DNA of 32,000 bases, taken from positions 2,400,001 through 2,432,000 of the forward strand of contig CP178758.1 of the NCBI GenBank assembly GCA_047651235.1. The letters run 5' to 3'. The first letter of the stretch is position 1. Each line of letters starts with the position of its first letter. Source of the stretch: Candidatus Electrothrix yaqonensis (lineage in GTDB: Bacteria > Desulfobacterota > Desulfobulbia > Desulfobulbales > Desulfobulbaceae). Made by a program: the position numbers and the translations under genes. The notes beneath the pieces were generated by a model. It made no database searches and had not been told where the DNA came from. It saw nothing but the letters and a program-made list of their open reading frames with translations. Below, one piece after another: positions 1 through 32,000 of the stretch.

Positions 1-852
1 GAACATCGGACCCAGATGGATACAACCTGGCTGGATCCGCCTAATTATCTCTCCCACCTTCCGGATACTGATCAGGAAAAAAACCGTCTGCTTTCCGGTG
101 TGTTCACCGTCGGTTTTGCCCGACGCTTTTCCACCTATAAACGGGCGGATCTTGTGTTCGAGAATATTCCGGCTCTGGCCAGAATTCTGGTAAAAAATGA
201 CTGGAAGATCAATTTCCTCTTTGCTGGCAAGGCGCATCCCCAGGATGAACCGGGAAAATCCGTACTGAAGCTGATTTTAGATAATCAGGAGGAGCTGTAC
301 CGCCTGAGTGAAGGACGGGCCCGGCTGGTCTTTATCCCGGGCTACGATATGCAGATCGCCAAAATGATGGTTGCCGGGGTGCATACCTGGCTCAATAGTC
401 CAAAACGTCCGCTGGAGGCTTCAGGAACCAGCGGCATGAAGGCTGCCATGAACGGGGTGCCCAACCTGAGCGTTATGGACGGCTGGTGGGTGGAAGGATA
501 TCATGAGGGAGCAACCGGCTGGAAGTTCGGGTATGATGGGCCGCTCAGGGCGGACAGCCTGAGTGAGCATCCGGACACCCTGCTCTATGCCGAGGATTCG
601 CAGTCCTTTTACCGGCTGCTCCCCAAAGTCCTTGAGCTTTTTTACGCGCATCAGGAAAAATATCTGCAGATCGCAGTGAATAATTTACGGCTCAACGTTC
701 CTATTTTCAACACCCACCGGATGGCAGCCGAGTATGTGCGTAAATACGATATCGAGCTGTCCCCTGAAACTGCTGCTCAGGTGGCCGGATTTCAGAAACT
801 GTATCAGAGCGACATTGAAAGCGATACCGAGAGTAACACCGCTGATGCCTGA
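1..852 (+). CDS. glgP: alpha-glucan (glycogen/maltodextrin) phosphorylase, C-terminal part; 5' end lies outside the window
   Basis: Frame 1 is open from base 1 to the stop at 850-852. It contains EASGTSGMKAAMNG, the PLP-lysine motif of GT35 phosphorylases, and MDGWWVEGY, typical of the short alpha-glucan phosphorylase clade. Confidence 0.85.
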   Translation, partial: EHRTQMDTTWLDPPNYLSHLPDTDQEKNRLLSGVFTVGFARRFSTYKRADLVFENIPALARILVKNDWKINFLFAGKAHPQDEPGKSVLKLILDNQEELYRLSEGRARLVFIPGYDMQIAKMMVAGVHTWLNSPKRPLEASGTSGMKAAMNGVPNLSVMDGWWVEGYHEGATGWKFGYDGPLRADSLSEHPDTLLYAEDSQSFYRLLPKVLELFYAHQEKYLQIAVNNLRLNVPIFNTHRMAAEYVRKYDIELSPETAAQVAGFQKLYQSDIESDTESNTADA

Positions 853-906
853 CAATGTTCTGACAACAGGCAGAGGCAGATCAAAAGAAGGAGAGAAGGA
901 GAACCC

Positions 907-1326
907 ATGGCCCGTCATATCAATCCGAGTCGATCCACCAACAAAGCCATTGACGCCCTTGACCGGAAACGGGAACGGGAACGCCGTTTTCTCCTGAACA
1001 CGGCCAGAGAGACTGCGCCGGAGCTGGCCGTCAAACTGGTGCAGCGGCTCCTGGATGAGCATATTATCGAAACCAACGACCTTCATGCCATTCAGCAGGG
1101 CGTTGAGCGGCAGCTGCGCGAACCGGCCGGGATGGATGAATTCGAAATCCGTCTGAAGATTGCTGATATCCGGACGCTTGTTCCTGACCCCAATATCCTC
1201 AGCCTGTACCTGACCGCCTATATCATTAATGAGCTGATTGATCATCCGAAAATTCAGGATGTTTTCGGCGATGACATGGACGTCTACACAGCTGTGAACT
1301 CTGTTCTCGGTGCCATCAAAAAATAA
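907..1326 (+). CDS. hypothetical protein (139 aa), family not recognised
   Basis: A strong SD (aaggagagaaggaga) lies just upstream of ATG 907. The ORF is compact and sits in line with its neighbours. No catalytic motif was recognised. Confidence 0.55.
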   Translation: MARHINPSRSTNKAIDALDRKRERERRFLLNTARETAPELAVKLVQRLLDEHIIETNDLHAIQQGVERQLREPAGMDEFEIRLKIADIRTLVPDPNILSLYLTAYIINELIDHPKIQDVFGDDMDVYTAVNSVLGAIKK

Positions 1327-1384
1327 TAAGCAGGCTCAGACAGCGTCACACAAGGGAATCAGAGCAAAAAAGGCAGAGGGTGGG

Positions 1385-2692
1385 ATGGCTCCTTCAGCAC
1401 GTCGGACCAACCGGAAAGACAGCAGCAGGCCTGCTCTGCTCTTTGCCGACAGCAGCGGTGAAATCTTCGACTATGACGGTCTGCTCATGGCCGGAGCAGG
1501 GGGAGAGCATTTCTTCTGTCCGGAGCAGACAGAGCTGATTGAACTGCCTGAAGGGAGTGAACTGTTTGTCCTGCCCGGCAGACTGCCGGTGGGCATAGAA
1601 CCGGATACCGGAGAACCGGCGATGCTGGACTGTAATCCGTATACCGGTGAGCAAAATATATCCGCAGTGGCCGCCTTCATGGCTCCGGCTCATACCGCCG
1701 TGTATACAGCCGCCTACCAAAGCGGCCCTGATGCGCCTGTGCTGCCTCTGTTCGCCTATACAGCCGTGGGCTGGCTGGACGGCAAATTCTACGTGGCCGC
1801 CTTCCGCAGCGACCCGGATACCCGGCAGGATGCTGCCGAATTCGATCACGAGCGTATCCGCCGGAACACAGAAGAGCAGCTGAAGAACAACAGGAAAAAC
1901 CGCCTGATCCGGCATCTCGGTAAATGCTGCCTCACTTACGGCTGCCCGGCTGCCCGCAATTATTTTCTCGGCCGCTGGGAAGCCCCGCTGCCGACCTCGC
2001 CGGTCTGCAACGCCGTCTGTGTCGGCTGTATTTCTCTGCAGCCCTCCGGCTGCTGTCCCGCTACTCAGGACCGCATCCGTTTTGTTCCGACTGTGCAGGA
2101 ACTCGCGGAAATCGCCGTGCCGCACCTGCAGAATGCGCCCCGTCCGGTGGTCAGTTTCGGACAGGGATGCGAAGGAGAACCGCTGCTCCAGGGAGAGACT
2201 CTGGAGAAAGCGATCCGGCTGATCAGAAAACAGACTGACAAAGGGACGATCAATCTCAACACCAACGGCAGCCTGCCTGAGGTTGTAGAACGACTGGCCG
2301 GAGTCGGTCTTGATTCCATCCGGATCTCCATGAATTCCGCCCGGCCAGCGTATCATCAGCGCTATTACCGGCCCTCCGACTTCTCCTTCAGCGATGTACG
2401 CCGCTCGATTGAGGTCATGAAGGGGGCAGGGAGACATGTTTCCCTGAATTACTTCATCCTGCCCGGATTTACCGATGATCCGGAGGAATACGCAGCCCTG
2501 TGTGAACTTGTCGCCGCAACCGGCCCGGATCTCATCCAACTGCGCAACCTGAACATGGACCCGGAACTCTACCGAAAAGCTGTCCGACATGCCCCGGCCC
2601 GTCCGCCTATGGGTATGTTGGATTGGCTGCAGACCCTGAAAGAACAGTTTCCCGTCCTCCGGTTCGGCTATTTCAATCCCAGCCTGCGCTGA
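1385..2692 (+). CDS. radical SAM protein with a ~200-aa uncharacterised N-terminal domain
   Basis: CNAVCVGC matches the CxxxCxxC motif and GCEGEPLL is the glycine-rich SAM motif. The start is placed at ATG 1385 (SD gagggtggg) rather than the GTG 1310 extension given in the ORF track. Confidence 0.8.
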   Translation: MAPSARRTNRKDSSRPALLFADSSGEIFDYDGLLMAGAGGEHFFCPEQTELIELPEGSELFVLPGRLPVGIEPDTGEPAMLDCNPYTGEQNISAVAAFMAPAHTAVYTAAYQSGPDAPVLPLFAYTAVGWLDGKFYVAAFRSDPDTRQDAAEFDHERIRRNTEEQLKNNRKNRLIRHLGKCCLTYGCPAARNYFLGRWEAPLPTSPVCNAVCVGCISLQPSGCCPATQDRIRFVPTVQELAEIAVPHLQNAPRPVVSFGQGCEGEPLLQGETLEKAIRLIRKQTDKGTINLNTNGSLPEVVERLAGVGLDSIRISMNSARPAYHQRYYRPSDFSFSDVRRSIEVMKGAGRHVSLNYFILPGFTDDPEEYAALCELVAATGPDLIQLRNLNMDPELYRKAVRHAPARPPMGMLDWLQTLKEQFPVLRFGYFNPSLR

Positions 2693-2704
2693 AAGCTCTC
2701 CTGC

Positions 2705-3751
2705 TCAATCCGCCAACCTTGCCGTTACCTCCACCAACCGCTGTCCCGCCTCCTGCACGCCTTCCTTGTCATTCCGCTGGAAAAATTCCTGCGCCCTCTG
2801 CCATGCCTGGTGCATAGACTGCGCATTCTGCACGCTGCTGGCCAGAGTATGGCCGAAAAAATAATTTTCGGCAAAGTAATGGGTGAACTCCTTGAGCCGC
2901 CCCAGCCGCCGTTCCGGCACAAAACGTTCTGCCAGCGCTGCGACAAAATCAGCATAGATCGCTGGTAAACAGAGCTTCCTTGCTGGAATATCATATCCGT
3001 ACACCTTGCGGGCAATATCGGCAAAAATCCACGGGGTAAAGGCCGCTCCGCGCCCGATCATGAGGCCATCGGCATTGCTCAGCTGCAGACACTTTTCCGC
3101 GTCAGCCACTGAGAGCACAGAACCGTTGGCGATCACCGGGATGGAAAGCCATTCCTTCACCCTGGCCACTCGCTCCCAGTGCGGTTTGCGGCAGAAAGCC
3201 TCTGTGCGCAGCCGCGCATGAACGGTCAGCAGATCAATCCCCTCACCTTCCAGCATCAGGCAGAAATCATGTAATTGCGCCTCGCCCTCCTCGGACAAGG
3301 ACTCGCCGAGTCGGATCTTCGCGGTTAGAGGCAAATCGGTACAGCGCCTAGCTTCAGCGACAATCGCCCTGACCCGCTCCGGTGCGGCCATAAGCGAGCT
3401 CCCGCCCCCGGCCCGCCGTACCCGTGGTGCCGGGCAGCCCAGATTGAGATCAACAGCATCCGCTTTGCACCGGTGCAGGGCTTCCACTGCCGGTGCCACT
3501 TCAGCGGAATCCGTCACCAGCAGCTGGTAAGAAAGCGGCTGTTCCCGCTCCGTCCGGACAAGAAAAGGAGAACGCTGCGCATTTTCCCTTGGCAGCTTTC
3601 GGGCTGCAAGCATCTCGGTAGACAACAACCCCACCCCGCCGAAGTCCAGCAGCAGGGTGCGCAGGGCGGAATGGGTCAGCCCGGCCATGGGTGCCAGCAG
3701 CAGAGGAGGATCAAGGGCAAGGTACCGAATTTTCAGTTTACTTTTCCGCAC
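2705..3751 (-). CDS. dus: tRNA-dihydrouridine synthase (Dus family)
   Basis: Carries LLLAPMAGLTHSALR near the N-terminus, DLNLGCPAPRV (catalytic Cys loop) and a TIM-barrel-length ORF. It is convergent with the radical SAM gene, 12 nt apart. Confidence 0.85.
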   Translation of the reverse strand: MRKSKLKIRYLALDPPLLLAPMAGLTHSALRTLLLDFGGVGLLSTEMLAARKLPRENAQRSPFLVRTEREQPLSYQLLVTDSAEVAPAVEALHRCKADAVDLNLGCPAPRVRRAGGGSSLMAAPERVRAIVAEARRCTDLPLTAKIRLGESLSEEGEAQLHDFCLMLEGEGIDLLTVHARLRTEAFCRKPHWERVARVKEWLSIPVIANGSVLSVADAEKCLQLSNADGLMIGRGAAFTPWIFADIARKVYGYDIPARKLCLPAIYADFVAALAERFVPERRLGRLKEFTHYFAENYFFGHTLASSVQNAQSMHQAWQRAQEFFQRNDKEGVQEAGQRLVEVTARLAD

Positions 3752-3760
3752 GTATTGCCT

Positions 3761-4720
3761 CTATGATTTTGACAGGGGAGGATTTGACTCCCGGATAAAC
3801 TTCGTCAGCTTGTTGAGCTGCGCTTCCAGGTCATACATTGAAAAATCGGGTTGGTTCCGTTATCTGACGAGCCACCTTAACCTTATCGGCTTGTGTTGCC
3901 TTTCCTCCTCCCCCTTGAATCCTCAACGTGTTGTCATACTTTCCGAACGGGCCGATTTTCTTTGCCTTCGGATGAACCGCTTTAATTGCAGCTTTTACCT
4001 GCTCTGCGGGGAGGTAATTTTCAATTTCCCGACCTTTAGAAGCTGTTTTAAAAAATCGCCGGAACTGCGGACCCTCGCGGGATGTCTCTCGGCGGGTATT
4101 TCTACAACCGGTTGATTTCAGATGGATTCATCCACTCCAGAAGCTGTTTGAAAAACATGCTTCTTAGTTATCCAAGCATGACCCGGCCTGCTATCAAACT
4201 CGCCCTGTAGCCTTTGTTTCGTTGCATTGATGTCAGAATCTTCGTCTCTCCTGTCGCTGTCAATCAGGATCACACCCCGATTATTCAATCTGCGTAAGGA
4301 AATAAAATCGTCAACATGCTGCTGGTCTATCTCAGCATTGGACAAATGCGCCAGCAGCCTGCCACCATAAAACATAATACTGTAATGAATGCCTTCCACC
4401 AAGTCTTCATCTATACTCTGGAGCCACCAATTAAGATAAATTCTGTCCGACGGCCCTTCAACCCAGATGATGCAGTTTGCCTGCAGGAGATCTGAAGGAT
4501 GATAGTCCAAATCTTCACACACCGCTGATTTCTGGCGGCCGGATGTCACCCGCTCAACCACGGAAGCACCGTTGACCAGTCTGATGTGATAGATTTCGGC
4601 ATCAGGCACATCCATCAGCACGGCGGAATGGGTGGTGATGAAATACTGATTGCTGGTATGCGCGGCAAGGTAGCGGATCAGCTTGCGCTGGAGAATAGGA
4701 TTAAGATCAGGGCTGTTCAA
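3761..4720 (-). pseudogene. OLD-family (ABC-ATPase + Toprim) nuclease pseudogene: N-terminally truncated, with an internal 101-bp insertion and a C-terminal frameshift
   Basis: Residual ATPase tail QYFITTHS is followed by Toprim-like IIWVEGPSDRIY, ILIDSDR and GREIENYLP. The reading frame breaks at 4118. It resumes in another frame (4032 downward: KGREIENYLPAEQVKAAIKAVHPKA...) and shifts again at the T-run near 3845 (…DFSMYDLEAQLNKLTKFIRESN, stop 3761-3763). Confidence 0.6.
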
Positions 4721-4722
4721 TT

Positions 4723-5175
4723 CTAAAAAATCCCGGCGTAATCAAACAGACGATTTATATCCATACAGTTCCTGAAAAGCTCCCGGCTGACATTTTTCAC
4801 CTTGTTCTTACGAAGAATATTGAGAGCAAAGCTCCTCAGTTTTGCAATCACATCGTTTCCCGTTTCAGCGGCGGCCTGAAGAGTTTTTTTCTGACAATGA
4901 AGGGCGTCGAAGGTAAAAATGCGGTCGGATAAACCGAGTTCTTTCATCAGTTTCCGCGCCGCCGGGATTTCATTGCTTTTCTCCTTGATTTCTTCATGGC
5001 CGAGAACGACAGCGCGGTCGCCGGCAAAAGCGCTCAATATCTGAAGCTGATTAATATCCTTCATGTTATCGAAACTTCCCCGGAGAGTTTTGCCGTCGCA
5101 ATGAATAAATTCTCCGTCCGGTTCCTCTTCCGCGAGAGCTTTGCCGTGCTCCCTGAAAATCCGCTCAAGTTCCGA
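4723..5175 (-). mobile_element. ISAs1-family (H-repeat-type, IS4-like DDE) transposase remnant; only about 150 C-terminal codons remain and an internal deletion is likely
   Basis: [14 protein letters not shown]...ILSAF...FTFDALHCQKKTL...KLRSFALNILR matches my recollection of ISAs1 transposases. The rest of the 348-aa track ORF is antisense to the alaS fragment. No terminal inverted repeats were identified. Confidence 0.55.
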
Positions 5176-5176
5176 A

Positions 5177-5745
5177 CCGGAAGGTTCCTTTACTGTGCAG
5201 TCCACCAAAGCGGCTGCCGAGGGCCTGATTCTGCACAGCGGTACGGTGACGGAAGGAACATTGGCTGCCGGACAGCAAGTCTCCATGCAGGTGGCGGACA
5301 GCCGTTTTGCCACAGCCCTGAACCACACGGCTACCCATCTGCTCCACGCGGCCATGAAGCAGATCCTCGGTGCCCATATCAAGCAGGCCGGTTCTTTGGT
5401 CCGGTCAGACCGGCTGCGCTTTGACTTCACCCATTTTTCCCCAGTCACGCCAAAGGAAATCCGGGCCATTGAAGAACTGGTCAACCGGGAAATCCGCAGA
5501 AATTCCCCAGTGAAAACAGCAGTCCTCTCCAAAGAGGCCGCCATTGCCGACGGTGCAACAGCCCTGTTCGGCGAGAAATACGGCGATGAGGTCCGGGTGG
5601 TGACAGTACCCGGTTTTTCCAAGGAACTCTGCGGTGGTACCCATACCTCGGCCACCGGCAATATCGGTCTGTTCAAGATCATTGCCGAAACCGGAATTGC
5701 TGCCGGGGTGCGCCGTATCGAAGCGGTCACCGGCCAGGCTGCGCT
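5177..5745 (+). pseudogene. alaS: alanyl-tRNA synthetase fragment (beta-barrel plus editing domain only); it lies inside an intact 215-aa ORF (5141..5788)
   Basis: [12 protein letters not shown] (HxxxH), [34 protein letters not shown] and [12 protein letters not shown] are near-collinear with the E. coli AlaRS editing domain as I recall it. The aminoacylation domain and C-Ala domain are absent. Confidence 0.75.
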
Positions 5746-6269
5746 GAATTCGCATCGACCATCCAGCAACCATCCTCTGATTCAGTAGACTGATTGTGAA
5801 AACCGAGCAGAACACTGCAGAAAAGCCGTCCCAAAAACGCAGTCCCCGCAAAAAAACGGCGACCTGCCGGAAAAAAACAGCCGCAGTACGATCATGTGCC
5901 GATCATTTTTTTTCTGCTGATCATTTTCAGCTTTGCCCTGCTGTGTATCGGCCTCGCCCTGACGCCGTTTCTTGCTCCGGATGCACCCAAGGCCCCGGCA
6001 GCAGGCATTTTTTTCGGAGAGAAAAATCTGTCCCGCCTTCTGTCAGTCTCCCTGCTGAACAGGCCCAAGTTAAAGTATCCTGGAGGCATGAATACAAATA
6101 ATCTCTGGCCGGATTTCTGACTGTGACGTTTTCGGATATGCCGCAGCTTTTTCGGAAATGCTTGACAGCAGTATAGGCGCGGGGATACTATGGAATGAAA
6201 ATTTAATAACAACGGAACTTGCTGACAGGTCATTGACAATTTCATAGTTGCGTTTATTCTCATCCGGTT

Positions 6270-6826
6270 ATGAAGATAAAGACATATTCTCCTGAGATAG
6301 AAACGCGAATGCGTAATTTTTACGGCAGCCTGTCTGAAAAAGACCGCCGTCGATACGCCGCAGTTGAAGCGGGAAAGTTCGGATACGGCGGCATAACGTA
6401 TATATGCGACGTGTTGCGGTGTGATTCTGACCGGGTCCGTCGCGGGATTGAGGAGCTGAAACAGCCTCTGCCTGAAAAAGAGGAACGAATCCGCAAACCG
6501 GGCGGGGGACGTAAATCCGTCCTCTCGACCGCCGTCGGCCTTGATGACGCATTTTTCGCAGTGCTGAAAAAACACACGGCGGGTTCGCCTATGGACTGTA
6601 TGATATATACAGTAATATCGGTTACATCACATTAGGGACAAGCGGTGACACCTCCGAGTTCGGGTGCGCCTGTATTCGGAACTGGTGGACGACACATGGA
6701 AAATCTGAATTCCTCTTCGAGACAGGCCGCAAAACGGCTGACGGTTTTAAAGAAAATATGAAAATTCACTTCGACGAGTTTCTGCCGAAGTGGAATTATG
6801 CCGCTGTTCCGTCAGGACGGCTTTGA
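6270..6826 (+). mobile_element. ISAzo13-like transposase remnant with internal deletions
   Basis: The N-terminal segment (LSEKDRRRYAAVEA...GGI..ICDVL.C....VRRGIEEL...IRKPGGGRK) is joined after a frame break to a DTSEF..CIRNWW segment and a terminal FLPKWNYAAVP. Most of the DDE core is missing. Confidence 0.5.
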
Positions 6827-6917
6827 ATCCCATAGTTATTTAATTCCCGTTCCTATGAATAAAGTGCTCACCGGCTCTGCTCTGCCTGCAGGAACAACAA
6901 CAAAATAGACAAACAAA

Positions 6918-8132
6918 ATGAAATCCGTTGAGGAACAGATAGCCCTGATCGAGCGCGGGTGCGCGGAGCTTATTGCCCGTGACGAGCTGGAAAAAAAGCT
7001 CCGGTACGCTGTTGACAACAACAAACCCCTAGTTGTCAAGGCAGGTTTTGATCCGACAGCTCCTGATCTCCATCTTGGCCATACTGTGCTGCTCCACAAA
7101 ATGCGTCAGTTCCAGCATCTCGGTCATACGATCAACTTTCTGATCGGTGATTTTACCGGCCTGATCGGTGATCCCACCGGTAAATCCGAGACCAGGCCGC
7201 CGCTGACCCGTGATGATATTGCCCGCAATGCCGAGACCTATAAAGAGCAGGTTTTTAAAATCCTGGATCCGGCAAAAACCAAAATTGTATTTAATTCTAC
7301 TTGGCTCGGCGAACTCTCTTCCTATGAAATGATTCGCTTGGCATCGGAACTGACTGTTGCCCGGATGCTGGAACGGGATGATTTTAAAAAACGGTTTGAG
7401 GCCAACAAGCCGATCTCCATCCATGAATTTTTCTATCCCCTGATTCAGGGATATGATTCCGTAGCCATGAAGGCAGATGTGGAGCTGGGCGGTACCGACC
7501 AGCTGTTCAATCTGCTCATGGGCAGAGAAATGCAGCGCTCCCGGGGAATGCAGCCTCAGGTTATCCTGACCATGCCCCTGCTGGAAGGGCTGGATGGGGT
7601 CAATAAGATGAGTAAATCGCTGGGTAATTATATCGGTATCTCGGAATCAGCAGATGAGATCTTCGGTAAGGTACTGTCTGTGAGCGATGAGCTGATGTTC
7701 CGTTATTACGAGCTGCTCAGTGACCTGTCCCTGGAAGAAATCAGCTGGCTGCAACAGGAGATGGAACAGGGCCGGGTTCATCCGAAAGCAGTCAAGGTGC
7801 GGCTTGCCAAGGAGCTGGTGGCACGGTTTCATGATCAGGAGGCGGCAGAGGCGGCGGAGCAGAATTTTGAACGGATCTTTAAACAGCATGAGCTGCCTGA
7901 AGAAATGCCGGAGAAAACCGTCACCGTGGACGGTAATTCCATCTGGCTGCCGAAACTGTTGCTTGAGGCCGGGCTGGTCAGCTCGACCTCTGACGGCCGC
8001 AGGATGGTGAAACAGAATGCGGTATCTGTCAACGGAAACAAGGTGACAGACGTGCATGCAGAAATCCCGACCGGAGATGAAGTTCTGCTGAAAGTCGGAA
8101 AACGTCGCTTCTGCAGGGTGCAATTCTCCTGA
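6918..8132 (+). CDS. tyrS: tyrosine--tRNA ligase
   Basis: Contains the HIGH motif as DLHLGH, the KMSKS motif, and a C-terminal S4-like RNA-binding domain ([17 protein letters not shown]). Confidence 0.95.
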
Positions 8133-8140
8133 CCGCTCTG

Positions 8141-8581
8141 TCAGTTTACAGCTGAGGTTTCCTTCTGTTTCTTTTTTGCCGTTGCTTTGTTCCGGCACCC
8201 CCGGCACTCTCCGATGAATTCCACCCGATGCCCCAGAATCTGATATGATGTTCCTGCGGCAGCCTCCTGTGTAATTGTTTTCAGTACTTCAACAGCAATA
8301 TCATCTATTCTTCCGCACTCGCTGCAGCGGATATGGTAGTGCGGCTTGGTAGTGGCATCAAAACGTTTTTGTGACCCGCCCAGTTCGAGCTTCAGAATCA
8401 TGCCGTTGTCCGCCATGAGTTCAAGATTTCTATATACCGTTCCCAAACCGATTCTCGGTAACCGTTTTCTTACCATTTCATACAGTTCGCAGGCAGTCGG
8501 ATGGCTTTTTGTACTGGAGAGTTCTTCGAGCAGAATTTGTCGTTGGGTTGTCAGGCGGATCATGGGGGAAGGGGGCTTCAT
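8141..8581 (-). CDS. Fur-family metalloregulator (Fur/Zur/PerR not resolved)
   Basis: Has a winged-helix segment (HPTACELYEMVRKRLPRIGLGTVYRNLELM), two CxxC pairs (CSECG, CRGC) and HYH. An alternative start lies at Met7 (8563). Confidence 0.85.
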   Translation of the reverse strand: MKPPSPMIRLTTQRQILLEELSSTKSHPTACELYEMVRKRLPRIGLGTVYRNLELMADNGMILKLELGGSQKRFDATTKPHYHIRCSECGRIDDIAVEVLKTITQEAAAGTSYQILGHRVEFIGECRGCRNKATAKKKQKETSAVN

Positions 8582-9188
8582 AACAGCTCCTGATTACTGA
8601 TGAAAGGGGGAAATTGCCGGTTACACCTGGTAAGTGTTATGTTCTATGTATTCGTGTGCCCGTGTATTTACCGGTCCGTAAAATGGATGTATTGTACAAA
8701 TTGTGTTTTCCAGAGGTATCTGTGTATATCAGACAGATATGCAGATAGAACAGCAAATAGCACCGGAGATAGGAAGATATTCAGATATTTCCGGAGAGCG
8801 GATAAAAAATCTTCAAGGACTCCAATATGGTCAACTTTTATTTATAAAACACTTTTCAGGAATGTCAAGTTGAATAAAAAAAAGCTCTTTTCTGATTGAT
8901 GAAGTCTGTAAGGAAAAGGTTCAGCAGTTGTTTCAATAGAATTGCTAGGGGATGATTAGGAAGTCTTCTGCTGTTGGAGTTTTGTTATTTTTGAGCAGAA
9001 CGGAGGGAATGGAGCATGTTGAACGCCGGAACAGTCTACAGAACGCATACGGCTTAACCGGCTGAGAAAATATGGAAAAACAGAGGTGAAGTCCGCCGTT
9101 AAGTACACGGAGCATGGACGCGGCAGTTGCACCATCGCCTTTTTAAGGAGGAACAGTCTGTCCGGTTGAACGATACAGAATAGGAGAC

Positions 9189-9842
9189 TCAGTCTTGCTC
9201 GCAGGCCCGTACATGACGGACAAAGGCCCTGATCAGCGCATGATCCTTGATGCCCGGCCGTGCTTCGACCCCTGAATTTACATCCAGGGCATAAGGCCGG
9301 ACTTTATCCAGGGCCTGGTGCACATTTTCCGCATCAAGCCCCCCGGCCAGAATAAACTGACGCTGCAGGTCCAGCCCCTGAATCAGCGACCAGTCAAAAC
9401 TTTTTCCTGTCCCCCCGTGCACCCCTTTCTGATAGGTATCCAAGAGAAAACCCTTCACATGTTCGGCATACGGGACAATATTTTCAGCCTGCAGTTTTTC
9501 GTGCACCCGCAGGGCCTTGATTACCTGACAGGGTGCGGCAAAACGAGCCAGCCGCTCGCAATATTTGGGCGATTCCTGACCGTGCAGCTGGGCATATCCC
9601 AAGGAACAGAAACGGATGATCTCCTCGACCTCCCGTCTGTCGCGGTCAACAAACACGCCCACTGTATCGATAAAGGGAGGCAGCTGATCAATGATGACCC
9701 TGGCCCTACCCGGCTCAATATTGCGCGGACTTTTTTTATAAAAAATAAAACCCAGTGCGTCCACCCCGGCCTCCACAGCCGCCAAAGCGTCCTCCAGACT
9801 GGTGGTGCCGCACATCTTGATACGGATTCGCTCTGTTTTCAT
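9189..9842 (-). CDS. trpF: phosphoribosylanthranilate isomerase
   Basis: IKMCGTTSLEDA, DALGFIF, QLHG and FILAGGL are typical TrpF blocks. The gene lies 13 nt downstream of trpC. Confidence 0.9.
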   Translation of the reverse strand: MKTERIRIKMCGTTSLEDALAAVEAGVDALGFIFYKKSPRNIEPGRARVIIDQLPPFIDTVGVFVDRDRREVEEIIRFCSLGYAQLHGQESPKYCERLARFAAPCQVIKALRVHEKLQAENIVPYAEHVKGFLLDTYQKGVHGGTGKSFDWSLIQGLDLQRQFILAGGLDAENVHQALDKVRPYALDVNSGVEARPGIKDHALIRAFVRHVRACEQD

Positions 9843-9855
9843 GGCCTCCTGCTGA

Positions 9856-10620
9856 TCAGACGGAAAGAAAATGGCGGAGAGTTTCTCCCTGTTCAGTGCT
9901 GCGCATCAGGCTTTCACCGATCAGGGCTGCAGTAATCCCGGCGCCTTTAAGCCGGATCATGTCTTCCCGACTGGCAATACCTGATTCACTGACCACCGGA
10001 ATTTCCGCAGGAATCGCCCGCTGCAGACGGAAGGTCGTTTCCAGATCCACGGTAAAGTCATTCAGATTGCGGTTGTTGATGCCGATCAGCCTGCTTTCCG
10101 CAGCCAAGGCTTTTTCCAGCTCGGCCTCATCATGCACCTCGACCAGCACATCCATACCCGCCTCTTCAGCCTGCAGGCGGAACTCCTGCATCTGAGCGGT
10201 CGCAAGGATGGCTGCGATGAGCAGGATGGCATCGGCCCCGAAGGCAGCTGCCTCCTCAATCTGGAGCGGATCGATAATAAAATCCTTGCGCAGCACCGGC
10301 AGGTCCACCGTCTTTCTGACCAGAGGGATATAGTCGATGTATCCCTGAAAAAAATCTCGGTCAGTGAGCACGGACATGGCCTGGGCCCCGCCCTGTTTGT
10401 AGTTTCGCGCGATCTGACACGGATCAAAATCCGGTCGGATCACTCCCTTGGAGGGCGAGGCTTTTTTGGCCTCGGCAATAATGGCCACGCCCGGCACATC
10501 AAGCAGGGCCTGCATGAAGCCGCGCGGCGGCGCTGCGACTGCCTCCGGCACCCGGATACCCTGCTGTTTCAGAGCGGCGACTTCTTCTTTTTTTCGTTCA
10601 ATAATGGTATCAAGGATCAT
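9856..10620 (-). CDS. trpC: indole-3-glycerol phosphate synthase
   Basis: ILDTIIERKKEEV is a typical N-terminus. IIAEAKKASPSKG, LRKDFIIDPLQI and VVSESGI blocks are present. The start is placed at ATG 10620 rather than the 21-codon upstream extension. Confidence 0.9.
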   Translation of the reverse strand: MILDTIIERKKEEVAALKQQGIRVPEAVAAPPRGFMQALLDVPGVAIIAEAKKASPSKGVIRPDFDPCQIARNYKQGGAQAMSVLTDRDFFQGYIDYIPLVRKTVDLPVLRKDFIIDPLQIEEAAAFGADAILLIAAILATAQMQEFRLQAEEAGMDVLVEVHDEAELEKALAAESRLIGINNRNLNDFTVDLETTFRLQRAIPAEIPVVSESGIASREDMIRLKGAGITAALIGESLMRSTEQGETLRHFLSV

Positions 10621-10904
10621 AGTGTTCTCATTTCTATTTCGGCAGGTTAAAGAAGAGCGGGTGAGAAGGCCATACGTTTTCAAACGAAAAGGTGAGGATA
10701 GGTTCAGGATAACGAAAAAAGAATTCTACAAAAGCAGGGCGGGGTATGCAATAGAAAGTTAGGGGATACTCCTCTGAGAAACTCGATCTCGGCATACAGG
10801 AAGTGCATCCCCAAATGGATGGAGATATCCGGTCTATCCTTCACACAGGAACAAAGAGTCCTGTTACATTCCGTTAAGATAATTAAATTTTATCTCCTGG
10901 TTGA

Positions 10905-12296
10905 TCAGGCGTCTGCTTGCACTGCTGCGTTGAAATCATCCTTCTGCTGCCGCCTGATCTCCGCAATTGTCCGGTCAACAATCTCCACAGCATGGCCGAT
11001 ATACTGCTCCGGATGATCAAGCGGGGCAAGGTCTTCCGGGGTGAACAGCCCCCCGATTTCTGTATCCGCCAGGACCATCTCTTTCAGGCTGATATTTTTC
11101 TCCGCAGCTGACGCTGCCAGGCTGTGCAGTTTTTCCAGCGCCTTATTTTTTCCCAGCGTCTTGCTGAGCCGGAAGAGCAGCCATTCCGTGACAAGCAGTT
11201 CTTTGCGCTGATGCAGATTAGTCAGCATCTGTTCAGGCCGCACGGTCAGTCCAGAGAGCACATTGAGCATATACTGCAGGGCAGCCCCGGTATAAATGCA
11301 GAGCTGGGGCATAGCCAACCATTCCGCCCAGAGGCAGCGGGGGTCACGTTCATGTTCATGCACCATACTTTCCGTCACTGTCCCGGCCAGCGCCCGGACA
11401 TGTTTTGCCAGGGCCATTACCCGTTCGCAGACCGCCGGATTCTGCTTATGGGGCATGGTGCTGCTGGACAGGGCCCCGGAGAGCGACGGTTCCCGGAGTT
11501 CATCGATCTCGGTTTTCTGTAGATTGAAGACCTCATTGGCGATCTTGGCCAGAGTCATGACCAGCAGGGAAAAATTCGAAGCCAGTTCAGCAACCTTGTC
11601 CCGTGCCGTATGCCAGGACAGCGGGTCATGGGCCAGACCGAGCAGATGCATCGTTTCCTCAGCCACCTCCAGCCCTTTGTCGCCGAGAGCAGCATAGGTG
11701 CCCACTGCGCCGCTCAGCTGGCCGTAGCCGATCGTCCTGTGGACACGCTGAATGCGTTCAGTATGGCGCCGGATTTCAGCCGCCCAGACCGCAGTCTTGA
11801 GGCCGAAGGTCGTGGGCAGGGCCTGCTGACCGTGGGTGCGGGCGACCATCGGGGTTGCGCGGTGTTTCTCTGTCAAGTCGATGCAGACCTCCTCAAATTT
11901 GCCGAGGTCCCGCAGGACAATGTTCAGGGCCTTTTTCAGAGCCAGAATCTGGCCGGTATCCAGCACATCCTGGGTGGTGGCTCCGTAATGGACATATTCG
12001 CCGTGACCGTCTCGGCAGGCCCGCCGCAGTCCACCGAGCAGAGGCACTACGGAATTGCGGCTTCTGCTGTAGCCCTGCCGTACACTGTCCAGATCAATAT
12101 GCGCGAGCTTGGCCTTTGCCTGAATCTCTGCTGCCGCTGCTGCCGGAATAATGCCGAATTTCCCCTGCGCCGCTGCCAGGGCCGCTTCAAAATCAAGCCA
12201 GCGCTGCAGCACGCTCTGTTCATCAAACAGGGCTTCCAGCTCCAGGGTGCTGAAAACCTGGGGATTTACTTGGTAATCAAAGGGATGGATGGGCAT
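10905..12296 (-). CDS. adenylosuccinate-lyase-family (fumarate lyase superfamily) protein; substrate unresolved
   Basis: SSTMPHKQNP matches the GSSxMPxKxN superfamily signature. TTQDVLDTG and the HxxR region are present. The length of 463 aa fits a PurB/PcaB-like protein. Confidence 0.8.
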   Translation of the reverse strand: MPIHPFDYQVNPQVFSTLELEALFDEQSVLQRWLDFEAALAAAQGKFGIIPAAAAAEIQAKAKLAHIDLDSVRQGYSRSRNSVVPLLGGLRRACRDGHGEYVHYGATTQDVLDTGQILALKKALNIVLRDLGKFEEVCIDLTEKHRATPMVARTHGQQALPTTFGLKTAVWAAEIRRHTERIQRVHRTIGYGQLSGAVGTYAALGDKGLEVAEETMHLLGLAHDPLSWHTARDKVAELASNFSLLVMTLAKIANEVFNLQKTEIDELREPSLSGALSSSTMPHKQNPAVCERVMALAKHVRALAGTVTESMVHEHERDPRCLWAEWLAMPQLCIYTGAALQYMLNVLSGLTVRPEQMLTNLHQRKELLVTEWLLFRLSKTLGKNKALEKLHSLAASAAEKNISLKEMVLADTEIGGLFTPEDLAPLDHPEQYIGHAVEIVDRTIAEIRRQQKDDFNAAVQADA

Positions 12297-12471
12297 ACGT
12301 TATGGGCTGTGGTCTAAGTTGGGATCTTGGATGAACTGAAGATTACTGTGATTCAATTGTTCGGGCTGTTGCTCTGTCCTCATGCTCTTTCGTTTTTTAT
12401 CTGTTCAACTGATGTTACGCAGTCCTGTTTTTCTGAAGCTCATCAAATGCTGAACGATCGACTTCCAGGAA

Positions 12472-13053
12472 TCAGTACAGCCTGCTCAATATCCACTCCA
12501 CTGCCTCATGCAGGTCCTCCGCAACTTGAGCGGGCTGAATCTCCTGGTACGGGCCGATGTATTCCAGATCGCCCCGGCCGTAGCCGGTCAGTACCAGGAT
12601 GGGGGTTGCCCCGGCCCGGACCCCGCATTTCAGGTCAGACCAGCGGTCCCCCACCATGAATGACCGGCGCAGATCAAGGCGCAGATCAGCGGCCGCCTGT
12701 TCCAGCAGACCGGTCTTGGGTTTGCGGCAGTTGCAGTCCTTCCTGTATTGTTCCTCCTTGGCTTCCGGGTGGTGAGGGCAGATATAGAGACCGTCAATAT
12801 GCGCATCTTCTTTAGCCAGTCGCCGCTCCATTTCTGCATGAATTTCGTCCAGCAGGGAAAGGGGGAAATAGCCGCGCGCCAGGCCGGACTGATTGGTCAC
12901 CACCACCACGGGGATATCATGTTCGTTGAGCAGGCGGATCGCCTGGGCAGCTCCGGGCAGCAGGATAAACCGGCTGATATGGTTGATATAACCCATCTGC
13001 TCGTTGACGGTGCCGTCACGGTCGAGGAAAACTGCCGGTTTTTTCTGCATCAT
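12472..13053 (-). CDS. gmhB: D-glycero-D-manno-heptose 1,7-bisphosphate phosphatase-like HAD-IIIA phosphatase
   Basis: Contains FLDRDGTVNE (DxDGT), VTNQSG, the Zn motif CPHHP...CNCRKP and GDRWSD. The start is placed at ATG 13053, just after the upstream gene's stop at 13079. Confidence 0.8.
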   Translation of the reverse strand: MMQKKPAVFLDRDGTVNEQMGYINHISRFILLPGAAQAIRLLNEHDIPVVVVTNQSGLARGYFPLSLLDEIHAEMERRLAKEDAHIDGLYICPHHPEAKEEQYRKDCNCRKPKTGLLEQAAADLRLDLRRSFMVGDRWSDLKCGVRAGATPILVLTGYGRGDLEYIGPYQEIQPAQVAEDLHEAVEWILSRLY

Positions 13054-13078
13054 GCTGTTGCCGCTGTTGTCCGCTTTA

Positions 13079-15994
13079 TTATTTCTGCTCTGCTTTTTGT
13101 TCAGCATTTTGATACGCATTTTTTTTCGGAAGCAGGATGATCTCCGCAGCCTTTTCCGGCTGCAGATACTGAGCTGCCAGGGCGGAAACGTCCTCTGCCG
13201 TAATAGCGGCATAATCGTTCAGAAACGTCTTGGGCCATTCCAGACGCTGCGGATAACGGCTGGAACCGAGCAGCACGGATTGCAGCCAGTACCCGTTGGT
13301 GCGTACCGTATCGCGAATATACGTCAGGGTCGGTTCAAGCGCTCTCTGCAGCTCTTCCTCTGTTACCTTGCCCTCAGCAAGCTGCGTCCCGGCCTGTTTC
13401 ACTTTTTCGATCAGCGCTGCGGCCTGGGCCGGATCAACGGTAACAACGCTTCGCAGTACACCGTATCCCGGATCAACCGTGCTGGACCAGTTATACACAT
13501 AAGGGGAATAGGCAGCCCCGAGTTCTTCCCGCACCTGTTTGCGTAACCGGTCATCAAGGACAGAGGCCAGGATGCTGAGGCGCCGGGTTCGGGAGATCTT
13601 CCAAAAATCCTCTGTGGGCCAGGCCACCATGATCAGCCCTTTGTCGCTGTCTGTGTCCACAGCCAATGACAGAGATTTCCCGGACGGAAAGGCGATCTGC
13701 TCTCCACTGACAGGTTGGATACGTTCTCTCGGCTGACTGCCGAAGTACTGACCGGCCAAGTCCAGGATCTTCTGTGGATCAAAATCACCGACTACGGAAA
13801 GCTCCAGTCCGGCGTTCTTCAGAATCGGCCGCAGCCACTCCTCCACCTCGGCTGAGGATATTTTTTCCACCATTTCCAGAGGCACAACACCGTAACGCAG
13901 ATTGCCGCCAGCCAGGAACCGTTCGCCCTGCAGCTGTATCATCCCATCCACAGAGCTCTCCAGCCGGGCATAGGTTTGCCGCAGTTTCTGCATTCCCCGT
14001 GCAAAGGCATCGGTCCGGAACGCGGGATCATATATTTTGGTGTACAGAAGCTGAAACAGCAGTTCGCTCTCATCCTTCAACCCTTTGCCACGAAATTGAA
14101 AACTGTCCTGTTCAGCCCGGAAATGCACGTTGCTGGAGTACGCCGCAAGTGCTGCTTTGAGCTGCTCCTTGGTCAACTTCCCGACCCCGCTTTCCGGTAG
14201 AAGCATTTCAGCAAGCAGGTCAATGCCGGGTCTGGATGCTTCCAGTTCACCCTTCCCCAGCGAAGCGATCACCTGCACTTCGTTGGGTTCAAAATCGGTC
14301 TGCTTCAGATTGAGGACCAGGCCGTTGCTGAACACATAGCGGTCAACCCCGATTTCTTTGTAGGCGCTATGTTCGGCCACCTTGCCCTGTGTTTCCGGTT
14401 TCGGCAGATAGGGGAACGCGGCCTCCTTGTCCTGAACCCACGGTTGCAGTTCAGCCTGCAGAGCTGTATTAAATGCCTTGAGAATAACAGCTTCCGGAGC
14501 GGTGTCTTTGCTGTCACCTTTAGGTCCGGTAGGCTCGGCAGTGCCCATCACCTTGATCAAAAGGCGTTCATGCCACAGCTCCCGGAAAGTCCGGTTGACT
14601 TCCGCCAGGGTCAGTTCTTCCAGAGCAGGACCGAGCAGTACCAGTTCCTGGGTCGGCGAAAGGATAACTTCGTCGTCATTCAGGCTACGGATGATTCTGT
14701 AGACCAGGTTTTCGCTCTTCCGGCTGTCCGCAGTCTGTACGTCTTTTTTCAGCCGGGTCATAATTTCATTCTTTGCCCGGCTGAGTTCGGATTCGGAAAA
14801 ACCGAATTCCTGCGCCTGCCGCAGGGCCGTGGTGAGGCCGGTCAGGGTTTGCTGCCAGTTTTCCGCTGCAGTGCGGGCACCTATAGCCGTGTACCCGAAG
14901 CGGCGGACAAATCTGCCGCTGGAAAAGTAGGCTCCGGTCATCTGGCTGTCCGGTCGGCTGATCAGCTGCTGCAGACGGTTGTCCATTATGACCTCGGCCA
15001 CATATTCCCGGAGTTCCAATAATGCCTGCGTTCTGGTCGGTCGAGGCGGCACAGCATTCCAGATTGAGTCGATGGAGATGTTGGTATAGCCCAGATCCTT
15101 CTCGTGAAAGTACACCGGCTCCGTCCCCTTTTCAGCCACCCGGCCGAATTCGGGGCAGTCAGGCGACGGTGTTTTTACGGCCAGCCCGTTGAAATATTTT
15201 TTGATGACCTCCTCAATCAGGCCCGGATCCGCATCACCCACAATGACCACAATCATGTTGTCGGGCCGGTACCAGCGTTCATAATACTGCCTGAGCAGGG
15301 CGGCGTCGGCATTTCCGATCACCTCATCCATGCCGATAACATCGTGGCGGGCAATAACAGTTCCGGCAAAGGAGGTTTTCATCGAATGTTTAAACATCCG
15401 TTTCGATGCGGAATCTCCGGTCCGTTTCTCCGCCTGAATGATTCCCCGCTCCCGGTCAACTTCATCTTCCAGCAGCAGGGCGCCTGCTGCGTAATCCGCC
15501 AAGACCTGCATTCCCTCATGCAGCGTTTTCGGTTTGCCGTCCGGCAGCAGGAGCTTGTACACGGTTTCGTCATATGTAGTGTGGGCATTGGTGTCTGAGC
15601 CGAATCCCATACCGATGGACTGAAAATATTCAATCAGGGTGCCCGGAGGATAATTGGTGGTCCCGTTGAAGAGCATGTGTTCCAGATAATGGGCCACCCC
15701 GTTCTGTTCTTCGGTTTCATGTATTGCCCCTGCCTGGATATTGAGAAACAGGGCAACCCGGTTTTTCGGCTCATGATTGGGCATGATGACGTAGCGGAGC
15801 CCGTTTTTCAGGGTACCGAAAATCAGGGAGGGATCAGGCTTGAGGTCACTCTGTTCATGGGGCCAGCCTTCAGAGATGCAGTTTTCAGGAGGAGTTGCTG
15901 TGTCCTTGGCTTGGCCAGTCCCGGTTAAGCCGAGAGCAGGCAGGAGAAAGAAACAGAGACAGATGAACAGGAAGCGGGTCCGCTGCTGGTGCAT
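13079..15994 (-). CDS. secreted M16-family zinc peptidase (insulinase/pitrilysin-like, double M16 unit, 971 aa)
   Basis: Has an N-terminal signal peptide (FLFICLCFFLLPALGLTGTGQA) and the inverted zinc motif HYLEHMLF (HxxEH). The length is consistent with four M16 half-domains. Confidence 0.85.
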   Translation of the reverse strand: MHQQRTRFLFICLCFFLLPALGLTGTGQAKDTATPPENCISEGWPHEQSDLKPDPSLIFGTLKNGLRYVIMPNHEPKNRVALFLNIQAGAIHETEEQNGVAHYLEHMLFNGTTNYPPGTLIEYFQSIGMGFGSDTNAHTTYDETVYKLLLPDGKPKTLHEGMQVLADYAAGALLLEDEVDRERGIIQAEKRTGDSASKRMFKHSMKTSFAGTVIARHDVIGMDEVIGNADAALLRQYYERWYRPDNMIVVIVGDADPGLIEEVIKKYFNGLAVKTPSPDCPEFGRVAEKGTEPVYFHEKDLGYTNISIDSIWNAVPPRPTRTQALLELREYVAEVIMDNRLQQLISRPDSQMTGAYFSSGRFVRRFGYTAIGARTAAENWQQTLTGLTTALRQAQEFGFSESELSRAKNEIMTRLKKDVQTADSRKSENLVYRIIRSLNDDEVILSPTQELVLLGPALEELTLAEVNRTFRELWHERLLIKVMGTAEPTGPKGDSKDTAPEAVILKAFNTALQAELQPWVQDKEAAFPYLPKPETQGKVAEHSAYKEIGVDRYVFSNGLVLNLKQTDFEPNEVQVIASLGKGELEASRPGIDLLAEMLLPESGVGKLTKEQLKAALAAYSSNVHFRAEQDSFQFRGKGLKDESELLFQLLYTKIYDPAFRTDAFARGMQKLRQTYARLESSVDGMIQLQGERFLAGGNLRYGVVPLEMVEKISSAEVEEWLRPILKNAGLELSVVGDFDPQKILDLAGQYFGSQPRERIQPVSGEQIAFPSGKSLSLAVDTDSDKGLIMVAWPTEDFWKISRTRRLSILASVLDDRLRKQVREELGAAYSPYVYNWSSTVDPGYGVLRSVVTVDPAQAAALIEKVKQAGTQLAEGKVTEEELQRALEPTLTYIRDTVRTNGYWLQSVLLGSSRYPQRLEWPKTFLNDYAAITAEDVSALAAQYLQPEKAAEIILLPKKNAYQNAEQKAEQK

Positions 15995-16214
15995 AAAAAG
16001 AATCCTCTATCAATCCAATTTTTTGGAAAAGGGCGAAAAAAATAAACTGTCACCAGCCGGAAGCTGGCGGGTCGAATTTCGGTCGGTCGGACCTGCCGAA
16101 GATTGAACGGCAAAAAAAGGATACCACGTTTTATGCGCAGCCCAAAGGAATAAACAGCCTTGCTGCAGGGCTGCGGGGAACAGGAGTTCTGTCGCGTCCT
16201 GTCAACAGGGCCGG

Positions 16215-17939
16215 TCATGTCTTTTCACGCAGCACAGTGCGCCGCCAGATTTCAAAGGTCACCAGCATCCAGAGAATCTGTTCATGCCGGGGCAGGGTCT
16301 GTTCCGGCGGAAGATTGAGCAGCTCTCTGACCCTATCCGGGTTGAAGATCCCTGCCTGCTTGATTTCCCGCCTGCCCAGGAATCTGCGGACATAGCTCCG
16401 CAATGCTCTGCGGAAGTCTGACTGCCTGAAAAGCTGCAGGCCGCTATCCTGCCGGTCAGCAAATTCTTGGGGCAGAATATTTTTGTATGCCTGCCGCAGG
16501 ATAATTTTATCCGTTCCCTGACGCAGCTTCAGAGTAGAAGGCATACGGAAGCTCAATCTGATCAACCGGTCATCAAACAGAGGCGACAGAGAATTCAGGC
16601 CGTGCACCCCGGTCATTCTCTCCGTTTTGGGCAGGATCATATTGCCGCCCCGCAGACGGATATTGACGGCACTGAGCTTATCAAGAAAGTTTTCCGGCCG
16701 CTCGGCCTCGAAAAACGGGGTCAGGATGCCTTCAAGAGCTTCGTGGGAGTTGTACAGGCTGCGCCATTCCGGGGTGAGCAGATTGTTCAGCTCGTCATAT
16801 GCTCCGAAGCAGGAGGAAAGATATGTCCGCTCACGAAAAAAACGCCCCTGCTTTATGCCGCCATACCAATGCCGCAGCAGAATCGGGATATTGTCCGCAC
16901 CACCGAAAACCGGAGAGGCTCCGGCCCCGTTCACCACATACTCCACCTCCCCAGCAGCCGCAGCCGACAGCATGTACTCGAACACAGCCGAAGGATCAGC
17001 AACCGGCTCGTTCAACGCATGAATAACATCCTGTACACGGGCCAGAAATTCCTTGGGCTGTACGGAAATTTCCCGATGGTCACTGCCGATGTGTTCAGCA
17101 AGGTCAGCAACGGACCGACTTTGTCCGTGCGGATTTCCGGGGGGATCGCCCACCCTGATCGACCAGCTGGGAAGTTTTTTGCCGCATTGCCGTATGACCT
17201 CTGCAGAAACAATGCCGGAGCCCGGTCCACCGGAAAAAAACAGGCCGACAGAGCCTGATTCCGGCAGCTGATCTCTGACCGCCTGTTCATGAATATGAAC
17301 AAATTCATCCATCCATGCCTGCTCGTCCTTTTCCTCTTTTTCCTCTTCTTCTACAGAGAAAAAACAACGGGGCGGTTCCACACGGCCGTTGGCAAAGGTC
17401 ACTGTATGCCCCGGGGGCAGTTCCCAGAGATTTTCCAGCATGGTTTCCCGGCCCGGTATAAAACCGAAGGAAAAATACTGTGCTACTGCTGCCGGCCGCA
17501 GATTGCGGGCAAAACCGGACCAAGCCAGCACGCCCTTGGGTTCAACGGCAAAAATAAAACGGTCATTATAAAAGCCATAGTAAATGGTCCGTATTCCGGC
17601 AGGATCCCGGGCAAGATGAATACGGTCTTCGTCCAGTACGGCAAGCACATAGGCACCGTGCAGGTTCCGGACAAAATCCAGCCCTTGGTCCCGGTAACTG
17701 CGGAGCAGCTTGGCCATACGGGTCTCTTTTTTATCCGTGAAAAGCCGTCCAGCAAGAGCGATTACCTGGCCGCAATGTTCGATAATGCCGCCATGATGCG
17801 AGCGGGACGGCAGCCAGCATGCTGTTGAGCGGATTGAGGCGTGGGTCCGGGCCGGGGGAATGCCCCGATGGCTGAGTGCAGCAGCCATTGCCCGATTTTT
17901 TTTACCGCTCCAGCCGGAAAAACCAAAAATTGCCCCCAT
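16215..17939 (-). CDS. asparagine synthetase B-fold protein with degenerate glutaminase and PP-loop motifs (probable pseudoenzyme or repurposed fold)
   Basis: Collinear with AsnB (ARDPAGIRTIYYG, FSGGPGSG, NGAGASPVFGG). The N-terminus is MGAIFG rather than MCGI, SGGPGS replaces SGGxDS, and GAGASP replaces GEGSDE. Its start overlaps the upstream stop as TGATG. Confidence 0.75.
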   Translation of the reverse strand: MGAIFGFSGWSGKKNRAMAAALSHRGIPPARTHASIRSTACWLPSRSHHGGIIEHCGQVIALAGRLFTDKKETRMAKLLRSYRDQGLDFVRNLHGAYVLAVLDEDRIHLARDPAGIRTIYYGFYNDRFIFAVEPKGVLAWSGFARNLRPAAVAQYFSFGFIPGRETMLENLWELPPGHTVTFANGRVEPPRCFFSVEEEEKEEKDEQAWMDEFVHIHEQAVRDQLPESGSVGLFFSGGPGSGIVSAEVIRQCGKKLPSWSIRVGDPPGNPHGQSRSVADLAEHIGSDHREISVQPKEFLARVQDVIHALNEPVADPSAVFEYMLSAAAAGEVEYVVNGAGASPVFGGADNIPILLRHWYGGIKQGRFFRERTYLSSCFGAYDELNNLLTPEWRSLYNSHEALEGILTPFFEAERPENFLDKLSAVNIRLRGGNMILPKTERMTGVHGLNSLSPLFDDRLIRLSFRMPSTLKLRQGTDKIILRQAYKNILPQEFADRQDSGLQLFRQSDFRRALRSYVRRFLGRREIKQAGIFNPDRVRELLNLPPEQTLPRHEQILWMLVTFEIWRRTVLREKT

Positions 17940-19000
17940 CAGATTTCCTCGCTGTTTTTTCTGCTCCCGAAGAAACGCCCCGGCGCAGCAGAGACCCTGT
18001 CAAACATCACGTCAACCCTGTCAGCAAACGGTTTTTTCTCTTTTCTTTCAGCAGCCCATCTGTCCAGCACGTCCTCCAGCGGGATGTTTTCCATCATTGC
18101 GGCAGCGCACAGTGCCGCCAGCACAGGATAGGGAATAATATCCAGAGGTCCTTTGTATTCCTTTCTGTGCAGCTGCAGGGGTGTCAGGCAGGAAAGTTTT
18201 TCCAGATGCTCCGGCTTGATGCCGAGATCAATGACCGGGCGTCCGGGCAACTTGATTTTGCGGTGCATTACCCGGCCTGTCTCAGTTGCGTCGTGCAGCA
18301 GATACACAGGCAGAGCGGCATTTTCTGCAAGCAGATTTTTTGCCTTCCGGGAAATGGAGCGCGGATAACCGTTCCGGCAGAACACAAGAGCCTTCTGATC
18401 AGCATGAAACCCGTTCTTCACCAGCAGATCCACCAGAAGCGGACGTTCCGTAATAATGATCCGTTCCACGCCATAGTCAAAGATATCTTTTTCCGGAAAG
18501 TCCAAAGGCGGTTCATCCAACGAGGGCTGCACCAGCATCATATCCGGAACCCCGTTTTCCTCGTGCCATCTTCTGACCATCTTTTTCAGTGCGTCTAAAT
18601 CCGGCGGCATCCGGCGGCGGTATGTTCTGATCAGCCACCAGAGGACCACAACCGGCAGCAGCGTGGCGGGCAGCGCGGCTGGCCATCCGAAAAGGAAAAA
18701 AAGCAGCACCGTCACAGCCGACAGGACAGCACCGGCAGCAGCGAGCCGTACCGAGAGGCGGAAACGACGTTCTTTATCTTTCTGTCTGCACCAGGCGCCG
18801 TACAACTGCGGAAAGGTAAAACAGCAGCGTCCGTTGTCTCCGGCCTGCCGGATAAGACAAAGAAATCTTTCGTCTGTCATGCCGTGTGCGGTCCGGGGAT
18901 GAAAAGTAAACCGATAGCCGCAGCTACAGCGCATCCCGGTTATTTTTTTCTGCTTCTGCTTAATTCCGCATCTGGGGCATCTCATGTGGCTCTCTTTCAC
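17939..19000 (-). CDS. hypothetical membrane protein: N-terminal zinc ribbon, TM hairpin, and a C-terminal domain resembling a Spo11/TopoVI-A/JetD-type Toprim
   Basis: CPRCG-x14-CSCG forms the zinc ribbon. There are two hydrophobic helices (aa ~85-125). The C-terminal pattern is RIIITERP...ALVFCRNGYP...LPVYLLHDATETG. No family name can be assigned without a search. Confidence 0.6.
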   Translation of the reverse strand: MKESHMRCPRCGIKQKQKKITGMRCSCGYRFTFHPRTAHGMTDERFLCLIRQAGDNGRCCFTFPQLYGAWCRQKDKERRFRLSVRLAAAGAVLSAVTVLLFFLFGWPAALPATLLPVVVLWWLIRTYRRRMPPDLDALKKMVRRWHEENGVPDMMLVQPSLDEPPLDFPEKDIFDYGVERIIITERPLLVDLLVKNGFHADQKALVFCRNGYPRSISRKAKNLLAENAALPVYLLHDATETGRVMHRKIKLPGRPVIDLGIKPEHLEKLSCLTPLQLHRKEYKGPLDIIPYPVLAALCAAAMMENIPLEDVLDRWAAERKEKKPFADRVDVMFDRVSAAPGRFFGSRKNSEEI

Positions 19001-19324
19001 TTTTTCGCTTCAGCACATTTCAATATTCAAGATATTCGGTTCGCATTCGGTTGCTGTTCGATTCAGCAACAGGAGACAGCGAGGCTCCAATATAAAAAAT
19101 CTGCGGTAATTGTCCAGCGTTTCGTGAGGATAAAACCGCATACAAAACCGGATTCAATTATTATGTTCCGGTGTACCTGCCGGATGCATCCTGAAACGAT
19201 CTTGTCCGGGGTCTATGTTTTTCTATTTTTCTATGAATCTCTCTGCAATTTGTGTTATATATAGAAATAAATAATTTGGGCACCTGAGTTATGATTGAAT
19301 AAAATATTGATACAAGAGGAAAAG

Positions 19325-19846
19325 ATGTATAAAACCCCGTTGCTTGTAGGTCTGCTGGCTGTAGTCGGTTTTGTCTCACCCTGTAGCGCCCAGACTCCTC
19401 CGCCTCCGCCGAAAGATGTGGATGTGGATATGATGGCGAGGGAATACCGGGATGCTCCTGTCGGTGCAGGCGCGTTGACCAAGGAAATGATCGAGGCGTG
19501 TGTCCGTCTGAAGATTGATCTGGAAAAAGACGATGCCGAGCTGGATGCTCTCAGAGAGAAGGTGAAGAAACTCAATGATGAAGTCAAACATCTCGGAGCA
19601 TACCTGAAGAACAATAAGGGCCAGTTTGATGAGAACGACACCAGTGCGGCCCGTAGGGAGTATCAGGCCAAGGTCAAAGAGTATAATTCCAGAATTCCCC
19701 TGCTCAAGGAACTGACCCAGTCCTATGGAGACATGCTCAAACCGTATAAGGACAAAGAGGGCAAGTTTGAACAGGAGTGCAATAGTCAGCCGTATTACGA
19801 GGATGATTACAAAGAGATAGAGGAAAAGCTGGGCCGCGGCATGTAA
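19325..19846 (+). CDS. secreted coiled-coil protein, paralogue A (unknown family)
   Basis: SD gaggaaaag lies before ATG 19325. The signal peptide is [22 protein letters not shown]. Heptad-like K/E-rich core. Its stop overlaps the dut start (TAATG). It shares blocks with 20361..20879. Confidence 0.65.
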
Positions 19847-20322
19847 TGCGGACAGAAATTCAGTCTGCCCAGCAGATAGAAGTTCCTTTCCGCTGGCTTG
19901 ATCCCGGACAATGCCGGGATCTCTCCCTACCCGGTTACACAACTGCGCAGGCTGCGGGTATGGATGCGGCAGCGGCTGTCAGTGAAGATACAATGCTGCA
20001 CCCGGGGGAGATTAAACTGTTCCCGACCGGGTTCGCTGTTGCACTACCGGACGGTTTTGAAATGCAGGTACGCCCCCGGTCCGGACTGGCGGTAAAGCAC
20101 GGAATCACTGTTGTCAATGCACCGGGAACCATTGATGCCGACTATCGGGGAGAGATCAGGATTGCTTTGATCAACCTCGGCAGTTCCCCGTATACTGTCC
20201 GGCGGGGTGACCGTATTGCCCAGCTCGTCTTGGCGCCGGTCTGTCAGGCCCGGCTGCGGCCGGTCGCTGAACTGGAGGAGACCGTGCGGGGCGACGGCGG
20301 CTTCGGGCACACGGGCATGTAG
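19846..20322 (+). CDS. dut: dUTP diphosphatase
   Basis: The dUTPase motifs are present: [30 protein letters not shown] and [10 protein letters not shown]. Confidence 0.95.
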
Positions 20323-20360
20323 GTCATTTTTTCGTTTCAAAAAAGATATGGAGTAAACCA

Positions 20361-20879
20361 ATGCGAACAACAACCTTGTCTCTGACTCTGGCGGCGGCTG
20401 TCGCTCTGACTGCTGCACCCTATGCTGCGGAAAAGGCTTCAGCAGAGGGCCTGAGTGCTGACGTCAAAAAGTCGGAACGCACATATCGGAAAATTCCGGC
20501 CGGTGCCGGTGCGCTGACCAAAAGTATGATCGAGTCCTGTATTGCGCTGAAAACCGAGATCGATAATGACTATAAAGAAATAACCGAGCTTAAGCAGCAG
20601 TTTGACGCTCTTGCTGAGGAAGTGAGCAAGCTGGGAAATGAGTTGCAGGCAAATAAAGACAACGTTGGCGGCAGCAGCGAGTCTCTTGTTGAATACAACA
20701 AAAAAGTTGAATCGTACAACAGCAAGATTGAAGAGTTGAAAAAACTGGAACAGGCATACAATACAAACACGACACCGTACCGGAAAAAGGCTGCCAGGCT
20801 GAAGCAGGAATGTGATGGTCAGCCGTATTATGAAGATGACTATGCCGAAGTCGTCAAAAAAGTAGGTCGAGGTCTGTAG
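20361..20879 (+). CDS. secreted coiled-coil protein, paralogue B (unknown family)
   Basis: The signal peptide is MRTTTLSLTLAAAVALTAAPYA. It shares YR..P.GAGALTK.MIE.C..LK and [11 protein letters not shown]...K.GRG[ML] with paralogue A. Confidence 0.65.
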   Translation: MRTTTLSLTLAAAVALTAAPYAAEKASAEGLSADVKKSERTYRKIPAGAGALTKSMIESCIALKTEIDNDYKEITELKQQFDALAEEVSKLGNELQANKDNVGGSSESLVEYNKKVESYNSKIEELKKLEQAYNTNTTPYRKKAARLKQECDGQPYYEDDYAEVVKKVGRGL

Positions 20880-20908
20880 CAGCCTGCAGACTCCTGCAAC
20901 AGCGACCG

Positions 20909-21772
20909 ATGCAGGCCGCCGGTATCATCAGCCTGCTGACTGATTTCGGTCTGACCGATCCCTATGTCGGTCAGCTGAAAGGAGCGATTCTCAGGCGGAA
21001 TCCTGCTGCCCGGCTGGTTGATCTCAGTCATGCGGTCCCTCGGCAGGATATTCTTACAGCAGCATTTTTTCTTCACAGCAGTTACCGTTTTTTCCCGGCT
21101 TGGACTGTCCACCTCGCAGTTGTAGACCCCGGTGTGGGCAGCCGACGGAACATCCTCCTTGCCGTTACAGACGATCATCTTTTCGTCGCCCCGGACAACG
21201 GCATTCTGTCTCTCCTTTTGGCAGAAGGTTCTGCACAAGGACGCAGCAGCAAAATATACAGGGTTGAACAGACAGCTCTGTTCGCCTCCTCAATCAGTTC
21301 AACTTTTCACGGACGGGATATCATGGGGCCGGTAGCGGCTGCCCTTGCCGGAGGGCTGCCTCCGGTCGAAGTCGGTCCGGAGCTTCGGCCCGATGCCTGC
21401 GTGCGTCTGCATCTGCCTGAACCGGTTATCTCTGCAGAAAGCATCACAGGACAGGTACTGCAGATTGATCATTTCGGCAATATCCGCAGTAATATCAGTC
21501 AAGTTGATCTGGACAGATTCTCTTCCGATGTACAGGGTGTACAGTACACACAATGCGTAATCAGCCTGCACGGTCGGGAAATACTGGGTATCAGTATGAC
21601 TTATGCGGACGCGGAACCGGGAAGCCTCATCGCTCTGCTTGACAGCGCCGGTTATCTGGAGATTGCCGTGAATATGAACAGCGCGGCGCAGGTGACCCGC
21701 TGCCGGACCGGTGATCCGGTTACAGTGACGACAGGTGTTGTTCCTCCTCTAAAAAAATTGACAGATAATTGA
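20909..21772 (+). CDS. SAM hydrolase / SAM hydroxide adenosyltransferase family protein (DUF62)
   Basis: LLTDFGLTDPYVGQLKG, VVDPGVGS, APDNGILS and FHGRDI are blocks characteristic of the DUF62/fluorinase-like fold. Confidence 0.85.
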   Translation: MQAAGIISLLTDFGLTDPYVGQLKGAILRRNPAARLVDLSHAVPRQDILTAAFFLHSSYRFFPAWTVHLAVVDPGVGSRRNILLAVTDDHLFVAPDNGILSLLLAEGSAQGRSSKIYRVEQTALFASSISSTFHGRDIMGPVAAALAGGLPPVEVGPELRPDACVRLHLPEPVISAESITGQVLQIDHFGNIRSNISQVDLDRFSSDVQGVQYTQCVISLHGREILGISMTYADAEPGSLIALLDSAGYLEIAVNMNSAAQVTRCRTGDPVTVTTGVVPPLKKLTDN

Positions 21773-21998
21773 GCAGACCAGAAAATACTATAACGCTGAC
21801 GGCCTGAGCGGATGCGGACGAATTTTAAATATTTTTTTTGCAAATACCGCAGCAAAATCATTTGAATGTATAAGTAGCCGCAGTTATGTAAATATAGCGA
21901 CCTGAAAAAAGATTTGCTTTCCGAGGAAAGACGTGATAAAAATTATTATACGCAACTGAAAAATAAATCTAAAAGTTGTACTGAAGGGAGGAGGAACC

Positions 21999-22403
21999 AT
22001 GTATAATTCAACATCACAGAATAGAGTATTCCGCAATCAATACAGTGTCTTTTTTCTGTTTGTATCCGTTACGGTGCTCCTGCTGCCGTTGGCATCCGTA
22101 CAGGCGGCAGCGCAAGGACTCAGCGGAGATAAAGAGCATATTCGAATGCAGGAAGGGGCTGGTCTGCTGAGCGAAGAGATTAGCGGTATAGTGAAAAAGA
22201 TGCCCGGAGTCGCCTGGCCTTACGGTATATGGAAGGTGGGGGGCAGAAAGATCATGGTCACAGAGCAGACCGCACTCAAAGGGGAAACATCCAAGGCCAG
22301 ATTCGGCGAGAAGATTTCAGTCACAGGCAGCCTTATTGACGGTGTTTTTACCGCCCATGAGCTTCAGATCGGAGCGCCCGATCCTATGTACGCTGGAGAT
22401 TAG
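21999..22403 (+). CDS. small secreted protein, possibly DUF5666-like beta-barrel
   Basis: A strong SD (gggaggagg) lies before the ATG. An N-terminal hydrophobic signal ends in VQAAAQG. The C-terminal pattern is WKVGGRKIMVTEQT...GEKISVTGSLIDGVFTAHELQI. The family call is tentative. Confidence 0.5.
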   Translation: MYNSTSQNRVFRNQYSVFFLFVSVTVLLLPLASVQAAAQGLSGDKEHIRMQEGAGLLSEEISGIVKKMPGVAWPYGIWKVGGRKIMVTEQTALKGETSKARFGEKISVTGSLIDGVFTAHELQIGAPDPMYAGD

Positions 22404-22782
22404 TTGCAGAATGAGTTCAACCTCAATGGCTTATCCTTCCGCAACAGACCTGATATTCTGACCGGCGGCAGCAATGGCAGGTTCTTCTGTCACAGTGCTC
22501 TCCAGGACGGGAGCCAAAAGTCCGCCGGTCAAAATATCAAAAGGAGGAAAGCAATACCCCGCTGACAGCAGTTCATTCCCCGTCCTTCAAAAGCATCCTT
22601 CCCTTCTGTCTGCACGCGGACTGTATGCAGCACAACGGAACAGAAAATTCGGCAAGATTGTTTCAGAGTTCATGGCGTGAAATCCGGGATCATTCATTTT
22701 GACCGGTCTCCCAGCCTTTTGTGTATTCCTATGAGTTACGCAGCTGTCAAGCGGGCAGCTGAACCATCTTTTTCCAGACACT

Positions 22783-22890
22783 CTCATCGCTCTGCCTGAC
22801 AGCGCCGGTTATTTAGAGATTGTCGTGAATATGGGCAGTACAGGTGACCCTGTTATAGTGACGGCAGGTTCTCTTCATATTCCTGAATAA
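22783..22890 (+). pseudogene. orphan duplicated 3' end of the DUF62 gene
   Basis: ctcatcgctctgcCtgacagcgccggttatTtAgagattgTcgtgaatatgGgcag... aligns to 21626 onward. It translates as LIALPDSAGYLEIVVNMGSTGDPVIVTAG, compared with LIALLDSAGYLEIAVNMNS...GDPVTVTTG in the intact gene. Internal deletions are present, and both copies are followed by ttgagcaga. Confidence 0.65.
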
Positions 22891-22977
22891 ACGGAAAAGT
22901 TTGAGCAGAGCGCAGAACGGGCAACTGTTATGGAACAGGCTGGAGGCCGGGATACGCCATTTTCCGGCAAAAAAATC

Positions 22978-23007
22978 TTGTATCTTTTTTTAGGATTGAC
23001 CTATAAT
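22978..23007 (+). promoter_or_regulatory. candidate sigma70-type promoter for the cytochrome gene
   Basis: ttgtat (22978-22983), an 18-nt spacer, then tataat (23002-23007), about 80 nt upstream of a strong SD (aaaaaggagg) and ATG 23087. This is a pattern match only. Confidence 0.25.
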
Positions 23008-23086
23008 TCTTCTAAACCAAAGCAGGTATAGGAGTAATAAAAAGAAAGGAGTCTGTTGTGTTAATCTTCATGAAAAAGGAGGAACA

Positions 23087-25003
23087 ATGAAACCCAAAGG
23101 TATTGGATTGGTTCTTGCCCTGACAGCCGGGCTGACCATGGCGCTGACCGCAACTTTTGCACAAGCTGCCGACGAACCGGAAATACTTTCCTTTAAGCCG
23201 TCAAATCTGCAATGGGAAAAAACCAAAGCTGACTTTGTCGCCCCGTCCCCGCAGACCTGCGGGGCCTGCCATCCCAAACAGTATGAGGAATGGCAGGGTT
23301 CCATGCACTCGATCGCCTTTCAGGATCCGATCTATCTGGGGGAACTGAATATGGGCCTCAAGGCTGTGGGTAAAGAAATCACCAAACAGTGCGAGGGCTG
23401 TCATACTGCGGCTGCCGTTGTCTCGGGACATACGGAAGAACTTGATTTCAACAACCTGACCGACCTGGCCAAAGCCGGTGTTTCCTGCGATGTCTGCCAT
23501 TCCATCAAGCAGCATCGTCACTGGGAGACCCCGTCCCATGAGCCGGAAAACGGTTCCTATGTTCTTTCTCCGGGCAGAAACGACGACAACGACCCGAGAG
23601 GGTTTGTCCGGACAAAATACGGTCCCTTCCCTCCATATGAGGGCTGCGGCGGCGGTTTTCATGAATGTATTGAATCTCCTCTGCACCTGACAGCAGAACT
23701 CTGTGCCGGATGCCATCATGTGTACCATTGGTCCGCCCATACGCCGTATGAGTTTACCTATGGTGAGTGGAAGAAGAGTCTGTACGCGCAGAACGGTATT
23801 CAGTGCCAGGACTGCCATATGGTGGACATTGAGACCTTCAAGCGTTCTGCTGATGAATTCATCAAACCGAAACGCAGCGACTACCACCATTACTTCAACG
23901 GTGCCAACTTCCTGATGTATTATCTGGGAGAACTGCAGGCCAAAAAAGCCGGTGACGAAAAACTGGCGGCAAACTATCGGAATAAGTATAAGATGGCTGT
24001 GGAGCGTCTCCAGGCGGCAGCTGAGATTGAAATCGACCCGATGTACAACAAGGATGGTAATCTGTATAAGATCAGGGTTCGGGTCCATAACCGGCGGGCC
24101 GGACACGCCCTGCCGACTTCTCTGACTGCTGTCCGCGAAATGTGGCTTGAAGTCAGAATTACTGACAAGAAGACCGGCAAGGTGTTGATCGAGAGCGGGT
24201 ATATCGATAAAAACGGCGAGCTGGACGGCAATACCCACGTCTTCAACTCCGAAGGTATGGACAATGATCAGGTATTCCAGATTGATCCTTGGGACGTAAT
24301 AGCCTTTGCCAAGCATGACCTCATTCCGCCCAAAGGGTATCGTGATATTTTCTACACGATTCTGTATCCGCCGGGAGAAGGCCATGAGCTGGAGGTTCAT
24401 GCCAAACTTCGTTTCCGCCAGGCCAGCCAGTTTATGGCTGAAAAACTGCTGAGCAATGTGCCGGACGGCATTGATCTCACTGAAATGTACGGTATAACCG
24501 AAGTCCCGACTGTCCCTGTAGTTGATATGACCGAGCAGAATGTGACGGTCAAGAGCACAGGTGAGCCGACCAAGCTACCGACAATTGAAGATAAGCTCAA
24601 AAAGGCCAGTTCGCATATACCGAAATCTCCCCCAAAAGACGCATCTCTTTATGAACAGCTCGGCGGAGAAAAGACGGTTGATGTGGCGGTTGCGCTTTTT
24701 TACAAAAAAGTTCTGGCGGACCCACGGGTCAACGGCTTTTTCAAAGGCATTAATATGCAGCGTCAAATGAGGATGCAGAGGGCATTCCTCACCTTTGCCT
24801 TTGGCGGCCCGAATACCTATTCAGGCAGGGATCTGAGAGCAGCCCATGCCGGTGTTGTGGCAAAAGGTTTGAATGATACCCATTTTGATGTTATTCTTGA
24901 ACATCTTGCAGCCAGCCTGAAAGAACTTGGTGCGACGGACGAGATGATTCAGCAGGCAGCTAAGGTGGCCAACAGTGTGCGGAATGAGGTGCTTAATAAG
25001 TAA
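23087..25003 (+). CDS. periplasmic pentahaem cytochrome c fused to a C-terminal group-I truncated haemoglobin domain
   Basis: The signal peptide ends in TFAQA/ADEP. There are five CxxCH motifs (CGACH, CEGCH, CDVCH, CAGCH, CQDCH). The last 119 aa (from 24644) carry trHb hallmarks: QLGG, FY (Tyr B10), GGPNTYSG and AAH (proximal His). Confidence 0.85.
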   Translation: MKPKGIGLVLALTAGLTMALTATFAQAADEPEILSFKPSNLQWEKTKADFVAPSPQTCGACHPKQYEEWQGSMHSIAFQDPIYLGELNMGLKAVGKEITKQCEGCHTAAAVVSGHTEELDFNNLTDLAKAGVSCDVCHSIKQHRHWETPSHEPENGSYVLSPGRNDDNDPRGFVRTKYGPFPPYEGCGGGFHECIESPLHLTAELCAGCHHVYHWSAHTPYEFTYGEWKKSLYAQNGIQCQDCHMVDIETFKRSADEFIKPKRSDYHHYFNGANFLMYYLGELQAKKAGDEKLAANYRNKYKMAVERLQAAAEIEIDPMYNKDGNLYKIRVRVHNRRAGHALPTSLTAVREMWLEVRITDKKTGKVLIESGYIDKNGELDGNTHVFNSEGMDNDQVFQIDPWDVIAFAKHDLIPPKGYRDIFYTILYPPGEGHELEVHAKLRFRQASQFMAEKLLSNVPDGIDLTEMYGITEVPTVPVVDMTEQNVTVKSTGEPTKLPTIEDKLKKASSHIPKSPPKDASLYEQLGGEKTVDVAVALFYKKVLADPRVNGFFKGINMQRQMRMQRAFLTFAFGGPNTYSGRDLRAAHAGVVAKGLNDTHFDVILEHLAASLKELGATDEMIQQAAKVANSVRNEVLNK

Positions 25004-25042
25004 AGGCTGAGAACTTCGTCATTCATTACGCTGCTGTATCCG

Positions 25043-25077
25043 ATCCGGCATTTCCTTTGGGGATGCCGGATTTTTTT
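25043..25077 (+). terminator. Rho-independent terminator of the cytochrome-trHb gene
   Basis: A perfect 9-bp stem (atccggcat 25043-25051, atgccggat 25063-25071) has an 11-nt loop and is followed by a T7 run to 25077. Confidence 0.7.
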
Positions 25078-25173
25078 ATGTTCTTTGCGCGTACACACGG
25101 AAAAAATTCGCGGAAGGAACCGGAGAGTCGGGCAGCATATCAACAGGAACACGAAGAGAAACGAGGTGAAGCA

Positions 25174-25521
25174 ATGAAAAAAATAGTCCTGTTCGCCTTT
25201 CGCGGCGATCCGATGTGCTTTATCCATGTTCTGCACAACAGTCTGGATATGGCCGACAAGGGGATGGAGGGAAAAATTATTCTGGAAGGAAAATCAGTTA
25301 CTCTGGTGCCGGAAATGAGCAAGCCCGATCATTTCCTGCACAAACTCTATACAAAGGTAAACGAGCAGGGGCTGATCATCGGCGCCTGCCGGGTCTGCTC
25401 CAACAAGCTGGGCGTAACCTCGGCCATGACAACAGAAGATATCCCGCTGATCGGCGATATGGCCGGTCATCCGGCAATGTCGGAATATATCCGTAAGGGC
25501 TATTCAGTTATTACGTTCTGA
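25174..25521 (+). CDS. DsrE/DsrF-like family small protein (116 aa)
   Basis: SD gaggtg lies before ATG 25174. The pattern is MKKIVLFAFRGDPMC...EGKIILEG...ACRVCSNKLG...GHPAMSEYIRKGYSVITF, a DsrE-like alpha/beta fold with conserved Cys. The upstream extension from 25057 would overlap the terminator. Confidence 0.6.
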   Translation: MKKIVLFAFRGDPMCFIHVLHNSLDMADKGMEGKIILEGKSVTLVPEMSKPDHFLHKLYTKVNEQGLIIGACRVCSNKLGVTSAMTTEDIPLIGDMAGHPAMSEYIRKGYSVITF

Positions 25522-25627
25522 CGGCGTCTGCTGCCCCGCCCGATCGGGCTGTCCGGGCGGCTGGGATCCCCGGTCCGGAATATTCGGAACATTTTCTGCC
25601 GACCGCCCGGAAAAGAGATGAAAAGAA

Positions 25628-26437
25628 TTACTGGCCCAGCTCGGCGGAACGTCCGGTTGCCGCTTCAACAGCGGTCATGACGGTTCCCCGCAGCCCGGCT
25701 TCTTCCAGCACCTGAAGACCGGTAATGGTTGTTCCGCCCGGTGAGGTAACCCTTCCTTTAAGCACCGCTGCCGGTTCGTTACTTTCCAGCGCAAGTTTTG
25801 CCGAGCCATACAGGGTCTGGGTTGCCAGCTGCTCGGCCACGGGCCTGGGAAGCCCGGCTAGGACGCCGCCGTCGATCATGGCCTCGAGAAAGGTAAAGAC
25901 ATAGCCCGGCCCGGACCCGCTCAGGCCGGTCACCGCATCCAACAGATTTTCCGGGACCTCCACACAGGTTCCCACTGCAGAAAAAATCTGCTGGGCAATC
26001 TCCATGTCCTCCTGCCGGATATTCTGATTGCCGCTCATGGCAGACGCTCCGGCAAGCACCAGGGCCGGGGTGTTCGGCATTACCCGGATGATATGTATGT
26101 CTTCGCCGAGTCCCTGTTCAAGTAAGGGAAGAGGGATGCCAGCGGCAATGGAAATGACAAGGTGCTCTCGGGTCAGGTGAGCCCTGTACTGCTGCAGAAC
26201 CGGCCGGGTGATCTGAGGCTTGACCGCCAGAATAATCACCCTGCTGTCTGCAGCAAGTTCCTCTGCGGTCTCCACGCTGCTGACCTGATAGGTTGCTGCC
26301 AGATACTCGCGACGCCGATTTATTGGCTCAACAACCGTGATATTTTCCCCGGCTGTCCGGCCTGACTCGATCATGCCCCGAATCAGGGCTTCTCCCATCT
26401 GGCCGCCGCCGACCATGCCTATCCGTATGTTCTTCAT
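25628..26437 (-). CDS. proC: pyrroline-5-carboxylate reductase
   Basis: Contains IGMVGGGQMGEALIRG (Rossmann GxGxxG), VMPNTPALV and the C-terminal SPGGTTI block. Confidence 0.9.
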   Translation of the reverse strand: MKNIRIGMVGGGQMGEALIRGMIESGRTAGENITVVEPINRRREYLAATYQVSSVETAEELAADSRVIILAVKPQITRPVLQQYRAHLTREHLVISIAAGIPLPLLEQGLGEDIHIIRVMPNTPALVLAGASAMSGNQNIRQEDMEIAQQIFSAVGTCVEVPENLLDAVTGLSGSGPGYVFTFLEAMIDGGVLAGLPRPVAEQLATQTLYGSAKLALESNEPAAVLKGRVTSPGGTTITGLQVLEEAGLRGTVMTAVEAATGRSAELGQ

Positions 26438-26820
26438 CGCCTTTTCCTCTTTATCTCTTTATTTTTCGTTCACCGGGAATGTGCACCGGAAAATCATCGG
26501 GTTGCGATACCCCGGCAGTATTTTTTGTCTGTCTGCGTCCAGAGGAACAGTATGCTTTATTTCTGCTTCCGCTTCACGGTTTTCCAGCAGACCAACAATA
26601 CCACTATATACAGAAATATGCAGAAAAATCATCCTGCATTTTGCTGGCTCCTGAAATAATTCTGCAGAAAATTTTGCAGAAAACAGCGGCACCCGGATCT
26701 CCCTCTGTTTTCTGCTCCCTTGAAAATCAACAGGAAAAGGAATATACTTCCACCTGCAATTTCATCGGGCACCGAGAGGCAGAGAACCCTGCCACGCAAT
26801 ATAACTAATCTACAGGATAC

Positions 26821-27711
26821 GTGATGAAAAAAATCCGCAAAGCTGTCATTCCGGTCGCCGGACTGGGCACCAGATTTCTACCGGCCAGCAAGGCCATTCC
26901 CAAAGAGATGCTCACCATTGTTGATCGCCCGACGATCCAGTACATTGTGGAAGAGGTGGTGGCATCCGGGATCGAGGAGGTAATTCTGATTACCTCGGAA
27001 GGAAAATCAGCCATTGAGAACCATTTTGACTATAATTACGAGCTGGACACGATCCTGAAGCAGAAAAATAAGAATGAACTGCGGGAGGAGCTGGCCCGGA
27101 CATCCAATCTGATCGATATTGTTTCCGTGCGTCAGAAGGAGCCGCTCGGACTGGGCCATGCCATCTGGATGGCCCGCAAGGTCATCGGGGACGAACCGTT
27201 TCTGGTTCTGCTCGGTGATGATCTGGTACGGAGTGAGCGCCCCTGCTGCCAGCAGATGATTGATCTGTACGAACAGGTCAGGGAGTCCATTGTTGCTGTT
27301 CAGCGGGTGCCTATGGAGCAGACCTGCAGCTACGGGATCGTGGAAGGGACAGCAACCGAGTTCGACCGGACCGTCAAGGTGAACCGTATGATTGAAAAAC
27401 CGGCTCCCGGCACCTCGGATTCGGATATGGCGATTATCGGCCGGTACCTGTTGATGCCGGAGATTTTTGATTTCCTCAGAAAAACCACACCGGGGCACGG
27501 CGGTGAGATTCAGCTGACAGACGCCCTCCAGGCCCTGTCCAAAAAACGGGGCATGTATGCCTATGAATTTCAAGGGAAACGGTATGATGCCGGAGACAAG
27601 TTGGGCTATCTCAAGGCTATTGTCGATATTGCTCTGGAGCATCCCACCCTCGGCGGGCCGCTGCGGGAACATCTCAATTCAACATACGACTGCGCGAAAT
27701 TACGTAATTAA
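26821..27711 (+). CDS. galU: UTP--glucose-1-phosphate uridylyltransferase
   Basis: Contains KAVIPVAGLGTRFLPASKAIPKEML, EPLGLGHA, VLLGDD and GEIQLTDA. The start is GTG 26821 or ATG 26824. Confidence 0.92.
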   Translation: MMKKIRKAVIPVAGLGTRFLPASKAIPKEMLTIVDRPTIQYIVEEVVASGIEEVILITSEGKSAIENHFDYNYELDTILKQKNKNELREELARTSNLIDIVSVRQKEPLGLGHAIWMARKVIGDEPFLVLLGDDLVRSERPCCQQMIDLYEQVRESIVAVQRVPMEQTCSYGIVEGTATEFDRTVKVNRMIEKPAPGTSDSDMAIIGRYLLMPEIFDFLRKTTPGHGGEIQLTDALQALSKKRGMYAYEFQGKRYDAGDKLGYLKAIVDIALEHPTLGGPLREHLNSTYDCAKLRN

Positions 27712-27721
27712 GCAGGTTTAA

Positions 27722-30280
27722 TTGGCGGTTGCCGTGAATCTGTATGAAGTCGCTGTTGCCGCCCCTGTTTTCGGTACACTCACCTATGCGCAGCCGGAGG
27801 ACGATGCTGCGCTTCTACCGATCGGTATCAGGGTGCTGGTTCCCCTGCGGAACCGCCCTGTAACCGGCTATCTGCTGGCCCTTTCCTCTGCAGAACCGAC
27901 AGACATTCCGTATCAGGTCAGGCCTGTTTTTGAGCGGCTTGATCCGACCCCTCTTTTTCCTGAACAACTTGTCCCGTTTTTTCAATGGGTTGCTGCATAT
28001 TATCATTACCCGATCGGCGAGGTGATCCGTACTGCTCTGCCTGCCGGACTGCAGGTCAGGGCCGGGCATGAAATTCTGCTCACAGATGCAGGCCGTCAGC
28101 ATCTGCCTACCACCATCAGCAACATGAAGAAACATAAACAGGCAGCCTGGATGCAGCGGCTCCTGGAGAAAGAAAAACTGCTACCGGGTACGGCGAAGAC
28201 CGTCCGGACGACTGCCCGGACACTGCTGAAAAAATGGCAGGATGCGGGCTGGATCGAGATCAGGGAAGTGCTGGTTGAAGCCGGGATTCGGGAAAAGACA
28301 GACACTGTTGTCCGTCTGAATCCGGAACTTCAGGAACAGATCGACCGTTACCGGGTGCATTCTGCCGACATACCTTCAACATCTTCCTTCGGTCGGGAAC
28401 TGAAAAAATCCGAACAGAAAACCCTGGAGCTGTTCTGCAGGCACAGCAGCGGGCAGCCGGTTCTGCCGCGCACCGAACTGACCCGGCGCTACAGCGGGGC
28501 GGGCAGGGCTCTGCGCAGTCTGGCTGACGCCGGCCTGGTCACCCTGGAGGAGCAACGGGTATACCGGGATCCCTTCGGCAATGTGCCTCATTTTTTTCCG
28601 AAACCGGAGGTGCTGACTCCGGAACAGGAAAAGGTTATTTCCCGGATCAATACTGCAGTTGATGCGGAAAAATTTCAGCCCTTTCTGCTGCACGGCGTAA
28701 CCGGCAGCGGTAAAACCGAGGTCTATCTGCGGGCTGCGGAGCGCTGTCTGGCACAGGGGAAAAGCGTTCTGGTGCTGGTGCCGGAGATAGCCCTTGCCTC
28801 GCAGCTGGAAGCGCATTTTTATTCCCGTTTCGGCACTGCGCTGGCCGTGCTGCACAGCGGCATTGCAGGCGGCGAACGGTTTGATCAGTGGCAGCGGGTT
28901 CTGGAAGGGCAGGTGCGGATTGTCATCGGCGCTCGTTCCGCCGTCTTTGCCCCCTTTGCCGAACCCGGATTGATTATTGTGGATGAGGAGCATGAACCGG
29001 CCTATAAACAGGACGACGGGCTCTGCTATAACGGACGGGATCTGGCTGTGCTGCGGGCGAAATTTGCCGACTGCCCGGTTGTGCTCGGTTCGGCAACGCC
29101 TTCGGTGATCAGCTTTTATCATACTGAACAGGGCAAGTACAGCCTGCTGACCATGAAAAAACGAATTCATGAGCAGGTCATGCCCCGGGTAGAGATTGTC
29201 GATTTGAGAAAACAGCCGCGATCGGCAAATTTTTTCTTTTCTGATCAGCTGATCACTGCTGTCCGGGACAATCTGGCCGCCCGGCAGCAGACCCTTCTGT
29301 TTGTCAACCGGCGGGGCTATGCTTCGTTCATGCTCTGCCAGGAGTGCGGCTATATTATCCGCTGCCGTCACTGCAGGGTATCGCTGACCCATCATCACGG
29401 CAGCAACCGCCTGCTCTGCCATTACTGCGGCTATTCCGTTTCCCCGGATCTTGTCTGTCCTGAATGCCGTTCCGGAGCAGTCGTCGGGCTGGGCGCGGGT
29501 TCTGAACGGATTGAAGCGGAGATTCGGCAGCTGTTTCCTGAAGCAGCAGTTGTCCGGCTGGACAGCGACACAGCCGGAGATCGAAAAGCCTATCTTCAGG
29601 TGCTGCAGCAGATCCGTGACCATAAGGTGGACATTTTGATCGGCACCCAGATGGTGGCCAAAGGCCTGCATTTTCCTGCCATGACTCTGGTGGGCGTTGT
29701 CTGGGCTGACAGCGGTTTGGGCCTGCCTGACTACAAGGCATCGGAACGCTCTTTTCAGCTTCTTGCCCAGGTCACCGGCAGGGCCGGACGCGGCCAGCAT
29801 CCGGGACGGGTGATTATTCAGACCCATCAGCCCCGGCATTATGTCTTGGAATATGCCTGCGCGCATGCATACAGCAAATTATATCAGCAGGAACTGACCC
29901 TGCGGGCCGAGCTCTGCTATCCGCCGTTCGGCAGGCTGGTGAATATCCGGTTCAGCGGGAAGAACGAAGAGGAGGTGGGAAAGGCAGCACATGCGGTGGC
30001 TGCTTTTCTGCGGGCTGCCGGTAAAAGTAAAAGTAAAGAAGAGGCGGGAAAAAAGTATCCAAGTGGGCAGAGAGACCAAGTCGGACAGGTGGATATCCTG
30101 GGCCCGGTTCCTGCTCCTCTATCCATGCTGAAAAAACGGTTCCGCTGGCAGCTTCTGCTGAAAAGCAGTAGCCCGGAACAGCTCCACAGGCTCTGTGATC
30201 AGCTGCCCGAAGCAAAAAAGCGGTATTGCGGAGTAGCGGTCAGGATGAGACCTGATGTGGATCCGGAAAATATGATGTAA
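27722..30280 (+). CDS. priA: primosomal protein N' (replication restart helicase PriA)
   Basis: Has Walker A (GVTGSGKTEVY), the VDEEHE box and a Cys-rich zinc insert (CQECG...CRHC...CHYCG...CPEC). The start is TTG 27722 or GTG 27734. It contains a lysine-rich insert (AGKSKSKEEAGKK) near the C-terminus. Confidence 0.92.
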   Translation: MAVAVNLYEVAVAAPVFGTLTYAQPEDDAALLPIGIRVLVPLRNRPVTGYLLALSSAEPTDIPYQVRPVFERLDPTPLFPEQLVPFFQWVAAYYHYPIGEVIRTALPAGLQVRAGHEILLTDAGRQHLPTTISNMKKHKQAAWMQRLLEKEKLLPGTAKTVRTTARTLLKKWQDAGWIEIREVLVEAGIREKTDTVVRLNPELQEQIDRYRVHSADIPSTSSFGRELKKSEQKTLELFCRHSSGQPVLPRTELTRRYSGAGRALRSLADAGLVTLEEQRVYRDPFGNVPHFFPKPEVLTPEQEKVISRINTAVDAEKFQPFLLHGVTGSGKTEVYLRAAERCLAQGKSVLVLVPEIALASQLEAHFYSRFGTALAVLHSGIAGGERFDQWQRVLEGQVRIVIGARSAVFAPFAEPGLIIVDEEHEPAYKQDDGLCYNGRDLAVLRAKFADCPVVLGSATPSVISFYHTEQGKYSLLTMKKRIHEQVMPRVEIVDLRKQPRSANFFFSDQLITAVRDNLAARQQTLLFVNRRGYASFMLCQECGYIIRCRHCRVSLTHHHGSNRLLCHYCGYSVSPDLVCPECRSGAVVGLGAGSERIEAEIRQLFPEAAVVRLDSDTAGDRKAYLQVLQQIRDHKVDILIGTQMVAKGLHFPAMTLVGVVWADSGLGLPDYKASERSFQLLAQVTGRAGRGQHPGRVIIQTHQPRHYVLEYACAHAYSKLYQQELTLRAELCYPPFGRLVNIRFSGKNEEEVGKAAHAVAAFLRAAGKSKSKEEAGKKYPSGQRDQVGQVDILGPVPAPLSMLKKRFRWQLLLKSSSPEQLHRLCDQLPEAKKRYCGVAVRMRPDVDPENMM

Positions 30281-30317
30281 CCGTCGGGCTAAAAAATATT
30301 AAATTTATCTGAAAAAA

Positions 30318-30387
30318 GTGCCCTGCCCGGAGGAAAGCAGGGCACGGACAGGGAGGCAAAAACACACCCCCCGAGGGGGGTGCCTCC
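30318..30387. other. two GC-rich stem-loops immediately downstream of priA
   Basis: The first is gtgccctgc (30318-26) paired with gcagggcac (30337-45). The second is ggaggca (30352-58) paired with tgcctcc (30381-87), enclosing a ccccc/ggggg inner stem. The + strand has no T-tail. An A-run follows (30394-30400), which would read as a T-run on the minus strand. Confidence 0.4.
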
Positions 30388-30398
30388 AACCGCAAAAA

Positions 30399-30650
30399 AA
30401 TACCCCGGCAGGAAAAAAAAAGGAGGAGTAAACCTGCCGGGGTACAGGGTTGAACCCGTATATTTAAAGGGGAAAATAAATGAAATTTATTTTGAACCCT
30501 GTTGAACCCCTATTCACCTCTATAATACCCCGGCAGGAAAAAAAGGAGGAGTAAACCTGCCGGGGTACAGGGTTGGGACCCATATATATAAAAGGGGAAA
30601 ATAAATGAAATTTATTCTGAACCCTGTTGAACCCTTGTTTGCCCTCTCTT
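30399..30650. repeat. tandem direct duplication, 2 x ~125 bp, each copy highly structured
   Basis: Copy 1 (30399-30523) and copy 2 (30524-~30650) align by eye with few substitutions and two small indels. Each copy has a 10-bp stem (ccccggcagg/cctgccgggg) and an acagggtt/aaccctgt stem. Confidence 0.8.
30480..30554 (+). CDS. candidate micro-ORF 1 (24 aa, MKFILNPVEPLFTSIIPRQEKKEE)
   Basis: AGGGGA lies 7 nt upstream of the ATG. The first 12 codons are shared with micro-ORF 2 and differ only synonymously. Confidence 0.3.
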   Translation: MKFILNPVEPLFTSIIPRQEKKEE

Positions 30651-30655
30651 TATAA
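30605..30655 (+). CDS. candidate micro-ORF 2 (16 aa, MKFILNPVEPLFALSL)
   Basis: It has the same SD and ATG context as micro-ORF 1 and sits in repeat copy 2. Confidence 0.3.
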   Translation: MKFILNPVEPLFALSL

Positions 30656-30846
30656 TTTTATTTTTTCTGTTCTTCTGTCCATGAGCTTTTTCTGCATGTC
30701 CGCTTAAAAATTTCTGTTCAGTTCATTCATCTCTTTGCCCTCTTTAATGCTAAAAACGTGCCATTCTGTATTGTTTTTTACAATCCGCCGTTATAACTGC
30801 ACTAAGCCGATAAAAGGAATCCTTGCTAATAAAGAACCGTATTAAT

Positions 30847-31104
30847 TTAACACGAAAACCGGGTAACTTTTTCCTTGCCTCTGAAGTTGACCGGGTATTT
30901 TTTACCCACCTTCTTTGCCGCTATTTTCCGGATACAGGGAGAGTGTCTAAAGACTGTCTTTAGACCGTTAAGCCGTATCTTTTGACTTGCTGCGGACCTT
31001 CCTGTCAGGGTAATGTGGGCAGTATATTTTGCCTGTTGTTCATTCAGTGCACAGTGGTTTTCATGCCGTTCATAATGGATACTGTCTGGATATTGTGCGG
31101 TCAT
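30847..31104 (-). CDS. hypothetical small basic protein (start uncertain)
   Basis: The ORF is 105 aa, or 85 aa from Met21, with a Lys/Arg-rich C-terminus. No family was recognised and no clear SD is present. It lies in an AT-rich intergenic context. Confidence 0.25.
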   Translation of the reverse strand: MTAQYPDSIHYERHENHCALNEQQAKYTAHITLTGRSAASQKIRLNGLKTVFRHSPCIRKIAAKKVGKKYPVNFRGKEKVTRFSC

Positions 31105-31339
31105 TGGTGTATTTTTTATATTCCCGCCGTTGATCATTGAAAAAATGATACAGCAAGGAGGCATCCGGTTATCAGAAGGCTGTCAGAGAGCAATATTTTC
31201 CGGCTTTACGTACAGTACCGGTAAAAAGATGAACAGAAGATGAATCCGGAAAAAATAAATTTTCTGCATCGAACTGTCAATGTGTTCTTTATGATAAATC
31301 AGCGCATTGGCACAATAAAAATACTTACCCGGAAAAAAC

Positions 31340-32000
31340 GTGGCAGAACATCAGTACGACGAATCCAAAATCAAGACCCTCAGCTCACTGGAACATATCC
31401 GCAAGCGGCCCGGTATGTACATCGGGCGCCTCGGCAACGGTTCCGATCCGGATGACGGCATCTATATCCTGCTCAAGGAAGTCGTCGATAATGCGGTTGA
31501 CGAATACATCATGGGATACGGCAAAGAGGTCGAAATTACCCTTGACGGGGTCGGACGCTGCCGGGTGCGGGATTACGGACGCGGTATTCCGCTGGGGAAA
31601 GTGGTGGAATGCGTCTCGGTGATCAACACCGGGGCAAAGTATAATACCGATGTTTTTCAGTTCTCGGTCGGACTGAACGGGGTGGGAACCAAGGCAGTGA
31701 ATGCCCTTTCCGAGCACTTTACTGTATGCGCCTTCAGGAAGGGAAAGTTTAAAAAAGCGACTTTTGCGCAGGGTACGCTGGTCAGCGAGGAAGACGGCAG
31801 GAGTGAGGAAAAAGACGGCACTCTGATCGAATTTCTGCCGGATGCAGCCTCTTTCCCTGATTTCTCCTTTGATCCCGACTATGTTGATCAGCGGCTGTGG
31901 CGGTATGCTTATCTCAACGCCGGACTGACCCTGTATCTTGATATTGATACATCGACATCGAATACACCTGATACACCGGAATCGGAGACCGCAGCCGGAG
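31340..32000 (+). CDS. type IIA DNA topoisomerase subunit B (GyrB/ParE family), N-terminal GHKL ATPase part; 3' end lies outside the window
   Basis: GTG 31340 is the first start after an in-frame TAA at 31316. Contains LEHIRKRPGMYIG, LKEVVDNAVDE, DYGRGIP and GLNGVGTKAVNALS. The ORF is absent from the track because the window ends before any stop. Confidence 0.85.
   Translation, partial: MAEHQYDESKIKTLSSLEHIRKRPGMYIGRLGNGSDPDDGIYILLKEVVDNAVDEYIMGYGKEVEITLDGVGRCRVRDYGRGIPLGKVVECVSVINTGAKYNTDVFQFSVGLNGVGTKAVNALSEHFTVCAFRKGKFKKATFAQGTLVSEEDGRSEEKDGTLIEFLPDAASFPDFSFDPDYVDQRLWRYAYLNAGLTLYLDIDTSTSNTPDTPESETAAG

Follow-up and report, generated by a model that had tools for sequence, protein, structure and literature searches.

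A membrane-anchored zinc-ribbon protein with a TopoVI-A/Spo11-type Toprim domain and its AsnB-like gene partner in Candidatus Electrothrix yaqonensis

The window referred to throughout is a 32,000-nucleotide stretch of DNA from Candidatus Electrothrix yaqonensis (assembly GCA_047651235.1, contig CP178758.1, positions 2,400,001 to 2,432,000), and all coordinates are numbered from its first base. Two genes on the minus strand are of concern here, and their features are listed in Table 1. The mechanically derived open reading frame of the first, 17939..19000(-), is present as initially annotated, with 353 residues and a 5' limit at GTG 19000. The true start, however, is probably ATG 18985 (Met 6 of the longer frame), which would give a protein of 348 residues. 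This assignment is based on a GAGAG Shine-Dalgarno-like motif positioned 4 nt 5' of the ATG, on the NCBI annotation of 348 residues, and on the family consensus N-terminus of MxCPxC. The TGA stop codon of this gene overlaps the ATG of the AsnB-like gene in the sequence TGATG, and the terminator-like hairpins 3' of the latter suggest a two-gene operon. Orthologues are only ~57% identical, and synonymous sites are thus saturated.

Table 1 Features of the Toprim-like/AsnB-like gene pair in the window
Feature	Coordinates	Strand	Basis or remark
Zinc-ribbon/TM-hairpin/Toprim-like gene	17939..18985	-	348 aa from ATG 18985
C4 zinc ribbon (C8, C11, C25, C27; CPxC-x13-CxC)	18917..18979	-	Conservation and AF2 model
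Helical module after the ribbon (GMTDxKF...YFTxxQLY)	18776..18898	-	Conserved
Two-helix membrane hairpin, N-in/C-in	18623..18757	-	Residues 82-126, AF2 model
Cytoplasmic linker helix and PSLxxPP...E-x-D-I-Y-D-Y-G-V-E lead-in to strand 1	18464..18598	-	Conservation
Toprim-like core	18215..18463	-	PF21180, 2zbk profile match, Foldseek, conservation
C-terminal helical subdomain, residues 263-330	18011..18214	-	AF2 models, conservation
Disordered C-terminal tail	17942..18010	-	pLDDT < 50
AsnB-like gene, translationally coupled	16215..17939	-	574 aa
Sigma-70-like promoter match TGGACA-16-TATATT	19089..19116	-	5' of the pair; consensus match only
Three terminator-like hairpins	16051..16166	-	3' of the AsnB-like gene; consensus matches only

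The polypeptide chain begins with a zinc ribbon that had been described initially as CPRCG-x14-CSCG. The ribbon itself stands, but the spacer consists of 12 residues rather than 14, such that the motif is spelled C8-P-R-C11-G, 12 residues, C25-S-C27-G. All four cysteines are retained in the 68 of 68 homologues that span this region, and in the AF2 model the ribbon is formed by two short β-hairpins. Within the helical module that follows, Asp 43, Thr 62, and Gln 65 are nearly invariant. Ribbon and helical module are repeated four to five times in one homologue (P0194), and together they behave as an autonomous module. Residues 82 to 126 constitute an unbroken hydrophobic stretch with a G-W-P turn in its center and six Lys/Arg residues on either flank. 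By the positive-inside rule, these flanks place both the ribbon part and the C-terminal part of the protein in the cytoplasm, in keeping with the two-helix hairpin first proposed.

The lead-in to the first strand of the C-terminal domain contains Pro 165, Asp 172, Tyr 176, Gly 177, and Glu 179, which are invariant or nearly so. The Toprim-like core is characterized by β1 (180-184) with Glu 185, a GYP motif (211-213), β3 (232-235) with His 236-Asp 237-Ala-Thr 239, and β4 (256-258) with Asp 258-Leu-Gly 260. Asp 287 of the helical subdomain that follows is nearly invariant. The motif order of a Spo11-type Toprim domain had been recognized here, and all of the motifs do lie at the claimed spacing: RIIITER at 180-186, GYP, LPVY at 230-233, and HDATETG at 236-242 (nt 18275-18463). 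They are in register, residue for residue, with VVEK, GQP, LPVYIL, and TDADPYG of Sulfolobus TopoVI-A.

Profile and fold searches point in the same direction. The Pfam model PF21180 matches the window protein below its gathering threshold (21.1 bits versus 24.1 bits, E 3.5e-4), and it matches 38 of 42 homologues with a best E of 7.3e-10. A profile of the family searched against the PDB retrieved TopoVI-A (2zbk_A, E 2.2e-4) with the E, GxP, and DxD motifs aligned. The AF2 models display pLDDT values of 88.3 (full-length) and 89.2 (domain). When these were compared with the PDB by Foldseek, TopoVI-A chains took each of the first eight places with the full-length model and, with the domain model, all of these but the seventh; the best probability was 1.00 over ~100 aligned residues, with E values from 8e-3 to 5e-2, a TM score of about 0.35, and an rmsd of about 4 Å. 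Further matches included a small Toprim protein, RNase M5, T7 primase, and RecR. The rather weak Foldseek statistics and the sub-threshold Pfam score of the window protein, taken alone, would be compatible with a chance or convergent resemblance of a generic Rossmann-like α/β domain; that explanation is highly improbable given that the 38 homologues match the same Pfam model independently, that the fold searches agree and list other Toprim proteins after TopoVI-A, and that the motifs are in register. By both profile and fold, the C-terminal domain is a homologue of the TopoVI-A/Spo11-type Toprim domain. The initial annotation had linked it to JetD as well, but TopoVI-A, and neither JetD nor DUF2399, is its nearest relative: neither JetD_C nor DUF2399 in Pfam matches the window protein or its homologues, PADLOC gives no such match, and no JetD or MksG structure occurs among the top 50 fold matches.

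The residues that define a Toprim active site are another matter. Among 77 sequences, position 185, the site of the Toprim glutamate, is Glu in 35, Gln in 19, Asp in 17, and Ala in 3, and position 239, the second aspartate of the DxD motif, is Thr in 41, Ser in 13, and Asp in 8. The window protein has Glu 185 and Asp 237, with Thr 239 in place of the second aspartate. The DxD motif is thus degenerate, as first noted, and the canonical E...DxD triad as a whole is unconserved in the family. Other positions are fixed. Indeed, Asp 172, Gly 177, Asp 191, Asn 196, Tyr 212, Pro 213, His 236, and Gly 260 are invariant in 77 of 77 sequences, and Tyr 176, Asp 258, and Pro 165 are conserved in 76. Metal binding may persist, since position 185 is Glu, Gln, or Asp in 92% of the sequences, and Asp 237 and Asp 258 are retained in 95% and 99%, respectively. 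Some ten invariant polar residues are many for a pure scaffold and could belong to a catalytic or ligand-binding site of a new kind. The TopoVI-A matches are confined to the Toprim part of the protein, and no winged-helix 5Y-CAP domain with its catalytic tyrosine is present, the N-terminal region being taken up by the ribbon, the helical module, and the membrane hairpin. The unconserved triad, the missing 5Y-CAP domain, and the lack of defence models or defence context at the loci searched argue against a Spo11- or JetD-type nuclease.

The partner protein displays the two-domain AsnB fold (PF00733, E 5.4e-47; PF13537, E 5.8e-9), with PDB matches to 7ylz, 1ct9, 6gq3, 1jgt, and 1q15. Its N-terminus, MGAIFG, lacks the cysteine nucleophile; none of the called AsnB-like partners in the family starts with Met-Cys, and the NGE glutamine-binding motif is replaced in them by A-x-G when aligned with 1ct9. 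The synthetase motifs are intact family-wide and degenerate in the clade of the window, Electrothrix group 1. In the window copy the PP-loop reads SGGPGSG as compared with SGGLDSS in the family, such that its aspartate is gone, and NGAGAS takes the place of NGEGGD, with Ala and Ser at the positions equivalent to Glu 348 and Asp 351. The initial view of a dead AsnB fold is therefore borne out, and the AsnB-like protein of the window is, as judged from its sequence, a pseudoenzyme. Every NCBIfam model scored far under its cut-off against the AsnB-like partner, the nearest ones being polysaccharide- and osmolyte-type amidotransferases.

A second feature has been lost along with these residues. 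In nearly all homologues of the Toprim-like protein, the chain ends in an acidic, disordered tail with an [F/Y]-G-COOH tip. The tail of the window protein contains a ...GRFFG remnant followed by an eight-residue extension, and the tip is thus lost. At all 58 of the analyzed loci with an [F/Y/W]-G-COOH tip the catalytic residues of the AsnB partner are intact, and at six of six Electrothrix group-1 loci both are missing. The resulting 58/0/1/6 table of tail tip against AsnB catalytic residues is nonetheless anecdotal, because the co-loss took place only once, within one clade. Two Verrucomicrobial homologues end in ...DGDGE.

Clustered at 50% identity, the Toprim-like family falls into at least 1,288 clusters, and it is found mainly in Planctomycetota, Verrucomicrobiota, Myxococcota, Bacteroidota, and Electrothrix. 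Its members are encoded on the chromosome, one or two to a genome, and their synteny is conserved within Electrothrix; the window protein is an Electrothrix-specific paralogue. The coupling to an AsnB-like gene, initially described for the window, recurs in gene neighborhoods across at least eight phyla: roughly 85-90% of the loci have such a gene next to the Toprim-like one (72 of 83 within about 1 kb), in most cases in the same orientation. No AsnB gene adjoins the Toprim-like gene at a few of the loci, namely L030, L032, L041, L044, and L055. An apparent Toprim-AsnB fusion at L063, where one gene is without its end and the other without the first 87 HMM positions, looks like the product of a deletion or of faulty assembly, and it was rejected as Rosetta-stone evidence.

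De novo clustering of the neighbors yielded, besides AsnB, only a cupin, a TPR protein, and an SSF transporter as recurrent. The cupin, with an HxH...H metal motif, occurs at 28 loci and the SSF transporter at 10; the cupin gave generic cupin matches only, and these provide no functional clue. The TPR partner is similar to YbgF/CpoB and BamD. A hydrophobic N-terminal segment is present in 25 of 26 of these TPR proteins and a lipobox in most, and in one natural fusion (P0133) the Toprim-like protein is joined to a TPR domain through an additional transmembrane segment. Both observations place the TPR protein in the periplasm and the tail in the cytoplasm. A role for the TPR protein as a carboxylate-clamp binder of the tail was accordingly rejected, as the two lie on opposite sides of the membrane. 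The TPR, cupin, and SSF neighbors could just as well point to a pathway of small-molecule or envelope metabolism that does not involve the tail.

Toprim domains of the TopoVI-A/Spo11 type have been described in type IIB topoisomerases, in meiotic Spo11, and in nucleases of the Wadjet type. The α/β core of the present protein is homologous to that of TopoVI-A (PF21180; 2zbk, 1d3y, 2q2e, and 9o0g), its best profile and fold match, and shares the strand-Glu, G-[YQ]-P, and LPVY-L-x-D-A motifs. Unlike TopoVI-A and Spo11, however, it has no 5Y-CAP tyrosine and no B subunit, and it carries a membrane anchor and a zinc ribbon; its glutamate position is Glu, Gln, or Asp, its second DxD aspartate is mostly Thr or Ser, and its invariant residues are a different set. 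No GHKL gene for a TopoVI B subunit was observed in the neighborhood clusters, where the conserved neighbor is AsnB-like instead. RecR combines a zinc-binding module with a Toprim fold that serves in protein and ligand interactions rather than in catalysis; it is a soluble, ring-forming protein of DNA repair, a weak Foldseek match (rank 36), and without a detected sequence relationship to the family. The partner, in turn, shares its fold and its missing cysteine with glutaminase-less members of the AsnB family such as the lasso-peptide cyclases, β-lactam synthetase, CarA, and TsnB9 (7ylz). Outside the clade of the window it retains, as they do, the PP-loop and the equivalents of Glu 348, Asp 351, and Lys 449, whereas the window copy is devoid of the synthetase catalytic residues as well. 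The lasso cyclases provide a precedent for AsnB-family action on peptide carboxylates, but no RiPP precursor, RRE, or leader peptidase accompanies the present loci. The initial annotation had matched the pair with no nameable system, and we likewise found none described in the literature searched. Searches on Toprim together with asparagine synthetase and TPR or transmembrane proteins, and on asparagine synthesis in Electrothrix, returned nothing relevant, nor did those on AsnB-like enzymes with a C-terminal glycine or a carrier protein.

The reading that we favor, at roughly even chances, is that the hairpin protein serves as a membrane platform, substrate, or regulator of its AsnB partner and is neither a nuclease nor a defence effector, with the window pair being a pseudoenzyme complex. 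The protein is held in the inner membrane by its two-helix hairpin, with the zinc-ribbon module and the C-terminal domain facing the cytoplasm. Its Toprim-like domain derives from the TopoVI-A/Spo11 type, with the acidic cleavage triad released from constraint and a polar set fixed instead (Asp 172, Tyr 176, Glu 179, Asp 191, Asn 196, His 199, Tyr 212, His 236-Asp 237, Asp 258, and Asp 287). Its obligate partner, with which it may physically interact, would be a glutaminase-less enzyme of the PP-loop, carboxylate-adenylating AsnB family. In the ancestral form the flexible acidic tail would be offered to this enzyme, either as a carboxylate for adenylation followed by amidation or ligation or as a tethered docking tip, and a CpoB/BamD-like TPR lipoprotein would often join the module on the periplasmic face. 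In the window, the paralogue has lost its tail tip, its AsnB partner the catalytic residues, and the locus the TPR gene, and the pair has probably been retained as a non-catalytic complex that acts in scaffolding or regulation. The domain identities, the reasoning on topology, the linkage of the genes, and the loss of catalytic residues are shown by the analysis, and the physical interaction, the part played by the tail, and a non-catalytic Toprim-like domain are inferred from them.

The conserved polar residues also lend themselves to another explanation, one that we regard as a minority possibility of some substance, namely that catalysis resides in the Toprim-derived domain, whose active site would have been re-engineered to act, at the inner membrane face, on a substrate that is phosphorylated or contains a nucleotide. 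Such a site would comprise the His-Asp that closes strand 3, the aspartate that closes strand 4, the tyrosine of GYP, and the DYGVE lead-in, and the AsnB-like, cupin, and SSF proteins would catalyze or support adjoining steps of one small-molecule or envelope pathway. The near-complete invariance of these positions and their placement at the C-terminal strand ends, the location of the active site in Toprim domains, are in accord with it, as is the recurrence of the cupin and the transporter. Yet no known catalytic motif fits, and the cupin and SSF genes accompany only a minority of loci. The window copy retains the residues despite its dead AsnB partner, which fits an independent function but is no proof of one.

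About as likely is an envelope-biogenesis complex in which the hairpin protein does no more than tether to the membrane an AsnB-like amidoligase that depends on ammonia. This enzyme would amidate a lipid-linked precursor of peptidoglycan or polysaccharide alongside the periplasmic TPR lipoprotein, the tail being a docking tip. The likeness of the exported TPR partner to YbgF/CpoB and BamD, the membrane-spanning fusion protein, and the type of the nearest, sub-cut-off NCBIfam models agree with this, and it is established that AsnB-type enzymes, namely AsnB1 and LtsA, amidate peptidoglycan precursors. The known envelope amidotransferases retain their glutaminase cysteine, however, and the neighborhoods contain no conserved peptidoglycan or polysaccharide genes. 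The need for a Toprim-derived anchor with some ten invariant polar residues is also left unexplained.

A more specific proposal, which we consider unlikely, is that the PP-loop enzyme adenylates the glycine carboxylate of its partner's tail and then amidates it or ligates it to an amine, the window copy being a pseudoenzyme offshoot. Candidates for the amine include small molecules, lipid head groups, and proteins. The chemistry, directed at a protein C-terminus, would be new and comparable to that of a LysW-like carrier or of ubiquitin-like conjugation, with an AsnB fold and a domesticated Spo11-type Toprim domain as its building blocks. LysW is a soluble zinc-ribbon protein of about 54 residues with an acidic, flexible tail ending in EDWGE, the terminal carboxylate of which is ligated to an amine in an ATP-dependent manner by LysX, an ATP-grasp enzyme. 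The analogy is a functional one only: ribbon and acidic tail are alike, and the ...DGDGE ends are similar to EDWGE, but there is no homology, and the present protein has an AsnB-like partner, an [F/Y]-G tip, a membrane hairpin, and a Toprim-like domain. No match to LysW, RimK, or ATP-grasp proteins was detected among the window proteins or the recurrent neighbors.

A Toprim nuclease effector of the JetD/Wadjet type or another kind, acting against phages or plasmids, has very little to recommend it. JetD, MksG, and DUF2399 proteins are bacterial Spo11-like Toprim folds outside the topoisomerases, so the fold type is shared with a defence system, and one locus (L010) lies close to a type I restriction-modification system and an NTase toxin-antitoxin pair; against this stand the unconserved triad (the catalytic Glu is Gln in 25% of the family), the neighborhood clusters free of SMC-like and JetABC genes, and a chromosomal distribution that is syntenic within Electrothrix. 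PADLOC returned no match in the window at E ≤ 1, and the reading was dropped on that account. The defence-island context considered at the outset was not borne out at the loci examined, where the flanks outside the recurrent cupin, TPR, and SSF genes vary between lineages and are mostly housekeeping.

The results presented here add a large bacterial family in which a membrane-tethered Toprim fold has an unconserved triad and is linked to a glutaminase-less AsnB-family gene; no family model or paper describing this combination of zinc ribbon, hairpin, Toprim-like domain, and AsnB was found in our searches. The family represents a concrete, testable case of Toprim exaptation, and its almost universal acidic tail with an [F/Y]-G-COOH tip points to a possible new form of enzyme-partner coupling or of C-terminal protein modification. 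Experiments are feasible, because the canonical module is present in planctomycetes available in culture and in a strain of Roseibacillus. For the cable bacteria, the analysis identifies a conserved, pseudoenzyme-like gene pair.

The open reading frame for the Toprim-like protein is present in the window, with a mechanical start at a GTG at position 19000. The family consensus opening (MxCPxC), the 348-residue NCBI annotation of P0001, a protein from Candidatus Electrothrix sp. YB6 that is 100% identical to the window protein, and a GAGAG Shine-Dalgarno-like motif 4 nt 5' of an ATG at position 18985 (Met 6) all point to that ATG as the likelier start, giving a protein of 348 residues. The TGA stop codon and the ATG of the AsnB-like reading frame have one A in common (TGATG), an overlap that indicates translational coupling of the two genes. 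The promoter-like and terminator-like matches listed in the table would fit a two-gene operon.

Features of the window and of two related loci
Feature	Location	Coordinates	Strand	Remarks
M16 insulinase-like peptidase	window	13079-15994	-	971 aa, secreted; directly 3' of the AsnB-like gene, past the terminator-like hairpins
Terminator-like hairpins	window			3' of the AsnB-like gene; consensus matches only
AsnB-like protein	window	16215-17939	-	574 aa
Toprim-like protein	window	17939-19000	-
Sigma-70-like promoter match	window	19116-19089	-	upstream of the gene pair; consensus match only
Coiled-coil protein	window	19295-19846	+	secreted, ~175 aa, ends ...GRG[ML]
dUTPase	window	19846-20322		between the coiled-coil paralogues
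Coiled-coil protein	window	20361-20879	+	secreted, ~175 aa, ends ...GRG[ML]
Cytochrome/globin protein	window	23087-25003	+	638 aa, signal peptide
Coiled-coil/dUTPase/coiled-coil trio	L006, E. communis	5891-7628		adjoins the module
Joined Toprim-like/AsnB-like frame	L063, Verrucomicrobiales MAG	5728-8382		one 884-aa ORF

The two coiled-coil proteins are paralogous and match no Pfam family. The M16 peptidase is not conserved beside the module in other genomes, including that of E. communis. The cytochrome/globin protein combines a multihaem region (PF13435, Cytochrome_C554, E 1.8e-10, with several CxxCH motifs) and a C-terminal truncated-haemoglobin domain (PF01152, Bac_globin, E 9.8e-18), an unusual haem-haem fusion for a cable bacterium.

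The N-terminal region of the Toprim-like protein is a zinc ribbon (C8-P-R-C11 ... C25-S-C27), and all four cysteines are kept in 68/68 homologues spanning it. The spacer, put at 14 residues in the initial annotation, actually counts 12 residues between Gly 12 and Cys 25. Directly after the ribbon lies a conserved helical segment (GMTDxKF ... YFTxxQLY). Residues 82 to 126 form an unbroken hydrophobic stretch with a G-W-P turn at its center and six Lys/Arg residues on each flank; by the positive-inside rule, this bears out the proposed membrane hairpin with both soluble parts in the cytoplasm. The full-length AlphaFold2 model, built from a 42-sequence alignment, is confident (pLDDT 88.3, pTM 0.86). 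It displays long helices at residues 63-104 and 106-128, a C-terminal α/β domain with strands at 180-184, 204-208, 232-235, and 256-258, then a helical subdomain, and a tail that is disordered from residue 331 on. In the 715-residue homologue P0194, four to five tandem zinc-ribbon and helical modules precede a degenerate Toprim-like domain with GFLCQPK in place of LLHDAT, which shows that the N-terminal module is autonomous and repeatable.

Homology places the C-terminal domain in the Toprim superfamily, with Pfam PF21180 (TOP6A-Spo11_Toprim) its nearest family. The window protein alone just misses the gathering score of that model (21.1 bits versus 24.1; E 3.5e-4), weakly matches the NCBIfam TopoVI-A equivalogs, and matches PDB entry 2zbk_A with an E-value of 0.006. 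When 42 homologues were scanned singly, 38 matched PF21180 (best E 7.3e-10), and none matched a JetD, DUF2399, or other Toprim model. The family profile finds 2zbk_A with an E-value of 2.2e-4, and the motifs lie in register, namely IVER/VVEK, GYP/GQP, and LPVYLLHDAT/LPVYILTDAD. A Foldseek search of the PDB with the full-length model places TopoVI-A chains at ranks 1-8 (best 9o7o_A, prob 1.00, 107 columns, rmsd 3.7). A model of residues 135-332 (pLDDT 89.2) places them at ranks 1-6 and 8 (best 9o0g_A, E 7.9e-3, prob 1.00). These are followed by the small Toprim protein 2fcj/2i5r, T7 primase, RNase M5, and RecR, and no JetD or MksG structure is among the top 50 matches. The Spo11/TopoVI-A likeness first proposed from the window is accordingly upheld by PF21180, the 2zbk_A profile match, and Foldseek.

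Canonical Toprim catalysis is probably absent from the family, as judged from 77 non-redundant homologues. Position 185, the Glu after strand 1, is E in 35, Q in 19, D in 17, and A in 3. The second Asp of the DxD motif, position 239, is T in 41, S in 13, and D in only 8, so that the motif is degenerate as had been suggested. Replacement of the Toprim Glu by Gln is a standard inactivating mutation, and the natural Gln at position 185 is the same change as that in the top-ranked TopoVI-A cryo-EM structures. The 5Y-CAP domain and the B subunit are both missing. Other residues are fixed instead: Asp 172, Gly 177, Asp 191, Asn 196, Tyr 212, Pro 213, His 236, and Gly 260 are invariant (77/77). Pro 165, Tyr 176, and Asp 258 are kept in 76/77, Asp 237 in 73/77, His 199 and Asp 287 in 72/77, and Glu 179 in 70/77. 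Position 215 is Tyr in 74/77 and Ser in the window protein itself.

An exhaustive profile search of sequences clustered at 50% identity retrieved 1,288 representatives at E<=1e-3, of which 565 reach E<=1e-30; almost all share one architecture and a length of ~320 residues. A scan of GTDB species genomes gave 72 loci, most from Planctomycetota and others from Verrucomicrobiales, Myxococcota, Bacteroidota (Saprospiraceae, Microscillaceae, Aureispira), and Electrothrix, with single MAGs from Armatimonadia, Aminicenantes, Spirochaetota, and Nitrospiraceae. Cultured carriers are Stieleria magnilauensis, Aeoliella straminimaris, Rhodopirellula sp. SM50, and Roseibacillus ishigakijimensis. The expected co-occurrence was found: a scan with HMMs built locally placed an AsnB-like gene no more than ~1 kb away in 72/83 loci, almost always downstream of the Toprim-like gene and on its strand. 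De novo clustering over 79 loci recovered the AsnB-like neighbor in about 73, a ~243-residue cupin upstream in 28, a ~150-residue TPR protein between the two genes in 26, an SSF sodium:solute symporter in 10 loci spread across phyla, and no further recurrent neighbor. The other flanks are variable and mostly housekeeping (e.g. HisG, transketolase, tRNA synthetases, GlnE, and RecA). Since PADLOC, in addition, gave zero matches for either window protein, the suggestion of a defence island is unsupported.

The TPR partner is similar to YbgF/CpoB and BamD, and an N-terminal hydrophobic segment (25/26), mostly with a lipobox, places it in the periplasm. The 467-residue homologue P0133 is a natural fusion of a whole Toprim-like protein, an extra transmembrane segment, and a CpoB/BamD-like TPR domain, usually encoded as a lipoprotein of its own, and this supports a putative Toprim-like/TPR complex spanning the inner membrane. 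In the joined frame of L063, a Toprim-like protein cut after strand 4 runs into an AsnB-like protein that begins at HMM position 88, the result either of a deletion that fused the genes or of faulty assembly.

The window AsnB-like protein adopts the two-domain AsnB fold (PF00733, 5.4e-47; PF13537, 5.8e-9), and every NCBIfam model scores far under its cut-off. Its nearest PDB entries are the hydroxyamidotransferase 7ylz, AsnB (1ct9), human ASNS, beta-lactam synthetase, and CarA. Because the Met-Cys start is absent from every called partner and the glutamine-binding NGE motif aligns with A-x-G, the glutaminase half is taken to be dead across the family. The synthetase half is intact across the family, with SGGLDSS, NGEGGD (the counterpart of E. 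coli SGEGSD, which carries Glu 348 and Asp 351), a basic residue at the position of E. coli Lys 449, and other invariant Lys/Arg residues. In the window and its closest Electrothrix relatives the changes are SGGxGS, E339A, D342S, K349D/H, and R379G, with K430R and K498D in addition in the window copy. The description of a dead AsnB fold was correct, applying to both halves in this clade and to the glutaminase half family-wide.

Nearly all homologues of the Toprim-like protein finish in a disordered Asp/Ser/Gly-rich segment with the terminus [S/D/G]-[F/Y]-G-COOH. The exceptions are the Electrothrix subgroup of the window, the L063 joined frame, and two Verrucomicrobial proteins (loci L059 and L078, including Roseibacillus ishigakijimensis) with the tip ...DGDGE-COOH, which recalls the EDWGE of LysW, and an AsnB partner with all catalytic residues. 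Electrothrix carries two paralogous modules. Group 2 (e.g. P0035 from locus L010) retains the YG tip, the TPR and SSF genes, and an AsnB with intact catalytic residues. Group 1 (the window, L006, L011-L014, and L019) has lost the tip, the TPR gene, and, in all members checked (all except L019), the AsnB catalytic residues. In the group-2 loci L010, L016, L017, and L018 the genes stand in a different order, with the Toprim-like one convergent with a TPR-AsnB pair and the SSF gene divergently upstream. Among the analysed loci, an [F/Y/W]-G tip accompanies an intact AsnB in 58 and a degenerate one in none, and loci without the tip number one intact (L063) and six degenerate, a tabulation that reflects one clade, hence one evolutionary event, and is not statistical. 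This co-loss is the best clue, and a suggestive one, to a link between the tail and the chemistry of AsnB. Every family-invariant Toprim-domain residue is retained in the window protein, which is thus no pseudogene in decay. The homologue-search matches include no group-2 protein of strain YB6, a weak indication that the dead pair is without a canonical companion in this genome.

The protein is, then, a cytoplasm-facing, hairpin-anchored one with a domesticated TopoVI-A-type Toprim domain, its gene tightly linked to, and in the window translationally coupled with, that of a glutaminase-less AsnB-family protein. The two proteins may associate in a complex at the membrane. The carboxylate-adenylating site of the AsnB-like enzyme would, in the canonical module, receive the acidic [F/Y]-G-COOH tail as substrate or tethered ligand; peptide carboxylates are precedented substrates of the AsnB-like lasso cyclases. 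The window paralogue would have given up this chemistry, the pair persisting as a scaffold or regulator. We give this overall picture of complex, tail delivery, and non-catalytic window pair an even chance. The main rival is that the Toprim-derived pocket serves a small-molecule pathway as a new enzyme or ligand sensor. Several fixed polar residues lie at the C-terminal ends of strands, the usual site of Toprim active sites, and a remodelled ligand, metal, or catalytic pocket is therefore possible, yet as an account of the module we consider it unlikely. Similarly doubtful is a membrane-tethered envelope amidoligase with an incidental tail. A defence nuclease, for all the Toprim ancestry, and a chance resemblance to the Toprim fold, given the profile matches, are both highly improbable.

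The initial interpretation is hence supported overall, apart from its defence and JetD aspects. The protein differs from type IIB topoisomerases and Spo11 in missing the 5Y-CAP, the B subunit, and the conserved triad, and from JetD/Wadjet in missing model matches and SMC neighbors. Functional analogies are provided by RecR, with its non-catalytic Toprim domain, and, for the partner, by the glutaminase-less AsnB enzymes (lasso cyclases, beta-lactam synthetase, and TsnB9). The likeness to LysW-type carriers, in which a zinc ribbon goes with an acidic tail that is ligated through its terminal carboxylate, is by architecture only. No curated model (Pfam, NCBIfam, or PADLOC) covers the Toprim-like protein, and a full-text literature search did not find the module described. 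We rate it as a familiar fold placed in a novel architecture and partnership; the chance that the canonical module carries out a new chemistry directed at a C-terminus is modest. The window copy is a degenerate offshoot, whose function we infer, of a large, coherent, and uncharacterised family that offers clear experimental handles.

Follow-up and report, generated by a model that had tools for sequence, protein, structure and literature searches.

The pentahaem cytochrome-truncated haemoglobin fusion of Candidatus Electrothrix sp. YB6, a member of the published lPHCtX family and a candidate periplasmic O2 reductase

The architecture in which a c-type cytochrome is joined to a truncated haemoglobin (trHb) was reportedly published by Kjeldsen et al. 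in 2019 as a "cytochrome-truncated haemoglobin fusion". It was also published by Digel et al. in 2025 as "lPHCtX", a protein detected in proteomes (PMC11976967). The fusion was proposed to catalyse periplasmic O2 reduction without a membrane anchor and without energy conservation (PMC7875522; PMC11976967), and the same O2-reductase proposal for such fusions is made in a recent preprint (bioRxiv 10.64898/2026.01.20.700514), which cites O2 reduction by an immobilised B. subtilis trHb at an apparent rate of 56 s-1. Neither the Cox nor the Cyd complex is present in the cable bacterium Ca. Electrothrix sp. YB6. Its filaments nevertheless carry out electrocatalytic O2 reduction (apparent K'm 4.5 uM, onset about -70 mV vs SCE), which the authors attribute to a periplasmic truncated haemoglobin (PMC12093952). 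Since both complexes are missing, YB6 is a useful test case, and the fusion is the leading published candidate for the disposal of electrons onto O2 by cable bacteria without a canonical terminal oxidase. A search of the literature for the biochemistry or enzymology of the fusion protein or any of its orthologues returned none.

The gene analysed here lies in a window of 32,000 nucleotides, by which we mean the whole stretch of DNA under analysis. Its product is 100% identical to the protein 'multiheme c-type cytochrome [Candidatus Electrothrix sp. YB6]' (P0001), encoded on a 3.74-Mb contig of this cable bacterium, whose genome is closed, and is best explained as a soluble periplasmic redox protein. 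The YB6 protein is a member of the published lPHCtX family: lPHC and trHb are united in a single polypeptide, predicted to be exported, that is encoded in a cable-bacterium genome. An earlier note on this DNA had stated that such fusions were pointed out in cable-bacteria genomes as candidate reductases of oxygen, and this very proposal is made, as a hypothesis, in the literature (PMC7875522; PMC11976967; PMC12093952). The fusion itself is already published, and its finding adds nothing new to the cable-bacterium literature.

The fusion gene and the domains of its product

The features of the gene and its surroundings are as follows.

23087..25003, + strand: complete coding sequence, 638 aa plus stop, of the lPHCtX type with the globin at the C-terminus
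23076..23082, + strand: Shine-Dalgarno sequence AAGGAGG, read directly from the sequence, with the ATG 4 nt further downstream
about 25042..25080, + strand: intrinsic-terminator-like hairpin (14 pairs, 7 of them G-C, loop of 3) followed by the T-run TTTTTAT
25174..25521, + strand: conserved downstream neighbour, a DsrE-like gene for a 115-aa cytoplasmic protein (Pfam DsrE, E 9e-4, below the cut-off)

The frame contains no internal stop, and the earlier note was right in describing the fusion as one 638-aa reading frame with a strong Shine-Dalgarno sequence and a terminator of its own. The fusion is not an assembly artefact because at least 13 independent genomes or MAGs encode the same architecture in one frame, as do many metagenome proteins. 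The further suggestion that the gene is monocistronic is plausible, but the DsrE-like gene keeps its position and strand in seven other cable-bacterium loci. Homologues of the DsrE-like protein are common across the Desulfobulbaceae, where they are named 'DsrE family' or 'cytoplasmic protein', and a PDB search with this protein gave a single marginal match (2fb6, E 0.09). The two small genes neighbouring the fusion gene had no match in NCBIfam, and no redox or O2-related genes adjoin the fusion gene in YB6, which counts against an O2-reductase function. The Rfam scan of positions 22300-25700 produced nothing meaningful (one chance match to an lncRNA, E 0.07). As sigma-70 sites were no more numerous than in shuffled sequence, no promoter is claimed. 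A 399-aa antisense reading frame (23201-24400, - strand) was rejected as a shadow ORF; it is contained entirely within a coding sequence that has hundreds of homologues.

The protein is divided into these parts.

23087..23167, + strand: Sec-type signal peptide, residues 1-27, read from the sequence, with predicted cleavage between AQA and AD
23234..24019, + strand: five-haem domain, about residues 50-311 (Pfam Cytochrome_C554 match; profile and Foldseek matches to 5ze8)
23258..23272, + strand: haem site 1, CGACH (C58-H62), found by regular expression and present in 74/74 homologues
23390..23404, + strand: haem site 2, CEGCH (C102-H106), found, like sites 3 to 5, by regular expression and homologue alignment
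23486..23500, + strand: haem site 3, CDVCH (C134-H138)
23702..23716, + strand: haem site 4, CAGCH (C206-H210)
23804..23818, + strand: haem site 5, CQDCH, followed by M (C240-H244, M245)
24020..24556, + strand: Ig-like beta-sandwich domain, about residues 312-490, all-beta in the AF2 model and containing the loop G-H340-x-L-P-T
24557..24637, + strand: flexible linker of about 27 aa, about residues 491-517 (EPTKLPTIEDKLKKASSHIPKSPPKDA), with low AF2 confidence
24638..25000, + strand: group I truncated haemoglobin domain, residues 518-638 (Pfam Bac_globin, PDB 3aq5, Foldseek)
24701-24703, 24764-24766, 24776-24778 and 24845-24847, + strand: key globin codons Y539, Q560, Q564 and H587, respectively, placed by the 3aq5 alignment

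The N-terminus, MKPKGIGLVLALTAGLTMALTATFAQA followed by ADEP, shows on inspection the n-, h- and AxA c-regions of a Sec-type signal peptide and neither a twin-Arg motif nor a lipobox Cys, in agreement with the claimed export signal. The stretch has low AF2 confidence, and inspection revealed no other hydrophobic segment in the protein. The pattern MK(R)K..GL..L.AG...AFA begins all family members, including those with an N-terminal globin, and in all fusion variants the signal peptide precedes whichever domain comes first.

Exactly five CxxCH motifs, the number given in the earlier note, were counted by regular expression (residues 58, 102, 134, 206 and 240), and the same search of the whole protein found no CxxCK or longer-spaced variants. 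Each of the 74 aligned homologues also has exactly five. Both types of model that had been proposed as a check scored above their cut-offs: Cytochrome_C554 with 42 bits (cut-off 20.8) over residues 57-139 and Bac_globin with 64.9 bits (cut-off 21) over residues 520-636. What had been taken for a cytochrome domain of about 500 aa is haem-binding in its first part, but the remainder consists of the Ig-like domain and the linker. The linker differs in sequence among the orthologues, and its residues 506-514 have pLDDT values below 50 in the AF2 model. Six non-motif histidines (H74, H192, H200, H214, H268 and H340) are conserved throughout the family, which is enough for all five haems to be bis-His-ligated; M245 and M481 are further possible ligands. 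H340, P343 and T344 are invariant in all 74 sequences, which makes H340 a candidate for a distal ligand of a haem. We also considered a sixth haem or metal site (C187-x6-C194) but reject it, as both cysteines occur in only about half of the family; the two positions co-vary with Ser/Ala and Thr, which fits a lineage-specific disulfide.

The C-terminal globin is complete, as had been stated. The Bac_globin match covers positions 1-120 of the 121 in the model, the alignment of residues 518-638 with the Tetrahymena group I trHb 3aq5 runs from end to end (E 3.4e-32), and Foldseek gave TM values of 0.86-0.88 to 3aq5, 1dly and 6cii (0.87 to 3aq5). The motifs QLGG, FYKK, GGPNTYSG and RAAHAG named beforehand are all present in the sequence, and Gly-Gly hinge motifs were recognised by inspection at residues 525-527 (LGG) and 572-574 (FGG). 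The assignment of Tyr-B10 and of the proximal histidine also holds: in the alignment Y539 corresponds to Tyr25 (B10), Q560 to Gln46 (E7) and Q564 to Gln50 (E11), and H587 is in register with the proximal His F8 (AAHAG against EAHKG in 3aq5). Judged from these residues, the TyrB10/GlnE7/GlnE11 pocket is predicted to be O2-stabilising. Of the 50 cable-bacterium globin domains aligned, all have His F8 and nearly all have the distal triad as well. The concern that haem b would have to be loaded in the periplasm is legitimate but not prohibitive, given that haem b is bound non-covalently in E. coli cytochrome b562, which is exported by Sec to the periplasm.

Distribution of the fusion and genomic context of the cytochrome module

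The distribution of the fusion, which the earlier note had proposed to map, proved to be narrow. Among 377 GTDB relatives of the cytochrome module, the globin domain occurs only in Electrothrix/Electronema-type loci, whereas the module without globin is widespread; the fusion is restricted to cable bacteria. Orthologues of the same architecture are present in E. aarhusensis, E. laxa and Electronema spp. The number and position of the globins vary: YB6 has one at the C-terminus, Electronema species have an N-terminal globin only, a C-terminal one only or both, and one Electrothrix MAG encodes two C-terminal globins. In several cable bacteria (E. gigas, E. marina and one further locus, L005), the cytochrome has no fused globin and the fusion is consequently not obligatory, which counts against an O2-reductase function. 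In a neighbour-joining tree of the globin domains, the Electronema C-terminal clade was the only one to be resolved (100% bootstrap); with less than 40% support at the deeper nodes, the tree allows no firm claim on the number of fusion events.

Outside the cable bacteria, genes for defence against O2 and reactive oxygen species (ROS) were found within 4 ORFs of lPHC in 24 of the 55 loci, in at least five different gene orders and often in one operon with it. These genes encode a Fur-family (PerR-like) regulator, flavodiiron protein, rubrerythrin, desulfoferrodoxin, AhpC and hemerythrin, and an NADH:rubredoxin-oxidoreductase-like protein is also among such neighbours. In Desulfocapsa sulfexigens the lPHC homologue is followed by AhpC and rubredoxin, and on a Desulfuromusa contig OsmC and a rubrerythrin-domain protein with encapsulin lie upstream of it. 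The Fur-family gene abuts lPHC in five loci with a gap of 0-36 nt, and a palindrome of the type TAATAAT-N-ATTATTA is present in four of the six upstream promoter regions read. We found no published mention of this linkage. The recurrence of the cytochrome half in oxidative-stress operons of other anaerobes is an independent support, from gene context, for an oxygen-related role of the module, and it points to tractable organisms, e.g. Desulfocapsa sulfexigens, for a genetic test of module function. It also raises the possibility that catalysis takes place on a c-haem and not on the globin. It is possible, if doubtful, that lPHC was ancestrally a PerR-type-regulated periplasmic O2- or peroxide-reducing enzyme of anaerobic Desulfobacterota and Nitrospirota, which cable bacteria made into a bulk respiratory outlet by tethering an exported trHb to it. 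lPHC would then be the periplasmic arm of the rubrerythrin, flavodiiron and superoxide-reductase defence, with the O2 chemistry possibly on a c-haem and the globin as a high-affinity O2 collector, and the lPHC family would represent a widespread, previously unrecognised class of periplasmic oxygen/ROS reductases.

Possible functions of the fusion protein

The fusion is, with a probability of about 0.5, a periplasmic O2 reductase that does not conserve energy, i.e. an electron 'flare' and not an energy-conserving oxidase. After Sec export, the cytochrome c maturation system would attach the c-haems, and the globin would receive its haem b without a covalent bond. In cells exposed to O2, electrons from the periplasmic conductive fibres or from small cytochromes may enter the five-haem chain, which would play the role of the flavin reductase domain of flavohaemoglobin. 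The tethered globin would dock on the haem chain and stay ferrous, bind O2 at micromolar or lower concentrations and be repeatedly re-reduced, and the net result would be the consumption of periplasmic O2 without proton pumping. Several points count against this model. Among the enzymatic activities of group I trHbs, NO dioxygenation is the best established, not the four-electron reduction of O2, and globins with a single haem usually give off superoxide or H2O2. A TyrB10/GlnE7/GlnE11 pocket typically binds O2 tightly, and turnover could be limited by this. With a disordered linker and no cofactors, the AF2 model does not fix the geometry between the haems and the globin. The same organism also has other candidates for O2 reduction, namely a CydA homologue, periplasmic cytochromes and a stand-alone exported trHb (P0127).

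The protein might instead be a periplasmic NO dioxygenase or an NO/nitrite detoxifier, in which the O2-bound globin haem would turn NO into nitrate and the pentahaem module would re-reduce the ferric globin in place of the NAD(P)H-dependent reductases, which are not available in the periplasm. The closest solved relatives of the globin are group I trHbs (Tetrahymena trHbN, Chlamydomonas THB1/THB4 and M. tuberculosis HbN), of which NO dioxygenation is the established, canonical activity. Moreover, lPHC homologues often have flavodiiron proteins as neighbours, which reduce O2 and/or NO, and the YB6 nap operon and periplasmic octahaem cytochrome for DNRA are able to release periplasmic NO (PMC12093952). 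We nevertheless regard this function as unlikely: DNRA is widespread, which leaves the restriction of the fusion to cable bacteria unexplained, and the bulk of the O2 reduction in an organism that lacks both Cox and Cyd is not accounted for. NO dioxygenation needs O2 too, and the NO and O2 roles are therefore not exclusive. It seems rather unlikely that a c-type haem of lPHC is the catalytic site of an O2 or peroxide reductase inherited from an oxidative-stress system of anaerobes, the globin having an accessory role (capture, buffering or sensing of O2, or scavenging of reactive by-products). The six conserved non-motif histidines suffice for five bis-His haems and so give no sequence sign of an open coordination site; CxxCK or another known catalytic-haem signature is missing, and the similarity to NrfA, MccA and c554 is only local. 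On the other hand, globin-free lPHC is widespread in operons with Fur/PerR, FDP, rubrerythrin, SOR and AhpC, and it is unfused in some cable bacteria. The variable globin arrangement (none, N, C, N plus C or two at C) is what would be expected of an accessory module, and Digel et al. place lPHC among the cytochromes with a pentacoordinate haem in models (PMC11976967).

A sulfur-linked function, in which the protein would bind or oxidise sulfide or pass electrons from periplasmic sulfide oxidation to the conductive fibres, i.e. an anodic and not a cathodic role, is improbable. It would agree with the tight binding of sulfide by some trHbs and with the conservation of the downstream DsrE-like gene among cable bacteria. 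The lPHC homologues of beta- and gammaproteobacterial sulfur oxidisers adjoin a dihaem cytochrome c, with the flavoprotein of flavocytochrome c sulfide dehydrogenase close by in four of those loci, and a role in sulfur metabolism was suggested for Thermochromatium tepidum c552 (PMC11976967). However, the DsrE-like protein has no signal peptide, its DsrE match is sub-threshold and a terminator stands between its gene and the fusion gene. The O2-stabilising TyrB10/Gln/Gln pocket is conserved, and it is ROS genes, not sulfur genes, that are linked to the closest non-cable homologues. Highly improbable, finally, is a structural or conductive component, a cytochrome that would polymerise into the periplasmic conductive fibre or decorate it, the globin being incidental. 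According to Digel et al., the PHC family is structurally similar to archaeal cytochrome nanowires and iron is associated with the fibres (PMC11976967), but the nanowire similarity is argued for the small sPHC members and not for lPHC. There is no indication of polymerisation in the sequence, and a fully conserved tethered globin would have no explanation.

Comparison with known systems

The cytochrome part resembles the low-potential pentahaem cytochrome c552 of T. tepidum (5ze8), which has five CxxCH motifs in the same order, followed by an Ig-like domain as here, and shares the H-x-(L/M)-P-T loop ('HAMPT' in 5ze8). The family profile matched 5ze8 with an hmmsearch E of 2.3e-16 over stretches comprising haems 1-3, haems 4-5 and this loop, and Foldseek gave an E of 1.7e-11 and a TM of 0.66, normalised to the target, over 478 alignment columns. 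The two proteins are 18% identical; 5ze8 has a shorter haem domain, similar to the 'small' PHC type, and no globin. Geobacter ExtKL / Gsu2801 (NCBIfam ExtKL match, E 1.3e-5, far below the cut-off) and a multihaem cytochrome c selenoprotein (9wt8, E 0.003) are only marginally similar in sequence; both lack a globin and are linked to extracellular electron transfer. ExtKL and 9wt8 were grouped in one PHC family on structural grounds by Digel et al. (PMC11976967). The claim that this is not a canonical terminal oxidase architecture agrees with the Pfam and NCBIfam searches, which gave no match to haem-copper or cytochrome bd families. The CxxCK or long-spaced motif that would be a signature of NrfA, octahaem nitrite reductase, HAO or MccA is absent, and matches to such proteins are local and weak (MccA, E 4e-4 over about 33 residues; NrfA, E 0.07; HDH, 16.6 bits against a cut-off of 900).

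The globin part is about 50% identical to 3aq5, with which it has in common the 2-on-2 fold, Tyr-B10, Gln-E7, Gln-E11 and His-F8. To our knowledge, Tetrahymena trHbN, Chlamydomonas THB1 and M. tuberculosis HbN are free-standing and have no signal peptide. Unlike these group I trHbs, the globin of the fusion is predicted to be exported and is covalently tethered to a multihaem electron-transfer module. The design logic, a gas-binding haem b domain with a dedicated electron-input module, is that of flavohaemoglobin (Hmp). The reductase of Hmp is, however, FAD/NAD(P)H-dependent, cytoplasmic and not homologous to the periplasmic c-haem module of the fusion, and the Hmp globin is a full-length 3-on-3 globin in contrast to the 2-on-2 trHb found here. 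The closest system is lPHCtX itself, whose orthologues from Electrothrix aarhusensis and E. laxa are 77-79% identical to the YB6 protein in the cytochrome part, with 77% in the best tblastn segment. The architecture is identical, the host clade and the published functional hypothesis are the same, and the YB6 protein shows no substantive difference from them.

The fusion gene and its prior record

The fusion gene is an uninterrupted reading frame, and the factual elements of the earlier note, which had described an intact single ORF for an exported pentahaem cytochrome fused to a truncated haemoglobin (trHb), all hold. Regular-expression search of the 638-aa protein found exactly five CxxCH motifs, as claimed (at C58, C102, C134, C206 and C240), and no variant haem motif. 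Pfam matches above the curated cut-offs were obtained for Cytochrome_C554 (residues 57-139) and Bac_globin (residues 520-636), and a PDB search aligned residues 518-638 over their whole length with the Tetrahymena group I trHb 3aq5 (E 3.4e-32, ~50% identity). Counted along this alignment, in which the 3aq5 numbering was anchored by the mutant entries Y25F, Q46E and Q50E, Y539 is Tyr-B10, Q560 is Gln-E7, Q564 is Gln-E11 and H587 is the proximal His, in register as proposed for a group I globin. Inspected by eye, the N-terminus looks like a cleavable Sec-type signal peptide (27 aa, AQA/AD), likewise as claimed, and contains neither a twin arginine nor a lipobox. The strong Shine-Dalgarno sequence and a terminator-like hairpin were also recovered.

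Features at and around the fusion gene (window coordinates)
21999-22403, +, 134-aa ORF with a signal-peptide-like N-terminus
22404-23086, unusually long intergenic gap (680 nt) upstream of the fusion gene
5' of the fusion ATG, +, strong AAGGAGG
23087-25003, +, fusion gene, 638 aa
3' of the fusion stop codon, +, 14-bp hairpin and T-run
25174-25521, +, DsrE-like cytoplasmic protein, 115 aa, with conserved Cys residues, immediately 3' of the fusion gene

The flanks are of housekeeping type (SAM hydroxide adenosyltransferase, P5C reductase, GalU-like transferase and PriA). The 134-aa ORF gave no Pfam or NCBIfam match, its sole match being a partial homologue in locus L005, and neither an Rfam family nor a convincing promoter was found in the gap. 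Of the neighbours, the DsrE-like gene alone is conserved among cable bacteria; it starts at ATG 25174 (the mechanical call from TTG 25057 is too long), belongs to a family widespread in Desulfobulbaceae and occupies the same position in L001, L002, L005, L006, L007, L013 and L032, where the upstream genes differ. The cytochrome coding sequence wholly contains a 399-aa antisense ORF (23201-24400, −), most probably a non-coding shadow ORF.

At 100% identity, the fusion protein matches the annotated 'multiheme c-type cytochrome [Candidatus Electrothrix sp. YB6]'. The YB6 genome is closed and lacks the CoxACDB and CydBSA complexes, and YB6 filaments reduce O2 electrocatalytically with an onset of ~−70 mV vs SCE and a K'm of 4.5 µM (PMC12093952). 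The passages of later papers that credit Kjeldsen et al. (2019) with the fusion see in it a combination of domains found in cable bacteria alone, and a candidate periplasmic oxidase by which no energy is conserved (PMC7875522, PMC11976967). Digel et al. (2025) named the large pentahaem cytochrome lPHC and its trHb fusion lPHCtX, related them structurally to ExtKL, Gsu2801 and Thermochromatium tepidum c552, and noted detection of the family in proteomes (PMC11976967); a January 2026 preprint treats the role of the fusion as unresolved (bioRxiv 10.64898/2026.01.20.700514). The fusion is thus an annotated gene from a published genome, in a named family with the same functional hypothesis, and the O2-reductase interpretation of the earlier note adds nothing new to what had been published for cable bacteria. 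What remains of value is the setting of the lPHC module among oxidative-stress genes and the way in which globin lineages have been shuffled as modules.

Globin architectures in cable bacteria

One genome per GTDB species was scanned, which gave 377 relatives of the cytochrome module, from Desulfobulbia, other Thermodesulfobacteriota, Nitrospirota, Desulfuromonadales, beta- and gammaproteobacterial sulfur oxidisers, Shewanella/Ferrimonas and Planctomycetota, among others. The tblastn matches of the globin domain were confined to Electrothrix/Electronema-type loci; in these scans the fusion is restricted to cable bacteria. ORF analysis distinguished five architectures among their loci.

Globin architectures of cable-bacterium lPHC loci
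C-terminal globin: YB6, E. aarhusensis, E. laxa, L004, Electronema KV, E. halotolerans
N- plus C-terminal globins: Electronema PJ, JC, TJ, aureum GS, S01.Bin068
N-terminal globin only: UBA5173, Electronema JM
Two tandem C-terminal globins: L032
No globin: E. gigas, E. marina, L005

The signal peptide comes first in every variant, so the globin is predicted to be exported in all of them. When the globin domains of L008, L010-L012 and L014-L016 were compared with that of YB6 (window 24638-25000), the latter shared 70-75% identity with the Electronema N-terminal globins and only 54-59% with the Electronema C-terminal globins, which group apart in a clade of their own (100% bootstrap) in a tree that otherwise resolves module history poorly. 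This pattern, together with the separate clade, indicates that globin modules of different lineages stand in the same position across genera. Stand-alone exported trHbs likewise show 70-75% identity to the YB6 C-terminal globin. Outside the window, the YB6 genome encodes a further stand-alone trHb, P0127 (group I, 164 aa, with a signal peptide), which shares 76% identity with the fused domain and is a rival candidate for the 'periplasmic truncated hemoglobin' named in the YB6 paper (PMC12093952). The nearest non-cable globins (~122 aa, ~60% identity) carry no signal peptide.

Gene order upstream of lPHC in other Electrothrix loci (L001-L007) includes a histidine phosphatase and a 1439-aa PPDK-like (PEP-utilising) protein, a synteny not present in YB6. 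In Electronema (L010, L011, L012 and L016), a second, globin-less lPHC paralogue lies directly upstream of the fusion gene and a PAS-GGDEF-EAL (c-di-GMP) protein directly downstream, which suggests a possible link to redox or O2 signalling.

Oxygen-defence genes beside lPHC outside cable bacteria

ORFs of the fetched GTDB loci were clustered, and 24 of the 72 lPHC-bearing loci had an O2/ROS-defence gene within four ORFs of lPHC (rubrerythrin, flavodiiron protein (FDP), Fur-family regulator, NADH:rubredoxin-oxidoreductase-like flavoprotein (NROR), desulfoferrodoxin, AhpC/TSA or hemerythrin). No such gene was present in any of the 17 cable-bacterium loci (the window among them), so the non-cable rate is 24/55. 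Several distinct gene orders were found.

Gene orders joining lPHC to defence genes
Fur, lPHC, FDP, FMN reductase, NROR, nitroreductase, same strand, in distant Thermodesulfobacteriota homologues (33-38% identity): L035, L039, L043, L045, L050, L053, L066; also L036, L051, L052, L067
lPHC, monohaem cytochrome c, rubrerythrin, M50/CBS protease, rubrerythrin-like, FMN reductase, FDP: L040, L044, L046, L047, L076
Hemerythrin adjoining lPHC: L019, L033, L034, L037
Rubrerythrin adjoining lPHC: L018, L031

The Fur-lPHC-FDP cluster sits around locus position 6001, and divergent genes for rubrerythrin, desulfoferrodoxin and AhpC are often close by. In five loci Fur directly adjoins lPHC (0-36 nt apart). 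Of the six promoter regions upstream of Fur that were read, four contain a TAATAAT-N-ATTATTA-type palindrome, as would be expected for a Fur/PerR box. The other arrangements tie lPHC to O2/ROS genes independently. Desulfocapsa sulfexigens, whose UWK_02193 is the closest cultured non-cable homologue (57% identity), has AhpC and rubredoxin downstream of lPHC (L081/L082), and the Desulfuromusa homologue (L083) has OsmC and a rubrerythrin-domain protein with encapsulin upstream. The cytochrome module therefore has an O2/ROS-linked context outside cable bacteria. A literature search found no paper linking the family to PerR or rubrerythrin, which is weak negative evidence.

A dihaem cytochrome c adjoins the lPHC homologue in beta- and gammaproteobacterial sulfur oxidisers (L048, L054, L062, L069, L072, L075), and in four of these (L048, L054, L062, L072) a TAT-exported flavocytochrome c sulfide dehydrogenase flavoprotein is nearby. 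A regulator-like protein of ~450 aa adjoins lPHC in other loci (e.g. L054, L059, L064, L068).

Proposed function and the haem domain

The sequence clearly predicts that a protein bearing five c-haem sites is exported together with a tethered globin whose O2-binding equipment is complete. After Sec export, the c-haems would be attached by the cytochrome c maturation system and haem b would be inserted non-covalently into the globin in the periplasm, for which cytochrome b562 is a precedent. The haem chain could then take electrons from the fibres or small cytochromes, and the globin would dock transiently so that bound O2 is reduced over and over. We assign this reading a probability of about 0.5.

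Four other roles were weighed, and neither they nor O2 reduction are mutually exclusive. NO dioxygenation, the canonical activity of trHbN, would fit the periplasmic DNRA of YB6, and we regard it as unlikely for the fusion. Slightly less probable again is catalysis at a c-haem with the globin as an accessory, which both the gene context of lPHC and the variation in globin number and position favour. A sulfur-linked role appears improbable, and a structural or nanowire role very improbable.

Digel et al. (2025) place lPHC among the cytochromes with a pentacoordinate haem in models (PMC11976967). Among 74 homologues, with identities down to 33%, the five CxxCH sites are present in all, and six further His (H74, H192, H200, H214, H268 and H340) as well as M245 and M481 are conserved; with so many potential ligands, sequence alone does not distinguish an open coordination position at one haem from full ligation. 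An AlphaFold2 model built from a 45-sequence alignment is of medium quality (pLDDT 74.9, pTM 0.64).

Domains of the fusion protein in the AlphaFold2 model
Residues ~50-311, mostly helical haem domain
Residues ~312-490, all-beta domain
Low-confidence linker, with pLDDT <50 at residues 506-514
Residues 518-638, confident globin

The pair C187...C194 (EGCGGGFHEC; window 23645-23668), a Cys-x6-Cys motif invariant among close homologues, is jointly swapped for Ser/Ala and Thr in the wider family and is probably a lineage-specific disulfide, not a cofactor site.

In Foldseek searches of the PDB, the C-terminal part resembled group I trHbs (TM 0.86-0.88) and the cytochrome part the pentahaem c552 of T. 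tepidum, 5ze8 (E 1.7e-11, TM 0.66 normalised to the target). The lPHC family profile also matches 5ze8 (E 2.3e-16), in separate stretches: one covers haems 1-3, another haems 4-5, and a third an H-x-L/M-P-T loop of the beta domain.
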